DNA of 64,000 nt, taken from contig JAHPZA010000003.1 in NCBI GenBank assembly GCA_019058445.1, positions 292,819-356,818 of the forward strand, written 5' to 3'. Below, piece after piece: positions 1 to 64,000 of the stretch. The notes below the pieces were generated by a model that searched no databases, was not told the origin of the DNA, and was given only the letters and a program-made list of their open reading frames with translations. The DNA is from Promethearchaeota archaeon. Its GTDB lineage: Archaea; Asgardarchaeota; Lokiarchaeia; Sigyniarchaeales; SOKP01. How positions within the stretch are numbered: position 1 is the first letter of the stretch; each line of letters starts with the position of its first letter. The position numbers and the translations under genes were made by a program.

Positions 1-700
1 CTCCTTTTTTAAAGAATTCAGGAGGGCTCTTAAACAAAAAGCCTTTGTAGCATACATTTTTCTTTACTTTTGCTATATGGTCCTGGTAAGATCTATGACA
101 TCCTCAATCGCCTATTCAGTAAGATATATTTTAAAAATGGAAGCAAATGCAATCTCTTTAATCATGTTAGCTTTTCTCGTAGGTGTATTAATTTCAATTC
201 CAATATGGTATAAACTGGCAAATAGGATAAATAACAACCGTAAAGTAATGATAATATCAGGAACCCTTGTTGGACTTTTTGTATCACCCTTAATTATATT
301 AGAAGATTATACTCTTATTATTATTACTTTGTTCATATGGGGTTTAGCTGAGGGAGGCTTTTGGCTCATGTTATCACCAGTTTTTGCAGATACTATCGAT
401 GAATCAGTAGTAGAAACGGGTGAACGTAGAGAAGGATTATATAATGGATTTTTAGCTTTTTTTGCTCGACTGGCTATAGCAGCTCAAGCAATCAGTTTTG
501 CTGTAACACATACATTAACGGGATTCGTAGAAGGTGCCGATACCCAATCTGATTTGGCAGTATGGGGAATTCACATTCACCTTGCTTTGATCCCTATGAT
601 TTTCATGTTAATAGGGATATTTATCTTTTGGAAATTTTATGATCTCACCCCTAAACGTGTTCAAGAAGTCCAGCTTAAACTAAAGCAATTAAAACTCTAA
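1..700 (+). CDS. GPH/MelB-family (MFS_2) transporter, 5'-truncated by window edge
   Basis: Frame is open from position 2 (SFFKEFRRALKQKAFVAYIF...). C-terminal motifs (DTIDESVVETGERREGLY, VHTLTGF-like) are shared with the downstream paralogs. Confidence 0.9.
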   Translation, partial: SFFKEFRRALKQKAFVAYIFLYFCYMVLVRSMTSSIAYSVRYILKMEANAISLIMLAFLVGVLISIPIWYKLANRINNNRKVMIISGTLVGLFVSPLIILEDYTLIIITLFIWGLAEGGFWLMLSPVFADTIDESVVETGERREGLYNGFLAFFARLAIAAQAISFAVTHTLTGFVEGADTQSDLAVWGIHIHLALIPMIFMLIGIFIFWKFYDLTPKRVQEVQLKLKQLKL

Positions 701-747
701 ATTAATTAATTTTACATTTTTTTCAGATAACGTTTAGTAAAGCAAAA

Positions 748-776
748 TATATAAATTGATTCAACAAATATTGAAA
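748..776 (+). promoter_or_regulatory. TATA box plus conserved downstream motif (TTCAA-N6-TTGAA palindrome)
   Basis: TATATAAA at 748-755, then AACAAATATTGAAA 7 nt later. The same layout occurs at 2273-2301 and, degenerate, at 5105-5133. Confidence 0.55.
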
Positions 777-817
777 AAACGTAATCTATAATATATAAAA
801 CAAATTTGGTAATGTTT

Positions 818-2212
818 ATGGAAAATAAAGACACAGAAATATTACATTCGAAAAAAGAAATGGCTTCATACGGTTTCGGGAAGATAATCATGGAACTTTT
901 AAATATGGCATTTGGAGCATATGTGTTTTTCTATTATGAAAGTGAATTGGGATTAGATGTGTGGTTAATAGCTTTAGGTATCATCATATATGCAATTTGG
1001 AATTCCATCAATGATCCCTTTATCGGTTATTTAGTAGATCGCCCCTTTAAGTTCACGAAAAAATGGGGTAGACGATTTCCATGGGTATTAATTGGAGGAG
1101 TGCCATGGATCTTTTTTTACTTACTTCTTTTCATACCACCGGACGTTAATCCTCAAGAAGGAGCTTGGATCCTCTTTGCTTGGCTTGTAATCATAGCGTG
1201 TTTATATGATTTATTTGGATCACTTTATCTTGTAAATTTTACTTCGATTTTTCCCGATAAATTCCGTACAGAAAGTGAAAGAAGAGATGCAGGTGGAATT
1301 GGCACCCTGGTTGGGACTTTTGGCGTAGTTTTGGGGGCTATTGTACCTCCAATGTTCATAATTTTTGGGAATAGAACATCATATGCATTGCAAGGAGTAG
1401 TAATTATTATTATATGTTTAATAGCTTTAGGATTAACTATTCCAGGGATACGGGAAGATCAATATCGAATTGATTGCTATTTAGAGGTGTGCGAAGAGGG
1501 TTTTGAAAAAGAATCGTTTTTTAAGACACTTAAATACTGTATAAAACAAAAGAATTTCTTGGCCTATATTATCGCATTTGTGTTTTATTCAACTATGACG
1601 ACAATGATGATAGCATCCATTCCATTTCTCGTACGATTCGTATTTAAGATGGAAGCGGGAGCGGTGACTTTAATAATGGTAGGTTTTCTCCTTGGATCAT
1701 TTTGTTCCATTCCTTTATGGATTAAAATTGCTCATAAAACAAATGATGACCGGAAAACAATCATTATAACCGCGTTTTTTATGGCATTCGCTTTAATACC
1801 GATGATCTTTCTTAGAGACTATTATTTGTTCATTATTTCAGTTGCGATATGGGGTATAGGGCTAGGAGGTTTTTGGGCCATGCAAAATCCAGTTTTATCT
1901 AATGCGATTGATGAAAATGTAATTAATACCGGTAAAAGAGAAGAAGGGATATATGGTGGTATTCAAACCTTATTTTCACGTTTGGCAATTGCTATCCAAG
2001 CGATTTGTTTTGCAATTGTGCATACCCTCACTGGGTTTGTAGAAGGAGCTAACACACAATCTGAATTAGCAGTATGGGGTATAATTATTCATATGGCTTT
2101 GCTTCCAATGATTTTCATGTTCATAGGATCTTTCATACTTTTAAAATTCTATAATTTAACACCTGAAAAAGTAGCAATTAATAAAACTAAATTAGCTGAA
2201 ATGGGACTATAA
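818..2212 (+). CDS. GPH/MelB-family MFS transporter
   Basis: About 12 hydrophobic segments and the family motifs WNSINDPFIGYLVDR and WGRRFPW. Start is ATG 818 or 812. Confidence 0.92.
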   Translation: MENKDTEILHSKKEMASYGFGKIIMELLNMAFGAYVFFYYESELGLDVWLIALGIIIYAIWNSINDPFIGYLVDRPFKFTKKWGRRFPWVLIGGVPWIFFYLLLFIPPDVNPQEGAWILFAWLVIIACLYDLFGSLYLVNFTSIFPDKFRTESERRDAGGIGTLVGTFGVVLGAIVPPMFIIFGNRTSYALQGVVIIIICLIALGLTIPGIREDQYRIDCYLEVCEEGFEKESFFKTLKYCIKQKNFLAYIIAFVFYSTMTTMMIASIPFLVRFVFKMEAGAVTLIMVGFLLGSFCSIPLWIKIAHKTNDDRKTIIITAFFMAFALIPMIFLRDYYLFIISVAIWGIGLGGFWAMQNPVLSNAIDENVINTGKREEGIYGGIQTLFSRLAIAIQAICFAIVHTLTGFVEGANTQSELAVWGIIIHMALLPMIFMFIGSFILLKFYNLTPEKVAINKTKLAEMGL

Positions 2213-2272
2213 AGTGATTTTTAGCTCCATTAATTTTCTATTCTTTTTTTCATTATTTTTTTTTAAAAAAAA

Positions 2273-2301
2273 TATATAAATGCTTTTAACAAATATTGAA
2301 A
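2273..2301 (+). promoter_or_regulatory. TATA box plus conserved motif (copy 2)
   Basis: TATATAAA-N7-AACAAATATTGAAA, the same as 748-776. Confidence 0.55.
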
Positions 2302-2342
2302 GAACATACTTTATTAAATTCAAAACCAATTTGGGAATGTTT

Positions 2343-3737
2343 ATGGAAAATAAAGACATGGAAATATTACATTCTAAAAAAGAAATGGCTTCATATGGGT
2401 TCGGTAAGTTTGTAAATGAATTTCTGAATATGGCATTCGGTGCTTTGGTCTTTTTCTATTACGAAACTGAACTGGGTCTTGATGTCTGGTTAACAGCATT
2501 TGGTTATATTATATTTGCTCTCTGGAATGCTTTTAATGATCCAATACTAGGCTATTTAACAGATCGCCCTTTTAAATTTACGAAGAAATGGGGAAGACGC
2601 TTTCCATGGGTTTTTATCGGAGGAGTGCCTTGGATACTTAGCTATATCTTACTTTTTACACCCCCTGATGTTGATCCTAAACAAGGTGCTTGGATCTTGT
2701 TCGCATGGCTCGTATTTTCAACTTGTTTATACGATACCTTTGCTTCTCTGTTTAATGTCTCTTTCTACGGGCTTTTTCCCGATAAATTTCGTGAAGATAA
2801 AGAACGTAGAACTGCTGCTGGAATAAGTACTTTAGTAGGGACTTTTGGCGTAGCTTTAGGGGGAATTTTACCACCGCTGTTTATCGTATTTGGAGACAGA
2901 TCCTCATATGCGTTGCAATCGGGGATTGTTGTTATTACTTGTATAATAGCATTGGCATTAACAATTCCAGGGTGTAGGGAAGATCAATATCGAATTGATT
3001 GCTACTTAGAGAAGTGTGAAGAAGGATTTGACAAGGTGCCGTTTTTTAGTAACGTAAAATCATGCTTGAAACAAAAGAATTTCCTCGCGTATCTCAGTCA
3101 ATGGATCTTTTATCGAGCATTGGTTGTTATGATAATTGGCTCAATACCCTATCTCGTACGATTCGTATTAAAAATGGAAGCAAGCGCTGTGACTTTAATA
3201 ATGATTGGATTCCTTTTAGGCTCATTTTGTTCTATTCCAATATGGACTACAATTGCTCATAAAACCGACAATGATCGCAAAACATTCATTCTAGCAGCAT
3301 TTCTTATGACAGTACTCTTAATTCCATTAATATTCATCGTTGATTATGTCTTAGTCATTATTTTTGTAGCAATCTGGGGATTTAGCCTTGGAGGGTATTG
3401 GCTCATGCAAGATCCTGTATTATCTGAAATTATCGATGAATCTGTCATTTTAACTGGAAGAAGAGAAGAGGGCATCTATAATGGGGTGGTGAACTTCTTC
3501 GGTCGTTTAGCACTTGTTATTCAGGCTGTCTGCTTCGCGATAGTTCATACTTTAACTGGATTTGTAGAAGGCGCTCCCTCACAAACCGCCACAGCACAAT
3601 TGGGAATTCAAATTCATTTCGCCTTACTGCCAATGATTTTTATGTTATTTGCAACCTTAATACTATGGAAATGGTATAACTTAACGCCTGAAAAAGTTGC
3701 TGAGAATAAAACAAAACTAGCTGAAATGGGTTTGTAA
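2343..3737 (+). CDS. GPH/MelB-family MFS transporter
   Basis: Paralog of the 818 gene with a near-identical N-terminus (MENKDMEILHSKKEMASYGFGK), so the start is placed at 2343. Confidence 0.92.
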   Translation: MENKDMEILHSKKEMASYGFGKFVNEFLNMAFGALVFFYYETELGLDVWLTAFGYIIFALWNAFNDPILGYLTDRPFKFTKKWGRRFPWVFIGGVPWILSYILLFTPPDVDPKQGAWILFAWLVFSTCLYDTFASLFNVSFYGLFPDKFREDKERRTAAGISTLVGTFGVALGGILPPLFIVFGDRSSYALQSGIVVITCIIALALTIPGCREDQYRIDCYLEKCEEGFDKVPFFSNVKSCLKQKNFLAYLSQWIFYRALVVMIIGSIPYLVRFVLKMEASAVTLIMIGFLLGSFCSIPIWTTIAHKTDNDRKTFILAAFLMTVLLIPLIFIVDYVLVIIFVAIWGFSLGGYWLMQDPVLSEIIDESVILTGRREEGIYNGVVNFFGRLALVIQAVCFAIVHTLTGFVEGAPSQTATAQLGIQIHFALLPMIFMLFATLILWKWYNLTPEKVAENKTKLAEMGL

Positions 3738-3858
3738 GTTAAATTCAAAATTAAATATCAAATTATTTTTTTCTTTTATCTTTATTTCTGGACAATTATT
3801 AATAATGCTTATGATTAATTAATTCTATAATAGTTCTCAAAAAAAAATTGTTATAGAG

Positions 3859-5058
3859 ATGAACGATTCAAATATTCTTAATCTAATAGAAGCGGAACGT
3901 ATGTATAGCCATGTGTTGGAGATTGAAGGTTCAAGGCATCCTGTTGATGATTTTGAAAAATTAAATGAAGTAGCAGATTATATATCACTGGAATTTGAAA
4001 AGTATGGGTTAAGGGTAAATGAACATAAATTCAATGTTAAGGATTTAGATAACACATTTAGAAATATAGAAGGCAGTATTGGTGATTCGAAGAGTGCTGA
4101 ATTTATACTTGGGGCTCATTATGATACAGTTCCTAATTGTCCGGGAGCAAATGACAATGCGTCTGGAGTTGCTGTTATGCTTGAAACTGCTAGAACTTTA
4201 TCTCAGGTGGAAAGTTTAAGTAATATTCGATTTATAGGATTCAGTCTTGAAGAACCTAGCGCTGTTTTGCGAAATAAATATAGGGAGATCGCCCAGAGAT
4301 ATGGGGTGATGGATGATAACGATCACTATACATCTTATAGAACTCTAAAGCTGATAAAAAAGCACTCAGATCAATTAAGTATTGCACGTGGCTCGATTAA
4401 AACATACCCTGAAGCTTATTATGAAGTTACAGAAAATCTCAAGTCAAGTTTGACACAAGAGGAATATGATTTCTTTAATGAAATCGCCAAAATTTACGAG
4501 GGAATAATGACCAGTTCTTGGGTGGGTAAGACTGCGATAATAGGAAGTAGTAGATGGATTAGAGATGCGTTAAAATCTAATAAAAAAATATCAGGAGTAA
4601 TATCAATAGATTCGGTGGGATATGCTTCTAAGAAAAGATACTCTCAACACTTCCCCAAAGGATTAAAAATGAAGATCTTTAAAACTCATAATGTCAAGGA
4701 AAAGTATTTCATAGGGGACTTTATCTTTGTAATCAGTAATAGTAATTCCAACGAGCTAGCTGAAGTGTTTTGTTCTCAATGTCAAAAAGACTCGATTAAC
4801 CTTCCCTATGCTTGCTTTGAACCTTCAGTTACATTTGAAAAATTCTGTGTAAATTTGCCCTTTTTACTGGGTTCTGATCACGCGCCATTTTGGCGAGAGG
4901 GAATACCTGCCCTGGAATTAACGGATACTGCGAACCTTAGAGACCCATATGCTCATACATCAGCAGATACCATAAATAATCTTGATTTTGATTTCATGAA
5001 GAAAGTCGGAAAAGCGGTTTGTATGACAGCAATAAATAGATGTCAAGAAACTTCTTAA
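3859..5058 (+). CDS. M28-family metallopeptidase
   Basis: Zinc-ligand motifs GAHYD, PGANDNASG, EE, SDHAPF and HT..D. Confidence 0.88.
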   Translation: MNDSNILNLIEAERMYSHVLEIEGSRHPVDDFEKLNEVADYISLEFEKYGLRVNEHKFNVKDLDNTFRNIEGSIGDSKSAEFILGAHYDTVPNCPGANDNASGVAVMLETARTLSQVESLSNIRFIGFSLEEPSAVLRNKYREIAQRYGVMDDNDHYTSYRTLKLIKKHSDQLSIARGSIKTYPEAYYEVTENLKSSLTQEEYDFFNEIAKIYEGIMTSSWVGKTAIIGSSRWIRDALKSNKKISGVISIDSVGYASKKRYSQHFPKGLKMKIFKTHNVKEKYFIGDFIFVISNSNSNELAEVFCSQCQKDSINLPYACFEPSVTFEKFCVNLPFLLGSDHAPFWREGIPALELTDTANLRDPYAHTSADTINNLDFDFMKKVGKAVCMTAINRCQETS

Positions 5059-5178
5059 AATCAAATTTCATATACTATATCTTCTATATTTTTTTAAAGA
5101 TATCTATATAAATTTGATTAACTAATGTTTAAAATACATATCAAATTTTCATATGTAAATTTATGATGGTAATTAATT

Positions 5179-6570
5179 ATGGAAAAAAATAGTGAAGAAA
5201 TTTTACATTCTAAGACAAGTATAGTTTCCTATGGATTCGGAAAATTTGTGTGGGAATTCTTAAACATGGCGTTTGGAGCGTTCGTATATTTTTATTATGA
5301 AAGTGAGTTAGGTTTAGCTTCATGGTTAACTGCTTTTGGATATATTATATTCGCGACTTGGAATGCGGTCAACGATCCTATTCTTGGATATCTTATTGAT
5401 CGTCCCTTTAAATTTACGAAAAAATGGGGGAGACGATTTCCATTTGTGTTTATAGGGGGAGTTCCGTGGATTATTACATATGTGTTGCTTTTTATACCTC
5501 CAGAGGGGGCTGGGATGTGGATTATTTTTGCGTGGCTGGTGATAACCACTTGTTTATACGACACTTTTGCTTCAATTTTCAATGTGAGTTTCTATGCGAT
5601 TTTTCCGGATAAATTTCGTGCTATGGACGAGCGTAGGAGCGCAGCTGGAATCAGCACATTAGTTAGTACTTTTGGTGTGGCGTTAGGGGCAATTATACCT
5701 CCATTATTTATCGTATTTGGTGATAGATCGACATATGCGATGCAATCAGGAGTCGTTCTTATTGTATGTTTGATTGCTTTAGCGTTGGCCATTCCTGGAG
5801 CCCGAGAAGATCAATTCCGCATTGATTGTTATTTAGAGGCTTGTGAAAAAGGAGAAGAAAAGGCATCCTTCATGAAAACTCTAAGAGTATGTTTAAAACA
5901 GAAAAATTTTGTGGCGTTCATTTTTGCGTATATTTTTTATCGTTCATTAGTGATGATGATTGTTGCTTCTCTCCCATACATGGTAAGATTTGTATTTCTA
6001 ATGGAAGCAAGCTCATTGACTCTAATAATGGCAGCGTTTCTCATAGGATCCTTTGTTTCCATCCCTATATGGATTAAATTCGCTCAAAAGACTAATGATA
6101 ACCGGAAAACCTATATGTATGCTGCGTTCCTTATGACGATACTTACTGGAATTCTTTTCTTTGTCCAAGATTATTATTTAGCGGTTCTCGTGATTTTGTT
6201 CTGGGGAATGGGGCTCGGAGGATTTTGGGTTATGATTGATCCCACTCTTAGTGATGTAATTGATGAAGCAGTTATTACTACTGAAAAAAGAGAGGAAGGA
6301 GTTTATATTGGCATTCAGACATTTTTTAGCCGCATGGCAATGATAGTGCAGGCGGTTTGCTTTGCAATTGTCCATATTTTAACAGGATTTGTTGAAGGTG
6401 CAGGACCAGAAGCTCAACCCGAGTCTGCGATATTGGGGATTAGAATGCATTTTGCGTTACTCCCAATGGTTTTTATATTTATAGCAGGTTTGATCCTATG
6501 GAAATTTTATAAATTGACACCTGACCAAGTAGCGATTAATAAAGCAAAATTAGCCGAAATGGGATTATAG
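5179..6570 (+). CDS. GPH/MelB-family MFS transporter
   Basis: Same family motifs as the neighbouring paralogs. Confidence 0.92.
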   Translation: MEKNSEEILHSKTSIVSYGFGKFVWEFLNMAFGAFVYFYYESELGLASWLTAFGYIIFATWNAVNDPILGYLIDRPFKFTKKWGRRFPFVFIGGVPWIITYVLLFIPPEGAGMWIIFAWLVITTCLYDTFASIFNVSFYAIFPDKFRAMDERRSAAGISTLVSTFGVALGAIIPPLFIVFGDRSTYAMQSGVVLIVCLIALALAIPGAREDQFRIDCYLEACEKGEEKASFMKTLRVCLKQKNFVAFIFAYIFYRSLVMMIVASLPYMVRFVFLMEASSLTLIMAAFLIGSFVSIPIWIKFAQKTNDNRKTYMYAAFLMTILTGILFFVQDYYLAVLVILFWGMGLGGFWVMIDPTLSDVIDEAVITTEKREEGVYIGIQTFFSRMAMIVQAVCFAIVHILTGFVEGAGPEAQPESAILGIRMHFALLPMVFIFIAGLILWKFYKLTPDQVAINKAKLAEMGL

Positions 6571-6634
6571 ATATACTATTTATATTTTTTTTCTTTCTTA
6601 TTTTTAATATTTTCTATTCTCAATCTACTTATCC

Positions 6635-8095
6635 CTATAAGTCTTTTATCTTATGAAACCTGTTTCTTTCAATGTATAAATCTATTTTACCTGCAGACTC
6701 CACATCAAATTCCACATTAGTTCTCCCTCCTAGTCCTGATAAGAAATAAAACTTAAATTCATCGAGAGATTCGGGAATTAAAGGAGCACTCATCCCATTA
6801 TTGAAAGGTGTAGGGCCTTCTTCGGGTTCAAGATAAACTACTGCTCCGCGTTTTATTACGGATAATTTATTTATGCCCTTATACGTTTCATAAAATCCCT
6901 GCAATAATGATAATTTCTGCTCTATCTCGATAAATTTAATATCTTTTAAAGGATTCTTCCCTAATAAAAATACCATAGTTAACAGAGGGATTGCAGAAAT
7001 AAGAGAATTTCCACCTCCAGAATTACATGCACATGCTATGCCAAGCTTTTTCTCTGGTATGAATCCAATGAATGATGTTGATACATTCGTTCCCCCCACA
7101 TGAAAAATTGTTGTATGCTCAAAAAAATCCTCAATTATGATCCAACCATAGCCATATCCCACTTTCTCAAATTCCCCTATTGCATCGCGTATTATATCAG
7201 TTTCAATATAGTTTGTATGCATTTTTTGTATCAAATCTTTATTTAATATCGTTGTTCCCTCAAAAGTACCTTGGTTAATATTCATTTTTATGTAATTTAT
7301 CTGTTCGATAGCCGAACTAAGCAATCCCCCCGGAGCAAAAATATATTTATCGAAGGGATGAGACGCAGGCTCGATTTGGATAATATTTCCATTTTCAAAT
7401 TTTGGAAAGTATGCTGTCATGATATCCGAATCTTTTTCAAACTCATCTCTTAAAAAACAGGAACGTTTCATGTTCAGAGGATTTAGTATGTTCTCTCTCA
7501 CATAATCTTCGTATTTCATGTTACTAACTTTTTCAATAACCACACCCAACATTGTATAACTTTCATTTGAATAAGCGAAGCGTTGTCCTGGCTCAGCTGC
7601 AACCTCTTGTTTCGCATCGTTTATGAAAGTTAAATAATCATCCCAGCTACTCAACGGAATATGATATTCATTGTAACCAGCATTACGACCAAGTAAAATT
7701 TCTGCAGTACCAAGATTAGGAATTCCAGATGAATGAGTTAAAAGATGATGAATGGTTATTGGATTTCTTTTCTTACCCAATTTAAAATTGAAATATTTTT
7801 TCACTGGATCATATAAATCTAATTTACCTTGTTCATATAACTGCATTACTGCTAATGCTGTATAAGATTTTGTGCATGAACCAAATCCATATAACGTGTT
7901 GGGTGTAGCAGGGATATTCATTTCTAAATTTCTAGCACCAAATCCTTTAGCATAAAGTATATCTTCTCCTGAAAGAACGGCTAGACTCATTCCAGGTATT
8001 TTAGATTCTTTCATAATGGAAGCAATGGAACTTTCCAAAAGTTCAAGTATGCCTACCGGAATAGTCTTTGGAGTATCGTTTTGACTCATAGACAT
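6635..8095 (-). CDS. Beta-lactamase-family serine hydrolase (S12/Pab87-like peptidase)
   Basis: SCTK (SxxK), LLTHSSG, YSN and HVGG motifs, plus a C-terminal extension. Confidence 0.85.
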   Translation of the reverse strand: MSMSQNDTPKTIPVGILELLESSIASIMKESKIPGMSLAVLSGEDILYAKGFGARNLEMNIPATPNTLYGFGSCTKSYTALAVMQLYEQGKLDLYDPVKKYFNFKLGKKRNPITIHHLLTHSSGIPNLGTAEILLGRNAGYNEYHIPLSSWDDYLTFINDAKQEVAAEPGQRFAYSNESYTMLGVVIEKVSNMKYEDYVRENILNPLNMKRSCFLRDEFEKDSDIMTAYFPKFENGNIIQIEPASHPFDKYIFAPGGLLSSAIEQINYIKMNINQGTFEGTTILNKDLIQKMHTNYIETDIIRDAIGEFEKVGYGYGWIIIEDFFEHTTIFHVGGTNVSTSFIGFIPEKKLGIACACNSGGGNSLISAIPLLTMVFLLGKNPLKDIKFIEIEQKLSLLQGFYETYKGINKLSVIKRGAVVYLEPEEGPTPFNNGMSAPLIPESLDEFKFYFLSGLGGRTNVEFDVESAGKIDLYIERNRFHKIKDL

Positions 8096-8147
8096 ATTAG
8101 GATGTTTATTTATTTAAACCTTTTTAGCTTTGGATATTCATAAGACC

Positions 8148-9191
8148 TTAGAAAGTTTTTACAAATTTAATGATATCTTGTATTTTCTCATTATCCATAA
8201 TTAATGTTGGTAAGTTATAAAGAGAATATAGTAAGTTTTCGTCTACCACGTAATTTTTTACTTGTGCTAAAGCTGATTTTAAATGAGTATAAGATATCCC
8301 CTGATGTTTGGGGGTAAAATTTAATTTAATATCATCTAAAAATTGCATTATATCATCTGAAGAGAATTGAGCATATTCCTCCTGTAAATAAAGACTTATC
8401 AAAATATTCATTCCTATAAGATTCCCGTGGATATAATGATCATGAGTAATTGATTCTAAACAATATGCTAAAAAATGCTCACTCCCCTCCTCAGGACGAG
8501 CATTTCCCCATCCTTCACACAAAAGTACCTCCTTATAAAATCCATCCACTAAGGCTTGTATTCCCTTTTCAGTCACGTCTCTAATTTCATTTCTAGAATC
8601 CACTAAATTATTTGCGATGGATTTAGCTCTATTGAAAACACTCTGGTCAAATTTTTCATCTATTTCATCTTTTGCGATTAACCAATCTCCCAATGCTGAC
8701 GTGATAGATATTGTGTCTGAAACGCCTGCTCTATTTAGAAATTCTGGAGCCTCTCTAATTAAATCAAAATCAATAATGATATCCTTCGGATTACTTTCCC
8801 CGATATACTTCACTTTATTATCGATTCTAACGGCAATTGCAGAACATAAAAAAGCATCTACAGAAATGATTGATGGCATAAGATATAGTTCTAAATTAAA
8901 ATTAAATTCTTCTTTGAATTTCCAAGCTAAGAATTTTGCTGAATCACACGCCGTACCCCCACCCATACCTACAATAGCATAGTCATCCGTAATAAATGGT
9001 TCAAAACTGTTGTAAAACTTTTCTAAGCTATCTAAAGACATATCATAATTAAATTCCAAATATGTAGGCTTGTTGGTAATTCTATTTTCAATAATTTTCC
9101 ATGGCTCCTCCATGGTAATGAGAATATATTTATTTAATGAATCTAAAGTATCAACTGCAAGCCATTTACCAAAATTTGGCTTAATAACCAT
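8148..9191 (-). CDS. Glycerol-1-phosphate dehydrogenase-like protein (iron-containing ADH/DHQ synthase superfamily)
   Basis: GGGTACDSAK, PSIISVD, GSEH and HG motifs. Orthology to EgsA is not established. Confidence 0.7.
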   Translation of the reverse strand: MVIKPNFGKWLAVDTLDSLNKYILITMEEPWKIIENRITNKPTYLEFNYDMSLDSLEKFYNSFEPFITDDYAIVGMGGGTACDSAKFLAWKFKEEFNFNLELYLMPSIISVDAFLCSAIAVRIDNKVKYIGESNPKDIIIDFDLIREAPEFLNRAGVSDTISITSALGDWLIAKDEIDEKFDQSVFNRAKSIANNLVDSRNEIRDVTEKGIQALVDGFYKEVLLCEGWGNARPEEGSEHFLAYCLESITHDHYIHGNLIGMNILISLYLQEEYAQFSSDDIMQFLDDIKLNFTPKHQGISYTHLKSALAQVKNYVVDENLLYSLYNLPTLIMDNEKIQDIIKFVKTF

Positions 9192-9312
9192 AAATAAAAT
9201 AAGAAGAAAATAAAAATAAAAATTAGGAAAAGATTTTTTTTATTCTAAATAAAAAATCTTCTAAAAAACTAGACGAGAATTGATTAGACCTCTCTATTAA
9301 ATTATTCTGTAT

Positions 9313-10716
9313 TTAAATTTTCAATTGTCGTAATTTGATTTTAATTTCCTCTGCCTTTTGTGGAGTTATGTCGTAATATTTCCAAAAAATTATCAAGCCT
9401 ATAGCAACAAATATTCCAGGTATTAATCCTAAGTGAAGTCTTATGCCAATTAAAGCCAATGGTGTTTGTGTATCTGATCCCTCAACAAAACCTGTTAATT
9501 CATGAACCGTTGCAAGTGTTATTGCTTGAAGTACCCTTGCTAAATTAATAAAGAAATTCCGAATCCCTCCATAGGTACTCTCTCTACGTTTTCCACTTAT
9601 ACTTACAGACTCATCGATCACGTCGCTATATACTGGACTTAACATTACCCAGAAACCACCTATAGCTATTCCAAATAGAAAGACAATGATTATTATACCT
9701 ATTAAGCCATAGGTAAAAGTCATTATAATTGCAAAACAAGCCATCAAAAATGCTGAGATTATAAATGTTTTCCGATGATCTTTGGTTTTGTTAGTATAAA
9801 GCAACCAAAATGGAACTGAGACTATTCCGCCTATTAATAGCATTCCTGATATGATAGCCACCATCTCAACCTGTCCTCCTAAATTAAATCTAGCAAAATA
9901 TACAAATGAAGCCAACATTGTCTGAACTAAAGCTTGATATAAAGTATACAGACATAAAAACGCAACGAAATTTTTTTGAGAGAACATATCTTTTAGACTT
10001 TTAAAAAAGGAATCTCTTTCCTCTTCCTTATAATGCATTAGATAATTTTCAACCGTTTTTTTGTCATCTCTTACACCAGGGATCATAAAAATCCAGCATA
10101 CGAATGAAATTGCGACGCAAACCCATGCCATTAATGCGTATGAACTAAAATTCCCATAAACTATTATAAAAGAAGGTAATATAAAAGCTAAAACTGAACC
10201 GATAAAACCCAGATATACTTCGAACATTGCCATCGTTCTACGTTCAGATCTATTTCTAAATTTATCAGGAAGTAAAGATAAATAATTTACAGTCCAAAGA
10301 GATTCAACAACATCAAAAAGGCATGTCGAAAAAACCAGCCAGCTGAAGACAATCCAAGGTGATTCTTGAGCATCTATATTCGGTGGCATGAAGATAAGTA
10401 GAAAACATACAAGCATTGGTATATACCCTAACATAATGAATGGAAATCTTCTTCCCCATTTTTTCGTAAACTTAAAGGGGCGATCTGTCAAATAACCGAT
10501 AAGAGGATCATTAAAGGCATCCCAGATTGCGTAAATTGCTATTCCAAGTCCGACTAATAAAGAATTTAATCCAATTTCAGCCTCGTAAAAGAAAAATATC
10601 AAAAGACTGAGCACTCCTTGGATTAATTCAATAGGAAGACTTGTCACATTGTAAGAAATAAGTTCTTTTTTAGAATGAAGCTTTATGGGATAGTTATTAC
10701 TTTCATTAACGTCCAT
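9313..10716 (-). CDS. GPH/MelB-family MFS transporter
   Basis: DAFNDPLIGYLTDR and WGRRFP motifs. Confidence 0.92.
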   Translation of the reverse strand: MDVNESNNYPIKLHSKKELISYNVTSLPIELIQGVLSLLIFFFYEAEIGLNSLLVGLGIAIYAIWDAFNDPLIGYLTDRPFKFTKKWGRRFPFIMLGYIPMLVCFLLIFMPPNIDAQESPWIVFSWLVFSTCLFDVVESLWTVNYLSLLPDKFRNRSERRTMAMFEVYLGFIGSVLAFILPSFIIVYGNFSSYALMAWVCVAISFVCWIFMIPGVRDDKKTVENYLMHYKEEERDSFFKSLKDMFSQKNFVAFLCLYTLYQALVQTMLASFVYFARFNLGGQVEMVAIISGMLLIGGIVSVPFWLLYTNKTKDHRKTFIISAFLMACFAIIMTFTYGLIGIIIIVFLFGIAIGGFWVMLSPVYSDVIDESVSISGKRRESTYGGIRNFFINLARVLQAITLATVHELTGFVEGSDTQTPLALIGIRLHLGLIPGIFVAIGLIIFWKYYDITPQKAEEIKIKLRQLKI

Positions 10717-10804
10717 TTTCTAATTCTCCTAATTAATTTTAATGATTTTATTATTAGTTTTTAATGTTTATAAATCTATTTTTAACTAATTTCAATTCCT
10801 CAAT

Positions 10805-12724
10805 TTATCTAAACCATCTCTTTGCGGTTATAATTCGGTTGAAAATCCATAAAAATAGATTTCCATCATTTTCAGGCCTCCAAGCTTTCCACGTTTCTGA
10901 AGGAATAAAGCCATGGTCCACCATTAAATCCGGAAAAGGGCCGAGATTTTTCTTATTCCATTTTATATCTGCTGTAATAATGGTTCTCTCGTTTGAATTA
11001 GCATTTTTAGGGATAGTTATTAAGATTGGAATTGCCTTAAAAGTATTAGGTTCAATAATTATTGTTTCACTTGAGGGGGAAGCCTTCCAGCTATCGGGTA
11101 AATTCACGCTATATTCTAACTTGCTTTGCTTGTTGAGATAATTCCGAATAATAAGATTGGTCTTAAATTCATCTCCTGGTTTGGCTACAATTCTGATCGG
11201 TTTGAAGCAAATCCAATTTGGATCAAGCCCCATATTTGGATTATCCTGTGCTACAATATCGTTAATTACAGGTTCGTATTCAGAAACAAATTCTTTAAAT
11301 TTCTTTAATAGGGATTGGTCTACTTTGATAATACCGTAATGACTAATGGCAATATACTCAGGGTTACATTTCAATAAAATATCAGCACATTTCATAAATC
11401 CAACTTGTTCCCCTAATCTACAGAAGTTAAGTCCATTTAAATTCGTATCCCGATCTACAAACGATCTTTGTGTAATTGTATCTCCTGCAAAAAAGATAGA
11501 TTTTCCATCAATCTTTCCGAAAAGACTCATATGATATTCTGTTTGACCGGGGAAGTGGAAAATCTGGAATTCATACTCGTCCCATTTGAAAATTTCCTTA
11601 TCCTTTAAGACTCGATCTACCTTAATTTGCTGGTCTATTAAACATCCAATTCTATAGTGCGTAGGATTTTCCAAAACATCTACCATATTCTCTAAAGCAT
11701 ACACTTTAAGCCCTTGTTTATGCTGCAAAAGCGGGATTCCTGATGTATGATCATCATGGTAATGCGTTGGTAAAATAAAATCAATTGTTTCAATATTATT
11801 CTCTTTTAAAATCTTTTGTAATTCGGGGAGTTCATATCCATGCTCATCATCTCCAGCAAAATCAATTAGCATACAATTTTTATTATTCCCTTTAATTATG
11901 AATGGAGGACAGATATCTCTATGAAAAATATGTGGAAATTCTTGTTTTATATCAACAGTTTTCATTTCCCTTTCAGTTAATTCAGGTACCTCAATATCTA
12001 TCCCCGAAAATCTGGAACAAAATGAAAATCTAGCCCGTTCGAATTTGTTTTTTAAAAGATCGATCTCTTTTTTGGGACTATCAATAATTGCTCCATGCGA
12101 GGGTAATAATACATCAGGGTGGGATTCCATTAGTTTTTTAAAGGATTCAAGTGAGCGCTTTATACCTCCCTCTCCATTATCATTATAGATATATTCTAAA
12201 TCATAATACGTAATCACTTTCGCACCAGAATGAATTAAATCTCCTGTAAATGCAAGAACTTTTCCATTATATTCCAAGATATAGGAAATTGAGCCTGTTG
12301 TATGGCCACTTGTACGAAGGATTTTAAATTGGAAAGGGTTCCAGTTAAAAATGTCACCATTCTTAAAGGTTTTCTCTAAAGGAATATTATAAGTCGAAAC
12401 AAAAAATGTAGGTTTAAAATAGTAAAGATTATAGTAAGGTTGTGTTTTCCAGAATTCCTCAGCAGAAACAAACAATTTTCTTTCATGACGTGGAGCTGCT
12501 ATTTTAATATTGCGCTCTAATGCCTTTATATCACCAAAACATTGATCTCGATGATAATGTGTGTGAAAAATATAATCAATCGTATCAATACCTAATTCCG
12601 GTAAATAGTTTAATATGGCTCCTGAGCCGAAATCTATAAGTATTGCCTTTTTTCCATTTTTGATTACGTAAACATTTATAACGTCCTTAAAAAGATAAAT
12701 ATCTTTAAAAATTTCAGTAGACAT
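10805..12724 (-). CDS. Tandem metallo-beta-lactamase-fold hydrolase
   Basis: Two MBL motifs (HTHYHRDQ and THYHDDH), each followed by GD and SH ligands, plus a beta-rich C-terminal domain. Confidence 0.82.
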   Translation of the reverse strand: MSTEIFKDIYLFKDVINVYVIKNGKKAILIDFGSGAILNYLPELGIDTIDYIFHTHYHRDQCFGDIKALERNIKIAAPRHERKLFVSAEEFWKTQPYYNLYYFKPTFFVSTYNIPLEKTFKNGDIFNWNPFQFKILRTSGHTTGSISYILEYNGKVLAFTGDLIHSGAKVITYYDLEYIYNDNGEGGIKRSLESFKKLMESHPDVLLPSHGAIIDSPKKEIDLLKNKFERARFSFCSRFSGIDIEVPELTEREMKTVDIKQEFPHIFHRDICPPFIIKGNNKNCMLIDFAGDDEHGYELPELQKILKENNIETIDFILPTHYHDDHTSGIPLLQHKQGLKVYALENMVDVLENPTHYRIGCLIDQQIKVDRVLKDKEIFKWDEYEFQIFHFPGQTEYHMSLFGKIDGKSIFFAGDTITQRSFVDRDTNLNGLNFCRLGEQVGFMKCADILLKCNPEYIAISHYGIIKVDQSLLKKFKEFVSEYEPVINDIVAQDNPNMGLDPNWICFKPIRIVAKPGDEFKTNLIIRNYLNKQSKLEYSVNLPDSWKASPSSETIIIEPNTFKAIPILITIPKNANSNERTIITADIKWNKKNLGPFPDLMVDHGFIPSETWKAWRPENDGNLFLWIFNRIITAKRWFR

Positions 12725-12747
12725 TTTTCAAGGAATAAAATATATTA

Positions 12748-13104
12748 TTAAATTTTATCCATTAAATAATCAATAAATTCTGAATCAATGGTACCAAACA
12801 CCCTAATCACATCTTCTGATTTAAATGCTTTAAAATCATCAAAACTAAGGTCTATATCGTCTCCTGTTTCTAAGGACTTGAACATTTTTAGTTTAAAAAA
12901 ATTATAAACTAACTCATATGAATAAACTTCTGTATTTTTTGAGTCTAAAATTAATTGGCTATTATAATTTTCCTCAATTTCCTTTATTAGATCTTTAATT
13001 TTAATATTTTTTAAATTATTCTGCTGTAAAAATTCTGAAATATTGAGAAAACTATTTATTTCTATTTCCTTCGTTATTAATTCTACAATTTCTTTTGATT
13101 CCAT
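12748..13104 (-). CDS. Hypothetical protein
   Basis: 118-aa ORF closely spaced with the two upstream minus-strand genes. Confidence 0.6.
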   Translation of the reverse strand: MESKEIVELITKEIEINSFLNISEFLQQNNLKNIKIKDLIKEIEENYNSQLILDSKNTEVYSYELVYNFFKLKMFKSLETGDDIDLSFDDFKAFKSEDVIRVFGTIDSEFIDYLMDKI

Positions 13105-13115
13105 AATTTTGAATA

Positions 13116-13772
13116 TTATATTTTAGTAATCGTTTTATTTTTAATATCTATCAAAATGTTAGAATATGCCTCTAAAGGAAAAAAACTGCGAAATAGTCTA
13201 ATATCTTCTAATTTTTCTTCATTCAATACTTTTAAATTTCCGCTCTCAATAATCTTCTGATATTGTTCAAATTTGTCCCTTATAATTTCAAAACGTTGAA
13301 TTTTTGAATAGAGCTCCTTAAATTTTTCTTTAAAATGATGAAAATTGGTTAAACTTTCTTTTAATTTATCACATTTATCTTTAAATACATCTCGCTTGAT
13401 TTTTTCATGAAATATATCGCAAAATAAAAGTTTAAATGGTGATATAGAATCATTTTCATTTAATTGCTTAAATAAATCATGTTGTTTATTAAAATTAATT
13501 AATTCATCCGTGTCAATGAATCTTTGAAAAATTCTTTTAATACTTTGATTTAATCTATTAAAATCTTTTAGTTTAATTTTAGATTCTAATATTTCCTTTA
13601 TGGTATTTCTTAAATAATAGAATCCTAATGTAAGTTTTGTTTCTTCAACTTGATTATCAGGATTGATGAGGGTAACTCTAATTTTCCCTAAATTAAATAT
13701 GCGCTCCTTGGCAAGATCTTGAAAGTTTTTAATTTTGTCCTGTAATACATTTAAAGAATATTCTAAACTCAT
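13116..13772 (-). CDS. Hypothetical protein (helical/coiled-coil)
   Basis: 218-aa ORF starting 1 nt after the upstream stop. Confidence 0.65.
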   Translation of the reverse strand: MSLEYSLNVLQDKIKNFQDLAKERIFNLGKIRVTLINPDNQVEETKLTLGFYYLRNTIKEILESKIKLKDFNRLNQSIKRIFQRFIDTDELINFNKQHDLFKQLNENDSISPFKLLFCDIFHEKIKRDVFKDKCDKLKESLTNFHHFKEKFKELYSKIQRFEIIRDKFEQYQKIIESGNLKVLNEEKLEDIRLFRSFFPLEAYSNILIDIKNKTITKI

Positions 13773-13773
13773 A

Positions 13774-14505
13774 TTAATTTGGATTTTGGTTGATTTCAGT
13801 TAATGAATTTTTTTCAAATTTTAATTTTTGAACCATAATATCATAGATTTTTTCTCTTACCTCTTTATTATCGGTAAAATCAATATGATCCATTTTTAGA
13901 AAGAATTCTCCAAATTCTTTTTGGATTTCAGATGTAAATTGGTTCATCCTTTCTATTAATATTGGTGAAGGTACTCTTCCTAAAATAAATAACACCGCTA
14001 AATCACTATCTTGAAAACGAATCATCTTAAATTCCATACCCTCAACACTTAATCCTTTAAGTTGTCGTTCAATGGCCTCCTGACTAAAGCTAGTTATTGC
14101 AGTAAAAAGACCAATAACTAACTCAATACTTTTTTTAAAGATTGAATGATTCCAACCAAATTTTACAAGCCCAGCTGACGCGTTAAAAATTATATAACTC
14201 TTAATACATTCTACGTCAGGATCGCCTTTAAGTAACTCTATTAAATATAACCGAATTAACTCCAGTTCTTGATTAAAATCCGGGAGCTCAAAAAGATCTT
14301 CAAAATCACTTACTTTTTTTTCTAAATTTGACTCAATGATTAATTCAATCGTTGATTTAATATCCATTAAATAATCTTCATTTTGCAGATTGCTTTTTAA
14401 TATATCTTCAGTGCCCTCAGAACGATTTTCAAATTTCTCTAATAAATAAACCTTCCTTAACTTATCAAATGCATCAACAATTCCAGGAGTTATAGCATTT
14501 ATCAA
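13774..14505 (-). CDS. Hypothetical protein with C-terminal longin/roadblock-like domain
   Basis: YIIFNASAGLVKF...LVIGLFTAITSFSQE...LAVLFIL pattern resembles Asgard longin-like domains. Confidence 0.55.
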   Translation of the reverse strand: MINAITPGIVDAFDKLRKVYLLEKFENRSEGTEDILKSNLQNEDYLMDIKSTIELIIESNLEKKVSDFEDLFELPDFNQELELIRLYLIELLKGDPDVECIKSYIIFNASAGLVKFGWNHSIFKKSIELVIGLFTAITSFSQEAIERQLKGLSVEGMEFKMIRFQDSDLAVLFILGRVPSPILIERMNQFTSEIQKEFGEFFLKMDHIDFTDNKEVREKIYDIMVQKLKFEKNSLTEINQNPN

Positions 14506-14734
14506 TTTAATCTCAATGACTCAAAAAATTTAGTTTTGTTATTATTTCACTATATTTATATAAATTCTGTTATTTTAATTATTTCTTATTAAAACAATTA
14601 TTCTTGTTGTTAATGGTTAACATAAAATAATAAAAATAAAATTTTAAATAGAATTGGTTAGACTAGATATTTGCTATTTTTGTCAGGAAAATTGGAGATT
14701 ATAATAATTTATTTCAGTATTAGAGGAGTTTTTT

Positions 14735-16612
14735 ATGGAAATTAATTTAGAAAACCTTGATGATCAATTAAGATGTTTTTATGAATTCTCTTTAGATTTC
14801 CTCTTTATTTTGGATTTAAATGAGAAAATTCTTGATATGAATTCTATTGCTTTAGAAAATCTGGAATATACGAGAGAGGAGATTTTCAATAGAACCTTGA
14901 ATGAATTTATTTTAAATGAAGATGTTAAGATATTTGAAGAATATATTATCAAAATCAAGAAAAAAGAAAAACCTATAGAAAAGATCACCATAAGATTAAA
15001 AAAAAAATATGGTACTTATTTAGATTTGGAATTAAATGGAGTACCAATTCAGACAAAAGATAATAAGTATATAATATTAGTGATAGCTCATGATATCACA
15101 GAATACAAAGAAGCTAAACAAAAACTAATAGAATCGGAAGAAGAATATAGACTAATTACAGAAAATGCCAACGATCTTATTGCCATTGTAAATCAAAAAT
15201 ATGAACATGAATTTATTAATGAACAAACTTACATGAATATTTTAGGGTATTCTAATAAAGATATGCTAGGAAAAACCAGATTAGACATAGTACATCCTGA
15301 TGATTTGGAAAAAGGAATGAATGCTTATAAAACTGGCTTTCTAAATGGCGTAGGAACAGTTGAGCTAAGACTCCGACACAAACAAGGACATTATATCTGT
15401 TTTGAATTTAAAGGTAAGACATATCGGAATTTAAAAGGTGATTTGAAAGGCTTATTAATTGGCAGAGAAATTACACAACGGAAAAAAACAGAGCTAAAAT
15501 TAAAAGAATCGGAAGAAAAATATCGGAATATTACGGAACAATCTTTAATGGGTATTGGCATAATCCAAGATAATAAAATTAGGTTCATCAATAAGACTTG
15601 TGCTGATATATTCGGATATACTATTGAAGAAATGATGCAATGGGAATTAAAAGATGTTATTAATGCTATGCATCCTGAAGATAGAAATTTTCTGATACCA
15701 CAATTAACCAAAAAACAGAGAGGAGAGAAAGGATTTGAAATTTCTTATCAATATCGTGGTATTAAAAAATCGGGTGAATTAATATGGATTGAGAATTATT
15801 CTAATTCAATTCAATTTAGAGGTAAACCTGCAGATCTTATAACTGTGATAGATATTACGGAGCAAAAAATAGCAGAACAAAGGTTAAGAGAATCTGAAGA
15901 AAACTATCGAAAAGCATATGAACGAGAAAATTTTTATAAAGATTTGTTTGCTCATGATATGAGCAATATTCTTCAAGGAATGCTTATATCTCTAGAAATT
16001 TATGGATTAGAATTTAGTTCTCCTAAAGAATCTTATATTTCTAAGGAAATTTTAAATATATATGAAGATCAAGTAAAAAGAGCCATTAGTTTAGTGAATA
16101 ATGTAATAAAATTTTCTGAACTTGATCAAGCTCAGATAATATTAAAAAAAATAGACTTTAGAAAAACAATTAAAGAAGCTTATAATCTCATTTTAAATCA
16201 AGTAGCAGATAAGAAAATCAATCTACAATTAAACTTCTCGTCTGATATCTTTTTTATAAAAGCTGATAATTTTTTATTGGATGTATTTGAAAATCTACTC
16301 TATAATTCTGTTAAACATAATGAGAATCAAGAAATTGAGATTCTCATTAAATCATCTACCATCCAAAAAGAAAAAAATCGATTTTTGAAATTAGAAATAA
16401 TTGATAATGGAGTAGGTATCCCTGACGAGAGAAAAGAAAGTATATTTATGAGAGTAAATAAGGAAGATAAAAGTGTTAGTGGAATAGGACTTGGTCTTTC
16501 TCTTGTAAAAAAAATCCTTGAGAATTATAATGCAGAAATATATGTTGAAAATAGAATCAGTGAAGACTATACTAAAGGCAGTAATTTTATTTTAGTATTT
16601 TCGGACGTATGA
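14735..16612 (+). CDS. Multi-PAS histidine kinase (3 PAS)
   Basis: PAS repeats (HPDD/HPED, DITE), H-box FAHDMSN, N-box, DNGVGI and GLGL. Confidence 0.92.
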   Translation: MEINLENLDDQLRCFYEFSLDFLFILDLNEKILDMNSIALENLEYTREEIFNRTLNEFILNEDVKIFEEYIIKIKKKEKPIEKITIRLKKKYGTYLDLELNGVPIQTKDNKYIILVIAHDITEYKEAKQKLIESEEEYRLITENANDLIAIVNQKYEHEFINEQTYMNILGYSNKDMLGKTRLDIVHPDDLEKGMNAYKTGFLNGVGTVELRLRHKQGHYICFEFKGKTYRNLKGDLKGLLIGREITQRKKTELKLKESEEKYRNITEQSLMGIGIIQDNKIRFINKTCADIFGYTIEEMMQWELKDVINAMHPEDRNFLIPQLTKKQRGEKGFEISYQYRGIKKSGELIWIENYSNSIQFRGKPADLITVIDITEQKIAEQRLRESEENYRKAYERENFYKDLFAHDMSNILQGMLISLEIYGLEFSSPKESYISKEILNIYEDQVKRAISLVNNVIKFSELDQAQIILKKIDFRKTIKEAYNLILNQVADKKINLQLNFSSDIFFIKADNFLLDVFENLLYNSVKHNENQEIEILIKSSTIQKEKNRFLKLEIIDNGVGIPDERKESIFMRVNKEDKSVSGIGLGLSLVKKILENYNAEIYVENRISEDYTKGSNFILVFSDV

Positions 16613-17064
16613 AAGGATTTGAATAGGCAAAAAAAAAAATTATTAATTGTTTATAATTTCATTTCAAATGCATCTATAATTTCAGGATTTAAAGTATTTA
16701 TCAAACTAATCGTGATTATTCTTAAAATTATTATTTATTCCTTTTCTATTATATTTATATCAGTTCTTTTATTTTAATTAATTCTTTCCAAAATCTCTAT
16801 TCTAATAATAGTTGTTAATAAAATGTTTCGAAATGAGATATAATAAATATTCTTTTAAGCTTCAATATCTTTAATAAATAAATTTAAAATTCTATGTCTT
16901 TCCCTTAAGATTTAATAAAATTTACCATAAAAGAAAAATTTTTAATAAAAGTAATTTTATTTGAAAGTTATAAACGATTTATCCAAATAAATTAAATCAA
17001 CAATTATCAATTAAATTGTGAGTAGTTAATATGCTTATAATTAGGTGATTTAGAAATATCAGAA

Positions 17065-18252
17065 GTGATGATTTGGAATCCTATTGAACGATTCTTATGG
17101 GGGTTAGCGACAGCAATTCTAATATTATGTGGCCTACTATATTTTAAAAGAAGTTTGGAACGGGATGATAATAAAGAAAGGAATTATCTAATAGGTTTTG
17201 GAATAGTCTTCATTTCTATGGCTATAACTAGATGTATTTTTATTCTTGCTGATTTGCAAATTCAAGGACATTTTATAGATAATGCATTTTATGGGGATAT
17301 TTATGCATCAAATAATTCAAATTACTGGATAATGATTAAAACAGGAAATATTATTTGGAATATATGTGTATTAATTTTTTTATTCACTTTACCATTAAAC
17401 TCCAAACGTATCAAATATACTCTTTTGACAATACAATTTGTTTTTTTGCTATTAATTATTTTTACTCCAGATCAAATATCTCATGAAATTGATAGTATTG
17501 AGGTTATCTTTTTTTTCTTAGTTTTTTATATAAATTTAATTTCTTTAACTAAAAAATCAAGACTTGAATTAAAGGGTATCTCATCAATATTATTATTTGG
17601 AATGAATATCCATCTTATTGGTGTTATATTTTATTCTCCAGAAATAAAAAGTCTTAATACAGCACCCTTAATATTAGCCCCATTACTTACCTTAATTGGT
17701 AGTCTAATTTCTATAATTCCTATGATAATAAAACAAATCTATTATACAAACGCTTTAAAATTTTGGTTAGTTCTTGGAATCACTACTATTGTAATATCAA
17801 GTTTTATGGCATTTTATTTTATATATCTAGGGCTTATAGTCTTTTTTATTTTAGCAATAATATCAATTTTAATTTTAATCTATATATTTTACCAGGCAAT
17901 AATTAATATTGAATTTGAAGCTAAATCAGATATAGAAGTAGAACATGAAGATATGTTGGGTATATTTACCAGACCTGATAAAATTAATGAAGAGGATATA
18001 TCACTTTCTATAGAAAAAAAAATTTGTTTAGTTTGTAAAGGAAAAGTATCAAGATTTAATAGTTATATATGTGAATGCTATGTTTTATATTGTGAAAAAT
18101 GTGCTCAGGCATTATCGAACTTAGAAAATGCATGCTGGGTCTGCAATGCTCCCTTTGACGAGTCAAAACCAGTGAAAGAATATAAAAACATAGAAGAAAA
18201 AACAGATGCTGGATTTTTGGATATGATTAAAAAAAATTCAAAAGTTAATTAA
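17065..18252 (+). CDS. Multi-pass membrane protein with C-terminal Cys8 RING-like finger
   Basis: Many TM segments, then CLVC-x11-CEC-x4-CEKC-x10-CWVC. Confidence 0.75.
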   Translation: MMIWNPIERFLWGLATAILILCGLLYFKRSLERDDNKERNYLIGFGIVFISMAITRCIFILADLQIQGHFIDNAFYGDIYASNNSNYWIMIKTGNIIWNICVLIFLFTLPLNSKRIKYTLLTIQFVFLLLIIFTPDQISHEIDSIEVIFFFLVFYINLISLTKKSRLELKGISSILLFGMNIHLIGVIFYSPEIKSLNTAPLILAPLLTLIGSLISIIPMIIKQIYYTNALKFWLVLGITTIVISSFMAFYFIYLGLIVFFILAIISILILIYIFYQAIINIEFEAKSDIEVEHEDMLGIFTRPDKINEEDISLSIEKKICLVCKGKVSRFNSYICECYVLYCEKCAQALSNLENACWVCNAPFDESKPVKEYKNIEEKTDAGFLDMIKKNSKVN

Positions 18253-18348
18253 GAATTTTCTAAAAACTAATTATAATAAATCGATTGATAAATTAGGTTT
18301 GAATTTAATTAAAAAAAGATAAAAAAAAATTGATCTAATTAATAGTTT

Positions 18349-19743
18349 TTATAATTTCATTTCAATTAATTTTGCCTTGTTTTGTTTAACCTTATCTGGT
18401 GTTATGTCATAGAATTTCCAAAAGATTAAGACTCCAATACCTATATATATGGCTGGTAAAAGTCCAAAGTGTAATTGAATTCCAAATAAGGCACTCTCAG
18501 GTTGTGTAGCAGCGCCCTCCACGAACCCTGTAAGCGTATGTACGAGAGCTAGTGTTACTGCTTGAATTACTCTTGCTAAATTGAGGAAAAATTGACGAAA
18601 TCCTCCATATGTAGATTCTCTTCGCTTTTCGGACATAACTACGGATTCATCAATCACATCGCTAAAAACTGGTGTTATCATAACCCAAAAACCTCCAAAT
18701 GCAAGACCGTACAAGAAGAGCACTATCAAATCACCGGTTAAATTCGTCATAAAGGTTAAAGGAGCTGCAGTTATTGCCATAAGAGTAGCACTGTAGATCC
18801 AGGTTTTTCGATTATCTTGAGTCTTATTTGTCCATCTGATCCATAATGGAAGTGAGATTAATCCTCCAAAAAAAAATGCTAATATAAGAAAAGTTACAAC
18901 CTCCGGGTCTACGTTTAAGATAAATCTAGTATGGTAATATACTGAAGCCAGCATTAACTGAACCATTGCCTGATATAAAATATATAATAATAGATATGCC
19001 AGATAATTTTTATGTGATAAAACAAATTTTACTGATTTAAAAAAGGATTCTCTCTCCTGTTTCTCATAACTAACCAGAAAATGTTCTACTGTTTCTTTAT
19101 CATCAGTTATACCGGCATACATAAGAAACCAGACACCAACACTAATTCCTACGCATACCCACGCCATTATTGCATAAGAGCTAATATTTCCAAAATCTAT
19201 AATCATTGGGGGGACTACAAATGACAAAATTACTCCAATAAAACCAAAATATACTTCAAAAGTAGATAGTATCCTACGCTCTCCCTGGTCTCTGTATTTG
19301 TCTGGGCCAAGAGCCCAATAATTCACCGTAAAAAAAGATTCGACGGTATCAAATAAACATGTAGAAAAAACAAGCCAACCAAATAAACCCAATTGAGAAT
19401 TTTGAACAAAATTTGGCGGAGAAAACACAAGTAGAAAACAGAATATCATTGGAATGAAGAAAACAGCGATAAATGGAAATCTGCGTCCCCATTTTTTAGT
19501 CCATCTGAAAGGACGATCGGTCAAATATCCGACTACGGGATCATTAAATGCATCGTAAACAGCATAAATAGCTACCCCGAGTCCAGCCAATAATGAGTTT
19601 AATCCAAGTTCTGCTTCATAGAAGAAAAAAATCAGAATACTAAGCACACCCTGAATTAATTCAATTGCTATGCTTGCCGTATTAAACGAAGCCATATTTT
19701 TTTTAGAATGTAATATTATTGGTGCTTCTTTTCTTTCACTCAT
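18349..19743 (-). CDS. GPH/MelB-family MFS transporter
   Basis: Family motifs. Close paralog of 19958-21352. Confidence 0.92.
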   Translation of the reverse strand: MSERKEAPIILHSKKNMASFNTASIAIELIQGVLSILIFFFYEAELGLNSLLAGLGVAIYAVYDAFNDPVVGYLTDRPFRWTKKWGRRFPFIAVFFIPMIFCFLLVFSPPNFVQNSQLGLFGWLVFSTCLFDTVESFFTVNYWALGPDKYRDQGERRILSTFEVYFGFIGVILSFVVPPMIIDFGNISSYAIMAWVCVGISVGVWFLMYAGITDDKETVEHFLVSYEKQERESFFKSVKFVLSHKNYLAYLLLYILYQAMVQLMLASVYYHTRFILNVDPEVVTFLILAFFFGGLISLPLWIRWTNKTQDNRKTWIYSATLMAITAAPLTFMTNLTGDLIVLFLYGLAFGGFWVMITPVFSDVIDESVVMSEKRRESTYGGFRQFFLNLARVIQAVTLALVHTLTGFVEGAATQPESALFGIQLHFGLLPAIYIGIGVLIFWKFYDITPDKVKQNKAKLIEMKL

Positions 19744-19957
19744 TTTCTAATACCTCTTATAGGTTTTTCCTATTTTTTTCATTAAATTTGTTATTTTCTA
19801 GTTTATTTTTCAGATAAATAAATATTTATAACTAACTCCTTTTTTTCAGAAAATCTTGTATAGTTAAACTTGTATAACATTGCAAAATTTAAGGTTTTAT
19901 TAAATGAAATGATTCGAAATGAAAAAAGGAAAAAAAAGAGGAATTAATTAATTTCTT

Positions 19958-21352
19958 TTATAATTTTTTCTCGATTAATTTTGCCTTGTTTTCTTGTACT
20001 TTGCTTGGCGTTAAATCATAGAATTTCCAAAATATTAATACCCCAATGGCAAGGTAAATTGCAGGAATAAGACCAAAATGTAATTGGATGCCAAATACTG
20101 CCAAAGGAGACTGTTTGCTGGCACCTTCCACAAAACCTGTAAGTTCATGTACAAAGGCCAAGGTTAGTGCTTGTATCACTCTCGCTAAATTGACGAAGAA
20201 TTGGCGAAGACCCCCATAGGTGGATTCTTTTCTTCGTTCAGAATTCACTACTGACTCATCAATAACATCACTATATGTGGGCGTAATCATTATCCAAAAA
20301 CCTCCGAATGCCAGCCCCCATAGAAAAAGAATAACCAAATCAGCAATTAAACTTGCCATAAAGGTTAAAGGTGCGGCAAATATCACCATAAAAGTAGCAG
20401 AAAGTAACCAAGTTTTTCTATTATCTTGTGTTTTTTCAGTATACTTTTTCCAGAATGGAATTGAGATTAATGAACCAAGAAATAATGTCAAAATTAGAAG
20501 TGTTACTACTTCTTCTTGTTCCTTTATGACAAATCTGGTATGATAAAACACAGAGGCTTGCATTAACTGTATCATCGCCTGATATAAAATATATAAAATT
20601 AGAAATGCTATGTAGTTCTTATGGGTGACAACTGATTTTAAAGACTTAAAAAAGGGTTCCCTTTCTTGGTTTTCAGCATTTGCCAAGTAATTATCAACTG
20701 TTTCTTGGTCATCTCTTATGCCAGGTAGCATAACAAACCAAACTATAGAACTAATTGCAACGCAAATCCAAGCCATTAGGGCGTAAGAACTGATATCTCC
20801 AAAATTAATTATCATGGGAGGAATAACAAAGGATAATATTACACCAATGAATCCTAAGTAAACTGTAAAAGATGACGCAGTCCTACGCTCTTCTTGGTCT
20901 CTAAATTTATCTGGTGCTATACTCCAGTAATTCACAGTGAAAAAAGACTCAACTGTATCAAAAAGACATGTTGAAAACACTAGCCAACCAAAAATACCCA
21001 TTTGGGACCCTTGAATTGCTGTTGGGGGAGAAAAAACTAGTAAAAAGCAGAGAAGCATTGGTATAAAAAATATAGCAACGAATGGAAATCTTCTTCCCCA
21101 TTTTTTTGTCCACCTAAATGGACGGTCAGTTAACCATCCTATGAGAGGATCATTAAACGCATCATACACGGCATAAATTAAAATACCCATACCAGCGAGA
21201 AATGAACTCAATCCAAGTTCGGTTTCATAAAAGAAAAAAATCAATATACTTAGAACTCCTTGAATCAATTCTATAGCTATACTTGCTGAAGTCATGGAAG
21301 CCATAATCTTCTTAGAATGTTTTATTGCTGGTACTCCCTTAATTTCACTCAC
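19958..21352 (-). CDS. GPH/MelB-family MFS transporter
   Basis: Family motifs. GTG start preceded by GAGGT. Confidence 0.92.
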   Translation of the reverse strand: MSEIKGVPAIKHSKKIMASMTSASIAIELIQGVLSILIFFFYETELGLSSFLAGMGILIYAVYDAFNDPLIGWLTDRPFRWTKKWGRRFPFVAIFFIPMLLCFLLVFSPPTAIQGSQMGIFGWLVFSTCLFDTVESFFTVNYWSIAPDKFRDQEERRTASSFTVYLGFIGVILSFVIPPMIINFGDISSYALMAWICVAISSIVWFVMLPGIRDDQETVDNYLANAENQEREPFFKSLKSVVTHKNYIAFLILYILYQAMIQLMQASVFYHTRFVIKEQEEVVTLLILTLFLGSLISIPFWKKYTEKTQDNRKTWLLSATFMVIFAAPLTFMASLIADLVILFLWGLAFGGFWIMITPTYSDVIDESVVNSERRKESTYGGLRQFFVNLARVIQALTLAFVHELTGFVEGASKQSPLAVFGIQLHFGLIPAIYLAIGVLIFWKFYDLTPSKVQENKAKLIEKKL

Positions 21353-21546
21353 TCTTGAATACCTCTAAATAACTTTTTGTTTTTTTTATAAATTTATTAT
21401 TTTATATCTTGCTTTGTAGATAAATAAATATTTTGAACTTAGAGCTATTTTTAAGAAATTGTATAAAATTTAGCTTTTCTAATTTTTTAGAATTTCATTT
21501 TTGGATATATGAAATTTTTAATATTTACGCTATATTTTCAATTCAC

Positions 21547-22896
21547 ATGAGTAAAAAACCTAACATCGTATCATTTATAACTCACGATCAGGGTCAATTT
21601 ATCGGGTGTTATAATACACCTCAAATACCTAATTCGTTAAATACCCCAAATCTGGATAAATTAGCCTCAAAGGGCGTAAGATTTACAAATTATTTTTGTA
21701 CAGCTCCTCAATGTAGTCCTAGTCGAGGAAGTATTCAAACATCATTATATCCTCATCAGAATGGATTGATGGGACTTGTCAATAGAGGATGGACATTGCC
21801 ACTTGAAAATAAGACGATACCAATGTATTTGAAAGAAAATGGATATTCCACTCATTTAATAGGGTTACAACATGAAAGTCTAAAACCATCTGATTTAGGA
21901 TACGATACTCTTAGTGAGAGATTTTTTCATAAAGATCTCGAAATTGATTTTATGTATAATTGTAAATTAGTAGAAAACGAGTGTTTAAAGTTTTTTCAAA
22001 AACATAAAGAAGATGATTATCCATTTTATTTAAATATTGGAGTAGAAGAAGTTCATAGACCTTTCAAAAGTTGGGGAGACCCCGTAGATCCAAAATCCGT
22101 CGAAGTTCCTCCTTTTTTACCTGACAATGAAATTTTTAAAAAAGAACTTGCAGATTATTACGGAGCAATACATAGTGTTGATATTACAATTGGAAAAATT
22201 ATTAAGATGTTGGAAGAGATAGATTTACAAAAAAATACGCTCTTTATTTTTACAACTGATCATGGAAGTCCCTTCCCAAGAGCAAAAGCTACGTTATATG
22301 ACCCTGGAATTAAAACAAGTCTTATAATGTACCAACCAGATTCAGAATTATTTGAGGGAGGAAAAGTATTTGATAGTCTCCTAAGTAATCTTGATTACCT
22401 TCCAACCTTACTTGATTTCATTGGAGCAAAAGTTCCTGCGGAAATTGAAGGTAAGAGTTTTCTACCTATATTAAAAGGAGAAAAAGAGCAAGTGAGGATA
22501 GAAATTTATGGAGAAAAAACATATCATGATATTTACGACCCAATGCGTGGAATTAGAACTCATAATTATAAATACATCAAAAATTTTGAGGATATAGATA
22601 CCCTATACGTGCTGCCATTACCTATGGCAATGGCACCATCGGGTAAGTTCTTAAAGGACAAAATTAATAAACCCAGGGCAAAAGAAGAGCTATACGACCT
22701 ACAAAAAGACCCTCATGAAAGAAATAATTTAATAAATAATCCAGAATACAAGGAAATTGCCAATAATTTACGAAAAAAGCTTAAAGATTGGATGATAAGA
22801 ACGAAAGATCCACTTCTAAAAGGAAGGGTTAAACCACAATCTCAGGAAGCCTATGATAAGGATCTAAAGAAAAGAAAGAAGTTAAAAAATCTGTAA
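21547..22896 (+). CDS. Sulfatase (formylglycine type, sulfamidase-like)
   Basis: KPNIV..ITHD, CSPSR (CxPxR), TTDHG and ELYDLQKDPHE motifs. ATG 21547 preferred as start. Confidence 0.9.
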   Translation: MSKKPNIVSFITHDQGQFIGCYNTPQIPNSLNTPNLDKLASKGVRFTNYFCTAPQCSPSRGSIQTSLYPHQNGLMGLVNRGWTLPLENKTIPMYLKENGYSTHLIGLQHESLKPSDLGYDTLSERFFHKDLEIDFMYNCKLVENECLKFFQKHKEDDYPFYLNIGVEEVHRPFKSWGDPVDPKSVEVPPFLPDNEIFKKELADYYGAIHSVDITIGKIIKMLEEIDLQKNTLFIFTTDHGSPFPRAKATLYDPGIKTSLIMYQPDSELFEGGKVFDSLLSNLDYLPTLLDFIGAKVPAEIEGKSFLPILKGEKEQVRIEIYGEKTYHDIYDPMRGIRTHNYKYIKNFEDIDTLYVLPLPMAMAPSGKFLKDKINKPRAKEELYDLQKDPHERNNLINNPEYKEIANNLRKKLKDWMIRTKDPLLKGRVKPQSQEAYDKDLKKRKKLKNL

Positions 22897-22949
22897 TTGT
22901 TTTGTTAAATTTTCATAAAGAATTTAAATTGACAAATTTAAGAATATCC

Positions 22950-24239
22950 ATGACAGAGAAGAAACAAAAATATATTTTTCGATGTTTAAAGTGTAATGAA
23001 AATTTCAATGAGATAAGTAGCATAATCTCTAAGTGTCCTAAATGCTCAGGTCCGCTATCTGTAGAGATGAATATAGCACTATTAAAAGAATCTATTTCAC
23101 AAGAAAAATTCTATAAGCAAAAGATTGATTCAATGTGGTCTTTTTTTCAATTTCTACCATTACTCAATGAAAAGAATATCATTTCACTTATGGAGGGAAA
23201 CACACCGACTCTTAAAAGTAATCATTTATCAGAACAATTTGGTCTTAAAAATCTATATCTAAAGCTTGATTTTCTAAATCCTACAGGGTCGTTTAAAGAT
23301 CGGCAGATTTCAATGGGAATAAGTAAAGCCATTGAATTAAACAAAACCTCAGTAATTACTATGTCATCGGGAAATGTGGGAGCTTCTGTTGCTGCATATT
23401 CTGCGAGAGCAGGTCTAAAAAATATCATACTTATCCCATCAATAGCCCCAGAAAGTAAGATTATCCAAATAAAGCAATATGGAGGAAATGTGATTAAAAT
23501 TGAGTCTGATTCTACGAAGTTTATTTCCCAAATCGTCCAAGATGCGAGTAATAAGTTTGATATGGCAAATTTGATTACAGCTGGTATATACAACCCATTC
23601 ATTAATAAGGGTGCTAAAACAATCTCATACGAGATTGCTATTCAGAGTATGCCTAAAAATCTAGAATTTCCAGATGCAATTATTATCCCCGTTGGGGGAG
23701 CTGGATTGTTAAGCGGAGTTTTTGAGGGATTTCAAGAATTATATGAGTTAGATCTAATTGAACGCATTCCAAAACTGTTTGGAATTCAACCAAAAGGATG
23801 TGCTCCTTTTGTAAGAGCAATTGAAGAAAAACTTACGCCAGAATATTTATTTCAAAATCCTTGGAAGGATATTAATACTATTAGTACTGCGCTTGCCGAT
23901 GATATTCCATTAGATTGTTATACCGGGATTCCCGCGATCAAGCATTCCGGAGGAAATGCAATAGCCGTATCAGATGAGGAAACTTTGGTTGCTGGAAAAC
24001 AATTAAGTAATTTAGAAGGTATGTTTGCAGAGCCTTCTAGTTGCACGACTATTGCTGCAATTCCAAAATTATTGGAAAAGAATTTGATTCAAGCAGATGA
24101 AAATATTTATTGTCTAATAACTGGAAGCGGATTTAAGGATATCAAATCCATTGAACCGATGCTCCCGAAGTCGATAAAGGTTAAAAAAGATTTCGATTGG
24201 GAAGCCTTATTCGATAAGATATTAAAAAATAAGATCTAA
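22950..24239 (+). CDS. Threonine synthase-like PLP enzyme with N-terminal Zn ribbon
   Basis: CxxC..CxxC, NPTGSFKDR (PLP lysine), SSGN, PVGGAG, EPSS and TGSGFK. Confidence 0.85.
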   Translation: MTEKKQKYIFRCLKCNENFNEISSIISKCPKCSGPLSVEMNIALLKESISQEKFYKQKIDSMWSFFQFLPLLNEKNIISLMEGNTPTLKSNHLSEQFGLKNLYLKLDFLNPTGSFKDRQISMGISKAIELNKTSVITMSSGNVGASVAAYSARAGLKNIILIPSIAPESKIIQIKQYGGNVIKIESDSTKFISQIVQDASNKFDMANLITAGIYNPFINKGAKTISYEIAIQSMPKNLEFPDAIIIPVGGAGLLSGVFEGFQELYELDLIERIPKLFGIQPKGCAPFVRAIEEKLTPEYLFQNPWKDINTISTALADDIPLDCYTGIPAIKHSGGNAIAVSDEETLVAGKQLSNLEGMFAEPSSCTTIAAIPKLLEKNLIQADENIYCLITGSGFKDIKSIEPMLPKSIKVKKDFDWEALFDKILKNKI

Positions 24240-24254
24240 CAAGATAAAAAAAAA

Positions 24255-26231
24255 TTAATCAGAAGCAAGATCTGCTAAAAATCCTGCATCAATTTTATTA
24301 TATTCTTCTGCATACTTTACTCCATATTTTTTCCCTGTTTCCCCATAAACATATTTAACTAGCAAATTCACTCTAATTGCATTTGGGACGTCTTCCTCCA
24401 GTAATTCCACGTATAATCTGTTAGCTCGTGCTAATAACAGGTTCTGATGGAACCAATTTTTAAGGACTGTTTTATGTTCACTAATAGCTTGGATTTTATC
24501 ATCTATGAAGTCTGTAATATCCACATGAAAGTTTATGACAGTGGGATTTCTCGCAAATAGATATCTCTCTCCAGGCAAATGAATTTCTAATCCTTCCTCA
24601 AAATGTTCAGGATAGCATAAATCAAACGAGCTCTGCCAGCACGCCTCGTTAACTGCCTGTGCAGTTATGATATGATCCATGTTTTCTTCATCAGTTCCGT
24701 TTAAATCAAATGAAACTACAATATCGGGTTTATATTTTCGTATCAGATAAATTAATCTTTTCCGTAATTCCATATAATCCACTCCAACTAATGTATCAGT
24801 TGGATAATCCATATGGACTATTTCCTCTGCCCCCAATCTTTTATATGCCCGCTCGACTTCTTTTCGATTTCTTTTATATCCTTGTTCAGCAGTAATTCCT
24901 ACACAATCCCAATAATCGTCCGTAATTCGGATACATATCAATTTATTTCCCTCAGCTGAAAGTTTTTTAAGAGTCCCTCCAGCCCATATCGTAAGATCGT
25001 CAGCATGTGTTCCAAAAGCTACTACAGTTTTATACACAAATAAATCTCGAACTGTTCTCCTCACTACCTCAGCAGCTTCCTTACCAATTGATTCTGTTTC
25101 ATGTCCGATAAACTTACCATCAACAATGTCATCGACCCAAACTTGAGGTTTCAAACTAAATTGATCTAAGGGAATAAAATACCCAATAGAATCATTAGAA
25201 TTAGAAATAAACATTATCTCTTTTTCTGAGTTATTATTAAGAATTTTGGTAAATAAACCTGGAAAAGGTTCACCAGGTACATGTACAATATGTAAATTTC
25301 CAATCCGGACTTTACTAATAGTACTTATCGCGTTATTGTCTTCTTTGAGTTCTCTTTCAAAAATCCCAATTGCAAATAAAAATTGAAAATCTGGATTCTC
25401 AAGCTTCATATCAACTCTTCGATGTCTTATCTCAATCGGGGATACTTCCAATTTTACTGCTTTAGGAAAGATATTTTGAATCTCTGAAAACACATCTTTT
25501 GCAAATAATTCCATTTTTTCGTATCCTGCTTCACAATATATTGGTGATTGTGAACCACATAAACCCATTCCAAATAATGAGATTCCTCCGAATTCTTTTT
25601 CTATCATATCACACACAATTCCGGGATAATCCGCTGAGATAGATACATTTTCTCTAGTTGTTATCTCTGGTTGGGCGGCATATGTCCATAAACTGCCAAT
25701 TACTTTATTATTTGATACAAATTTTACAACTTTTAGATCTCCATTTATATCATCTTTTATTCGGTAATTTTCTACAAGCTTTTCTAAGTTTGATTTTGTC
25801 AAGTAGAGCTCAGCATCTTCAAGGTTTTGTTCAGCTTCTATTACTGCTTGGACTATGCTCTCAATTAAAAAAAATTGGTATTTCTTATTAATTCCATTCA
25901 CTCCTATAAGGGGGCCCCATAAACCCATTGTATCAGGTCCTGCATGAGTGTGGGTGGCCCAGACATAAATTTGTCTTTCTTTATAATCATAAGCAGATAA
26001 TCTATCGCGGACTCTATCTATAAAATCTGCCATTAAACCAATACATTCTACTGATACTAATACGATCTTGGTAGTTCCATCTGATAAAACCATTGCCCGA
26101 GCATAGATGGGATCATGAACATCTTTAATTTTAGGAGCCATCATTGTCAAATATCCCGCGATATAACAATCTCCGATATCGGGTGGAGGAACGATATTTC
26201 TTTTTGATGTTCCACATTTCAATACGGTCAT
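24255..26231 (-). CDS. Neutral-ceramidase-like amidohydrolase fused to a PIG-L/LmbE de-N-acetylase
   Basis: N-terminal VHDPIYARA, ATHTHAGP, SADYPG and PGEPF motifs. C-terminal THADD..AGG and DH motifs. Confidence 0.8.
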   Translation of the reverse strand: MTVLKCGTSKRNIVPPPDIGDCYIAGYLTMMAPKIKDVHDPIYARAMVLSDGTTKIVLVSVECIGLMADFIDRVRDRLSAYDYKERQIYVWATHTHAGPDTMGLWGPLIGVNGINKKYQFFLIESIVQAVIEAEQNLEDAELYLTKSNLEKLVENYRIKDDINGDLKVVKFVSNNKVIGSLWTYAAQPEITTRENVSISADYPGIVCDMIEKEFGGISLFGMGLCGSQSPIYCEAGYEKMELFAKDVFSEIQNIFPKAVKLEVSPIEIRHRRVDMKLENPDFQFLFAIGIFERELKEDNNAISTISKVRIGNLHIVHVPGEPFPGLFTKILNNNSEKEIMFISNSNDSIGYFIPLDQFSLKPQVWVDDIVDGKFIGHETESIGKEAAEVVRRTVRDLFVYKTVVAFGTHADDLTIWAGGTLKKLSAEGNKLICIRITDDYWDCVGITAEQGYKRNRKEVERAYKRLGAEEIVHMDYPTDTLVGVDYMELRKRLIYLIRKYKPDIVVSFDLNGTDEENMDHIITAQAVNEACWQSSFDLCYPEHFEEGLEIHLPGERYLFARNPTVINFHVDITDFIDDKIQAISEHKTVLKNWFHQNLLLARANRLYVELLEEDVPNAIRVNLLVKYVYGETGKKYGVKYAEEYNKIDAGFLADLASD

Positions 26232-26388
26232 AACTTATTCTTTCCTTTAGTTATTTAGTTCTATATTATGATAGTGTAATTATTGTAACATATTTGAATT
26301 CTATTATTTAATACTATTAATTTCAAGTTTAGGAGATAATGATAAAGAAAGAAAATAAAAAAAGGAAGAAATTAGAATAGAATCTAAT

Positions 26389-27774
26389 TTATAATTGTTT
26401 TTGCTTTAAAAGTTCTGAATTTTCTTCAACTTTGGCTTTATCTAATTTATATGCTTTCCATATGAGTAAAAATGCTAGGAAGTAAAAGGCCATAGGAATC
26501 CCTGCCATAAGTAGTCGAATTCCAAATTGTGCGAGTAATGTCTGAGAGTTTTGTCCAGGAACCGCACCTGCTCTATAACCTGTAAGAGGATGAATTACCG
26601 CAAATGAAACTGCTTGTATTATTATAGAAATTCTTTCAAAAAAGATCCTAATTCCAGTCAAAGCTCCTTCATTTCGTTTTCCTGTTCTCACTACTATATC
26701 ATCAACAACATCCGAAAATGTAGGATACATGAGAACCCAGAAACATCCAATACCTATTCCAATAAGAGCTATGATTATAGTAGTGCTTAGTATATCGCTC
26801 ACAAAAAATAATGGAAAAAATAAAATCGTAGTAATTAATGTTCCGTAAGTTACAGCCTTTTTATTTCCTATTTTTCGACCTATCTTAGTCCATATGGGAA
26901 CTGAAATCAAAACTGCCACAAGAAATCCTGCAGCCATTACAGTTTCAAGCTCAGGGTCTGAAGATCCTATTATATATTTGTTCCAATATGGTAGAGAAGC
27001 GAGCATCATAACAGTCATGACAGCGTGTCCTAATGCTATAAGGACGTATGCTAGGAAATTTTTATCCTTAATTCCATAACTCAAGACTTTCCAAAAAGAA
27101 TCTTTTTCTTTCTGTTCTTCTAAAATTCGTAATTGACGCTCGATTAATTCCTCATCTTCTTTCATACCCGATAGTGAAAGTATCGCCATAATAAAACCAA
27201 TAATTGACACGACTAATGCTGCGATAATAAAGGATGAGACATCGCCATAAACAATAATTAAAGGAGGGATTAAAACGCCTAAAGCTATTCCTAATACTCC
27301 CCAAGCTGTATTTTGTGCTCCAGCCCGAGTTCTTTCTGCAATTGATCGAAATTTATCTGGGAAAAGCGAGAGGTAATTTACAATAAACATAGAGTATAAA
27401 AATTCAAATAGGCAAATAGTAATCAGAAGCCATATAAACATCCCAATCTCATCAGTAAAGGGTACTGTGAAAATGAAAAGATATACCCACACAAAGGAAA
27501 GAGCACCTGCAGCGAAGAATGGAAATCTACGACCCCAACGTTTTGTAAAGCTAAATTTTTTATCAGAAATCCATCCTAACAAAGGATCATTAATCATATT
27601 CCAAATTCCGTAGATAACAAATGCTAATCCCACCCAAAAGATAGTAAGAAGTAATTCATTTTCATAGAAATCAATAACTCTTACGGTGAATGCTGCTGTG
27701 AAGAAATTATCAACAAAGCCACCAATTCCATATGAGATATATACAAATCTCGAATACTTAGACTTCTCACTCAT
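26389..27774 (-). CDS. GPH/MelB-family MFS transporter
   Basis: WNMINDPLLGWISD and WGRRFP motifs. Confidence 0.9.
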   Translation of the reverse strand: MSEKSKYSRFVYISYGIGGFVDNFFTAAFTVRVIDFYENELLLTIFWVGLAFVIYGIWNMINDPLLGWISDKKFSFTKRWGRRFPFFAAGALSFVWVYLFIFTVPFTDEIGMFIWLLITICLFEFLYSMFIVNYLSLFPDKFRSIAERTRAGAQNTAWGVLGIALGVLIPPLIIVYGDVSSFIIAALVVSIIGFIMAILSLSGMKEDEELIERQLRILEEQKEKDSFWKVLSYGIKDKNFLAYVLIALGHAVMTVMMLASLPYWNKYIIGSSDPELETVMAAGFLVAVLISVPIWTKIGRKIGNKKAVTYGTLITTILFFPLFFVSDILSTTIIIALIGIGIGCFWVLMYPTFSDVVDDIVVRTGKRNEGALTGIRIFFERISIIIQAVSFAVIHPLTGYRAGAVPGQNSQTLLAQFGIRLLMAGIPMAFYFLAFLLIWKAYKLDKAKVEENSELLKQKQL

Positions 27775-27931
27775 TTCCAACACTTTATTTTAATTTTACA
27801 AAAAATAATATTATTTCAAAAAATATAGCTAAATGTTAATTTTTTTTTGATCTATAAATAATTAATTATCATAACTTGGAAAATAGCGATATTGAAAAAT
27901 AACAAATAGTTAAAGGTATAAAGTGATTATC

Positions 27932-28939
27932 ATGAAAGCAGCCGTTTTTGATGGAAAGGAGATTAAAATTAAAGAAGTTCCAAAACCTCATCCAACAATT
28001 ACTCAAGCGTTGATTCGTGTAAAAGCAGCAGGAATCTGCGGAACTGATATTGCCATAATGAAGGGAAATTTGCCCGCTCCGGCAAATCTCATTCTGGGTC
28101 ATGAATTTGCGGGAGAGGTTGTCGAAGTTGGAAATGAAGTTGATTCCTCTTGGATCGGTAAAAAAGTAACCTCTGAAATTAATAGCAACATTGATTTTGA
28201 TTGTTTTTATTGTAAACGTGAAATTTTTACTCAATGTATCTCAAGAAAAGCACTTGGAATTGATATTGATGGTGCTTTTGCAGAGTTTATTGCTGTTGAA
28301 TCATATTTATTACATGAAGTTCCTGAATCAATCTCGTATGAAGAAGCCACATTTATAGAACCATTAGCAGCAGCTTTTCAAACATTTGAGATGATGCCCT
28401 TAGAGGCAGATGATAATGTAGCAGCAATCTTTGGCCTTGGAAAATTAGGCCAACTACTTATACAAGTTGCGAAGTTAAAAGGTCTTGAACTGGTTGCGGT
28501 AGATGGATCTGAGAAAAAATTAGCTCTAGCTAAGAAATTTGGTGCTTCTCATGTTATTAACCGTATTGAAGCAAAGGATATACCCCAAATCATTCAAGAT
28601 TTGACAAATGGCTTAGGTGCTGATATCGTTATTGATAGTTCGGGGAATCCAGATGCTTTAAAAGATATAATTTCATCTTGTAGGATTCGAGGAAAATTGC
28701 ATATAAAAAGTACCCATGGCTTAGCAACTCCGATAAATCTCACAGATATCGTTGTTAGGGAATTAACTCTCTATAGTAGTAGATGTGGACCTTTTGAAAA
28801 AGCAATTGGAGCATTAAAATCTAGAAAAATCCATGTAAAAGAATTAATTTCGGATGTATATCAGCTTAGTGAAATAAAAGAAGCATTCACTTCTTATGAA
28901 AAAAATCGAGAAAATATAAAAACAATAATTAAGATATAA
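27932..28939 (+). CDS. Zinc-dependent alcohol dehydrogenase (MDR family)
   Basis: GICGTD, LGHEFAG, EPLA and GLGKLG motifs. Confidence 0.92.
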   Translation: MKAAVFDGKEIKIKEVPKPHPTITQALIRVKAAGICGTDIAIMKGNLPAPANLILGHEFAGEVVEVGNEVDSSWIGKKVTSEINSNIDFDCFYCKREIFTQCISRKALGIDIDGAFAEFIAVESYLLHEVPESISYEEATFIEPLAAAFQTFEMMPLEADDNVAAIFGLGKLGQLLIQVAKLKGLELVAVDGSEKKLALAKKFGASHVINRIEAKDIPQIIQDLTNGLGADIVIDSSGNPDALKDIISSCRIRGKLHIKSTHGLATPINLTDIVVRELTLYSSRCGPFEKAIGALKSRKIHVKELISDVYQLSEIKEAFTSYEKNRENIKTIIKI

Positions 28940-28940
28940 C

Positions 28941-29861
28941 TTATTTAATTAGGTTTGAGATCAAGATATCCATTAGTTTGGCTGGTCCGGTTGATTCCTT
29001 AAAATCCATGCAATATGTAATAGGTGCCGAATTTTCTTTATCATTATCTAAAACCGTTACTCTACCAAAAATTTCGTCAGTATCTACTCTTAAATAAACA
29101 TCTCTCGTAGTAAACAGTTCTGGTTTTAGGAGATAAATTGGTACTAAAGTATCAAATGGATAAAAACCATTAATTTTGTTAAATTTCCATAAATTCATCC
29201 AATAAACTATATAATCATAAATAAATTGGGGGATTGGCTTCTGTACTTCTTTTATTTTCATTAAATGCTTTTCTTGAAAAAGAACTTTTTTACATATATC
29301 AAGTCCTACGCCAATTCTAGGGGTACTGGTATTAGTTTCTATAAATAGTTGTGTTGCAAAGGGGGCGCTATGGAAGTTAAACTCTGTAGTTTTAAATAAT
29401 TCACCTAAGTCAAAGAGAGATTTATTATCCTCAATAGGTTCCAACAATCCGCCCATAAAAATAATTGTTTTTAAATCATCAAATAATTCAGGATAATGCT
29501 GCAAAGCTGTTGAGACATTTGTTAAGGGGCCTAATGGCATGAGAATTAAATCATTTGGTTGTTCTTTAACCATGTTAATAATAAAATGTGAAGCTTCGTT
29601 TAATTTTCCTAATTCTCTCTTTGATTTTGCACCTAATTTACAAGGAATATCCGGTTGAGCAGCAATCTCCAAATATTTTCTCAATAAAGAATATCCCTTA
29701 TTAACTCTTGTATTTCCGTATACTGTAGTGATTCCTTCAATTTCGAATATATCTTGATTATTTAACATAAAAAATAATGCTAGTCCATCATCAACGTCAG
29801 CACCATTATGACCAAGCCCGGGATCCGTATCAATTAAAACTCGATGTTTTTTCTCACTCAT
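28941..29861 (-). CDS. Nucleoside hydrolase (IU-NH family)
   Basis: IDTDPG..DVDD, TVYGN, LGPLTN, MGG and EFNF motifs. Confidence 0.9.
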   Translation of the reverse strand: MSEKKHRVLIDTDPGLGHNGADVDDGLALFFMLNNQDIFEIEGITTVYGNTRVNKGYSLLRKYLEIAAQPDIPCKLGAKSKRELGKLNEASHFIINMVKEQPNDLILMPLGPLTNVSTALQHYPELFDDLKTIIFMGGLLEPIEDNKSLFDLGELFKTTEFNFHSAPFATQLFIETNTSTPRIGVGLDICKKVLFQEKHLMKIKEVQKPIPQFIYDYIVYWMNLWKFNKINGFYPFDTLVPIYLLKPELFTTRDVYLRVDTDEIFGRVTVLDNDKENSAPITYCMDFKESTGPAKLMDILISNLIK

Positions 29862-30057
29862 AATCCTAAAATATCCTCTAATTTGATTTTAGAAATATTT
29901 TTTCTAATTAATTTTTATCGCATATAGATTAATTACTTAAGACTTATTTCTAAAACGAATAAGAGTTAGCCTTTTAATCAAATTAAAAGGGAAAAAAAAC
30001 CTTTCTATCAAAAGAAACTAATTTTTATCTAAATAAGATTGAGTGGAGATAAAAAAA

Positions 30058-30840
30058 ATGAAGCAGCATCATAAAAATGCAATCGAAAAACTAACTGAAA
30101 GTCTTAAAAAAGATGATCGGTATTTAGCCGTAATCATCACTGGCTCAGTCGCAAAAGGTGAAGAAAGGGATGATTCGGATATTGATTTTATTTTAGTGGT
30201 TACAGATGAGGAATATAAAAAGAGAAAAAGAAGGAATCGACTTATGTTCTTCGATACTCAATATTGCGATTATCCTGGAGGGTATGTTGACGGTAAAATT
30301 GTAAATCTCGCTTTTTTAAAGATTGTTGCTGAACGAGGTTCTGAACCCGCGAGAGATGCATTTAGGGATGCATGGATTGCCTTTTCTAAGATCCCTGAAC
30401 TCGAGGAAATTTTAAAAAAAATTCCTATTTATCAGAAAGATGAAAAAGCTGAAAAAATTCAGAGTTTTTTAGCCCAATTTGATATAGCATATTGGTTTAT
30501 AGGAGAAGCAGAAAGAAGGAAAGATAAATATTTATTAACTCGTGCAGCTACAGATCTCGTATTATTCGGAGGAAGATTAATTTTAGCTCATAATGAAATT
30601 ATATACCCATACCATAAATTATTCATGAATGCATTGAAAAAAGCGCCTGAAAAACCTGAAAATCTTATTGAATTAATAGAGGAATTATTAAAGGAGCCAA
30701 ATTCTAAGAACGCTCAAGCTTTATATGATACCATTAAGAGTTTTAAAAAGTGGAGGATAAAGGGATTTCCTAGTGTTCAATTCATGATTGATACCGAATT
30801 GGCATGGTTTGAGGGTAAACCTTATATCGGAGATATTTAG
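30058..30840 (+). CDS. Pol-beta-superfamily nucleotidyltransferase
   Basis: ITGSVAKG..DSDID motif followed by a helical C-terminal domain. Confidence 0.82.
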   Translation: MKQHHKNAIEKLTESLKKDDRYLAVIITGSVAKGEERDDSDIDFILVVTDEEYKKRKRRNRLMFFDTQYCDYPGGYVDGKIVNLAFLKIVAERGSEPARDAFRDAWIAFSKIPELEEILKKIPIYQKDEKAEKIQSFLAQFDIAYWFIGEAERRKDKYLLTRAATDLVLFGGRLILAHNEIIYPYHKLFMNALKKAPEKPENLIELIEELLKEPNSKNAQALYDTIKSFKKWRIKGFPSVQFMIDTELAWFEGKPYIGDI

Positions 30841-31052
30841 TAAGCTACTTATATTTTATAAATATTTTTTTACCACAAATCCAAGAAATCTCTTTTCTAT
30901 TCAAAATTTGTGTTGAGAATATTTGTTTTTCGTTACTATAAATTATAAACGATAAGACAAAAGTATATAAAAAAAATCTTAAATTATCAAATTAAGCTAT
31001 TATGTATTAGCTCATTATATACTATTCTATATATATAAAAAGGGGATTAGTT

Positions 31053-34000
31053 TTGAGTAAAGCAAGGGCCGGCTCAAGTCCTTTTGAGGAGAAAGGAGCA
31101 TTCTTATTTAAGCATCTTCCCATGCCCTCTTACGCTTGGCAAATTGTGGAGAATGACCTGATTCTAATTGACTATAATAATGTTGCTTTTGAAATTACTG
31201 AAGGAAGAATCGAGAAATATTTAAAGATTAAAGCTACAGAATTATATAAGGATCAGCCTGAAATTCTTGAGGACTTAAGAAAATGTGTTAGGGAAAGAAC
31301 TAATTTTTTCAAAGAAATAAAATATAAATTTACTTCTGTTGATCTTGAGAGATATTTTTCAGTTAATTACGGTTTTATACCACCTGATATAGTTATCGTT
31401 CATACAAATGATATTACAGAGAAAAAACAAATCGAATTCCAAAAGCAGCAACTTGAAGAAAAGTTAATCAAATTAACAAAGGAATTAAGTATAGTTAATC
31501 AAGAATTAGAACAGAAATATCATTATAAATCTAACCAATTACTAAAATCAGAAGAGAAGTATAAAATTATAACTGAGAATGCTAATGACATTATTATAGT
31601 ATTTAATAGGGAATTTAAAATTGAATATTGCAACGAGAAACCGCTAAATCAAATTCTAGGTTATAAAATTGAAGAACTTATTGGAATGTATGGATATGAA
31701 TTAATTCACCCTGATGAAAAAGAAACAGTTATAGCAGGATTCATGAAAGGGAGAGAAACCGGCAAAAGCGTTGTTGTAGCAAGAATAAGACATCAAAAGG
31801 GGTATTATATTTGGATTGAAGCCACTGGAAGGGTTTTTACAGACAAAAATGGGATAAAAAAAGATGTTGTAATTGTGAGAGATATTTCTGATCGTAAATT
31901 AGCAGAAACAAAATTACTTAATTCAGAATTTGAGCTAAAGGAGAGAGTTAAGGAACTTAGTGCCTTATACCATATCTCTAAAATTTTTGACATTTCAAAT
32001 ATTTCTGTTGATGATGTATTATATGATGTTACCAATTTTTTACCAGCTGCTTTTCAGTATCCCAATATAACATGCGCTAGAATAAGGTATAACACTAATG
32101 AGTATAGAACTATTAATTTTAAAGAGACAGATTTAAAAATCTCAATTAAAGAAAGAATTAATGAAAAATTATTAACAATTGATATATATATTCTCGAAGA
32201 TAAACCATTTTTAGAGGAAGAGGTTTATTTTCTAAATGACATTGGAAAACGCTTAAAAAATTTCTTAGAAAAAAAAGAAACTGAACAATATTTAAGAAAA
32301 TCTGAAGAAAAATACCGTCTTATTTCTGAAAATGCTAATGATTTGATTGTTATAGTAAGTAAGGAGGGAATAATAGAGTATGTTAATAAAAGACCTCTAT
32401 TAAAAAATTTTGGATATAGTTTAACTGAAATAATAGGGAGAAAACCAAACGAATTTATACATCCTGATGCGCTAGAAGAAGGAGAATTTAATATTATAAA
32501 ATATCTTAAAAAAGGAAAAAAAAACATAAATGCGAGACTCCGGCATAAGAAAGGCTATTTTGTTCCCGTTGAATTTAGTATAAGCTTATTTATAGATGCT
32601 TATAAAGAACCAAAACAACTCGTAATTGTTAGAAATATATCTAAACGACAAGAAGCTGAACAAAAATTAAAAGAATCAGAAGTAAAATATAGACTAATAA
32701 CAGAAAATGTAAATGACCTAATCTCGATTGTGAACGAAGAATTAAAATATGAATATATTAATGAAAATGTCACACAAGAAATGAGGGGTTTTTCAAGGGA
32801 GGATAGAATTGGCAATTCACCCATTGATATACTCCATCCGGATGATATTGAAAAAGCTAAGAGGGCGATACTTGAAGCTTTTGAAGTTGGGGAGGGAAGA
32901 TTAGAAGTCAGATTAATAAATAGAGATGGAGGATATGATTGGTTCGATGTTAAAGGAAAAACTTTTATTGACATAGATGGGAAAAAGAAAATTCTTCTAG
33001 TCTCAAGAGATTTGAACGAGAGAAAAGAAGCCGAAAAGAAGCTTAGAGAATCAGAAAAAAAATATAGGCGTCAATTTGAAGATTCTCCGAATATGATTCT
33101 TCTCCTTAATTCAAGTGGTACTATTATAGATGTCAATCCAGCTTTTCTACTCAATTCAATTCATAATAAGGGAGAACTAATTGGAAATAATTTTCAACAT
33201 ATTAGTGGATTCGGTACATTACATATGCCACTTTTTCAAGAGAAATTCGCAGAATTATTAAATATAGGGCATCTAAAACCTATTGAACTTCAAGTACATC
33301 TGAAAGACAATCAATTAAAATGGATTTCTTTACAAGCTTCTGTTATAGATATAGATGGAGTTAAATTAGTACAAGTAATAGCACAAGATATCAATGAACG
33401 TAAAGAGGCAGAGCAAAAATTAATAGAATCCGAAGAAAAATATCGCCTTATAGCAGAAAATGCCAACGATATGATTTATGTTCTAAATAAAGATTATAGG
33501 TTTGAGTATATAAATGAAAGTACATTAATGAAACAAATGGGTTATACTAGTGAAGAGCTAATCGGCAAAATGCCATTGGAATATATACATCCAGAAGATA
33601 TAGGTAGGGTTCGTAAGGGGTTAAGAAAAGGATTTGGAACAGGTCAAGGTACGATTGAGGTTAGAATCATGGATAAAGAAGGTAAATATCATTGGGTTGA
33701 AATTCGAGGACAAACATTTATAGATTCTGATGGAAAGCTTAAAGCTTTATCAATAGCTCGAGATATTAATGAACGAAAAATAGCTGAACAACAAATAAAA
33801 GAGTCAGAAGAAAAATTTAGGACTATTGCTGAGCAGTCTTTTCTTGGTATCGCCATAATACAAGATAATCTGCTTAAATATGTAAATCAAAAACTTGCTG
33901 ATATCTTTGGTTATTCGATTGAAGAAGCAGATACTTGGCAAGTCGGAGAGTTTTTAAATGTAATTCATCCCGAAGATAAACAATTTGTAGCCAAACAGGC

Positions 34001-36044
34001 TATGAAAAAACAAATGGGTGAACCAGACGCTGAAAATCAATATCAATTTAGGGGTATAAAGAAGGATGGAACTGTGATTTGGTTAGAACTTTTTTCTAAA
34101 ACGATTAGTTATCAAGAGAAACTAGCTGTTCTTGGTACTATTTTAGACATTACCGATAAAAAATTAGCAGAAAAAGCCCTAAAAACTGAAAAAAAATTTT
34201 CAGAAGATATGATAAACACTACTTCAGATACAATTTTTGTATTTGAGCCAGCAACGGGTAAAGCTATTAGATGGAATAATTCTTTTAGTGATGTTAGCGG
34301 ATACACTAATGAAGAGATAGTTTCTATGAAAGCTCCAGACTCCTATTACAGCGAGGAGGATCTTGAACAAGCAACCAAAGCTATTAAAAAAATATCAGAA
34401 GAAGGAGAAGTTACTGTTGAAATGTCCTTAATTAGTAAAGATGGGCGCTCCATACCTTTTGAATACAGAGCAAGATCTTTCAGCACTTCAGATGGTAGAG
34501 ACTTGATAGTTTCTTATGGAAGGGATATAACAGAAAGAAAGGAAGCTGAACGACAATTACGTGAATCAAAGGAAAAATTCCGCGCTCTAGTCGAGACTAC
34601 TAGTGATTGGATATGGGAAGTGGATCATAATAATATCTATAAGTATGTCAGTCCAAAAGCCAAAGACTTATTAGGATATGAGCCTGAAGAACTTATCGGT
34701 AAAACCCCATTCGACACGATGCTGCCTGATGAGAAACAATCCATAAGAGAAATGTTTGAGTCCATTAAACAATCCAAAAATTCTTTTACAGGATTAGAAA
34801 ATATATGTATAACTAAGAACGGGGAAAAAATTGTTATTGAAACGAGTGGAGTTCCAATTTTTGATGAAAAAGGCAATTTTAGGGGTTATCGTGGTATTGA
34901 TCGCGATATTACTGTTCGTAAAAAAATTGAACAAAAATTAAAAGAGTCAGAAGAAAAATATCGTCTTATTTCTGAAAACGTATACGACCTAATTGGCATT
35001 CTAAATCAGAAATTTGAATATGAATACATTAATGAAGAAGCTTTTATATCTACATTAGGCTATACTAATGAAGAGATTATTGGAACATACGCATTAAATT
35101 ACATTCATCCTGAGGATCGTGAACTAGCATTAAATAATTTAGCTGAAGGCTTTAAAACAGGGTACGGATCTGCAGAAGTGAGATTTAAACACAAGAATAA
35201 CCAATGGATATGGATTGAAGCAAGAGGAAAAACTTTCACGGGTTCTGATGGAGATTTAAAAGCATTGATAGTATCAAGAGATATTACCAAACGTAAAAAA
35301 GCTGATGAAAATCTAAGAGAATCTGAAGAAAAATATCGGGATGCGTATGATCAAGCGAACTTCTATAAAGATCTTTTTGCCCACGATATAAATAACATTA
35401 TGCAAGTTATCAATTCTTCAGCAGAACTTATAAATTACTATATGAATAGCCCTGAAAATCTTGAAGAAATCGGCACAATTGCCGATATGATTAAAAAACA
35501 AATTGCTAAAGCAAAAATTCTAGTCCATAACGTAAACACTCTCTCAGAACTAGAGGAAGGGACAAAACCAATCAAATTAATAGAAGTTTATGAGTTGGTA
35601 CAAAATTCAGCGAAATATGTTAGAACTGCTTTCCAAGAGAGAGCTATTGATATTGAAATTGAATCTTTCAGTAACAGAATATTTGTACAAGCCAATGAAT
35701 TGCTGCAAGAGGTATTTGATAATATTTTAACAAACGCCGTAAGGTATAATGATAATTCTCTAATTAAAATTTTGGTAAATGTGTCTAGAGAAAGAAAAGA
35801 TGATCAAAAATATCTTAAATTTGAATTGATAGATAATGGCATTGGTATAGAGGATGAAAGAAAAAGAATTATATTTAAGAGAGGTCATAGAGAATCTAAA
35901 GGGCAAAAAGGAATGGGTTTAGGATTATCCTTAGTAAAAAAAATATTAGAAGGATTTAATGGAGAAATTTGGGTTGAAAATCGAGTTAAAGATGATTATA
36001 CTAAAGGAAGTAATTTTATACTATTAATACCAGAAGCAGGGTAA
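31053..36044 (+). CDS. Giant multi-PAS histidine kinase (1663 aa)
   Basis: About 10 PAS/PAC repeats (ESEEKYR..ENAND..HPxD), H-box FAHDINN and an HATPase domain (DNGIG, GLGL). Confidence 0.93.
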   Translation: MSKARAGSSPFEEKGAFLFKHLPMPSYAWQIVENDLILIDYNNVAFEITEGRIEKYLKIKATELYKDQPEILEDLRKCVRERTNFFKEIKYKFTSVDLERYFSVNYGFIPPDIVIVHTNDITEKKQIEFQKQQLEEKLIKLTKELSIVNQELEQKYHYKSNQLLKSEEKYKIITENANDIIIVFNREFKIEYCNEKPLNQILGYKIEELIGMYGYELIHPDEKETVIAGFMKGRETGKSVVVARIRHQKGYYIWIEATGRVFTDKNGIKKDVVIVRDISDRKLAETKLLNSEFELKERVKELSALYHISKIFDISNISVDDVLYDVTNFLPAAFQYPNITCARIRYNTNEYRTINFKETDLKISIKERINEKLLTIDIYILEDKPFLEEEVYFLNDIGKRLKNFLEKKETEQYLRKSEEKYRLISENANDLIVIVSKEGIIEYVNKRPLLKNFGYSLTEIIGRKPNEFIHPDALEEGEFNIIKYLKKGKKNINARLRHKKGYFVPVEFSISLFIDAYKEPKQLVIVRNISKRQEAEQKLKESEVKYRLITENVNDLISIVNEELKYEYINENVTQEMRGFSREDRIGNSPIDILHPDDIEKAKRAILEAFEVGEGRLEVRLINRDGGYDWFDVKGKTFIDIDGKKKILLVSRDLNERKEAEKKLRESEKKYRRQFEDSPNMILLLNSSGTIIDVNPAFLLNSIHNKGELIGNNFQHISGFGTLHMPLFQEKFAELLNIGHLKPIELQVHLKDNQLKWISLQASVIDIDGVKLVQVIAQDINERKEAEQKLIESEEKYRLIAENANDMIYVLNKDYRFEYINESTLMKQMGYTSEELIGKMPLEYIHPEDIGRVRKGLRKGFGTGQGTIEVRIMDKEGKYHWVEIRGQTFIDSDGKLKALSIARDINERKIAEQQIKESEEKFRTIAEQSFLGIAIIQDNLLKYVNQKLADIFGYSIEEADTWQVGEFLNVIHPEDKQFVAKQAMKKQMGEPDAENQYQFRGIKKDGTVIWLELFSKTISYQEKLAVLGTILDITDKKLAEKALKTEKKFSEDMINTTSDTIFVFEPATGKAIRWNNSFSDVSGYTNEEIVSMKAPDSYYSEEDLEQATKAIKKISEEGEVTVEMSLISKDGRSIPFEYRARSFSTSDGRDLIVSYGRDITERKEAERQLRESKEKFRALVETTSDWIWEVDHNNIYKYVSPKAKDLLGYEPEELIGKTPFDTMLPDEKQSIREMFESIKQSKNSFTGLENICITKNGEKIVIETSGVPIFDEKGNFRGYRGIDRDITVRKKIEQKLKESEEKYRLISENVYDLIGILNQKFEYEYINEEAFISTLGYTNEEIIGTYALNYIHPEDRELALNNLAEGFKTGYGSAEVRFKHKNNQWIWIEARGKTFTGSDGDLKALIVSRDITKRKKADENLRESEEKYRDAYDQANFYKDLFAHDINNIMQVINSSAELINYYMNSPENLEEIGTIADMIKKQIAKAKILVHNVNTLSELEEGTKPIKLIEVYELVQNSAKYVRTAFQERAIDIEIESFSNRIFVQANELLQEVFDNILTNAVRYNDNSLIKILVNVSRERKDDQKYLKFELIDNGIGIEDERKRIIFKRGHRESKGQKGMGLGLSLVKKILEGFNGEIWVENRVKDDYTKGSNFILLIPEAG

Positions 36045-36109
36045 CACGTTTAGCCTTATTTCAAATATTTTAATATTATTAAGTGTCTTAATTGTTACTT
36101 TATGAAGAA

Positions 36110-36262
36110 TTAATCGCGTTCATAAAATTTGCCTGGTTTTGCACCACAAAATGCCTCAAACTTGAAGAATGGCACAGTTTTTTCACAAGATGGACATGCA
36201 TAGGTTCCAGGAGCTGAATTTTGTAATACATAGTTACAGTTTGAACATATTGCCCACTTCAT
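36110..36262 (-). CDS. Small zinc-ribbon protein (Cys paralog of the 39298-39411 candidate selenoprotein)
   Basis: Manual translation: MKWAICSNCNYVLQNSAPGTYACPSCEKTVPFFKFEAFCGAKPGKFYERD*. Pattern CxxC-x13-CPxC-x12-C. Alternative ATG at 36286. Confidence 0.78.
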   Translation of the reverse strand: MKWAICSNCNYVLQNSAPGTYACPSCEKTVPFFKFEAFCGAKPGKFYERD

Positions 36263-36464
36263 ACTTGATATATTGAATATGAACATAAAATTTTTAATAT
36301 TATGAAATAAAACATATCCCTAATTTCTATTGTTTTAGATTAAAGATATTTATGCAATTTCATATATACTATAAATCCGAATTGGAAATCTTTTTTATTT
36401 TTATTAACCCTAATTATAAATTTTTGAATTTTCATTAGTTTCTCAAAAAGCATTTGCTAGAAAT

Positions 36465-36818
36465 ATGGATGTATCAAAAAATTATTACAAAATTCTTGAA
36501 GTTGAAAAAGATGCCAGTGAAGAAGAGATTAAGTTAGCCTATAGGAAGCTGGCAAAGAAATATCATCCTGATTTAAACAAGAATGATCCAAATGCCAAAG
36601 ATAAATTTATTGAATTGAAAGAAGCATATGATATTCTAATAGATCCAGAAAAACGAAAGATATATGATCAAATCGGATATAATCCTCAAAATATTGACTT
36701 TAGCGACCTTTTCAGCAAATATGATAACAGGAGACTTAGAGAGTTGCTTAGAAGGATATTTGGAAGTGATTTTAAGAGGGATTCCTACAAACCTCCCCCA
36801 GAAACGATGTATATCTAA
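36465..36818 (+). CDS. Stand-alone J-domain (DnaJ-type) protein
   Basis: YYKILEV...[12 protein letters not shown]...EAYDIL. Only 117 aa, with no Zn-finger or C-terminal domain. Confidence 0.9.
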
Positions 36819-36820
36819 TC

Positions 36821-36844
36821 CTTTTTTTTATTAATAAAAAAAAG
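36821..36844. terminator. Bidirectional oligo-T terminator (perfect 24-bp palindrome)
   Basis: CTTTTTTTTATTAATAAAAAAAAG gives T8 on both strands. It lies between the J-domain stop and the end of the minus-strand SECIS-3. Confidence 0.6.
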
Positions 36845-36854
36845 ATGGTAAAAT

Positions 36855-36901
36855 ATATCCAGAACCCTTGCTGGGTTGTCATCGTGCGTCTCATTTTTTT
36901 T
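36855..36901 (-). ncRNA. SECIS-3, 3' half (separated from its 5' half by the IS)
   Basis: Minus strand AAAAAAAAUGAG-AC-GCACGA-UGAC-AACCC-AGCAA-GGGUU-CUGGAUAU, homologous to the 3' halves of SECIS-1 and SECIS-2. Confidence 0.75.
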
Positions 36902-38316
36902 CCTTTTTTTAAGTAGAAAACCATATCTTTTAGGAAATGGATGATCTTGTATAAAAATTATTAATCCCCTTCAGTTCTTACTTTTTTATAGAGCTTCAGT
37001 CAAATATTTATAATAGGATATCAAAAAAGGAGGATAACTCTTGAAAATTAACAAAACAATGAAGCTTCGGCTCTATCCGACCAAAATCCAACGAGAACTG
37101 TTGAATAAGACATTTGGCTGTTGCCGTCTTCTATGGAATCAGATGTTAGCGGAGCGCAACGAGGTATTTCAAGAATTTAAAGAGAACTCCGAAACCTTGA
37201 GGAATTATAAGTATAAAAAAGAAAAGGATTATAAACAAGAATTTGAGTTTATGAAAGAGGTCGATAGCAAGGCTTTACAATCTACAACCCTATACCTAAT
37301 AGAGGCATTCAATAATTTTTTTAATGGGTTAAAGGTGTCCCGAAAAGTAGGATATCCGAGGTTTAAATCAAAAAAAAGTAAACAATCCTATACTACTTAT
37401 AACATCAATAGCAATATTAAAATTGATTTTGACCTAAAACATATTAAGCTCCCAAAAATTAAAAAATGGATAAAGTATAAGGATGATAGGAGTTTTACCG
37501 AGCCAATTCGTCATGTAACCGTTTCGAAAACCAAGAGCGGACACTATTACTTGGCCATTTTGATTGAAAAAGAGCTTGATATCTCACCTCTAACGGAAAT
37601 CCACGAAGATCGTATAGGAGCATTTGATATGTCAGCCACAAGGTTTCTGATTAGTGAAACTGAAGACTTTTCCAATCCTAGGTTTTATAGATCCTCAGAA
37701 GCGAGGTTAAAGCAATTGCATCGCCAATTATCTCGCAAAAAAAAGAATTCTCAAAATCGACTGAAAACCAAGCTGAGACTTGCTCGAATGTATCAAAAGA
37801 TTTGGTATCAAAAATATGATTGGACACATAAAACGACCCTTAAACTAGCTAATAAATATGATGTAGTAGTCTTAGAAGACCTTAACATCCAAGGAATACA
37901 AAAATTTAACAGCGGTCTATCTAAATCCGTGACATTAGATTTTTCATGGCATCAGTTTAAAACATTGCTAAAATATAAACTTGAATGGCGAGGAAAGCAC
38001 TAACTAGAGGTGAATCGTTTTTTTCCTTCAAGCAAATTATGCTCTGTATGTGGGCATAAAAATATTGATTTAACATTAGCAGAACGCGTATGGGTATGTA
38101 CTGAATGCGGTACACAACATCATAGAGATAAAAATGCGTCAAGCAATCTAAAAAGAGAGGGTATTCGTCTCTTACAAGAAAGAGGAATTAAAGTCATTAT
38201 TTGACCTACCGTTGGGACGACGGGAAGTTACGCTTGTGGAGATCTTGTAAGACACCCTTTAAGGTGCTTTGGTCAGGGAAACAAGAATCCAGATCCTATA
38301 TGGACTGGTAGTTCAA
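36902..38316 (+). mobile_element. IS200/IS605-family tnpB-only (IS1341-type) element
   Basis: Related subterminal hairpins at 36921-36940 (CCATATCTTTTAGGAAATGG) and 38289-38308 (CCAGATCCTATATGGACTGG). Right end has a GAAT guide (38285-38288) and a TCAA terminus (38313-38316). No tnpA. Left junction is uncertain between 36902 and 36913. Confidence 0.85.
37041..38204 (+). pseudogene. tnpB: TnpB RNA-guided nuclease interrupted by in-frame TAA at 38001-38003
   Basis: LRLYPT..FGCCR, YPRFKSK, RuvC acidic motifs (AFDM, VLEDL). After the stop, in the same frame: [11 protein letters not shown]...CTECG..HHRDKNA. Confidence 0.88.
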
Positions 38317-38336
38317 GCAAGATTCATTCTAAACTG
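38205..38336 (+). ncRNA. Putative TnpB omegaRNA (right-end RNA) plus flanking guide
   Basis: GC-rich structured tract (CCTACCGTTGGGACGACGGGAAGTTACGCTTGTGGAGA...) between the tnpB stop and the TCAA end. The guide is inferred as the following ~16-20 nt. Confidence 0.65.
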
Positions 38337-38341
38337 GATAT
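38317..38341 (-). ncRNA. SECIS-3, 5' half
   Basis: Minus strand AUAUCCAG-UUUAGA-AUGAA-UCUUGC. AUAUCCAG pairs 8/8 with CUGGAUAU (36855-36862) and UCUUGC pairs 5/6 with GCACGA on the other side of the IS. Confidence 0.75.
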
Positions 38342-38468
38342 CTAATTATAAATATTTATTAATTGCATCCGTTAGTATATCTATTTAGGATTTATTAATT
38401 TAAAATATGGAAACAATTTATTGGTTAAAATGATTTAAATGTTTAATAACACTCATTAATTTTATAAA

Positions 38469-38533
38469 CCTTAATCCTTGGCTAGGATGTCAGCAAATGT
38501 CTAAAGTTTTTACATTTGCCTCATTCGTTAAGG
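38469..38533 (-). ncRNA. SECIS-1, eukaryote-type, in the 3' UTR of the UxxU peroxiredoxin-like gene
   Basis: CCUUA-ACGA-AUGAG-GCAAAUGU-AAAAACUUUAG-ACAUUUGC-UGAC-AUCCU-AGCCA-AGGAU-UAAGG. It has the AUGA/UGA quartet core, an 8-bp helix II and an A-rich apical loop. Confidence 0.9.
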
Positions 38534-38582
38534 AAAGAATTTAAAATTTCAGTTAAGGAATGGTGTATCGATTATCATTTAC

Positions 38583-39098
38583 TTATAAATATTTATCAAT
38601 CGCATCAGTTAATATTTCTATTGTGGGTCTATCTTCTTTACTACCTATATAATACCAAACTATTTCTCCATTTTTTTTAATAAGTACTTTAGCAGGAAGA
38701 GCATTATTAACTTGTAAATCATCATGACCATCGGTTTTTTCTGTTACAAACATATTATATGATTTAGCTATTTTTCCGCCTTTATCAGGGATAGTCGTGA
38801 AATTAAAATTATTAACTTCTTTCATCTTTTTCAATCGTCTAGTACTATCTTTTGCTATTGCTATTAACTTTACGTTGCGTTTTTCGAACTCTGACATATT
38901 TTTGGTTAAGTATTTAAAGTGTTCTATTCAATATACTCACCATCCCCCTCTAAAGAAGTCGATTAAAACCCCTCGATGGTTCTCAAGCATAATCGCTAAA
39001 TTTGCTTCATTCCCATCAATGTCGGTTGTATCGATAGTAGGAGCTTTGGAACCAATAGGTAATCCTTTATTAGGTATAGAAATATGTAAATCTGTCAT
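38583..39098 (-). CDS. AhpC/TSA (peroxiredoxin-like, thioredoxin fold) selenoprotein with UxxU motif, 171 aa
   Basis: MTDLHISIPNKGLPIGSKAPTIDTTDIDGNEANLAIMLENHRGVLIDFFRGGW-U-VY-U-IEHFKYLTKN continues in frame into the 104-aa ORF (38583-38897). TGA at 38937-38939 and 38928-38930 occupy both Cys sites of the family FxRGxWCPxC motif. A SECIS lies downstream. Confidence 0.92.
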
Positions 39099-39193
39099 TA
39101 TTAACAATAAAAACAATAGAAATAAAAAGGATATTGAAATATTTTAAAAGAAAAAATAAAGAAAAATGATTAATTGTGTGTAGCGTTTTTTAA

Positions 39194-39260
39194 TCCTTAA
39201 TCCTTGGCTAGGCCGTCAGCATACGTCTATATTTTATACGTCTGCCTCATTCTATTAGGA
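39194..39260 (-). ncRNA. SECIS-2, eukaryote-type
   Basis: UCCUAAUAGA-AUGAG-GCAGACGU-AUAAAAUAUAG-ACGUAUGC-UGAC-GGCCU-AGCCA-AGGAU-UAAGGA. Helix II has a compensatory U-A to C-G change relative to SECIS-1. Confidence 0.88.
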
Positions 39261-39297
39261 ATTAAATTAAATTTTTTAATTACGTCAGATATATGAT

Positions 39298-39411
39298 TTA
39301 TCATTTAAATCTTAGTTCCATGAAAAATACAAATCTTCGACAGTTAGGGCAATAATAGTATCCACTCGTATTCTCTTGTATTGTATGTCCACACTTTTGG
39401 CATATTATCAT
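39298..39411 (-). CDS. Zinc-ribbon microprotein with putative C-terminal selenocysteine (37 aa)
   Basis: MIICQKCGHTIQENTSGYYYCPNCRRFVFFMELRFK-TGA-TAA. The TGA aligns to a Cys of the 36110-36262 paralog. The SECIS-2 core is 50 nt downstream. Confidence 0.72.
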
Positions 39412-39654
39412 ATGGTATCATTTAGTTGATAATTTGACATCTTTTAAAGTTTAATTTTATATTTTAAATATTAATTAGCAAATCATATTTATATATATAA
39501 ATCCGAGAAAAAAGTCGCTTTTTTCAGATGAAAACACGTACATAAAATTGCGTAATTAAATTTATATTATCCAACCCTATTATTATATCAATTCCTAAAA
39601 GTATAATGCATTGAAATATTATCTAAAATATTAACAGAAAGGGGTTGTTTTTTT

Positions 39655-40407
39655 ATAAATATCGTTAAAATAATCGTTGACGGATTTGGTGGAGTAGGAA
39701 AGACAACCTTACTCAAAAAACTCGAGTACGGAATCTTCGACCCAGATACAAGGTTAACGATCGGATGCGATTTTTTTGCTAAAAAAACAAACCTTTTTGG
39801 ACATAGTGTAACTGCACAATTTTGGGATTTAGTAGGAGCAGCCCGATTTAATTTTTTGCGACCAATTTGTTATAAGGGAGCAAATTGTATTGTTTTAGTG
39901 GCAGACCTCACGAGACCAATCACTTTTGAGCGAATTGATTATTTTATTGAAGTCGCAAAAAAAGCTAATATTAATCCTAATCAAATTATTTTAGTAGGAG
40001 CCAAAACAGACTTATTTTATGAAAGAAGCGTTGACTCCCTTTATTTATCAACAATTTTAGAAAAGCTTGGCATATCCGAATCCGTAGAAACATCGGCAAG
40101 AAATAACCATAATTTAGAGGAATTATTTGAATTAGCTACTGCCTTGGCAATGTATCACAAGGGAATGATTACTGAAAATGAATATATCTTTATGAAAGAA
40201 GAAGTTAAACAGAGAATTAAAGAACCAGTGCCCGAACCATATGAAAAATTAATAAGAAAATGCTGGAAGTGTGGAAGATCGTTATTCTTTCACGAATTTT
40301 GCGATTCTAATAATAAAATTTATAATGAAGAGAGATTATTAGAATTATGGGAAAATCCTGTTCTTGAATTTTATTGCTGTGCTTGTTATAAAGAGCTAAC
40401 TTCTTAA
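39655..40407 (+). CDS. Rab-like small GTPase with C-terminal Cys-rich domain, non-canonical start
   Basis: Frame is open upstream of the tracked ORF: IVKIIVDGFGGVGKTT (G1), TIGCDF (G2), WDLVGA (G3), GAKTD (G4), ETSAR (G5), then CWKC...CCAC. No in-frame ATG/GTG/TTG before 39856. Confidence 0.85.
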   Translation: MNIVKIIVDGFGGVGKTTLLKKLEYGIFDPDTRLTIGCDFFAKKTNLFGHSVTAQFWDLVGAARFNFLRPICYKGANCIVLVADLTRPITFERIDYFIEVAKKANINPNQIILVGAKTDLFYERSVDSLYLSTILEKLGISESVETSARNNHNLEELFELATALAMYHKGMITENEYIFMKEEVKQRIKEPVPEPYEKLIRKCWKCGRSLFFHEFCDSNNKIYNEERLLELWENPVLEFYCCACYKELTS

Positions 40408-40432
40408 TTCTTAATTACTCAAAAAAAAAAGC

Positions 40433-41200
40433 TTAATCATTTAAAATTTGTTTAACAATTTTCTCCATTTCAATAAGACTCGGAGACTCATCTAATAGTT
40501 CAATTATAGGTTTACCTTCCAAATCATAATTCGTAATATTTTGATCATCCGGTATCTGTCCGATTATGGGTAAGTTTAATTCATTTAATTTCTTATAAAT
40601 AATCTCTATGTTCCCTTTTACTTTATTAATAATAACTCCTATTTTTTTGTAGCTTGTGAACTTTTTAGCACTCTTCCTAATGGAATTAGCGGTTTCAATG
40701 CTTCTTAAAGAGATATCAGTGACAATTATTATGAAATCGACGGATTTTAAGACCATTCGATTAATTTGCTCAAGTCCTGCTTCGCAATCGATTAAGATAA
40801 TATTAAAATCTTTCGTAATTGATTCTAATACTTTTCTTAATAGAGTATTTGAAGGACAAAAACATCCCGGTCCCTCCGGCTGTCCAATTGAAAATAAGCA
40901 AAAATTTTTACTTTCAGCCATCCCTTCATATACATCAAAATCAATTCTTTCTGCGAGTTTTTGAGTATCTTCACTTTTACTGTGGGCTTGTCTTACAGCA
41001 TTAAGTCTAATTTGTTCAAGACTCTTCTCAGGAGTAAGTTTTACCATACTACATAAATGAGGGTGAGTCGGATCGGCATCAATTAACAGCATCTTATAAT
41101 CATATAATTGAGTAATTATTTTAGCCATTAGAGTTGTAAGTACGGTTTTACCAACTCCTCCCTTTCCTGTTACGGCAATTGTAAGTGGATTAGCTTTCAT
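40433..41200 (-). CDS. cooC: CooC/AcsF-type nickel-insertion ATPase
   Basis: GKGGVGKT, IDADP, GCFCP (CxC) and DCEAGLEQ motifs. Confidence 0.85.
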   Translation of the reverse strand: MKANPLTIAVTGKGGVGKTVLTTLMAKIITQLYDYKMLLIDADPTHPHLCSMVKLTPEKSLEQIRLNAVRQAHSKSEDTQKLAERIDFDVYEGMAESKNFCLFSIGQPEGPGCFCPSNTLLRKVLESITKDFNIILIDCEAGLEQINRMVLKSVDFIIIVTDISLRSIETANSIRKSAKKFTSYKKIGVIINKVKGNIEIIYKKLNELNLPIIGQIPDDQNITNYDLEGKPIIELLDESPSLIEMEKIVKQILND

Positions 41201-41229
41201 TTTATGTTTAGAATGGTTTTTTTAATTTA

Positions 41230-41994
41230 TTACTCCCCCATTTTACTTCGTTCCTCCAAAACTTCCTTAACTTCCTCACATATATCATAATATGGACATA
41301 CCTCACATTCCCAATCATAGTCGCAATCTATTCTTTTCTTCCATTTCTCTATTTTATCTTTCCATTTTAAGTCAATATACTTACGGATATCAGATGTGAT
41401 TTCAATAAATTTATCTATTAACTCCGGATATGAATTAATAAAAATTACTTCGATAGAGGTGATTAATTCCTTAAAATATTGCTTATATAAGTGGATAATG
41501 GCTTTTCCTAATAATTCAAAAGAGAACTTTTTTTTTACGCTTTCACTAATACGACACCAAAATCTTCTTGGGATGGTACGGATCATAAAGCCTTCAATCC
41601 CGCTCGAGATAAAACTAAGATGTCTAAGCGCATCAAATTCTTTTTCACTTATCTTTGTAGAACCAATTAATATGAAAATTCCAAAATCAATTGACTGTTC
41701 TGAGATTTCATTTATTTCCGGACCAATTAAAGTGATTATTCCATCTTGAATATGGGCTATTTCATAATAAGGATATACTAATGAGAAAGATTTCTTATTT
41801 ATGCCCCCTAATTCAAGGCCTGTTTCTTCTTTTAAAATAATTTCTTTAAAACCATCTAATTCTACACCTATCTTCATTTTTTTAAAGTAAGTAGAGAGTT
41901 CTGAAGTCTTTTCATAAACACTAACCTTCTTTCCAGCATTAGCTTCCTTTTCTATAAATTCTCTAATCCTTTCTATTGCTTTTGAGTTTTCCAC
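41230..41994 (-). CDS. Short acetyl-CoA synthase beta-subunit-like protein with Cys-rich C-terminus
   Basis: ELGG..SFSLV, DGIITLIGPEI and EGFMIR..RFWCRIS resemble the ACS middle domain. The end carries CDYDWECEVCPYYDIC. Confidence 0.65.
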   Translation of the reverse strand: MENSKAIERIREFIEKEANAGKKVSVYEKTSELSTYFKKMKIGVELDGFKEIILKEETGLELGGINKKSFSLVYPYYEIAHIQDGIITLIGPEINEISEQSIDFGIFILIGSTKISEKEFDALRHLSFISSGIEGFMIRTIPRRFWCRISESVKKKFSFELLGKAIIHLYKQYFKELITSIEVIFINSYPELIDKFIEITSDIRKYIDLKWKDKIEKWKKRIDCDYDWECEVCPYYDICEEVKEVLEERSKMGE

Positions 41995-42058
41995 TATTTA
42001 TTATAAACCTTTTTTACCTTTTAAATTGCCTTATTTAAATTTAATTTTGATTTAACTA

Positions 42059-43984
42059 TTATTCAAAGATTTCATGGAGAACTCTTCCTTGAGAATCCTT
42101 AGGTTTTGGAATTTTAAGATAATGGGCAAAAGTGGGGGCCAAATCGATTAAGTCCACGAAATCTTTCAATTCAATACCCTTTCTTATATTTGGACCTGTT
42201 ATAATTAGTGGAACGCTATTTGAGTAATTTCCGAACTTTTCATTCGGTAAATAATAAGCATGAGCTCCAAAACAGTTTTTTGCTGGAGAAATAACAGGTT
42301 CTCCCATATATTTTCTTGAAATTTCCGATGGATTGAGTTGTTCTAAAATTTCATCATAAATTTGATAAGGTGGATTTAAAAAATAAATCACATCTCCCAC
42401 TCTATTTCCGTTTAATCCTAAGTAATTGGCTTCTTCCCTTTTAAGAGCAAGTTTTATAACTTTGTCTCCAGTCTGAGGATCTTTCAAATTTGTTAGAGCA
42501 TCAATGATATTATCTCTTACTGATTCATATTCTGCAGAAGTTACTATACCTTGGGGATCCCTTCCCTTTAAATTTACCCAAATAAAAGGAGGTTCAACAT
42601 AAGGAAATGCATACGTCTTTTCCCAGTCTATGATATATTTTTTTTGAGCTTCATTCCACTTATAACTTAATAATCCGGCGTTCATTAAAACAAACGGAAT
42701 ATTGACGATCTTCCATGCGGGCATAGCACCATGATCAGATACAAATATCGTAATCGTTTCGTTATCTACACAAGAATTAAGTAAGTCCCCTACTAAGTCA
42801 TCGATAATTTTATAAGCTATCTCAACATTTCTACTCGCTCTTTGGAAGTTATCTTCGGAAAATATAGGTGAATTCTTATGCAAAAATGCTAATTCTTTAT
42901 GATTAACGCTATCTAAAAGATGGACATGAAAGTAGCAAACATTCCAATTTAACTGGGTCTTAGCGTATTTAATTGCGTTTTGTAATGTTAAAGCCTCTTT
43001 TCGGGCATAAGTTAAATAAGACTCAACTTTACCTTCAATTTTGTACTCAATTTCTTGAATTTTTGGAGCAAGATCATAACTTATAACATTTTTAATTAAA
43101 TCTTCACCTAATTCATCGGGTTTCGTCCAACCTTTAGTATTATAGATAGAAGTGGTTTGAATCTTTATTGAAGTACCCTCCTTAGAAAGCTCTAAGATTT
43201 TAATTTTAAATAAACAAGGTAAAACTCCATAATTTGTTGAAATTTCTGATTTTATCCAATCACTCCAGCCATTTTTCTTAATTATGATCCATTGATTATT
43301 TTTTTCATTAAGGATTGACAGAGAATCATAACCTTGACCATTAGAACTAGTAATATAACCGGATAAAACAGTTTTTTCAGGCGTGTTCACAGGAGTCATA
43401 TCAACACTTATTTGAAGTGGATCTTGTTCATTTTTAGGCATTTCGACATTATTCTTAACTTTCAAGATTCTTTTTGATAATATTTCTGAATCGCTTGAAA
43501 ATTCGAAAAATAGGGGGTATGATATTACTCTTGGAAATGATTTATAAATTTGAAAGTCACCAGTAAATTGCCATATGAGCAGACTCATCGCACCATTTTT
43601 AAAATTAGCTGGCCATCCACTGGGATAATTTATGACAAATGGAGTATATCCACTCCTATCTGCAACATCCCAAAGGTATTCTGCTTTGCAGAATCTCGAT
43701 AATTGAGTTCGTGACCTATGGCGTAAACCAAGCTCAAATGGATCACCTGGAATATGGACATAGAAACTTGTGGCACCATGGACTGCTGTCGTTGTTCCAG
43801 TAGCTATCGTCGTCCAGTTTGTAGGAGTATCACAGGGAGGACAAGAGTATGCCACGGTATATATTCCCTCCTCTACAAGTTGACTAATATTAGGCAAACT
43901 ACCTTCATTCATAAATTTCTTAACAAGGTAAGGTATTGCCTGGTCAACACCAATTAATAATAGCTTTTTTCGCTTGGAAGTCAT
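42059..43984 (-). CDS. Alkaline-phosphatase-superfamily phosphodiesterase (nucleotide pyrophosphatase type)
   Basis: LIGVDQA, TPTNWTTIATG, VSDHG, VNLKGRDPQGIV and DLAPT motifs. Confidence 0.85.
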   Translation of the reverse strand: MTSKRKKLLLIGVDQAIPYLVKKFMNEGSLPNISQLVEEGIYTVAYSCPPCDTPTNWTTIATGTTTAVHGATSFYVHIPGDPFELGLRHRSRTQLSRFCKAEYLWDVADRSGYTPFVINYPSGWPANFKNGAMSLLIWQFTGDFQIYKSFPRVISYPLFFEFSSDSEILSKRILKVKNNVEMPKNEQDPLQISVDMTPVNTPEKTVLSGYITSSNGQGYDSLSILNEKNNQWIIIKKNGWSDWIKSEISTNYGVLPCLFKIKILELSKEGTSIKIQTTSIYNTKGWTKPDELGEDLIKNVISYDLAPKIQEIEYKIEGKVESYLTYARKEALTLQNAIKYAKTQLNWNVCYFHVHLLDSVNHKELAFLHKNSPIFSEDNFQRASRNVEIAYKIIDDLVGDLLNSCVDNETITIFVSDHGAMPAWKIVNIPFVLMNAGLLSYKWNEAQKKYIIDWEKTYAFPYVEPPFIWVNLKGRDPQGIVTSAEYESVRDNIIDALTNLKDPQTGDKVIKLALKREEANYLGLNGNRVGDVIYFLNPPYQIYDEILEQLNPSEISRKYMGEPVISPAKNCFGAHAYYLPNEKFGNYSNSVPLIITGPNIRKGIELKDFVDLIDLAPTFAHYLKIPKPKDSQGRVLHEIFE

Positions 43985-44019
43985 TGTAAATCGCTTATAA
44001 AATTTATAAGATACGTTTT

Positions 44020-45573
44020 TTAAGGTTCCACATCATCTTTTAAAAAGATTTCTTTTGGAGCATAATTTACATCATGGAAACTTAACCTTTGATTGAACTC
44101 ATTTAGTCGAGTTAAAAAAGATTGATAGTCTTTTTTTATCTTTAATGACCACCCCGTTTCTGCTACGGCGCTTAACCGTGGAAAGGCCTGAAACTCTAAC
44201 CGTTTACTATCTTTAACATATTCAGCCCATACGCAAGCTTCAAGTCCTAATACATTTTGATGAAACTTATTTTCTAAATCATCAGGAATCGGATCATATT
44301 CATAAGTCCTATGAAGTGGGGTTCTCGAATAAGGATAATTTAAATATACTGCCCGCATTTCCGACATTACAATTTTCCGCCCTTTTCTAGCATTATCCAG
44401 AACTTCATCAAATTTCTCATTCCAATAATGACAAATTGCATTATCTGCTAATTTATCATTTAGGATTTCATTCCAGCCCATCAATCTACGACCGTTAGAT
44501 TCTAAATAGTTGGCAATCCTATTCGTGAAATAAACTTGAAGTTCTTCTTCAGATTGAAGCCCTTCTTTAGAAATTCTGGCTTGACAATCAGCGCATTTTT
44601 TCCATCTCCTTTTAGGAACCTCATCGCCTCCAGTATGAATAATTTTAGAAGAAAAGACCTCCATTACCTCGTCTAATACATTTTGCACAAAGTCAAATAC
44701 TTTTTCTTTTCCTACGCATAAAATTTCTTTATGAATTCCGAAATGTGTACTTACTTCAAAAGGTCCACCTGTACAGCTCAATTCCGGATATGATGCGAGA
44801 ACTGCCGTCACATGACCTGGGACATCTATTTCTGGATTAATGGTAATATATCGATCAGAAGCATATTCTATAATTTCCTTTATTTCATCTTGGGTATAAG
44901 ACCCTGATATAGGAATTCCATCAATTTTCCTCAGAGAGATATTAGTTCCTTTCCTTTTAGAGCCAATTTCTATGAGACGGGGGTATTTTTTTATTTCTAT
45001 TCGCCAACCTTGATCATCAGTTAAATGCCAATGAAATATATTAAATTTTAAACTGGCCATAATGTCAAGCATTTTTTTTACCGTATCCTTGCCAAAGAAA
45101 TGCCTTGACTCATCCAACATAAATCCTCGCCAAGAAAATCGAGGAAAATCATCAATACTTACGCATGGAATACTCCATTCCATAGTTATTTTAGAAGGAC
45201 TCTCAATCTCAATAGGAAATAATTGTCGTAGGGTTTGAATCCCATAAAAAACACCTTGGGGGGTAGTTCCCGATATTATTATCTTATCTGGATCAGCTTC
45301 AAGAGTATATCCTTCAGGATTTGGTGAGCTTTCATTTTCCTCAACATTAAGAATAATAAGATTGATATCTTCCTCATTCTTGTTCAAGCTCTTTATAGCT
45401 AATTCAAATCCAGTTGCTGGAGCTATAAGTTCTTTTAAATATTCTGCTTGTTTTTTTAAAGTTGGAACTGTAGCAATAACAGTCTTATTATTGAGAATAA
45501 ATTGACCTTGTTTTACATCAATTCTTTTTGGTTTCGGGATGATTGAAATTCCTTCATTTGATTTGGGTTCCAT
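44020..45573 (-). CDS. GH20 beta-N-acetylhexosaminidase
   Basis: PRFSWRGFMLDESRHF, HWHLTDDQGWR, PEIDVPGH and catalytic HTGGDE. Confidence 0.95.
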   Translation of the reverse strand: MEPKSNEGISIIPKPKRIDVKQGQFILNNKTVIATVPTLKKQAEYLKELIAPATGFELAIKSLNKNEEDINLIILNVEENESSPNPEGYTLEADPDKIIISGTTPQGVFYGIQTLRQLFPIEIESPSKITMEWSIPCVSIDDFPRFSWRGFMLDESRHFFGKDTVKKMLDIMASLKFNIFHWHLTDDQGWRIEIKKYPRLIEIGSKRKGTNISLRKIDGIPISGSYTQDEIKEIIEYASDRYITINPEIDVPGHVTAVLASYPELSCTGGPFEVSTHFGIHKEILCVGKEKVFDFVQNVLDEVMEVFSSKIIHTGGDEVPKRRWKKCADCQARISKEGLQSEEELQVYFTNRIANYLESNGRRLMGWNEILNDKLADNAICHYWNEKFDEVLDNARKGRKIVMSEMRAVYLNYPYSRTPLHRTYEYDPIPDDLENKFHQNVLGLEACVWAEYVKDSKRLEFQAFPRLSAVAETGWSLKIKKDYQSFLTRLNEFNQRLSFHDVNYAPKEIFLKDDVEP

Positions 45574-45776
45574 AATATCCACTAATATAAAGTATAAAGT
45601 AAATTTTGAATTAATTATGGATTTTATTTTTAAAATTAATATTTTTCCTTTTAATTTCAAAAAACTAATATATTAAAGAAATCGACTCGATTAGCTAACA
45701 TAATTAATCCTAAATATTATATATAATGAAAATTAATCTAAAATTATCATTTTAGCTAATTTTTAAGGGATAATAA

Positions 45777-46625
45777 ATGTGTAAATTTTGTAGGAAACAT
45801 GCAAAAGAGCATGGAAAGTGGTATCTTAACCCAGAAGGATATACTGAAGAACTATTTTACAAATTGAATTTATTAGATAGAATTTTAGGAAGAAAACCAA
45901 AAAAAGTAAGAGACGCATACAAAAGCGCCGATGCTGCTTGGTATCCCTTGGATATCTCAAAACAACTTGAATTAGTTGATTTAGCTAGTAAACCCGTGTT
46001 AGGGAAATTAGTCAGGATGATAGGCAATCATATTGCAATCAAATCTCATTCAGGACAAGTAGTTCCCACGGAAGATGCCCTCAAAATTGTAGATTTAAGC
46101 CATGATCATGCTGTTTATCCTTGTATGTGTAAAAGACTTTTTAAAGGACAAGATGAATACAAGTGTCTAAACTTTGCTCCTATCACAGACATAACGAGAC
46201 ACACTCCAAGACATTGGAAAGAAAAAAGACTCAGCCCAGAAGAAGCCAAAGCATGGTTACAAGACTTTTCAGATAAAGGATATGTCCATGCGGTGTTCTG
46301 GTGGTGCGATATGCCTCAGGCAATTTGTATTTGTAATTGTGACAATAAATATTGCTATGCATCCAGACCAAAGAATTGGTATGATATAACAAACGTGTAT
46401 CGTAGAGCAGAATACGTAGCTGAGGTCGATCCAGATGAATGCATCAGTTGTGGCAAATGTCAAGAAAGATGCCAATTTGGCGCAATCAGCTATGATTCTA
46501 ATGGACGAGCTCAAGTAGATCCTAGAATTTGCTTTGGTTGTGGTCAATGTCGGGGCGTGTGCGAACAAAATGCCTTAAAACTTGTAGATAGAAATACCCA
46601 CACAATCGCAAAGAAAATTTGGTAA
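45777..46625 (+). CDS. 4Fe-4S dicluster-domain protein
   Basis: CISCGKCQERC and CFGCGQCRGVC, plus CMC and ICNC motifs. Confidence 0.85.
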   Translation: MCKFCRKHAKEHGKWYLNPEGYTEELFYKLNLLDRILGRKPKKVRDAYKSADAAWYPLDISKQLELVDLASKPVLGKLVRMIGNHIAIKSHSGQVVPTEDALKIVDLSHDHAVYPCMCKRLFKGQDEYKCLNFAPITDITRHTPRHWKEKRLSPEEAKAWLQDFSDKGYVHAVFWWCDMPQAICICNCDNKYCYASRPKNWYDITNVYRRAEYVAEVDPDECISCGKCQERCQFGAISYDSNGRAQVDPRICFGCGQCRGVCEQNALKLVDRNTHTIAKKIW

Positions 46626-46903
46626 AGGTGAAATTCAATATGGTTAAATTCCAATTCGATCCAACTAAGTGCATATTACCTTATGATGCCAAAGAACTCC
46701 GCCCCACAAAATGTTTGAAATGTTTAGAGGTGTGTCCTGGGTCATTATTGATGTTTCGTCCCCTAAAAGAAAAGGACGAGAACGGAGCTCCTAAGTTTTT
46801 TGAAATTCATATGCTCTTCAAAGCTTATAGCAAAAAATATTGTCCTGATTGCTTCAAATGCGTTGAAATTTGTCCCGAGCAAGCTATAAAAATTATTATC
46901 TGA
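46619..46903 (+). CDS. Small ferredoxin-like protein
   Basis: CLKCLEVCP and CPDCFKCVEICP. Start uncertain (possibly 46640). Confidence 0.8.
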   Translation: MVKVKFNMVKFQFDPTKCILPYDAKELRPTKCLKCLEVCPGSLLMFRPLKEKDENGAPKFFEIHMLFKAYSKKYCPDCFKCVEICPEQAIKIII

Positions 46904-46906
46904 AAA

Positions 46907-47998
46907 TTATTTGTTTAAGATCTTTTTGGTGTATTCTCCTATTTTTTGAAATGCTTCATCTGCTTCTGGTAACTGATGTAAACCAAAGCCTTGAAATACA
47001 TGGACCATTTCATCCCACGATTGTAATTCAATATCCACACCTGCCTTTTTAGCTCGTTCATAAAATCGTTTAATCTCACTATAAAGAATTTCACAAGAAC
47101 TTGCTTGGATTAATATGGGTGGTAATCCCTTTAAATCTCCAAATAAAGGGGAAATCAAAGGATCTTGAGAATTAGCTCCTGCAATATAAATATAAGGCCA
47201 CCAAAAAATTCCAAGATCTGCTAAAATTGGGTCTGTTTCTCCATTTTTAATAGATAAATCATCTAGACGTGAAATATCTTCTACATATGAAAGATCAGTG
47301 GCTGGTGAGATTGGTATTGCTCCAGCAGGTAAAGGTATTCCATCATCTCGTAATTTTATAAGACTTGAGAGTGTTAAATTTCCCCCTGCTGAATCTCCTG
47401 CTATTATTATATTTTCGGGTTTTATATCATTGGATAACAACCATTTATAAGCCGCAACACAATCTTCCACTGCTGCTGGGAATGGATGCTCTGGCGCAAG
47501 CTTATAATCAACACTTAGAACCCGCATTTTAGTTACCTTGGCCAATTCAAGGGTTAGTAATCGACAGGTATTTGGAGATCCCATAATCCATCCACCTCCA
47601 TGGAAATACAATAAGACTCTTTCTTTATGCGCCCCAGGTACGGTTTGCCACTCAGCGGGGATTTCATTGATTACGATTTTCTCAATTTTTACATCATCGG
47701 GTATTGGAGTCTTTTTTTGTTCTAAACTTGCACCATAATCGAATCCATGCCTAAGCAAGTTTACCATAAAGCGTCTTTCTTTTTCCGTTAATAAATTAGT
47801 TAATTCTTCAACATTTTTCTCTTTTTTAAAAAACAATTCATTTGCGTCCGTGATTTTCTTATAAAGTGTCTGGAAATTAAATTCTTTATTCTCTTCTCTG
47901 CTTAAAAATTCCAAAATTCCAGTCATTTGCTCTTTAAAACCATCATCATAAATTTTAAGAACATCTGGTCGAATTTTTTTTCTATTTAAAATAGGCAT
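46907..47998 (-). CDS. Alpha/beta hydrolase, HSL-family esterase
   Basis: HGGG, YKLAPEHPFPA, GDSAGG and HVF motifs. Confidence 0.92.
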   Translation of the reverse strand: MPILNRKKIRPDVLKIYDDGFKEQMTGILEFLSREENKEFNFQTLYKKITDANELFFKKEKNVEELTNLLTEKERRFMVNLLRHGFDYGASLEQKKTPIPDDVKIEKIVINEIPAEWQTVPGAHKERVLLYFHGGGWIMGSPNTCRLLTLELAKVTKMRVLSVDYKLAPEHPFPAAVEDCVAAYKWLLSNDIKPENIIIAGDSAGGNLTLSSLIKLRDDGIPLPAGAIPISPATDLSYVEDISRLDDLSIKNGETDPILADLGIFWWPYIYIAGANSQDPLISPLFGDLKGLPPILIQASSCEILYSEIKRFYERAKKAGVDIELQSWDEMVHVFQGFGLHQLPEADEAFQKIGEYTKKILNK

Positions 47999-48122
47999 TA
48001 TTTAATCTACCTCGAATAATTTTAGAATTTATACTTATAAATTTGAATTAACTTCAATTGCTTATAATTTTTTATTTAACAATAGGAAAAAAAAAAAGTA
48101 AGTAAAATTAAATTAAATTGAA

Positions 48123-49517
48123 ATGATAGAATTTGAACAGATTTTTTATGCCAAATCAATTGCCATAGTAGGAGCTTCGAATAAACCGTCAAAAGCTGCC
48201 CATCAGATAATTAATACCATGCTTAAAGGAGGATATCAAGGCACTATCTATCCAATTCATCCAAGAGAAAAGGATGTTTTAGGATTAAAATGTTATCAAT
48301 CAATATCAGAAATTGAAGAATCCCTCGATTTATTAGTCATTGGAGTTCCTGCAAAAGAAGTGTATAAAATATTTCTAGAAGCTTCTACTCGTGGAGATAT
48401 TAAAGGAGCGGTAATTTTATCAGCTGGATTTAGTGAAACTGGTGATCCTGAATTGATAGAATTAGAAGATAAAATCGTTAATATTGCAAAAAAAGCCGGA
48501 ATTAGAATATTTGGTCCAAATTGTATTGGAATTATCAATTCGGATATTAAGTTAAGTACTAGTTTTGCTCCAGTCTCTAAAGTTGCTAATGGTAATCTTG
48601 CATTTATCACTCAGAGTGGCTCATTTGGGGGATCGCTTCTGATGCTAGCTGAGGAATCCCCTAAACCTTTAGGATTTAATAAATGGGCCCATGTAGGAAA
48701 CATGTCGGACGTTACTAATATCGAAATCTTAGAATATTTTGGTACTGACCCAAAAATAACTTCAATTGGCATGTATTTAGAAGGGCTAGCTCATGGAAAT
48801 GAGCTTTTGAAGATCGCAAAAAACATTACTCAAAAAAAACCTATATTTTTGTTAAAAGTAGGCAGAACAGAATTAGGTTCAAGAGCGACCTTATCTCACA
48901 CAGGGATTATTGCTGGTTCTGATAAAATTTATGATGGTGCACTTAAACAATCTGGGATAATTAGAGTAGACAATATGGAGGAGTTAATTGACTCCTTAAA
49001 AGCTTCTTCAACGCTCCCAAAACCTAAAGGGAATAAGGTTTGTGTACTAACAGAAGCAGGAGGTCCAGGGATTATTACTATTGATGAGATTACTAAAGAT
49101 AACTTTTTACAATTAGCTCCAATAACAGACCATACAATTAACCAATTAAAAAAAGTATTATATCCTATGGCGACGATATGTAAGCCAAATGGCTATATAG
49201 ATATGACTGCTGCTGCCTTGGAAAAAGAACATGCCGATTCGTTAAGATTAGTATTAGAAGATCCGCATGTGGACAGTGTAATCTTAATATCTTTGCCACC
49301 AACTTTTCTACCTGCTCTCAATGTAGCTAAAAGTATTGCTGAGGTTATAAATAAATATAATAAACCAGTTGCAGTCTGTTTTATGAAAGGTGTAAAAATG
49401 CTTGAATCTAGAAAATTTTTAGAAAAAAATAATATTCCAACATTTGATAATCCTAGAAGAGCAGCTAGAGCTTTAATTAATTTAACAAAAGCTTCGAGCT
49501 ACCTTAAAACAGAATAA
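48123..49517 (+). CDS. ADP-forming acyl-CoA synthetase alpha subunit-like
   Basis: IAIVGAS CoA-binding domain, GPNCIG, TQSG and SHTG (phospho-His). No ATP-grasp partner in the window. Confidence 0.85.
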   Translation: MIEFEQIFYAKSIAIVGASNKPSKAAHQIINTMLKGGYQGTIYPIHPREKDVLGLKCYQSISEIEESLDLLVIGVPAKEVYKIFLEASTRGDIKGAVILSAGFSETGDPELIELEDKIVNIAKKAGIRIFGPNCIGIINSDIKLSTSFAPVSKVANGNLAFITQSGSFGGSLLMLAEESPKPLGFNKWAHVGNMSDVTNIEILEYFGTDPKITSIGMYLEGLAHGNELLKIAKNITQKKPIFLLKVGRTELGSRATLSHTGIIAGSDKIYDGALKQSGIIRVDNMEELIDSLKASSTLPKPKGNKVCVLTEAGGPGIITIDEITKDNFLQLAPITDHTINQLKKVLYPMATICKPNGYIDMTAAALEKEHADSLRLVLEDPHVDSVILISLPPTFLPALNVAKSIAEVINKYNKPVAVCFMKGVKMLESRKFLEKNNIPTFDNPRRAARALINLTKASSYLKTE

Positions 49518-49533
49518 AAACTGGTTAATAATC

Positions 49534-50823
49534 TCATTTTCGATAGATTCCATACTTGAATGTAGCATCAGTCATCGCTTTTACATTTTCAGGTTTGGAT
49601 TCGTCAGGAATTCCAGAAACCCCCCCATCTACAATATATCCTCCTCCTTCCATGCACCCTTCAATTGACTGCTTAACATAATCCTCTACTTGCTGAGGGG
49701 TACCAGTCACTAAAAGAGAGCCAGGTACATTTCCTTTAATACACGCATAATCTCCAAAATCCTCTTTTCCCTTAATAATATCTGATTGATCAAACCAGTA
49801 TACAAGTCTCCCTTTATGTTTTTTAGCAAATTCGGTAAGATAGGGGAACCTATCTGTATATTTCCCTTCAAAAAACGGCATTGGAATTAAATTATTCTTA
49901 ATGAGTCCCTCCATGATTTTAGTTAATGTAGGCCAATAAAATTCCTCAAATTGCTCGAAGCTCATAAAACTTTCAGCTCCTCTATGTAGTGGAATGAAAA
50001 TAATATTGTTTTCTTTAAACATTTTTGCGAGATTCGCCACAGATGCTATTGACGATTCCACTAATAACTCTAACAATGCTTTTAATTCTTCAGGTTTTCG
50101 ATACATGTCTAACATGGTTCCCTTCATTCCTCTGAAAAATTCACTCACTACATCATATGGTGCCTGTGTGATATTTAAGAATTGTATTGGATATCCCATC
50201 TTCTTCATATCTCTGGAATAATTAAGTTGAGTCTGTATCCAGCTAAAAAAGCTCTGACTTGCTTGTTCAATGGTTTGGAGCATTTTTTTTGATTGGGGTA
50301 GTGCAAAATAGGATGGTAACCCAAGTTGGGACATATAACCACTAGCAAGACTAATTAAATTGGGAAATTCTGAGAAACCTACGAGATTTTTATAATGTCT
50401 TGGAAGAAGCTTTCGGAGTAAAAAGCCGGTTGGATCTTTAAAAAATTTTTCATATTCATTAGCTTTCATATATTCTCCCTCAACATATTGATAAGGCATA
50501 TTATCTTTCAAACTTTGCGTCTCTTCTTCTGCTCCAGGCCATTTAAAATATTTTACTCCCAATATATCATAAAGTGTTCCGTTAAACATCACTGCGATGG
50601 GAGGAACCATATCCCAATTGAGAGGACTAAAAGTTTTAATGGTTGCTTGAGCAAACTTATCTGGGTCATACATTGCTTCTTTTTTGCTCATTCCCTGCTG
50701 GTTAGAAGCATAAAATGTTGATAATGGTGCAATCGGTACTCTATCAGGTTCCTTTATACTTATCGTAGTCAAAACACGTTGAAATCGTTCCTTATATAGC
50801 TCTTTTGGCTTTTTTTCACTCAT
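49534..50823 (-). CDS. URO-D-family corrinoid methyltransferase (MtvB/MtoB-like), copy 4
   Basis: EPDRVP, FFRGMKG..DMYR.PE, FEEFYWP, GNVP and GGYI..PENV motifs. Confidence 0.82.
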   Translation of the reverse strand: MSEKKPKELYKERFQRVLTTISIKEPDRVPIAPLSTFYASNQQGMSKKEAMYDPDKFAQATIKTFSPLNWDMVPPIAVMFNGTLYDILGVKYFKWPGAEEETQSLKDNMPYQYVEGEYMKANEYEKFFKDPTGFLLRKLLPRHYKNLVGFSEFPNLISLASGYMSQLGLPSYFALPQSKKMLQTIEQASQSFFSWIQTQLNYSRDMKKMGYPIQFLNITQAPYDVVSEFFRGMKGTMLDMYRKPEELKALLELLVESSIASVANLAKMFKENNIIFIPLHRGAESFMSFEQFEEFYWPTLTKIMEGLIKNNLIPMPFFEGKYTDRFPYLTEFAKKHKGRLVYWFDQSDIIKGKEDFGDYACIKGNVPGSLLVTGTPQQVEDYVKQSIEGCMEGGGYIVDGGVSGIPDESKPENVKAMTDATFKYGIYRK

Positions 50824-50875
50824 AATAGTACACTTTTTTTTATATTATATGAAATTTATTCCTAAATTAAAAACA

Positions 50876-52171
50876 CTATTTTCTATATACTCCATACTTA
50901 AATGTGGCATCAACCATGGCCTTTACATTTTCAGGTTGAGCTTCATCTGGTATGCCAGAAACTCCTCCATCTATGATAAAACCTCCTCCATCTTTGCAGA
51001 TTTCAATGCTTTCTTTTACATAATCTTCTACTTGTTGGGGAGTTCCCATATTTAGTAAAGATCCAGGGACATTCCCTTTTATACATGCATGACCACCGAA
51101 TAATTCTTTTGCTTTTGCTAAATCTGTTCGATCGAACCAGTATAAAACCTTTCCTTTATGTTTTTTAGCAAATTCAGCTAAATATTCTAATCGTTCGTTA
51201 TATCCCCCCTCAAGGAATAATCCGGGAATATAATTATTTTTAATCAATCCCTCCATTACACTTGTCAAACCTGGCCAATAAAATTCTTCAAATTGATCCT
51301 TGCTCATGAAACCATCAGCACCACGATGTAGTGGCATAAAAATCACTTTTATTTTTGGCGTCAATTGAGCGAGTTGAACTCCTGCTTTAATCTGCCCTTC
51401 AATAAATATATTCGTCAATTTTTTTAGTTCTTCTGGATGACGATACATATCGAGCATAGAACCTCTCATCCCCCTAAGTAGATCACTAACAACATCAAAC
51501 GGGGCCATTGCTATTCCAGTATAAAAAAGGGGAAATCCTAATTTTTTCAAGCTATTACCATAGTTATTAGTAATAGAAAAATATTTTATCAAATAATCTG
51601 AAGCTGCATTTAATGCTTCATTTATTTCTTTTGTTTTAGACATTGCACTAAAAATTGGTAAAGTAAACATGACTCCCAATCCGCTGGCCAAATTTGAAAA
51701 TTCTGGAAATTCAGAAAAACCTTGAAGTGCCCCAAACTGTCTCGGAATGACTTTTCTCAAGATAACACCTGTGGAGTCTTCAAATAGCTCCTCATATTCT
51801 TCTGCTTTTAGATATTCTCCCTCTACGAATTGAAAGGGGAGATGATCTTCCAGTCTAGAAATCTCTTCAGCGGCTCCAGGCCATTTAAAGACTCTAGCTT
51901 TTAAAATATCCATTAATTTACCTGGCCATATACTTAACAGCGGTGGCAAAGCATCGATATTTAAGGGTGTTAAAACCTCTAAATATGCCTTCGCTGTTTT
52001 TTCTAAGTCATACATCGCTTCTTTTTTAGTCATCCCATATTGTTCCGTAGGATAAAACATTACCCCTGGGACTACTGGTACACGATCAGGTTCCTTAATG
52101 TCTATAGTAGTCATTACGCGTTCATATCGTTCTTTATACAACACACGTGGTTTTTTTTCACTTACGATCAT
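50876..52171 (-). CDS. URO-D-family corrinoid methyltransferase, copy 3
   Basis: Same motifs, tandem paralog. Confidence 0.82.
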   Translation of the reverse strand: MIVSEKKPRVLYKERYERVMTTIDIKEPDRVPVVPGVMFYPTEQYGMTKKEAMYDLEKTAKAYLEVLTPLNIDALPPLLSIWPGKLMDILKARVFKWPGAAEEISRLEDHLPFQFVEGEYLKAEEYEELFEDSTGVILRKVIPRQFGALQGFSEFPEFSNLASGLGVMFTLPIFSAMSKTKEINEALNAASDYLIKYFSITNNYGNSLKKLGFPLFYTGIAMAPFDVVSDLLRGMRGSMLDMYRHPEELKKLTNIFIEGQIKAGVQLAQLTPKIKVIFMPLHRGADGFMSKDQFEEFYWPGLTSVMEGLIKNNYIPGLFLEGGYNERLEYLAEFAKKHKGKVLYWFDRTDLAKAKELFGGHACIKGNVPGSLLNMGTPQQVEDYVKESIEICKDGGGFIIDGGVSGIPDEAQPENVKAMVDATFKYGVYRK

Positions 52172-52232
52172 ATATTTTAAACCTCATTTGATTTTTATTT
52201 CTGGAAATTTCATTTTCTTATTCTTTTATTTC

Positions 52233-53525
52233 TTATTTTCTATAAACTCCATACTTAAATGAAGCGTCACACATAGCTTTCACATTTTCGGGTTTCGCTT
52301 CATCTGGAATTCCTGCGTCTGCATCAATTAAATAACCCCCACCTTCCATGCATTTTTCTATGCAAATTTTCATATATTCCTCCACTTTTAGTGGAGTTCC
52401 AACATTTAATAGAGAGGAAGGCACATTTCCCCTCAGACAAACATAATCTCCAAACATTTCTTTAGCTCTAATTATATCAGATTGACCAAAGCGATATATT
52501 AATTTCCCTTTATTCCTTTTGGCATATTCTTCTAAATAAGGAAAACGATCATCATACTTTCCCTGAAAATGTGGCATTGGAATTAATCCTCTCTCTATTA
52601 AACCATCCATAACTTTCGTTAGAGTTGGCCAATAAAACTCCTCAAACTGTTTAAGACTCATAAATCCATCTGCTCCTCTATGTAATGCGATAAACACAAC
52701 TTTATATCGGGGAAAGAGCTGAGCGATGTCTGAAGTAACGTCAATAGCAGGTTGAGTTAAAATGTCAAGTAATTTTTTCAATTCTTCAGGTTTTCGATAC
52801 ATATCTAACATCGAACCTTTCATCCCTCTCAAGAAATCACTTATAAGATCAAAAGGAGCTTGTGTATAATTAAGAAATTGTAGAGGAAAGCCCTTTTTCT
52901 TCAATTGATTTTCATAGAACATCATATCTCCTATATATTTTGCATAGGTTTTTGTGATTTCTTGTATGGTTTCAATCATTTTAGCCGCAGCTGGCGAACT
53001 GAAAAAAAGTGGAATTGTTAGTACTGAAAGGAAACCATCAGTTAAAGAACCGATATCAGGAAACTCTGAAAAAAATTTTAACTTTGAAAAATGTCTTGGA
53101 ATTAATTTACGAATAGAAAATCCAGATGGATCTGCGATAAATTCTTCATATTCATCAGCTTTCATGTATTCTCCCTCTGTAAATTGAAAAGGCTGATTCT
53201 CACTAAGTCTTTGCTCATTATCAGCCGCTCCAGGCCATTTAAAGTATTTTATTCCCAAGGCATCCATCAATGGTCCATTATTAATTTGTGCTAATGATAT
53301 AACTTGATCGACGTTGAGTTCGGAATAAATTTCTATAGCTGCTTGAGCGGATTTTGCTGAATCATACATAGCTTCTTGTTTTGTCATTCCCTTTTGAATC
53401 ATGGGATAAAAGTGAGCTAATGGAGTTATGGGTACTCGATCAGGTTCCTTTAGCTGAATAGCATCCATGACACGAAGGTTGCGTTCTTTATACAGTTCAC
53501 GCGGATTTTTTTTGCTAATATTCAT
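52233..53525 (-). CDS. URO-D-family corrinoid methyltransferase, copy 2
   Basis: Same motifs, tandem paralog. Confidence 0.82.
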   Translation of the reverse strand: MNISKKNPRELYKERNLRVMDAIQLKEPDRVPITPLAHFYPMIQKGMTKQEAMYDSAKSAQAAIEIYSELNVDQVISLAQINNGPLMDALGIKYFKWPGAADNEQRLSENQPFQFTEGEYMKADEYEEFIADPSGFSIRKLIPRHFSKLKFFSEFPDIGSLTDGFLSVLTIPLFFSSPAAAKMIETIQEITKTYAKYIGDMMFYENQLKKKGFPLQFLNYTQAPFDLISDFLRGMKGSMLDMYRKPEELKKLLDILTQPAIDVTSDIAQLFPRYKVVFIALHRGADGFMSLKQFEEFYWPTLTKVMDGLIERGLIPMPHFQGKYDDRFPYLEEYAKRNKGKLIYRFGQSDIIRAKEMFGDYVCLRGNVPSSLLNVGTPLKVEEYMKICIEKCMEGGGYLIDADAGIPDEAKPENVKAMCDASFKYGVYRK

Positions 53526-53595
53526 TTATCTTACGCCTTGATCAATTCGTTTTTCTCAATTATCTTTATATTTCTTTATTTTCATGTTTTCTTAA

Positions 53596-54882
53596 TCATT
53601 TTCTATAACTTCCGTATTTATATACTGCCTCACACATCGCTTTCACATTTTCAGGTTTAGCCTCGTTAGGGATTCCTAATCCGCCATCCACTATGTATCC
53701 TCCTCCTTCCATACATCCTTCGATACATTCTTTAACATAATCTTCAACTTGACGTGTAGTTCCTGTAATTAGGAGTGTAGCAGGAACATTGCCACGTATA
53801 CAAGCATAATCTCCAAACATCTCCTTACCTTTGATAATATCGGACTGGTCAAACCAATATATTAATTTACCTTTATGTTTTTTAGCAAAATCAGTCAAAT
53901 ATTCAAATCTATCAGAATATTTTCCTTCAAAAAAAGGCATAGGAATTAGGCCATTCTCTATAAGACTTTCCATTACTTGTGTAAGGCTAGGCCAATAAAA
54001 GGTTTCGAATTGATCAAAATTCATGAAACCTTCAGCCCCACGATGTAGAGGAATCATAACTACCTTTTGCTTAGGAAAGAATTGAGCGATATCAGCGGTA
54101 ATTTTAATAGATGGCTCGATAATTAAATCTAATAGTTTTAATAAATCTTCAGGCCTTCGATACATATCTAACATACTCCCACGCATACCTCTTAGAAATT
54201 CACTTATAATATCAAAAGGAGCTTGAGTTACATTAGCATATTGTATAGGGAAACCTAATTTTTTCATATCTTTTTCATATTTTTGCCAATCTCCCAATAG
54301 GCTGAAAAAAGTATTAATAAGTTCTTGAGCATTTTTTAAGAATTTTTGTACATTAGGATGACCGATGAACAAGGGTAACAAAAGCATTCCAACAAAACCA
54401 TTTGCCAATGCACCTATCCCTGGAATCTCTGCAAATCCCGCTAGGGTAGCAAAATGTCTCGGAATAATATTCTTTAGGAGAAAACCTGTAGGATCAGCAA
54501 AAAAGTCTTCATATTCTTCAGCTTTCATATATTCCCCTTCCACAAATTGGAAGGGTAAATGATCAGCTAATCGCTGGTTATCATCAGCAGCGCCCGGCCA
54601 TTTGAAGAATTTTACTTGTAGAGCATCAAATAATTTACCTGAATAATTACCCGCTAAAGTTGGAACTTGGTCTAAGTTTAAAGCACTTAATATCTCAATT
54701 GCCGCTTGAGCGGATTTTTTAGAATCATACATCGCTTCCTTTATTGTCATACCTTTTTGAAGCATGGGATAAAATTGAATTTCTGGAGTAATAGGCACCC
54801 GATCAGATTCCTTTAAGCTAATTGCATCAATGACTCTTTGATTCCTTTCCTTAAACAATTCCCTAGGTTTATTTTCCCCCAT
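53596..54882 (-). CDS. URO-D-family corrinoid methyltransferase, copy 1
   Basis: Same motifs. Start at MGENKP (54882) chosen by alignment with the paralogs. Confidence 0.82.
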   Translation of the reverse strand: MGENKPRELFKERNQRVIDAISLKESDRVPITPEIQFYPMLQKGMTIKEAMYDSKKSAQAAIEILSALNLDQVPTLAGNYSGKLFDALQVKFFKWPGAADDNQRLADHLPFQFVEGEYMKAEEYEDFFADPTGFLLKNIIPRHFATLAGFAEIPGIGALANGFVGMLLLPLFIGHPNVQKFLKNAQELINTFFSLLGDWQKYEKDMKKLGFPIQYANVTQAPFDIISEFLRGMRGSMLDMYRRPEDLLKLLDLIIEPSIKITADIAQFFPKQKVVMIPLHRGAEGFMNFDQFETFYWPSLTQVMESLIENGLIPMPFFEGKYSDRFEYLTDFAKKHKGKLIYWFDQSDIIKGKEMFGDYACIRGNVPATLLITGTTRQVEDYVKECIEGCMEGGGYIVDGGLGIPNEAKPENVKAMCEAVYKYGSYRK

Positions 54883-54893
54883 TCCAAAGATCC

Positions 54894-55517
54894 TCAAACC
54901 CATTCTTTTACTAAATTTACGGCATCAACAGCACTTTCTCCATAAGCATCGGCTCCTACATATTCAACAATTCGCTCGTCAACCGTACCTCCTCCTATCA
55001 TAATCTTTATTGATTTTCTTAAACCTGCATCCTTAATTTTTTGGATGATTTCTTTCATGGAATCAAATGCAAGAGTTAAAAAACCACTTAATGCAAGGAC
55101 TTGAGGTTTATAGTCTTTCATGCTGTCTACAAATTTATCAGCTGACACATCAACACCTAAGTCTAACACGTCAAAACCATTTGCATCAAGCATAAATTTC
55201 ACGACATCTTTACCAATATCATGAATATCTCCAGCTACAGTACCTAAGAGCACTTTGCCTTTCTTCTTTTCTGAAGCACCAGTTTCTTTTAATTTAGGGG
55301 AGAGCATTTCAAATAATTGACGTAGGATTTCTCCAGACATGATTAAATCGGGAAGAAAGTACTCTTTCTTTTCAAATCTTTCACCAATACCTTTCATAGC
55401 TTCTTTTATTTCTTCCATAATTGCCAGAGGATCCTCATTATTATCCAGCTTAAATTTTAGCATCTCAATAACTTTGTTCTCATTCAATTCAACAATTTCA
55501 TCAATAAAATTAGACAA
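54894..55517 (-). CDS. Cobalamin-binding corrinoid protein (MtaC/MtvC type)
   Basis: YFLPDL cap domain, GDIHDIGK (DxHxxG), LGVDV, SG and IGGG motifs. Confidence 0.93.
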   Translation of the reverse strand: MSNFIDEIVELNENKVIEMLKFKLDNNEDPLAIMEEIKEAMKGIGERFEKKEYFLPDLIMSGEILRQLFEMLSPKLKETGASEKKKGKVLLGTVAGDIHDIGKDVVKFMLDANGFDVLDLGVDVSADKFVDSMKDYKPQVLALSGFLTLAFDSMKEIIQKIKDAGLRKSIKIMIGGGTVDERIVEYVGADAYGESAVDAVNLVKEWV

Positions 55518-55659
55518 ACCGTATCAACTCAAGTTTTTTTGTTTTAATCTTTCTTTAGATAATTTCATAAATAAATGTTATTCAACTCTTCTTTTAAGAG
55601 ATTTATATTTTTCAAAAAAAAGAAATTGTATTAGTACTTATTTAGTTGTGACTATTTAA

Positions 55660-57066
55660 TTATAAGCCTAATTCTCGCATTTTACTTTTCATGGCATTTT
55701 TTTTTTCTCCTTTCAAATCAAACCACAAAATCATTACAATAGTAGCTGCTAAACAAAAAATCATTGGAATAAGTGCTAGATGAACACGAATACCCCATAT
55801 TGCTGGGGCAGTTTGTGTTGCTTCTGGTTCTGGATTGTATCCTGTAAAAATATGGATATAACCAATGATTAAAGCTTGAAAAATAACAGCGCTACGCATA
55901 AATATAGTTCTAATTCCAAGAAGAGTAGCTTCCTGATGTTTACCACACGCAAGAGTAACTTCATCATAACAATCAGCGACTAATGGTAATACCATAGCAG
56001 AAAAGCATGAATATGCTATCCCACGTGGAATAGCAAAAATAATTGTCTCTTCCAATGTTGTTACCCATAAATAAGGTATATACGTAAGAGTTGATAATAA
56101 TACTCCGAGAATATATGTCTTTAAAATCCCATGTTTTACGGCAAACGAAACCCAAAACGGGAGTGATATCATAACAGCTAAATAGAATGCAATAGTAGGA
56201 TATATGGAATAGATGATCGGTAGATTTAAAACATCCTTAAAGAAATAAATACTTGAAGCCATGTTCAAAGTCATTCCAAAAGTAACTAATGTCGAGGATA
56301 AAAGAGAAACCGTAAAATTTCTTTGAGTCAATGATATTTTCATCATCTTTAAAAAAGGGATACGTTCTGTATCCTCATATCCTTGCATGTAGCGAAATTT
56401 AATTTCCTCAGTTTCACGAATGCCCGGAATAAGAAATAGCACACAAATTCCCATTACTATGGAGCTTACAATTGCCGTTAGAACGAAAGAACTCTTATCA
56501 CCATATTTAAGGATAAAAAATGGAATTATATTCAGTATAAATAATAGTATTCCAGGGAAAATGAAAGCTAAAGCACTTGCTCTCCTTCTTTCAAATTCCT
56601 CACGGAAATGGTTTGCAAAACCTCCTTCATAATGTTGTCGGAAAATTGATAAAAATGTGCCAAAAAGACATGACATTATTAATAAGTACCAAAAAAGAAA
56701 CCAGGAATTAGATTTAGCATCTACATTAGGGGGAGTATAAAGAAGAACATAGAAAATTAAGATTGGTGCTGACGAGAACATTATCCAAGGAAACCGAAAG
56801 CCCCATTTCTTGGACCATTTGAAAGGTTTATCAGTCAAATAGCCTAAAATCGGGCTACTAATAATTGTGTATATTGTAAATATGATAATCGCTAAGGAAA
56901 CCAATTCTACATTTAAATTAACCTCAACTTCATAAAAATAAAAAACGAAAGCTGTGTAAGCTGATAATACATAAAGAGTAAGAATGAATCCAAAAGAATA
57001 GGACATCATTTTCTTTGTTGAAGCGATTTTCCAATTTCTAGGATCCGTTATATCATCTGAATTCAT
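55660..57066 (-). CDS. GPH/MelB-family MFS transporter (divergent subgroup)
   Basis: PILGYLTDKPFKWSKKWGFRFPW motif. The conserved ND is replaced by SS. Confidence 0.88.
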   Translation of the reverse strand: MNSDDITDPRNWKIASTKKMMSYSFGFILTLYVLSAYTAFVFYFYEVEVNLNVELVSLAIIIFTIYTIISSPILGYLTDKPFKWSKKWGFRFPWIMFSSAPILIFYVLLYTPPNVDAKSNSWFLFWYLLIMSCLFGTFLSIFRQHYEGGFANHFREEFERRRASALAFIFPGILLFILNIIPFFILKYGDKSSFVLTAIVSSIVMGICVLFLIPGIRETEEIKFRYMQGYEDTERIPFLKMMKISLTQRNFTVSLLSSTLVTFGMTLNMASSIYFFKDVLNLPIIYSIYPTIAFYLAVMISLPFWVSFAVKHGILKTYILGVLLSTLTYIPYLWVTTLEETIIFAIPRGIAYSCFSAMVLPLVADCYDEVTLACGKHQEATLLGIRTIFMRSAVIFQALIIGYIHIFTGYNPEPEATQTAPAIWGIRVHLALIPMIFCLAATIVMILWFDLKGEKKNAMKSKMRELGL

Positions 57067-57200
57067 AAATTATTATACTTGGTAAATTACTTTTTTAAAT
57101 TATTAATATCAATTAATTTAATTGTCACTTCTAATTAATATGGAAATCTTTAATAATAATTTGATTAAAGCTATGAATTTTACAAAAGAGTATATAATAT

Positions 57201-58610
57201 TTATAGGCCTCTTTCACGAAGTTTTGCCTTCAAGATAGTTTTTTTCTCAGAATCAAGGTCATAAAAGAGAAATACTATAGCACACGCTATAAAGCAAAGC
57301 ATCATTGGAATAAGTGCTCTGTGAATTCTTATCCCCCAAATCGCTAATGGAGTTTGAATTGCATTTGGGTCTTGGTTATATCCTGTAGCAATATGAATCC
57401 CACCGATAATGAGAGCCGTAAAGAGAAGAGAGCTACGTACAAAAAAATTTCTAATTCCATGAAGTGTTGCCTCTTGGTGCCGTCCGCACGCAAATGTGAC
57501 TTCATCATAACAATCAGAAGCAATTGGTAATATAATAAATGTGGTGCATGACGTTGCAATTCCACGTAAAATAGAAAAAAGAATAACTTCCCAAAGAGTT
57601 GTTATCCATAAATACGGGACATGGGCCGCCGTTAATAGTAACAAACCAACAATATAGGTTTTTTTGTTGCCATGTTTCCTCGAAAAAGAAACCCAAAATG
57701 GTACAAAAATTATTAATGTTATAAAATAGATAATAGAGGGAATTACAGAAAAGGAAAGCGGGAGTCCTAATATATCTTTAAAAAAATAAATGCTTGATGC
57801 TGATACTAAAGCAGTAGATATATTGGTAAGGGTAAAAGTAACAATAGTTATAGTAAAGTTTTTTTGTTTAAACGTTATTTTTATCATTTCCCCGAAATGT
57901 AGTTTTTCATCGGATTCAAAACCCTGTAGGTACCTCATTTTAAGTTCTTCAGATTCGGAGATTCCTGGTATGAGAATGATAAGACAGACTGCTAAAATTA
58001 AAACACTTATCAGTGCCGTTAAGAAAAAGGAAGATTTGTCTCCATATTTAATAATAAATAGAGGTAATATTGACATAAAGAAAAGAATAATTCCTGGAAA
58101 AATAAATGCTAACGCACTTGCTCTTCTACGTTCATATTCTTCACGAAATTGATTTGGAAATCCTCCTTGGAGATTTTGACGATAAATTGTGAAAAAAGTG
58201 CCATAAATACATGAAATAATTAATAAATACCAAAAAACAGCCCATGGATTTGTTTTAGCATCAATATTTGGAGGCAAAAAAACAAGGAGGTAAAAAATTA
58301 ATGCGGGAATACCAGCGAATATTATCCAAGGAGCCCGAAATCCCCATCTTTTTGACCATTTGAATGGTCTATTAGTTAAATAACCTAAGATAGGACCCGT
58401 AGCTAGAGTCCATATTGTAAATATAATGATTGCGGCTGAAACTAATTCAACTTTCAACCCGACTTCGACCTCATAAAAATAGAATATAAACGAGCTATAA
58501 GCTAATAAAAGATAAAGCGTGAGGATAAATCCAAACGAATAGGACATCATTTTCTTTGTAGAAGCGATCTCCCAGTTTTTTGGATTAGTAATATCATCCT
58601 CTATACTCAT
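57201..58610 (-). CDS. GPH/MelB-family MFS transporter (divergent subgroup)
   Basis: Close paralog of 55660-57066. Confidence 0.88.
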   Translation of the reverse strand: MSIEDDITNPKNWEIASTKKMMSYSFGFILTLYLLLAYSSFIFYFYEVEVGLKVELVSAAIIIFTIWTLATGPILGYLTNRPFKWSKRWGFRAPWIIFAGIPALIFYLLVFLPPNIDAKTNPWAVFWYLLIISCIYGTFFTIYRQNLQGGFPNQFREEYERRRASALAFIFPGIILFFMSILPLFIIKYGDKSSFFLTALISVLILAVCLIILIPGISESEELKMRYLQGFESDEKLHFGEMIKITFKQKNFTITIVTFTLTNISTALVSASSIYFFKDILGLPLSFSVIPSIIYFITLIIFVPFWVSFSRKHGNKKTYIVGLLLLTAAHVPYLWITTLWEVILFSILRGIATSCTTFIILPIASDCYDEVTFACGRHQEATLHGIRNFFVRSSLLFTALIIGGIHIATGYNQDPNAIQTPLAIWGIRIHRALIPMMLCFIACAIVFLFYDLDSEKKTILKAKLRERGL

Positions 58611-58768
58611 ATTTAGAATTTCCCTTAGTTTTTTCTTATTATTAACAAATAATTGAATTTTACTTGTTACTAAATTTAAAAATTTTTAATCTTTAGTTAT
58701 AGTCTTATACTATTTATAATTTTAGTTAAATCACAATTTAAAATGAAAATAGAAAAAAAATGTTATGA

Positions 58769-60031
58769 TTATATTACTCTTTTAACCAATTCAGAAAGGT
58801 CCAATGCCTGTATCTTATTATTTTTAATATTATTTTTGAACTGGTTTAAACAGAAAGGACAGCAGGACACAATTGCTTCTGCGGTGGTTTCTTTCGCCTC
58901 TTGAATTCGTTCATTTGCTGCAAATGAAGATAATTCATTAAACGCAGACCTAACACCGCCTCCAGAACCACAACACCAAGCATTCTGCCGATTTCGATCC
59001 ATTTCAATTAATTCTATTCCAGGAATTCTTCTTAAAACATCCCTAGGTTGTTCATATATCCCCATATGCCGTCCAATATGGCATGGATCGTGATAAGTAA
59101 TTTTCATTGGCGTTTTATTGTTGTTAATTTTTAATTCTCCACTGGATAATTTTTTAAGCAAAAATTCAGGAAGATGAGTTATCTCGATTCCATGATCAAG
59201 CCCGAATTTATTAGGATATGTATCTTTCCATGTTCTATAACATCCAGCACAAGAAGTGATGATCTGCTCAATTCCCGCATCTTTATAGGCTTTCACATTA
59301 TTTTCGGCAATTTCCTTAGCTTTCTCTGTTTGACCCGTCATATAAACGGGTGAACTACAGCATTTTTCTTCTTCTAGAATTTTAAAATCGACCTGAAGCG
59401 AATTTAAAATTTCCGCTGTCGCAATTGCGATCCCTTGTTCCCTATAACTGGAGGTGCACCCTACAAAATAGGCCAATTTGGCATCTGGCGTTTGTTTTAT
59501 GTGTGATGGTAACCAATTTAACCTATCTGCGTGCTTTTCCATATATGGATTATTCTCTTTTAATACATGCTCAGAATATCTCGCCTGTTCTGGCATGGGT
59601 CCAAAACCTAATTTGACAGCGTCCTCTCTCATAGCCATTAACCATTCCCCTGCAAAATTATGAATCTCTGGAATTTGACACTGCTGAGTGCACGCTAAAC
59701 AGAGGGAACATTGGTAAAAGATGTTAGCTAACTTCTCTGTCCATTTAAGAGTTTCTGATGATACTGCCCAAGCAAGAAGATTCTTTCCACCAAGATAATA
59801 AGCTTCAAACTTACCAAATTCTCCAGAAGGACAAATACGAGCCCATCCTTCTTCATGATAAGCAGTCCGACATGTACCGCATTTACCGCATTGATAAAAA
59901 ATATCTTTATAATAGTCTAAATTTTTATTCCGGTCAAGTTTTTGTTGAGTAGCGACCTTGGTTAATTTTGTGATGCCTTTTCCTTCAAGATATTCAATAG
60001 GTTCTTTCTCAACCGTGTTAATCTCCTCCAA
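58769..60031 (-). CDS. Fe-S/CCG-domain oxidoreductase subunit (GlcF/HdrD-like)
   Basis: CGKCGTC, CSLCLACTQQC, FVGC, YHDPCH, CCGSGGG and CPFC motifs. Confidence 0.88.
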   Translation of the reverse strand: MEEINTVEKEPIEYLEGKGITKLTKVATQQKLDRNKNLDYYKDIFYQCGKCGTCRTAYHEEGWARICPSGEFGKFEAYYLGGKNLLAWAVSSETLKWTEKLANIFYQCSLCLACTQQCQIPEIHNFAGEWLMAMREDAVKLGFGPMPEQARYSEHVLKENNPYMEKHADRLNWLPSHIKQTPDAKLAYFVGCTSSYREQGIAIATAEILNSLQVDFKILEEEKCCSSPVYMTGQTEKAKEIAENNVKAYKDAGIEQIITSCAGCYRTWKDTYPNKFGLDHGIEITHLPEFLLKKLSSGELKINNNKTPMKITYHDPCHIGRHMGIYEQPRDVLRRIPGIELIEMDRNRQNAWCCGSGGGVRSAFNELSSFAANERIQEAKETTAEAIVSCCPFCLNQFKNNIKNNKIQALDLSELVKRVI

Positions 60032-61493
60032 TTCCTTGTCCCGGATTCATAATATTATTCGGATCAACCACTTTTTTGATATCTTCTATTAGCTTAGTAG
60101 TACCTGGAATAGTTTTATCCTTATAATATTGTACAGCCCATATTGGGGGCTTATACATAACCACTCCATCTAATTCCTGAACAGCTTCATGAATTTCGTG
60201 TAGTACTTTTCTTGCCGTTTTGATTTCCTCTGGATCATTTTTGTTGAAATTAATATTCGTTCGCGCTACACAGTAATGCCCACCGAATAATAGTCTACCG
60301 TAAAATTGAGGGGGTCGATTATATTTAATACACACTTCCCTTGATAAATTATAGTATTTTGCTACATTCCTAGTAGAAACATAGGAACCTATCCACTCTC
60401 CGCCGCCTCCTCTTGAAAAATTCCAACACCCCCAGAACTGCATTGGAGTTTGTCCTCCTGTAGAAGGAGTTAGATGCCCCATAAGACCTTGTAAATTCTC
60501 TGGAAATGACTCCATTTGCTCCTTAACACTAAGAGGATCTAAATTAAATTCATTACAGATATCTCTAATGGCTTCACATTGCGCTTCATGTTGTTTTTCT
60601 GTATATGCTTGCGTTGAGATGAGTCCAAGAAAATCTGGCAGCCCTAGCTCTACTGGATCATTAGCTACATTATTCTGGTCCAGACACATAAGTGATTGAG
60701 CCCAACCTAAATTGATGATACAAAGGTCAATGATTCCTAAACCTGCTTTAGAAAGCTTAAGCATCAATGGAACACCCTCCTCAACCGTTTGAGCAATAGG
60801 TAGAAAATCTGCTCTATATGGCAGTTTTGGCCATAATTTTATGCCCATTTTGGTTACAACGCCAGTAGTTCCCTCCCAACCAATAAATAATCCAGTAAGG
60901 TCTGGTAGCGGCTGCCTTCCATACCAATAATTCGAAAGACTACATGAACCAACTCTTACCAATTCTCCTGAACCTAAAACAGCTTCTATCCCATTAACAA
61001 ATTCAGCACCAGTTCCTCCCTGCATTCCGAGATCAAACATCCCATAGCATAAGCAAGAAGGAATTACACCAGTACCGGGTGGTGACCAGGTTATTCCCGC
61101 CTTGAAATTCGGATGGTGTTTATCAAGATATCCTTTTAAATCTGCCCATGTTACTCCACCTTCTAGTACGGCATACATATCATCTTCATTGACTTCTAAG
61201 ATTCTATTCATTCTTCTCATATCAATTACTATTCCGCCTCTTCGAGGAGTTGCAATTGAACCAAAATTTATGCCAGAAACCCACGGTACTACCGGAATAC
61301 GATTTTTATTTGCGATTTTAATAATCTCTTGAACTTCTTCAGCAGAATTCGGCATTATGGCTATATCGCATTTACCTTCAGGTTCTGCGGTAATAAAATC
61401 ATAATGATATAAGTAAGTGATTTCAGGATCATCTGATACATATTTTTCACCCACAACGGATTCTAACTCTGATACAATTTCATGACTAATCAT
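60018..61493 (-). CDS. FAD-binding oxidoreductase (VAO/PCMH, GlcD-like)
   Basis: P..AEEVQ, GGIVIDMRRMN, EGTTGVVTK and DPNNIMNPG motifs. Overlaps the Fe-S partner gene. Confidence 0.88.
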   Translation of the reverse strand: MISHEIVSELESVVGEKYVSDDPEITYLYHYDFITAEPEGKCDIAIMPNSAEEVQEIIKIANKNRIPVVPWVSGINFGSIATPRRGGIVIDMRRMNRILEVNEDDMYAVLEGGVTWADLKGYLDKHHPNFKAGITWSPPGTGVIPSCLCYGMFDLGMQGGTGAEFVNGIEAVLGSGELVRVGSCSLSNYWYGRQPLPDLTGLFIGWEGTTGVVTKMGIKLWPKLPYRADFLPIAQTVEEGVPLMLKLSKAGLGIIDLCIINLGWAQSLMCLDQNNVANDPVELGLPDFLGLISTQAYTEKQHEAQCEAIRDICNEFNLDPLSVKEQMESFPENLQGLMGHLTPSTGGQTPMQFWGCWNFSRGGGGEWIGSYVSTRNVAKYYNLSREVCIKYNRPPQFYGRLLFGGHYCVARTNINFNKNDPEEIKTARKVLHEIHEAVQELDGVVMYKPPIWAVQYYKDKTIPGTTKLIEDIKKVVDPNNIMNPGQGIGGD

Positions 61494-61886
61494 TTCTCAT
61501 ACATCTTTATTTATTTAAAATAGGAATATTATAATTATTGCTAATCTTTTATTAAAGGATTATCGTTAATTAAGAAAAGTCTTCCTTTATTTAGAAAATA
61601 ATCAAATATTAATAATTTTAAAATCGAATTCTAAATTAGACAACATAACTAAACACTAATTATGAGAAAAGATGTTAAATATAGAAATGCCGGATGATAT
61701 GATTTCTTTGTCGTTATATAACATATTTAATTATCGAAAAAACGACAGGAAATTTCTCAAACATGCTAAGAATTGGAATAAGAGAATAATCCTACATATA
61801 AAACCATTTTATCCTGTAAGGAAAAATCATCTAAAAATAGAAATTTTATTGTATAAATTTCATTTACGATTTAAATAGAATTAATT

Positions 61887-64000
61887 ATGAAACTTACAAC
61901 CTTCACATTTAAGGACCTTATAGAAGGTGAAGGATTGACCTTCTTAGTAGGAGCAGGATGTTCGGTCGATGCTCCCTCATGTTTACCTGCTGGTCGAGAA
62001 ATGATTGAAGCCATCATCAAATACACATGTGCAAATTCTGAAATTGAAAAGATTTTGAGCATAACTGAGTTGAGATTTGAACAATTAGTAGAAATTGTTA
62101 GAGATCGTCTAGATCCCGAACTTAAAATCATAGATTATTATGGTCAATGCGATAAACCTAACCTTCAACATTTTTTTTTAGCAGAAATGCTTAAGAGAGG
62201 GCACTTTGTTATGACCACTAATTTTGATTATCTTATAGAATATGCTTTAATCGAATCGGAAGTTCCACAAAAGGAGATTAATCCTGTTATAACCAAAGAA
62301 GATTTCGAGAACTATAATAATCCAATTAAATTATTCAACGAAAGAAAAAAAGTGATCTATAAAATTCATGGCTCACCTAAAAATGTCATTACGGGAGAAG
62401 ATACGAGAGATTCCCTAGTGGCAACGATTCAAGCGTTTGGTTCGGGTAAGGAAGGTGAGTCTGTGTTTCAAGTAGAACCATTTAAGCGCCCGTTATTTGA
62501 GAATATTTCAAATAACCGTACAATAGTAGTTATGGGATATTCGGGAAGTGATGATTTTGATGTAGTTCCAACCTTAAGAGTATTAAAGAATATTAAAAAC
62601 ATAATTTGGATAAATTATATTTCAGACGATGGAGGGAGTGAAAAAATCTATGAAATTAATGAAGATGACCTTAATGAAAAGGGAGATTCAGATAAAATAG
62701 CTCAAATTCTTACGGACCTTTTCAGAATGCATAATGCAGAACATATCTATAGAATTGAAGCTAATACCTCAAGATTATGTGATAAACTATTAGAAATTAA
62801 ACCTTCCATCAGTGAAGAGAATTTTTCTATAAGTCCTTCAAGCTGGCTTAAAAACAATATTGAATCTGCTGACGACTTCAGAAAATATGAGATCCCAGAT
62901 GAAATATACAATTCTTTTAATATGTATCAAGATTCCTTAAGGTGTTCTAAAATACTCTTAACTCTTGCAGAGGAAAAAAACGAATTATCTTGGAAATCGC
63001 ATGTCCTTAATAATATCGGTCTGATTTATAGTGAACAAGGGGATTATCCTGAAGCGCTAAAAAAATACGGAGAGGCGCTAATAATTGCCGAGCAATTAGA
63101 AGATCTTTCTAGTAAAGCCACTTATCTTAATAATATTGGCCGAATTTATGATGTACAAGGAAATTATCCCGAAGCGATGAAACGATACGAAGAAGCGCTA
63201 ATAATTGCTGAACAAATAGAAAAACTCTCTGGTAAAGCCACATATCTTAACAGTATTGGCTTAATTTATGATGCACAAGGGAACTATCTCGAAGCGATGA
63301 AACGATACGAAGAAGCTCTAAAGATTGCCGAGCAACTGGGAGATCTTTCTAGTAAAGCCTCATTTCTTAATAATATTGGTTTAGTTTATGATGCATTGGG
63401 GCACTATCCCGAAGCGATCAAAAGACTCGAAGAGGCATTGAAGATTGCTGAGCAATTGGGAAATCTTACTAATGAAGCAACATATCTTAATAATATTGGA
63501 AATGTCCTCAAAGCAAGAGGAAATTATCCTGAAGCATTAAATCGATGTGAAAAAGCACTTGCGATTGCCGACCAGCTGGGAGATCCATCTAGTAAAGCCA
63601 CATATCTTAATAACATCGGATTAATTTATTATGAACAAGGGGATTATTCCGAAGCAATGAAACGATACGAAGAAGCGCTAAAGATTGCTGAGAAACTGGG
63701 AAATCTTTCTAGTGAAGCAACATTTCTTAATAATATTGGAAATATTCTCAAAGCAAAAGGAAATTACCCTGAAGCATTAAATCAATGTGAAAAAGCACTT
63801 GCGATTGCTGAGAAATTGGGAGACTTATCTAGTAAAACCACGTATCTTAATAACATCGGATTAATTTATTATAAACAAGGGGATTATTCCGAAGCGATGA
63901 AACGATACGAAGAAGCGCTAAAGATTGCTGAACAATTGGGATTTCTCACTCAAAAATCTACGTTCCTTAATAATATAGGGTTGATCTATAAAGAACAAGG
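61887..64000 (+). CDS. SIR2-like domain plus TPR-array protein (runs off window)
   Basis: Manual translation from ATG 61887: FLVGAGCS, TTNFD, KIHGS and VMGYSGSDDFD motifs, followed by 40-aa TPR units. Confidence 0.88.
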   Translation, partial: MKLTTFTFKDLIEGEGLTFLVGAGCSVDAPSCLPAGREMIEAIIKYTCANSEIEKILSITELRFEQLVEIVRDRLDPELKIIDYYGQCDKPNLQHFFLAEMLKRGHFVMTTNFDYLIEYALIESEVPQKEINPVITKEDFENYNNPIKLFNERKKVIYKIHGSPKNVITGEDTRDSLVATIQAFGSGKEGESVFQVEPFKRPLFENISNNRTIVVMGYSGSDDFDVVPTLRVLKNIKNIIWINYISDDGGSEKIYEINEDDLNEKGDSDKIAQILTDLFRMHNAEHIYRIEANTSRLCDKLLEIKPSISEENFSISPSSWLKNNIESADDFRKYEIPDEIYNSFNMYQDSLRCSKILLTLAEEKNELSWKSHVLNNIGLIYSEQGDYPEALKKYGEALIIAEQLEDLSSKATYLNNIGRIYDVQGNYPEAMKRYEEALIIAEQIEKLSGKATYLNSIGLIYDAQGNYLEAMKRYEEALKIAEQLGDLSSKASFLNNIGLVYDALGHYPEAIKRLEEALKIAEQLGNLTNEATYLNNIGNVLKARGNYPEALNRCEKALAIADQLGDPSSKATYLNNIGLIYYEQGDYSEAMKRYEEALKIAEKLGNLSSEATFLNNIGNILKAKGNYPEALNQCEKALAIAEKLGDLSSKTTYLNNIGLIYYKQGDYSEAMKRYEEALKIAEQLGFLTQKSTFLNNIGLIYKEQ
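62995..64000 (+). repeat. 120-bp coding tandem repeat (TPR), 8 or more units
   Basis: CTTAATAATATTGG...GAAGCG..AAACGATACGAAGAAGC-like unit recurs every 120 nt. Confidence 0.9.

Follow-up and report, generated by a model that had tools for sequence, protein, structure and literature searches.

The Prx-like locus and its SECIS elements

The window, which is the whole stretch of 64,000 nucleotides analyzed, carries on its minus strand a Prx-like (AhpC/TSA) selenoprotein gene with two in-frame UGA codons, a short zinc-ribbon ORF upstream of it, two complete SECIS elements (copies B and C) and a third SECIS that was split by an IS200/IS605-type insertion (Table 1). The zinc-ribbon ORF is a candidate for a protein with C-terminal selenocysteine, and its homologs in relatives end in [FY]K-TGA-TA[AG] in 7 of 7 cases, with a SECIS 30-50 nt downstream. 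The genome encodes SepSecS (380 bits) and an aSelB with the aSelB_III domain, and a search of this assembly (92.6% complete) with RF01852 gave no detection of tRNA-Sec.

Table 1. Genes, SECIS elements and insertion at the locus, in window numbering.
Feature	Position	Strand	Basis or detail
Copy A, 3' half of the IS-split SECIS	36855..36901	-	92% identity to 3' part of the intact L116 element
Copy A, loop remnant (A8-UGAG)	36901-36890
Copy A, helix II 3' strand	36889-36881
Copy A, GAC	36880-36878
Copy A, side hairpin AACCC-AGCAA-GGGUU	36877-36863
Copy A, helix I 3' arm	36862-36855		CUGGAUAU
IS200/IS605-type tnpB-only insertion, ~1.4 kb	36902..38316	+	boundaries within a few nt, from uninterrupted relative
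tnpB frame	37041-38204	+	in-frame TAA 38001-38003
5' half of the split SECIS	38315..38341	-	93% identity to L116; perfect 8-bp complement to 36862-36855
5' half, helix I 5' arm	38341-38334		AUAUCCAG; followed by spacer UUUAGA
5' half, AUGA	38327-38324
5' half, helix II 5' strand (AUCUUGC)	from 38323
Remnant of a second copy of the Prx-like gene (its last ~20 codons), between copy B and split SECIS	38340..38402	-	aligns locally with L116 and with the intact gene's 3' end
SECIS copy B, complete, 3' UTR of Prx-like gene	38464..38537	-	sequence; R1 46.7 bits; R2 47.7 bits, E 2e-11
Copy B, core	AUGA 38524-38521; GA 38491-38490		C-stem pair G38526:C38489
Copy B, helix II	38520-38512 with 38500-38492		apical loop 38511-38501
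Copy B, side hairpin AUCCU-AGCCA-AGGAU	38488-38474
Copy B, helix I	38533-38528 with 38474-38469
Prx-like (AhpC/TSA) selenoprotein gene, motif W-U-V-Y-U (UxxU)	38583..39098	-	translation; Pfam AhpC-TSA E 6e-22
Prx-like gene, in-frame UGA codons	38939-38937, 38930-38928	-
SECIS copy C, complete	39190..39264	-	R1 43.4 bits; R2 41.9 bits, E 1.4e-9
Copy C, core	AUGA 39250-39247; GAC 39217-39215
Copy C, side hairpin CCU-AGCCA-AGG	39212-39202
37-codon zinc-ribbon ORF (CxxC...CxxC), ending F-K-UGA then UAA	39298..39411	-	UGA 39303-39301

Copies B and C share one order of parts, namely helix I, GAAUGAG, a 9-bp helix II, an 11-nt loop ending in AG, helix II', (U)GAC, a hairpin with an AGCCA loop, and helix I'. 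With AUGA directly 5' and GA directly 3' of the main stem, a UGA-containing gene upstream, and an exact match to the 9-bp stem and the 11-nt A-rich apical loop with A before the final G, both are complete SECIS of the published Lokiarchaeia type (lokiSECIS). Copy C is located 50 nt past the zinc-ribbon ORF and about 100 nt ahead of the Prx-like start codon, and its ortholog was found in a relative (L116). The two copies are 80% identical over 85 nt, which makes them recent duplicates that do not count as independent. The unconstrained minimum-energy fold of both favors a two-way alternative with a competing CCUU/AAGG pairing, because AAGG is present twice. Two covariance models were used, R1 built from the core alone without flank information and R2 from the full three-arm structure. 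A bare sequence pattern matches the window three times where 1.2 matches are expected, and three are also reached in 11 of 100 shuffles, so that the simple pattern alone does not exceed chance, in contrast to the covariance-model scores and the comparative data. A scan of the whole window with Rfam at gathering scores matched no family, SECIS families included.

Copy A is the 3' half of a SECIS that was cut in two by the insertion of an IS605-type tnpB element. It lacks the 5' strand of helix II and the core, its AAUGAG being the end of the apical loop, and reaches only 12.3 bits; upstream of it there is only a gene remnant, and the element itself is split, which sets it apart from lokiSECIS in gene context. 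A search for related loci with the Prx-like protein returned one true relative, L116, which was sufficient to solve this copy: its SECIS is uninterrupted, with 93% identity to the 5' half and 92% to the 3' half, and the two halves joined in silico give the three-arm fold. The inserted sequence belongs to IS200/IS605 by its Pfam domains (HTH_OrfB_IS605, E 4e-17; OrfB_IS605, E 2e-14), and the zinc-finger part of tnpB falls past the in-frame TAA. Two other explanations of copy A were rejected, that of a repeated IS end because blastn finds its sequence once in the genome, and that of a degenerate but whole SECIS by the model score and the intact relative. The ancestral SECIS of the Prx-like gene was probably destroyed by the IS insertion, and the gene is now probably served by copy B, a duplicate of the SECIS of its neighbor (copy C).

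The initial annotation had listed three SECIS copies of a common layout, each with an extra hairpin. The count and the layout hold for B and C and fail for the interrupted copy A. The hairpin is present in all three; the pairing GGCCU/AGGAU given for copy C contains a G.A mismatch, so that its effective stem is CCU/AGG.

Conserved anatomy of the elements in relatives

In this genome R1 detected 7 elements, every one after a UGA-containing ORF. Across the same family it found elements in 60 of 60 genomes, amounting to 107 distinct elements, counts that overstate independence since the elements share kinship. A UGA-containing ORF is present upstream of 100 of the 107, and the distance from the ORF end to AUGA has a median of 10 nt. 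The search also brought up at least four protein families that are absent from the published archaeal lists. Both the location of matches 3' of UGA genes and the recovery of further hidden selenoprotein candidates had been anticipated from the window. Phylum-wide, matches at E <= 0.001 were obtained in 25 of 25 genomes of one family and in 0 of 125 outside it; weaker R1 matches come from three further families of that class and likewise show the side hairpin architecture. The proposal of a lineage-specific module is retained in so far as the SECIS of this lineage conserve the hairpin, with a stem whose sequence varies, and the strong core-only matches are confined to one family.

AUGA occurs in 107 of 107 elements and the stem is followed by GA in 106 and by AA in one, although the survey filter demanded [AG]UGA and GA/AA and partly imposed the final G and the A-richness of the loop. 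Covariation was seen across elements in the stem of helix II. Position -2 (two bases before AUGA) pairs with +1 (the base after the 3' GA) in all 107 elements, as G-C in 89 and A-U in 18, of which 15 come from one gene class; -3 pairs with +2 in 84, compared to 48.7 in shuffles (maximum 65). The bulge is formed by three nucleotides, R-A-U, the GA/GA pairs are invariant, and the pair adjoining them is often non-Watson-Crick (U.U 30, G.U 19, A.C 13). Since -2 and +1 pair in every element, the core reads as a textbook kink-turn (k-turn) with a 2-bp C stem; at the level of sequence, the AUGA...GA core is a simple k-turn. Its predicted order is the 2-bp C stem (-2:+1, -3:+2), the R-A-U bulge, the tandem G.A/A.G, the next pair, and the non-canonical arm formed by the 9-bp helix II, and the 3' strand past the C stem would fold into the side hairpin.

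In 100 of the 107 elements a hairpin of 4 bp or more starts no further than 4 nt from GAN, compared to a mean of 45 (maximum 57) in shuffles, where AT-rich flanks still form such a hairpin in 42% of cases; for at least 5 bp the count is 74 against 20 (maximum 36). This enrichment is large over shuffles, distal flanks and 5' flanks alike, and the hairpin appears in the unconstrained minimum-energy fold of 83 elements against 36 in shuffles. It starts 0-2 nt past the C stem, usually 0-1, and a linker of 2 nt is the commonest when counted from the nucleotide that follows the 3' GA. The stems, of 4-7 bp, comprise 79 distinct sequences and the loops 3-8 nt, with variable bases around a GC that is present inside the loop in 84 of 106 hairpins and in 5 of 106 control windows. 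A model-fitted alignment gave 85.9% pairing for the side hairpin and 84.6% for helix I against about 45% for slid controls, figures that come from an alignment fitted to the model, in which 38 of the hairpins were placed in insert columns. When 34 elements of one gene class were aligned by sequence alone, the hairpin was 88% paired, and both sides had changed in 4 of its 6 pairs. RNAalifold on MAFFT alignments (all elements; VhuD class) predicted helix II alone, which is explained by hairpins that vary in offset and length and are therefore misaligned, so this outcome is not evidence against the hairpin.

The hairpin extends over eight gene classes and four families. Judged from these comparisons, the extra 3' hairpin is a real, general and conserved part of the SECIS in this lineage, and it covaries outside the window as had been suggested from copies in it; together with the k-turn C stem, this invariantly placed GC-loop hairpin is a predicted universal feature of these SECIS. 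Helix I behaves differently among gene classes. The full three-way junction is found in the unconstrained minimum-energy fold of 56 of the 107 elements, compared to 11 in shuffles, and hairpin and helix I are most often separated by a gap of 0 nt. By its pairing, the outer helix I closes a three-way junction in VhuD, VhuU, PrxL and other classes; in the S-U..C class it is no better than shuffled controls and in the CUU class it is weak, so that the three-way junction initially taken as common to the elements is not universal.

Possible roles of the side hairpin

These elements are probably Lokiarchaeia-type SECIS built on a k-turn core with a 2-bp C stem and a 3' side hairpin, an organization unlike the published lower-stem picture. 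The side hairpin would stack under the very short C stem and so give the k-turn a stable helical platform from 3' sequence alone. A platform of this kind is proposed to be needed because the stop codon precedes AUGA by a median of only 10 nt, which leaves the 5' flank still coding. The GC loop of the hairpin is offered as a putative contact for the Sec-insertion machinery, either aSelB, an L7Ae-family protein or another factor.

A possible though less probable reading places recognition first and architecture second: the hairpin would chiefly offer a dedicated Sec factor a docking site recognized by its sequence, the factor being the aSelB C-terminal domain, an L7Ae/L30e-family protein or another SECIS-binding protein. 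It is favored by a stem that varies freely while the loop keeps its GC, and by the resemblance of the core to a box C/D-type k-turn, RUGA(U)...(U)GA, the classic target of L7Ae. Archaea are also without SBP2 and, to our knowledge, no archaeal SECIS-binding protein is known. The variable length of the loop and the variable sequence around its GC argue against this reading, as does the lack of an L7Ae-like gene beside SepSecS or aSelB in this genome. It is only tentatively suggested, and somewhat doubtful, that a Lokiarchaeial SECIS-binding factor, or a lineage-specific aSelB surface, cannot do without the GC-loop hairpin as its recognition module, and that the hairpin also replaces the long helix I of eukaryotic SECIS. 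If so, the Asgard Sec recoding interface would be distinct from the SBP2 and methanogen systems, and the hairpin would be a ready-made bait for capturing the SECIS-binding protein that archaea still lack.

It is improbable that the hairpin is a separate mRNA 3'-end element, acting in termination, processing or stability, which adjoins the SECIS and lies outside the Sec-insertion signal. Runs of at least five T occur 15-70 nt downstream of 59 of the 107 elements and upstream of 7, which places the SECIS at the mRNA 3' end, and about half of the elements have a weak helix I, both in agreement with such an independent role. The onset of the hairpin immediately past the covarying C stem, its enclosure by a covarying helix I in VhuD, VhuU, PrxL and other classes, and its retention in copy C although the next gene begins about 100 nt downstream weigh against it; moreover, a conserved GC loop is not an archaeal terminator feature known to us.

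It is very unlikely that the element is a k-junction in the strict sense of Lilley and co-workers, in which a k-turn bears its third helix directly across from the bulge, on the non-bulged strand. The third helix is indeed on the non-bulged (3') strand, however, in a k-junction it follows A1n via the unpaired linker nucleotides c1 and c2, and -1n comes after the third helix. Here the Watson-Crick pairs -2:+1 and -3:+2 stand between A1n and the hairpin, the first covarying perfectly, and these two C-helix pairs put nucleotide -1n before the third helix; the k-junction reading was rejected because -2 is paired, in all elements, with the nucleotide that follows A1n. Least credible is that the published two-way model, an internal loop with a lower stem, holds and that the hairpin is a non-functional inheritance or a folding artifact of AT-rich flanks, since, even if B and C can fold two-way and 42% of shuffled flanks form a hairpin of at least 4 bp, the enrichment over shuffles, distal and 5' flanks is large, pairing is kept by 79 stem sequences with compensatory changes in a sequence-only alignment, and the hairpin spans eight gene classes and four families.

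The SECIS of Lokiarchaeia is cited as a link between archaeal and eukaryotic selenocysteine decoding. A precise consensus comprising the k-turn, the 2-bp C stem and the 3' GC-loop hairpin would give better search models for hidden selenoproteins, and it sets concrete mutants and baits for seeking the binding factor.

Comparison with known SECIS and k-turn systems

The lokiSECIS (Mariotti et al. 2016, PMC4989117) has a second name, Asgard type I eSECIS-like structure (Huang et al. 2024, PMC11227280). It shares with the elements described here AUGA before a 9-bp stem, an 11-nt loop with adenines first and (A)G last, GA after the stem, a location just downstream of the genes for PrxL, VhuD and VhuU, and the absence of SBP2. 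The texts of both reports describe the core, the upper stem, the loop and an "internal loop and lower stem" lacking conserved nucleotides; the covarying -2:+1 pair, the reading as a 3-nt bulge and the GC-loop side hairpin are unmentioned in these texts, and the figures or supplements may draw the hairpin.

The SECIS of Methanococcales and Methanopyrus is likewise an archaeal 3'-UTR Sec signal, and its VhuD versions have AUGA...GAC with a short extra stem. It differs in its GAA_A bulge core and GC-rich upper stem, and a side hairpin is not described for it. The k-junctions of the TPP riboswitch and DUF-3268 (PMC4005666, PMC10573300) have in common with the present elements a k-turn, a third helix on the non-bulged strand and a three-way junction; their third helix comes directly after A1n, whereas two C-helix base pairs come first in the elements here, so the finding that L7Ae does not fold k-junctions need not hold for them.

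The box C/D-type simple k-turn shows the same 3-nt bulge ending in R-U, tandem sheared G.A pairs, a frequent U.U next to them and a Watson-Crick pair closing the C helix. The Lokiarchaeial elements differ from it by their location in mRNA 3' UTRs, a C helix of 2 bp before branching, and the lack of guide function. Eukaryotic SECIS (form 1) are also found in the 3' UTR and contain the AUGA/GA non-Watson-Crick core, and adenines of their apical loop are unpaired. They have a long helix I, a plain internal loop and a longer helix II and are recognized by SBP2, in contrast to the 2-bp C stem, the side hairpin branching off the 3' strand and the facultative helix I of the elements described here.

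Distribution of the extra hairpin and evidence for pairing

The genome survey used a covariance model of the 36-nt SECIS core alone (R1), which avoids circularity over the side hairpin that follows the core. Seven elements were found in the source genome, each behind a UGA-containing ORF: a Prx-like gene, a zinc-ribbon ORF, two VhuU paralogs, a "CUU" protein and two "S-U..C" paralogs. R1 elements are present in 60/60 genomes of the same family, and at E <= 0.001 the model matched 25/25 genomes of the family vs 0/125 from 26 other families of the phylum. Flanks were retrieved for 107 distinct elements, which form the basis of the hairpin and pairing counts; a UGA-containing ORF lies upstream of 100 of them (AUGA lies a median of 10 nt past the ORF end), so that the expected location of matches 3' of UGA-containing genes was borne out.

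In alignment-free tests, a hairpin of 4 bp or more begins at most 4 nt from GAN in 100/107 elements (shuffles: mean 45, maximum 57; distal flanks 54; 5' flanks 38), and one of at least 5 bp in 74/107 vs 20 in shuffles (maximum 36). The unconstrained minimum-energy fold, likewise alignment-free, contains the side hairpin in 83/107 elements vs 36 in shuffles and the complete three-way junction in 56/107 vs 11. With the full three-arm model (R2: helix I, helix II and side hairpin), whose alignment is biased towards the model and placed 38 hairpins in insert columns, helix I was 84.6% and the hairpin 85.9% paired over 110 elements (slid controls, ~45%). When 34 CUU-class elements were aligned by sequence only, the hairpin was 88% paired, with both-side changes at 4/6 pairs. 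There are 79 distinct stem sequences, and GC is found within the hairpin loop in 84/106 cases vs 5/106 control windows. Eleven elements with the same layout occur in three other families of the class. The hairpin module is real and conserved, as the initial annotation had claimed.

The SECIS core, helix I and the three-way junction

Position -2 (counted before AUGA), which lies outside R1, is paired with +1, the first nucleotide past the 3' GA, in 107/107 elements; 89 of these pairs are G-C and 18 are A-U, and mixed states are absent. In other families the pair is kept in 10/11 elements, one being U-A. Position -3 pairs with +2 in 84/107 (shuffles 48.7, maximum 65), and the 107 elements gave no pairing signal beyond -3:+2. 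On the strength of these two pairings, the core reads as a textbook simple k-turn with a 2-bp C stem, a 3-nt R-A-U bulge and G.A and A.G pairs. The pair that follows G.A/A.G is U.U, G.U or A.C in 62/107, much like box C/D k-turns. In the k-junction as defined by Lilley, A1n is directly followed by the third helix (PMC4005666, PMC10573300); here the C stem stands between A1n and the hairpin, which begins 0-2 nt after it, and the k-junction reading was rejected. Helix I, where present, follows the hairpin after 0-1 nt.

Helix I, the outer closing helix, is strong in 72% of VhuD elements (controls 7%) and in 69% of the mixed small classes (controls 9%), weak in the CUU class (26% vs 9%) and at control level in the S-U..C class (13% vs 12%). 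The three-way junction is thus class-dependent, and the universal unit is the k-turn plus the 3' hairpin; the junction first proposed stands for VhuD and the mixed small classes.

The three copies of the window and the Prx-like locus

The minus strand carries all three flagged copies. Copies B and C are complete, with the parts listed in the table and an A-rich apical loop ending in AG; the initial reading of both as SECIS elements with an extra hairpin is upheld. Copy B lies ~56 nt downstream of the stop codon of the Prx-like gene and copy C 50 nt downstream of the zinc-ribbon ORF. No Rfam family matched at gathering score in the whole window.

Copy A, initially taken as a third whole element with a GAAUGAR-type core, was misread. 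Its "AAUGAG" was rejected as a core, being the end of the apical loop (A8-UGAG); the helix II 3' strand, GAC, the AACCC-AGCAA-GGGUU hairpin and CUGGAUAU follow, and both the core and the helix II 5' strand are missing. It scores 12.3 bits with R2; training sequences and relatives' elements score 27-96 bits, barring one weaker match at 24-25 bits. The perfect complement of CUGGAUAU, AUAUCCAG, is found in a separate 5' half, ahead of UUUAGA-AUGA and the beginning of helix II. The two halves are separated by an insertion of ~1.4 kb, placed at the apical-loop end, whose tnpB is probably a pseudogene because an in-frame TAA precedes the zinc-finger part; one other copy, distant and 63% identical, occurs in the genome. 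Joined, the halves give the three-arm fold, and in a relative (MAG Promethearchaeota DZ2S.378, locus L116) an uninterrupted element, which matches the 5' half at 93% and the 3' half at 92% identity, directly follows the Prx-like ortholog. Copy A is the 3' half of a SECIS split by an IS insertion.

Copy B resembles copy C (80% identity) and not the ancestral Prx-like SECIS. In the simplest history, the block from copy C through the Prx-like gene would have been duplicated in tandem, the second Prx-like copy mostly deleted except for its 3' remnant, and the ancestral SECIS lost through the IS insertion. One SECIS thus seems to have been exchanged for another: the Prx-like gene now depends on a borrowed element, copy B, which is a duplicate of the upstream neighbour's copy C.

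Coordinates of the features discussed (plain numbers, window positions; L, retrieved loci; C, contigs of the source genome)
Feature	Position	Strand	Description
Copy A	36855-36901	minus	3' half of SECIS: loop remnant, helix II 3' strand, GAC, hairpin
IS605-type tnpB-only insertion	36902-38316	plus	Pfam HTH_OrfB_IS605 + OrfB_IS605
TAA in tnpB frame	38001-38003		
5' half of split SECIS	38341-38315		
Prx-like gene 3'-end remnant	38340-38402	minus	~60 nt, between copy B and split SECIS
Copy B	38464-38537	minus	AUGA, 9-bp stem, 11-nt loop, returning 9 bp, GAC
Prx-like gene (AhpC/TSA family)	38583-39098	minus	CxxC site encoded as U-x-x-U
Copy C	39190-39264	minus	AUGA, 9-bp stem, 11-nt loop, returning 9 bp, GAC
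Zinc-ribbon ORF	39298-39411	minus	37 codons, end F-K-UGA-UAA
Second tnpB element copy	C4:89118-90215		
VhuU paralog	L001:4125-4285	plus	frame ends at core UGA
VhuU paralog	C3:156311-156347	minus	frame ends at core UGA
CUU protein	L002:3576-4043 (C6)	plus	
S-U..C paralogs	L003:428-787, 1406-1762 (C10)	minus	
SepSecS and aSelB	C6:1056455-1057600 and C6:1064111-1065010		
Three ORFs beside SepSecS and aSelB	L118:2069-2746, 6769-7221, 9531-10403	minus, plus, minus	

Selenoprotein candidates, proposed mechanism and relation to known SECIS elements

Seven zinc-ribbon homologs (37-40 residues; L018, L022, L039, L071, L078, L104, L116) all end in [FY]K-TGA-TA[AG] with a SECIS 30-50 nt behind, and the ORF is often followed by a Prx-like gene. 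This family, a candidate selenoprotein with Sec as its last residue, is absent from the archaeal selenoprotein families given in the 2024 paper (PMC11227280) and the 2026 review. The CUU protein (~156 residues, C-U-U or U-G-U-U motif, own SECIS) represents the commonest class of the 107 elements, with 34 members, 33 loci in relatives and tandem copies in several genomes. The S-U-x-x-x-x-C protein (~120 residues) occurs as two tandem paralogs with one SECIS each, in which the C-stem pair is A-U instead of G-C, and has 15 members in relatives; neither protein has a Pfam match. A G-G-G-U-x-C motif was also seen in small membrane-like ORFs with a SECIS in relatives (L017, L096, L098).

In most cases no more than ~10 nt separate the stop codon from AUGA. 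In several VhuD genes with a 4-nt gap the UAG stop belongs to the C stem, and in both VhuU paralogs the frame extends into the SECIS, with the UGA of AUGA itself as its stop codon. With the stop codon so close to or inside the core, the 5' flank would be unreliable for building a long lower helix. The hairpin, formed from 3' sequence only and strand-contiguous with the C stem, could stack beneath it and would then provide the helical platform required by the k-turn; its conserved GC loop suggests an extra specific contact. Candidate partners are aSelB (archaeal SelB), L7Ae/L30e or another factor; no L7Ae-like gene occurs near SepSecS or aSelB in the source genome.

The genome encodes both SepSecS and aSelB. 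Neither Rfam RF01852 nor aragorn detected a tRNA-Sec in the whole assembly (92.6% complete), and the gene may be unassembled or atypical. Beside SepSecS and aSelB lie three ORFs, two without a Pfam family and the third with a zinc ribbon only, which may correspond to the Sec-linked hypothetical protein of Huang et al. 2024 (PMC11227280).

Figures and supplements aside, the texts of Mariotti 2016 (PMC4989117), Huang 2024 (PMC11227280), Sun 2021 and the 2026 review mention no side hairpin, three-way junction or -2:+1 pair, and a full-text literature search for SECIS with "three-way junction" returned no description of a side hairpin. The layout of copies B and C exactly matches the lokiSECIS of Mariotti et al. 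2016 (PMC4989117), which corresponds to the type I eSECIS-like structure in Huang et al. 2024 (PMC11227280); judged from sequence, the hairpin-bearing SECIS is a new structural variant of this known element, with a putative functional role.

Follow-up and report, generated by a model that had tools for sequence, protein, structure and literature searches.

The gene at 38583..39098 on the minus strand of the window (the whole stretch of 64,000 nucleotides of Promethearchaeota archaeon DNA analysed here) encodes a peroxiredoxin-like selenoprotein of the PrxL.1 type, called PrxL below, with in-frame TGA codons at both positions of its redox box. Taken together, the evidence makes it highly probable that the product is a double-selenocysteine (Sec) redoxin which is decoded by means of a lokiSECIS and functions as a low-potential diselenide oxidoreductase. 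The gene type, its family, the lokiSECIS and the proposed diselenide were all described in 2016, which makes the window gene one more member of a known family; as a selenoprotein, PrxL adds nothing to what was published then on the double-Sec protein, its lokiSECIS and the diselenide idea.

The gene was delimited by frame reading, Pfam matches, homologues, dN/dS and an AlphaFold2 (AF2) model. Its frame runs from an ATG at 39098 through 171 codons to a TAA at 38585-38583, and the only stops inside it are two TGAs, codon 54 (38937..38939, minus strand) at the N-terminal redox position and codon 57 (38928..38930, minus strand) at the second. The start codon is fixed by the orthologues, which all begin with the same M-T-D/E. 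The redox box reads F-F-R-G-G-W-U-V-Y-U-I-E-H with V-Y as spacer residues, and there is no Cys among the 171 residues. The initial annotation had described TGA-GTA-TAT-TGA after FFRGGW in place of both Cys, a 171-aa frame intact on both sides of the TGAs and an ORF track reporting only the last 104 aa. The two codons were located as described, the frame was followed from 39098 to 38583 without any other stop, and in a table-11 ORF list the gene appears as two pieces, one N-terminal of 59 aa and one C-terminal of 104 aa (38583..38897).

Pfam AhpC-TSA matches residues 15-148 with both TGAs inside the match (E 6e-22, 78 bits), and Pfam Redoxin gives 55 bits. Mariotti et al. 2016 (PMC4989117) describe PrxL.1 of Loki as a protein whose redox box holds two Sec, with no Cys elsewhere and with a lokiSECIS of 9-bp stem and 11-nt loop. 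The window gene is assigned to PrxL.1 by its match to that description: it has the AhpC/TSA fold, UGA for both Cys of the CxxC motif, no Cys outside it, a single lokiSECIS in the 3' UTR (9-bp stem, 11-nt loop) and a Sec-competent, Loki-type host genome with an additional UxxC paralogue of the PrxL.2 type. No difference in kind was found; the local features are the V-Y spacer, the copied SECIS and the gene order with zinc-ribbon microproteins. Two later sources return to the family: Huang et al. 2024 (PMC11227280) find it in 43% of the Asgard genomes that use Sec, and a 2026 review (PMC13188914) lists a 'Prx-like thiol:disulfide oxidoreductase, UxxC, UxxU' with 1~2 Sec. The annotators' reading of the gene as a Prx-like selenoprotein of a Lokiarchaeial genome, with a UxxU box and a SECIS of eukaryote-like form, is thus supported, and so is their suspicion that such proteins had already been described, since PMC4989117 draws the same diselenide inference and the same comparison with SelL.

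Fold, active site and proposed chemistry

The AF2 model of PrxL, built on a 16-sequence alignment, has a mean pLDDT of 92.4. It places U54 immediately before a helix of residues 55-66 and U57 in the first turn of that helix, which is the classical position of a CxxC motif. The best solved folds for the model are Bcp4, BcpB, AhpE and PrxQ (PDB 3hjp, 2cx3/4gqf, 1xxu) with TM scores of 0.72-0.81. When PrxL is aligned with PrxQ of Aeropyrum pernix, U57 falls on the peroxidatic Cys, U54 on Ser/Thr, R50 on the Pro of the motif and the invariant P135 on the catalytic Arg. The resemblance to PrxQ/BCP and AhpE thus extends to the fold and to the position of U57, but their active-site Pro, Thr and Arg are R50, U54 and P135 in PrxL. 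Three of the four Prx catalytic residues are therefore missing and PrxL is not a peroxiredoxin sensu stricto; with its thioredoxin-type cis-Pro it is Prx-like by fold and thioredoxin-like by active site, in line with published accounts of PrxL.

These substitutions weigh on the strongest alternative, namely that the same protein, decoded in the same way, is a peroxidase on the model of a selenoprotein Prx (TxxU) or GPx, in which U57 attacks the peroxide and the resulting selenenic acid is resolved by U54, giving a diselenide. In favour of it, the reaction of Sec with peroxides is fast, the top structural matches are all peroxiredoxins, and U57 aligns with the peroxidatic Cys of the Aeropyrum enzyme. 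On the other hand, the invariant cis-Pro135 that replaces the catalytic Arg is typical of thioredoxin-like oxidoreductases, and together with the absent Prx residues it favours a diselenol/diselenide oxidoreductase, so that we consider the peroxidase unlikely. The same objection is raised for PrxL in PMC4989117.

In the favoured reading, PrxL is a cytoplasmic protein of thioredoxin fold that most likely alternates between a diselenol state and a diselenide formed within the molecule, serving as a low-potential selenol/thiol-disulfide oxidoreductase and differing in this from classical peroxiredoxins. Both U54 and U57 would be read as Sec by Sec-tRNA(Sec) and EFSec, and one eukaryote-like lokiSECIS in the 3' UTR would direct insertion at both UGA codons. 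The frame, the fold, the pairing of Sec with Cys, the structure and covariation of the SECIS, the Sec machinery and purifying selection come from the analysis itself, whereas we infer that Sec is actually inserted, that a diselenide forms, that its redox potential is low and what the substrate is; for the diselenide and the low potential the grounds are the precedent of SelL and a general property of diselenides (PMC2397514).

A diselenide has been demonstrated experimentally in SelL (Shchedrina et al. 2007, as cited in PMC2397514 and PMC4989117), a protein of aquatic animals and some marine bacteria. SelL resembles PrxL in having UxxU within a Prx-like thioredoxin fold and one SECIS for two UGA codons that lie two codons apart, but its SECIS is of another type, the host domain is different and the sequence relationship is remote. 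Against the NCBIfam SelL-related model NF040769, PrxL scores 32.2 bits with a cut-off of 120 and shares only the UxxU motif. On this score PrxL falls outside the SelL-related proteins, with which the annotators had proposed a comparison.

Membership in the ResA/TlpA/DsbE group of extracytoplasmic thiol-disulfide oxidoreductases was also considered and rejected. The scores are far below the cut-offs (ResA 50.6 against 170, DsbE 21 against 123), and although PrxL has the CxxC position and the cis-Pro, direct reading of its N-terminus reveals no hydrophobic stretch. The CxxC 'Prx-like' redoxins share with PrxL the fold, the context F-[FY]-R-G-x-W, a CxxC motif at the positions of U54 and U57 and a cis-Pro at 135. 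They differ in having Cys and not Sec, and several of them are two-domain or multi-domain proteins; in a word-based search none was closer than about 40% identity. These redoxins, with the motif F-Y-R-G-x-W-C-P-x-C, are widespread (CDD PRX_like2).

SECIS elements and history of the locus

The working lokiSECIS of PrxL (SECIS-1) lies at 38469..38534 on the minus strand. Its AUGA core (38524-38521) begins 58 nt past the TAA, in agreement with the roughly 60 nt given in the initial annotation. The element consists of helix 1, the AUGA, a 9-bp helix 2, an 11-nt A-rich loop and a GA at 38491-38490, followed by a CC..GG mini-hairpin and the return strand of helix 1; 9/9 pairs of the stem form and every invariant base is present. 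Nine base pairs and an 11-nt loop are also what PMC4989117 gives for the lokiSECIS of PrxL, VhuU and HdrA-VhuD.

Covariation was analysed in 18 elements, which were taken from PrxL and microprotein genes both here and in related genomes and pre-filtered for at least 6 of 9 pairs. Compensatory changes are seen at all nine pairs of helix 2, and 85% of the cells are paired compared with 24-50% in slid controls; the filter pushes up the paired percentage, whereas the compensatory changes are not inflated by it. Little or no variation is seen in the AUGA, the GAC, three A's of the loop and the CC/GG of the mini-hairpin. The SECIS families of Rfam were not found over the window at gathering thresholds, nor over 38300-39450 at E values up to 10. 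This miss is not counted against SECIS-1 because, according to Mariotti 2016 (PMC4989117), the existing archaeal, bacterial and eukaryotic SECIS-finding tools likewise gave no significant match on Loki selenoprotein genes. A loose pattern applied to the genome was discarded, as its 247 matches are mostly spurious, and only the strict form (9-bp stem, 11-nt loop ending in AG, then GAC) is usable.

SECIS-1 is a diverged copy of the element of a neighbouring gene. Directly upstream of PrxL, on the minus strand, is a zinc-ribbon microprotein (CxxC...CxxC) of 37 codons (39301..39411), the last of which is a TGA (39303-39301) followed by a TAA, and its own lokiSECIS at 39195..39261 (minus strand) is the parent of SECIS-1. 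The live PrxL gene is followed by a copy of the last bases of the microprotein gene and its 3' UTR (A-A-T-G-A-T-A-A onward), SECIS included. The two copies of the 3' UTR are 81% identical over their aligned part and identical over an 18-nt 3' part, and helix 2 of SECIS-1 differs from that of its parent by one compensatory C-G to U-A change. PrxL thus appears to use a copy of its neighbour's SECIS at present, the activity of the copy being a prediction from its sequence.

The ancestral SECIS of PrxL can still be recognised in two halves on the minus strand. The 5' half (38317..38343) contains helix 1, AUGA at 38327-38324 and the first 7 nt of helix 2, and up to the break it matches the SECIS of the nearest orthologue, L024, which is intact and lies 18 nt past the stop. 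The 3' half (36855..36899), read against L024, contains the loop, the helix 2 return, GA-C, the mini-hairpin and the helix 1 return. The halves are separated by an insertion of roughly 1.4 kb that carries a broken IS605-family tnpB on the plus strand (37041..38204; HTH_OrfB_IS605, OrfB_IS605 and Cas12f1-like TNB matches), split by a stop into frames of 320 aa and 64 aa. In addition, alignment with the live gene and L024 identifies about 55 nt at 38346..38400 (minus strand) as what is left of another PrxL copy, namely part of its 3' end (..L-T-D-A-I-N-K-Y-L-stop). The simplest reading of this arrangement is a tandem duplication of the unit of microprotein end, SECIS and PrxL, after which the second PrxL copy largely disappeared; the insertion may have entered the ancestral SECIS, redundant by then, either before or after these two steps.

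The split ancestral element and the truncated second copy alongside it might also suggest a gene on its way to loss, in which the insertion ended Sec insertion and left the frame recently orphaned. The frame is intact, however, with both TGAs kept, the SECIS copy downstream is complete and carries a compensatory change, and dN/dS is 0.23 against the nearest orthologue (87% identical). For the 53 codons 5' of the first TGA dN/dS is 0.59, a value from 11 changes only and so uninformative by itself; G12, P20, F48 and R50, however, are invariant across 16 orthologues. Impending loss is accordingly very improbable. Pseudogene-like decay with TGAs not conserved in relatives, which the annotators had kept in mind, is not what is found: the TGAs are conserved and the gene is under purifying selection.

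Decoding of the TGA codons

A six-frame search of 60 related genomes gave 21 full or near-full homologues from 18 genomes. The first redox position is TGA in 21/21 and never varies, the second is TGA in 9 (UxxU) and Cys in 12 (UxxC), and stops other than TGA are absent from all of them. Conservation of this kind excludes chance. The spacer between the two positions is variable (VY, AH, SH, KP, GH, HG, NT, IP, VP, QH, EH). At the second position, a maximum-likelihood tree calls for at least two switches between Sec and Cys and most parsimoniously four, with U-K-P-C and U-K-P-U as sister sequences (support 99/96); we therefore read the second position as having switched at least twice, probably four times.

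More distant proteins have Cys at both positions. A profile search over 1.84 billion representatives gave 31,516 matches, and among the best 150 that were inspected, 117 aligned domains have Cys at profile positions 54 and 57 together with Pro at 135, typically in the motif F-Y-R-G-x-W-C-P-x-C. Both Sec positions thus pair with Cys. The alignment with CxxC and UxxC homologues suggested in the initial annotation places U54 and U57 on the two Cys of CxxC, and 12 of the 21 homologues read UxxC.

Public annotation reads the locus differently. The closest entries to emerge when 5.8 billion proteins were searched by words are truncations of 104-114 aa, besides two full-length ones, and one of the truncated entries bears the name 'peroxiredoxin family protein [Promethearchaeota archaeon]'. 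Such entries, of 104 and 114 aa, correspond to the view that the TGAs are ordinary stops which leave a 53-aa peptide and a 104-aa C-terminal piece from an internal ATG. That piece would have neither the redox box nor half of the fold, and the frame continues across the TGAs in every homologue, while the same-family homologues also have a downstream SECIS, so this view is hardly credible. The two full-length entries have W at the TGA position, which is an artefact of gene calling. Even less credible is that TGA is a sense codon (Trp or Cys) genome-wide, as the W in some homologues' entries might suggest, because it terminates 250 of the 1,984 open frames of at least 300 codons in the same genome and is absent from the interior of the housekeeping matches SepSecS, PSTK and EFSec, occurring internally, among the families searched, only in PrxL genes and SelD; the codon is not reassigned.

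The assembly searched (4.6 Mb, 10 contigs, 92.6% complete) contains the Sec pathway, which the annotators had recommended looking for and whose absence would have told against Sec. SepSecS is at C6:1056455-1057600 (380 bits), EFSec from C6:1064111 onward (242 bits, at the TIGR00475 cut-off), PSTK at C4:303842-304594 (149 bits, full length) and SelD, itself Sec-containing with one in-frame TGA, at C10:463853-464689 (189 bits). Between SepSecS and EFSec, on the minus strand, is a tRNA-Sec precursor of 158 nt (C6 about 1059756-1059913; L022 about 7757-7914). It folds into a 9/4 cloverleaf with a 9-bp acceptor, a 6-bp D stem, a 6-bp anticodon stem, a C-U-U-C-A-A-A loop with UCA anticodon, a long variable arm, a 4-bp T stem, G73 and an encoded CCA. 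The D loop and the T loop of the gene each carry an insertion of about 30 nt, both presumably spliced out; the published Loki tRNA-Sec (PMC4989117) has only a T-loop intron of 31 nt. Parts of the two insertions could pair with one another over 9 bp (U-C-C-A-A-C-G-A-U with A-U-C-G-U-U-G-G-G). A search of the whole genome with the Rfam tRNA-Sec model gave no match at E <= 0.001, and because of the two insertions the gene scores only 28 bits. A 'tRNA-SeC' reported by ARAGORN at C1:27020-27126 was rejected, as it is a class-II tRNA (45.7 bits, 7/5 fold) with a canonical 37/38 intron and reads as tRNA-Ser(UGA).

Other genes of the assembly also appear to encode Sec. The second Prx-like selenoprotein, with a U-P-Y-C box of the PrxL.2 type, is found in C6:495000-497200 (L048, 830..1315, minus strand) and is 26% identical to PrxL. 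Outside the window, at C3:242273 on the plus strand, a VhuU/FrhA-like C-terminus (..C-F-D-C-U-L-S-C-A-A-H..) is followed by its own lokiSECIS, with the apparent TGA stop overlapping the AUGA core. A 156-aa ORF without a Pfam family (L045, C6:631000-634300, 2576..3046, plus strand) has adjacent in-frame TGAs (..D-V-G-C-U-U-E-A-V..) and, 11 nt past its stop, a perfect lokiSECIS with 9/9 bp, 11-nt loop, GAC and mini-hairpin; it is a candidate for an undescribed selenoprotein. Just upstream of it is an hgcAB-like pair (127..2125, plus strand), the first gene of which is a 549-aa fusion of a SAM methyltransferase with a CdhD/HgcA-like domain (I-N-V-W-C-A-A-R-G) and a membrane tail, and the second a two-cluster ferredoxin ending in ..L-C-C-G. 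Finally, a 126-aa ORF, also without a Pfam family (L046, C10:78900-80400, 403..783, minus strand), has one in-frame TGA (G-G-S-U-T-M-A-F-C) and a SECIS-like hairpin 6 nt past its stop, a weaker match with a GA-T tail and not GA-C.

Zinc-ribbon microproteins and implications

The microprotein upstream of PrxL is not peculiar to this genome. At 9/15 loci of the same family a microprotein gene lies directly upstream of PrxL on the same strand, and the codon of its last residue is TGA in 7 and Cys in 2. A lokiSECIS follows 6 of the 7 that end in TGA; the seventh, at L024, has an altered core (..G-C-U-A-A-C.. compared with ..G-C-U-G-A-C.. here), in which the 3' G-A of the kink-turn core is A-A, which may reflect decay of the element or a mistake in the assembly. 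Within 110 nt past the stop of the two Cys-ending microproteins no SECIS was found. Among these 9 loci only, those with a Sec-ending microprotein comprise 4 UxxU and 3 UxxC boxes and those with a Cys-ending one 0 UxxU and 2 UxxC, counts too small to support any conclusion on co-variation. A longer, Cys-type paralogue (..F-E-A-F-C-G-x-K-P..) is found downstream of PrxL at six loci, five in relatives and one in the window, where it encodes 50 aa (..F-E-A-F-C-G-A-K-P..; 36110..36262, minus strand) beyond the insertion.

The conserved gene order supports, but does not prove, a functional link between the microprotein and PrxL, a partnership that the annotators had suggested, and makes the microprotein a candidate partner. 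On the basis of this gene order we tentatively suggest that PrxL and its flanking zinc-ribbon microproteins might form a dedicated, selenium-based redox relay, although we hold this to be doubtful. In such a relay a diselenide or selenenylsulfide would be exchanged between the UxxU or UxxC box of PrxL and the microprotein's single Sec or Cys, which would sit at the end of the zinc ribbon or 12 residues after it. The family of Sec-tipped microproteins is an unpublished piece of the locus; in the portions of PMC4989117, PMC11227280 and PMC13188914 accessible to us there is no mention of the zinc-ribbon microprotein gene order. The selenoprotein cluster is flanked by a Ras/Rab-like GTPase fragment with a Cys-rich tail (39856-40407, plus strand), the listed ORF of which starts inside the G domain, and by a P-loop ATPase of the CooC/MinD type (40433-41200, minus strand).

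What the locus adds to the published description is modest, namely the exchange of the SECIS, the labile second Sec and the conserved microprotein neighbours. There is a practical side in that public annotation misreads PrxL genes, either shortening them to 104 aa or putting W in place of Sec. Close relatives that differ in having UxxU or UxxC form a natural series, which could be used to measure the benefit of a diselenide box compared with a selenenylsulfide box. At this locus a SECIS destroyed by an insertion could be replaced by a copy from the neighbouring gene, and provided that the copy is active, as is predicted, this argues directly that lokiSECIS elements of different genes can stand in for one another.

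Follow-up and report, generated by a model that had tools for sequence, protein, structure and literature searches.

A 37-residue zinc-ribbon-like microprotein with a very likely C-terminal selenocysteine and its own SECIS element in one Promethearchaeota family

The locus described here lies in the metagenome-assembled genome of a sediment Promethearchaeota (Asgard) archaeon, on a stretch of 64,000 nucleotides (GenBank assembly GCA_019058445.1, contig JAHPZA010000003.1, positions 292,819 to 356,818 of the forward strand) that we refer to as the window; coordinates count from its first letter. A gene for a microprotein that very likely ends in selenocysteine (Sec), a SECIS element, a gene for a peroxiredoxin-like selenoprotein (PrxL) with a SECIS element of its own, the two halves of a third SECIS and a Cys-containing paralog of the microprotein follow one another on the minus strand, as listed below.

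39441..39461, minus strand: putative TATA/BRE-like promoter box of the microprotein gene, 30-50 nt 5' of its ATG (sequence only)
39416..39421, minus strand: (G)TGAT Shine-Dalgarno-like motif of the microprotein gene (sequence only)
39298..39411, minus strand: microprotein gene, 37 residues (translation and 57 orthologous loci)
39301..39303, minus strand: UGA codon 37, very likely read as Sec, the final residue of the microprotein (ortholog codon comparison)
39181..39266, minus strand: SECIS-2, the microprotein's own 3' SECIS (covariance model R1, 70.5 bits, E = 9e-13)
38583..39098, minus strand: PrxL, peroxiredoxin-like (AhpC/TSA) selenoprotein of 171 aa, sense part 39098..38586 (translation; PF00578, E = 6e-22)
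38455..38540, minus strand: SECIS-1, the 3' SECIS of the PrxL gene (R1, 79 bits)
~38345..38318, minus strand: 5' half of a third SECIS (helix I half)
36844..36910, minus strand: 3' half of the third SECIS, split by an IS (tnpB) insertion (R1, 25 bits, helix II missing)
36110..36262, minus strand: Cys paralog (group B) of 50 aa, sense 36262..36113, stop 36112..36110 (gapless alignment to the microprotein)

The microprotein gene opens with an ATG (39411..39409) and runs through 36 sense codons (39411..39304), with the ribbon Cys codons at residues 4, 7, 21 and 24 and a Lys at residue 36, into an in-frame TGA (39303..39301) for Sec37 that is directly followed by the true stop TAA (39300..39298). 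A/T boxes and the TGAT motif occur at matching distances in orthologs of several genera when the upstream regions are compared, and the gene appears to own a promoter, an inference made from sequence alone. Divergent from it lies a Ras/Rab-like small GTPase ORF (window 39856-40407, plus strand) with a Cys-rich, zinc-finger-like tail, and a Ras-family gene recurs near the microprotein gene in relatives (neighbourhood families; Pfam match). The wider neighbourhood holds genes for an LRR protein, a glutamate dehydrogenase, a CooC-like ATPase, a CdhC-like fragment, the Ras-like GTPase and an AlaX-like protein; it looks like inherited synteny and no functional lead was gained from it.

An AF2 model of the microprotein, built on a 19-sequence alignment (mean pLDDT 90), shows a ribbon of three strands (2-4, 17-21 and 26-32) followed by a tail of five residues, the last of them Sec, and its two CxxC knuckles (CxxC-x13-CPxC) keep an invariant spacing. 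From zinc-ribbon geometry the third strand would be expected to run away from the metal site and to place the selenol at the far end, which is inferred, the model coordinates being uninspected. No Pfam or NCBIfam model reached its cut-off for the microprotein, and zinc-ribbon and rubredoxin-like matches were all sub-threshold: PF21349 was matched by paralog P0002 alone (17.4 bits against a cut-off of 26.5), and there were weak matches to RUBY_RBDX for the paralog and to the rubrerythrin model NF045767 for 11 of the 19 members. Foldseek returned nothing from the PDB at E <= 0.001, with bL33 and the rubredoxin-like domain of LapB on top (TM 0.6-0.75), and a protein cluster search with the Cys paralog gave generic zinc-ribbon clusters only, leads at best. 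Since the metal (Zn or Fe) is undetermined, 'rubredoxin-like or zinc ribbon' stays a generic label. Very few relatives were present in a library of 1.84 billion representative proteins, and these were called as unnamed proteins of 36 residues that stop at Lys36.

The ortholog set comes from a profile search that covered all 135 genomes of the family to which the window belongs; it comprises 57 full-length loci in 56 genomes from 8 of the 13 genera of this one Promethearchaeota family. A six-frame search of relatives gave homologs in 25 of 61 genomes, nearly all from the same family, and no microprotein orthologs were found at E <= 1e-6 in 265 genomes from other families of the phylum. Because all orthologs belong to one family, the 57 loci cannot count as independent observations. 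At codon 37, 52 of them have TGA and five have TGT (Cys), with no other codon, and TAA or TAG immediately after Lys36 was seen in none of the 57. The 55 distinct sequences end in TGA-TAA (41), TGA-TAG (9), TGT-TAA (3) or TGT-TAG (2); the two remaining loci are both TGA forms, one repeating another protein and the other that of genome G156. Among the 54 orthologs of the same length (codon 37 TGA in 49 and TGT in five) the codons on either side vary synonymously, Lys36 being AAA in 34 and AAG in 20, and the stop TAA in 44 and TAG in 10. In the window's genome TGA terminates just 13% of ORFs of at least 200 aa and an in-frame TAA or TAG directly follows 5.3% of TGA stops, so the TGA-then-stop pattern of the microprotein is far beyond chance. 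The four Cys, Lys36 and codon 37 are invariant across the aligned members. Mean pairwise difference by codon position is 0.36/0.29/0.53, highest at the third position, which is the signature of a coding sequence, and rises to 0.64 in the 24 nt past the stop. The five Cys-form loci fall at two or more separate places in the tree, and a tree of 37 columns leaves the direction between Sec and Cys unresolved.

The G156 ortholog (L079:1483-1613, minus strand, equal to G156:C10 ~35037-35167) carries an extra in-frame TGA at the fourth ribbon Cys (CPLU) in addition to the terminal K-U-stop; the downstream sequence is conserved and a SECIS is present. Either this variant has two Secs, one of which serves as a metal ligand, or the extra TGA is a very recent nonsense mutation.

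SECIS-2 has the core of a eukaryote-type element, with AUGA at 39250..39247 and GA at 39217..39216 (in UGAC), 50 nt between the TGA and the AUGA, a helix II, an A-rich apical loop, an extra small hairpin at ~39212..39202 and a helix I closing at ~39194. Covariance model R1 was derived from alignment A2, which holds the 3' regions of 38 orthologs and the window's PrxL element. In A2 the ATGA, the loop adenines and a 3' AC are invariant and the core G is kept in at least 90%, and helix II has eight pairs with compensatory changes at all eight and 94% of cells paired; its covariation score was reached by 0 of 500 shuffles, and slid pairing registers scored far lower. A lokiSECIS-type element is present at 52/52 TGA loci and at 0/5 Cys loci, and R1 detected it at all 14 Sec-form loci outside its training set (42-79 bits). 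In 49 of the 50 distinct Sec-form sequences, 34-55 nt (median 44) separate the UGA from the AUGA. At the five Cys-form loci merely 57-80 nt separate the gene from the next one, no SECIS match lies between, and the sole SECIS comes after the PrxL gene. These comparative data show a gene that is conserved as a protein, whose codon 37 is only ever UGA or Cys, whose true stop always comes next, and whose SECIS tracks the UGA and not the neighbouring gene.

R1 also detects the 3' SECIS of PrxL genes in other genomes and, in the window's genome, one that follows a gene for a hydrogenase large subunit with a DCUxxCxxH motif at its end. No SECIS family was matched in the window by Rfam cmscan, either with the gathering score or with a relaxed E-value, and this silence at SECIS-2 agrees with the report that standard SECIS tools overlook Loki SECIS elements (PMC4989117). 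The spacing exception lies in G002, of the same genus (L015:1288-1500, minus strand), where the SECIS is found ~135 nt downstream, behind a short remnant resembling a PrxL C-terminus; this layout probably reflects a rearrangement of the locus. In another Sec-form ortholog (L052:1385-1471, minus strand) a GUGA core replaces AUGA (R1, 59 bits). The extra hairpin (CCY-loop-RGG; A2 columns 57-68) sits between the 3' GA core and helix I, making a three-way junction, with 87% of cells paired, and no mention of such a junction was found in the searched parts of the lokiSECIS paper (PMC4989117).

The paralog at 36262..36113 has a Cys in the column of Sec37, 13 residues past its last ribbon Cys. The microprotein orthologs (group A) and the group B paralogs are reciprocally monophyletic (support 100/100), and clade B has mostly Cys, sometimes Asp, in this column. 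For 25 of the 55 distinct microprotein sequences a Cys/Asp paralog lies within 1.4 kb. Tandem sets of A (Sec/Cys), B (Cys, FCGAKP context) and B' (Asp, FDG) occur in this order at L029, L044, L045, L056, L059, L063 and L073, so that the Sec37 column reads U, C and D in neighbouring genes. Group C paralogs have acidic tails, and those of group D end in ...TYFS followed by TAA (3), TAG (2) or TGA (2), without a second stop and without a SECIS. Group D is thus a natural control in which the stop drifts freely, as is expected of a real stop. A covariance model search found no SECIS after paralogs of groups B, C or D.

The PrxL gene reads through two in-frame TGAs (38939..38937 and 38930..38928, minus strand) to give the redox box W-U-V-Y-U. 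A two-Sec PrxL is already known, and PrxL has no Cys beyond its redox box (PMC4989117); all PrxL genes found in this analysis contain UGA. The 3' UTR of the window's PrxL gene and SECIS-1 match the last codons, spacer and SECIS-2 of the microprotein without a gap over ~130 nt (window 38455-38586 against 39181-39312, minus strand; alignment A5), and the homology includes TAAATGATAA. The shared AAAUGAUAA motif is a product of this homology. We considered it as a general RNA motif 5' of SECIS elements and rejected this; it was seen behind a PrxL gene only in this genome, and within the microprotein gene its variation is that expected of Lys and stop codons. Apparently the unit of Lys-Sec-stop and SECIS reached the 3' end of PrxL by copying or conversion. 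The third SECIS was split by an IS200/IS605-type tnpB element of ~1.4 kb (ORFs 37041-38003 and 38010-38204, plus strand, the frame being in two pieces), and its helix I halves AUAUCCAG and CUGGAUAU, now ~1.4 kb apart, pair into a helix I of 8 bp. Immediately ahead of the split SECIS lies a remnant of 13 codons (IDILTDAINKYL-stop; window 38347-38385, minus strand), a duplicate of the PrxL gene end, which suggests a former tandem PrxL copy.

The microprotein gene lies directly upstream of a PrxL selenoprotein gene in genera g1, g3, g5, g11 and g12. Of the 50 distinct Sec forms, 7 are followed by PrxL, 18 by a Cys/Asp paralog, 5 by an AlaX-like gene and 20 by another gene or none, and since PrxL is not the next gene in 43 of the 50 we conclude that SECIS-2 serves the microprotein ORF. 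A Sec-form gene with its SECIS also precedes PrxL genes that have a single Sec (UxxC), and where a Cys form precedes PrxL, the only SECIS left is the one 3' of PrxL itself. By hand count PrxL is present in ~40 of 56 genomes with the microprotein gene against ~46 of 79 without it, a loose co-occurrence, and with the query used it was not found in several near-complete genomes that carry the microprotein gene.

The window's genome has the machinery for Sec: SepSecS scores 478 bits, the SelB/EFSec match of 242.3 bits barely reaches the cut-off of 242.25, and tRNA-SeC(tca) was called by ARAGORN alone, Rfam giving only a generic tRNA model at that site. SepSecS is present in 130 of the 135 genomes of the family, and selenoprotein genes for PrxL and a hydrogenase occur in the window's genome. 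In genome G000, ARAGORN called 5 tRNAs without the intron option and 23 with it, most of the called tRNA genes containing introns.

The original prediction, made without database searches, had described a minus-strand ORF ending in TGA-TAA, a eukaryote-type SECIS core 50 nt past the TGA and a gapless alignment with the ORF at 36110-36262 in which a Cys stands 13 residues after the last ribbon Cys, and all three held, the first exactly. Its reading of the last residue as Sec is supported by the comparative data (52 TGA and 5 TGT, with co-segregation of the SECIS), with no incorporation data. It had named three outcomes as refutations and none was met: TAA and TAG never occur at codon 37 of an ortholog; every non-TGA ortholog has Cys there, as does most of the sister clade; and every TGA locus has a downstream SECIS while no Cys locus does. 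The claim that the family is unrecognised held within the Asgard and prokaryotic selenoproteome literature searched, and the description as a tiny Zn-ribbon or rubredoxin-like protein remains as generic as it was. That gene callers cannot see the ORF held only partly, as it is sometimes called as the 36-residue form ending at Lys36. One caveat failed, namely that SECIS-2 might serve the downstream UxxU gene, acting from its 5' side.

Our data thus make it very likely that the ORF is a genuine gene, that its product is a C4 zinc-ribbon or mini-rubredoxin-like microprotein of 37 residues and that its terminal UGA encodes Sec, a conclusion that rests on comparative evidence, without expression or selenium-incorporation data and with no RNA run listed for this DNA. 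Against the Sec reading, it is unusual for so costly a recoding to gain a single residue, and a ribosome that terminated at the UGA would give a nearly identical product of 36 residues. In one rival reading the UGA is an ordinary stop with a tandem stop as a backup and SECIS-2 belongs to PrxL, acting from the 5' side or aiding the second Sec. In its favour, SECIS-2 lies in the window between the microprotein ORF and a gene with two Sec codons, and tandem stops do occur (~5% of genes). However, no PrxL follows 43 of the 50 distinct Sec forms, PrxL genes that need only one Sec (UxxC) also stand behind SECIS-bearing Sec forms, and PrxL behind Cys forms has a 3' SECIS only; on these grounds service of the UxxU gene from the 5' side is rejected. 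Codon 37, moreover, never drifts to TAA or TAG and has Cys as its sole alternative, whereas the stops of the group D control drift freely, and this rival is all but ruled out.

The ORF could instead be a regulatory leader peptide, functionless in itself, whose terminal UGA senses the supply of Sec-tRNA or selenium and tunes genes such as PrxL, and it is indeed short, UGA-ended and directly 5' of a selenoprotein gene in several genera. Against this stand the conserved folded C4 ribbon with its confident model, the existence of Cys forms and of stand-alone paralog groups without any UGA, the promoter-like box of the gene itself, and the unrelated genes that follow most copies; we consider a leader peptide very unlikely. 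The last alternative, that the ORF is untranslated and its conservation reflects an RNA or DNA element or chance, can point to the absence of expression data and of any curated protein family above threshold. It is practically excluded by the codon-position pattern, by synonymous changes in the codons on either side of codon 37, by a CxxC...CxxC spacing that never varies, by the longer related paralogs, and by the 24 nt beyond the stop being more variable (0.64) than any codon position.

Under the preferred reading, that of a terminal Sec, the microprotein mRNA would have its lokiSECIS-type element ~50 nt after the UGA, with the AUGA...GA core as a K-turn, a ~9-bp helix II and an apical loop rich in A. 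It is inferred by analogy with the selenoprotein mRNAs of other archaea and of eukaryotes that SECIS-2 would recruit the Sec-specific elongation factor and Sec-tRNA, and that the ribosome would insert Sec at the UGA and then terminate at the adjacent UAA. The selenol, at the tip of the short tail that follows the third strand, may form a redox-active or nucleophilic centre, and we infer that the protein is a redox microprotein, with no direct data on its biochemical function. A redox partner or relay is our working model because a terminal selenolate on a small metal-stabilised scaffold fits such a role. The leading guess, which is tentative, is selenenyl-sulfide or diselenide exchange with the neighbouring UxxU/UxxC PrxL or with its own Cys paralog; the weak co-occurrence at genome level lowers the idea of PrxL as partner, and complex prediction for the Cys-form microprotein with the Cys paralog and two Zn (score 0.03) speaks neither for nor against pairing. 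A bolder reading, conceivable as a whole, is that of a minimal stand-alone redox relay, in which a ribbon with an Fe(Cys)4 or Zn(Cys)4 site carries a selenolate at its terminus as the selenium member of a tandem U/C/D paralog set, the selenolate relaying reducing equivalents to the diselenide/selenenyl-sulfide PrxL or forming a trans Se-S centre with the Cys paralog. Were this true, one Promethearchaeota family would have a peroxide-defence module of its own that is based on selenium, and the microprotein would be, to our knowledge, the first de novo defined selenoprotein family in Asgard archaea.

The microprotein would add a lineage-specific family, found de novo, to the seven published Asgard families, all of which were found by homology, and would be among the shortest selenoproteins, with a literally C-terminal Sec that a 2026 review gives only for the bacterial 'star' families. 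Usual pipelines are blind to it because a UGA as the last sense codon leaves no extended ORF, and SECIS-first scans for 'UGA-then-stop' micro-ORFs could reveal more such genes. The Sec, Cys and Asp paralogs, with and without SECIS, offer a natural series for the gain and loss of a eukaryote-like SECIS, and in this one locus a SECIS unit was apparently copied together with the Lys-Sec-stop codons and another was split by an IS. The gene also offers a compact system in which Asgard SECIS function can be tested with archaeal reporters.

Seven selenoprotein families have been described in Asgard archaea, namely SelD/SPS, VhuU/FrhA, VhuD/FrhD, HdrA, PrxL, AhpF-N-like and DsbA-like (PMC4989117, PMC11227280), and Huang et al. 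(2024) reported seven families in more than 400 Asgard genomes from searches seeded with known selenoproteins (PMC11227280). Both studies depended on similarity to known selenoproteins or to Cys homologues, or on an ORF that continues beyond the UGA (PMC4989117, PMC11227280), and for this reason a 37-codon ORF with UGA as its last sense codon would escape them. The microprotein belongs to none of the seven and, unlike them, has Sec as its C-terminal residue; Pfam and NCBIfam scans found no SelD, FrhA, HdrA, FrhD, PrxL, AhpF-N or DsbA-like domain in it. It was absent from the Asgard and prokaryotic selenoproteome papers searched, a zinc-ribbon selenoprotein in archaea was not found in the full-text literature searched, and the 2026 review of prokaryotic selenoproteomes has bacterial terminal-Sec 'star' and dual-CXXC families and nothing comparable in archaea.

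The bacterial 'star' selenoproteins (KCU-star/DUF466, NF033934, and UXX-star, NF041114; PMC13188914) resemble the microprotein in having Sec at the extreme C-terminus before a true stop and a Lys before the redox residue or residues. They differ in being bacterial, with an in-ORF or adjacent bacterial SECIS, and KCU-star has a vicinal Cys where the microprotein has a single Sec after Lys; an NCBIfam scan detected no sequence relationship to them. The dual CXXC small selenoprotein OS_HP3 (NF041197; PMC13188914) is likewise small, with two CXXC motifs and one Sec, but is bacterial and has its Sec in an RxU/GxU context, and NF041197 was absent from the 17 NCBIfam matches (E <= 1) of the window's protein and from the 25 families examined out of 45 to which the 19 aligned members had matches. 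The rubrerythrin rubredoxin-like domain (PF21349), rubredoxin knuckles, bL33, RpoP and the LapB C-terminal domain share with the microprotein a CxxC-x13-CPxC-type spacing and a three-stranded ribbon, which for the microprotein is predicted, but none carries a terminal Sec or Cys on a tail. Thioredoxin reductase (GCUG) and SelK/SelS carry a redox-active Sec on a flexible C-terminal end, thioredoxin reductase pairing it with an adjacent Cys and a flavin domain, and VhuU is a very short archaeal selenopeptide, the split-off end of a hydrogenase subunit; none of these is known to be homologous to the microprotein. For the lokiSECIS genes Mariotti et al. described a stem of ~9 bp, an A-rich loop of ~11 nt and an AUGA...GA core (PMC4989117). 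With these the microprotein shares the recoding apparatus and a SECIS architecture shortly past the stop, and SECIS-2 is a close sequence relative of the PrxL SECIS. The recoding mechanism is thus already known, and what is new for archaea, as far as the sources searched show, is the protein family and the architecture of a micro-ORF that ends in Sec.
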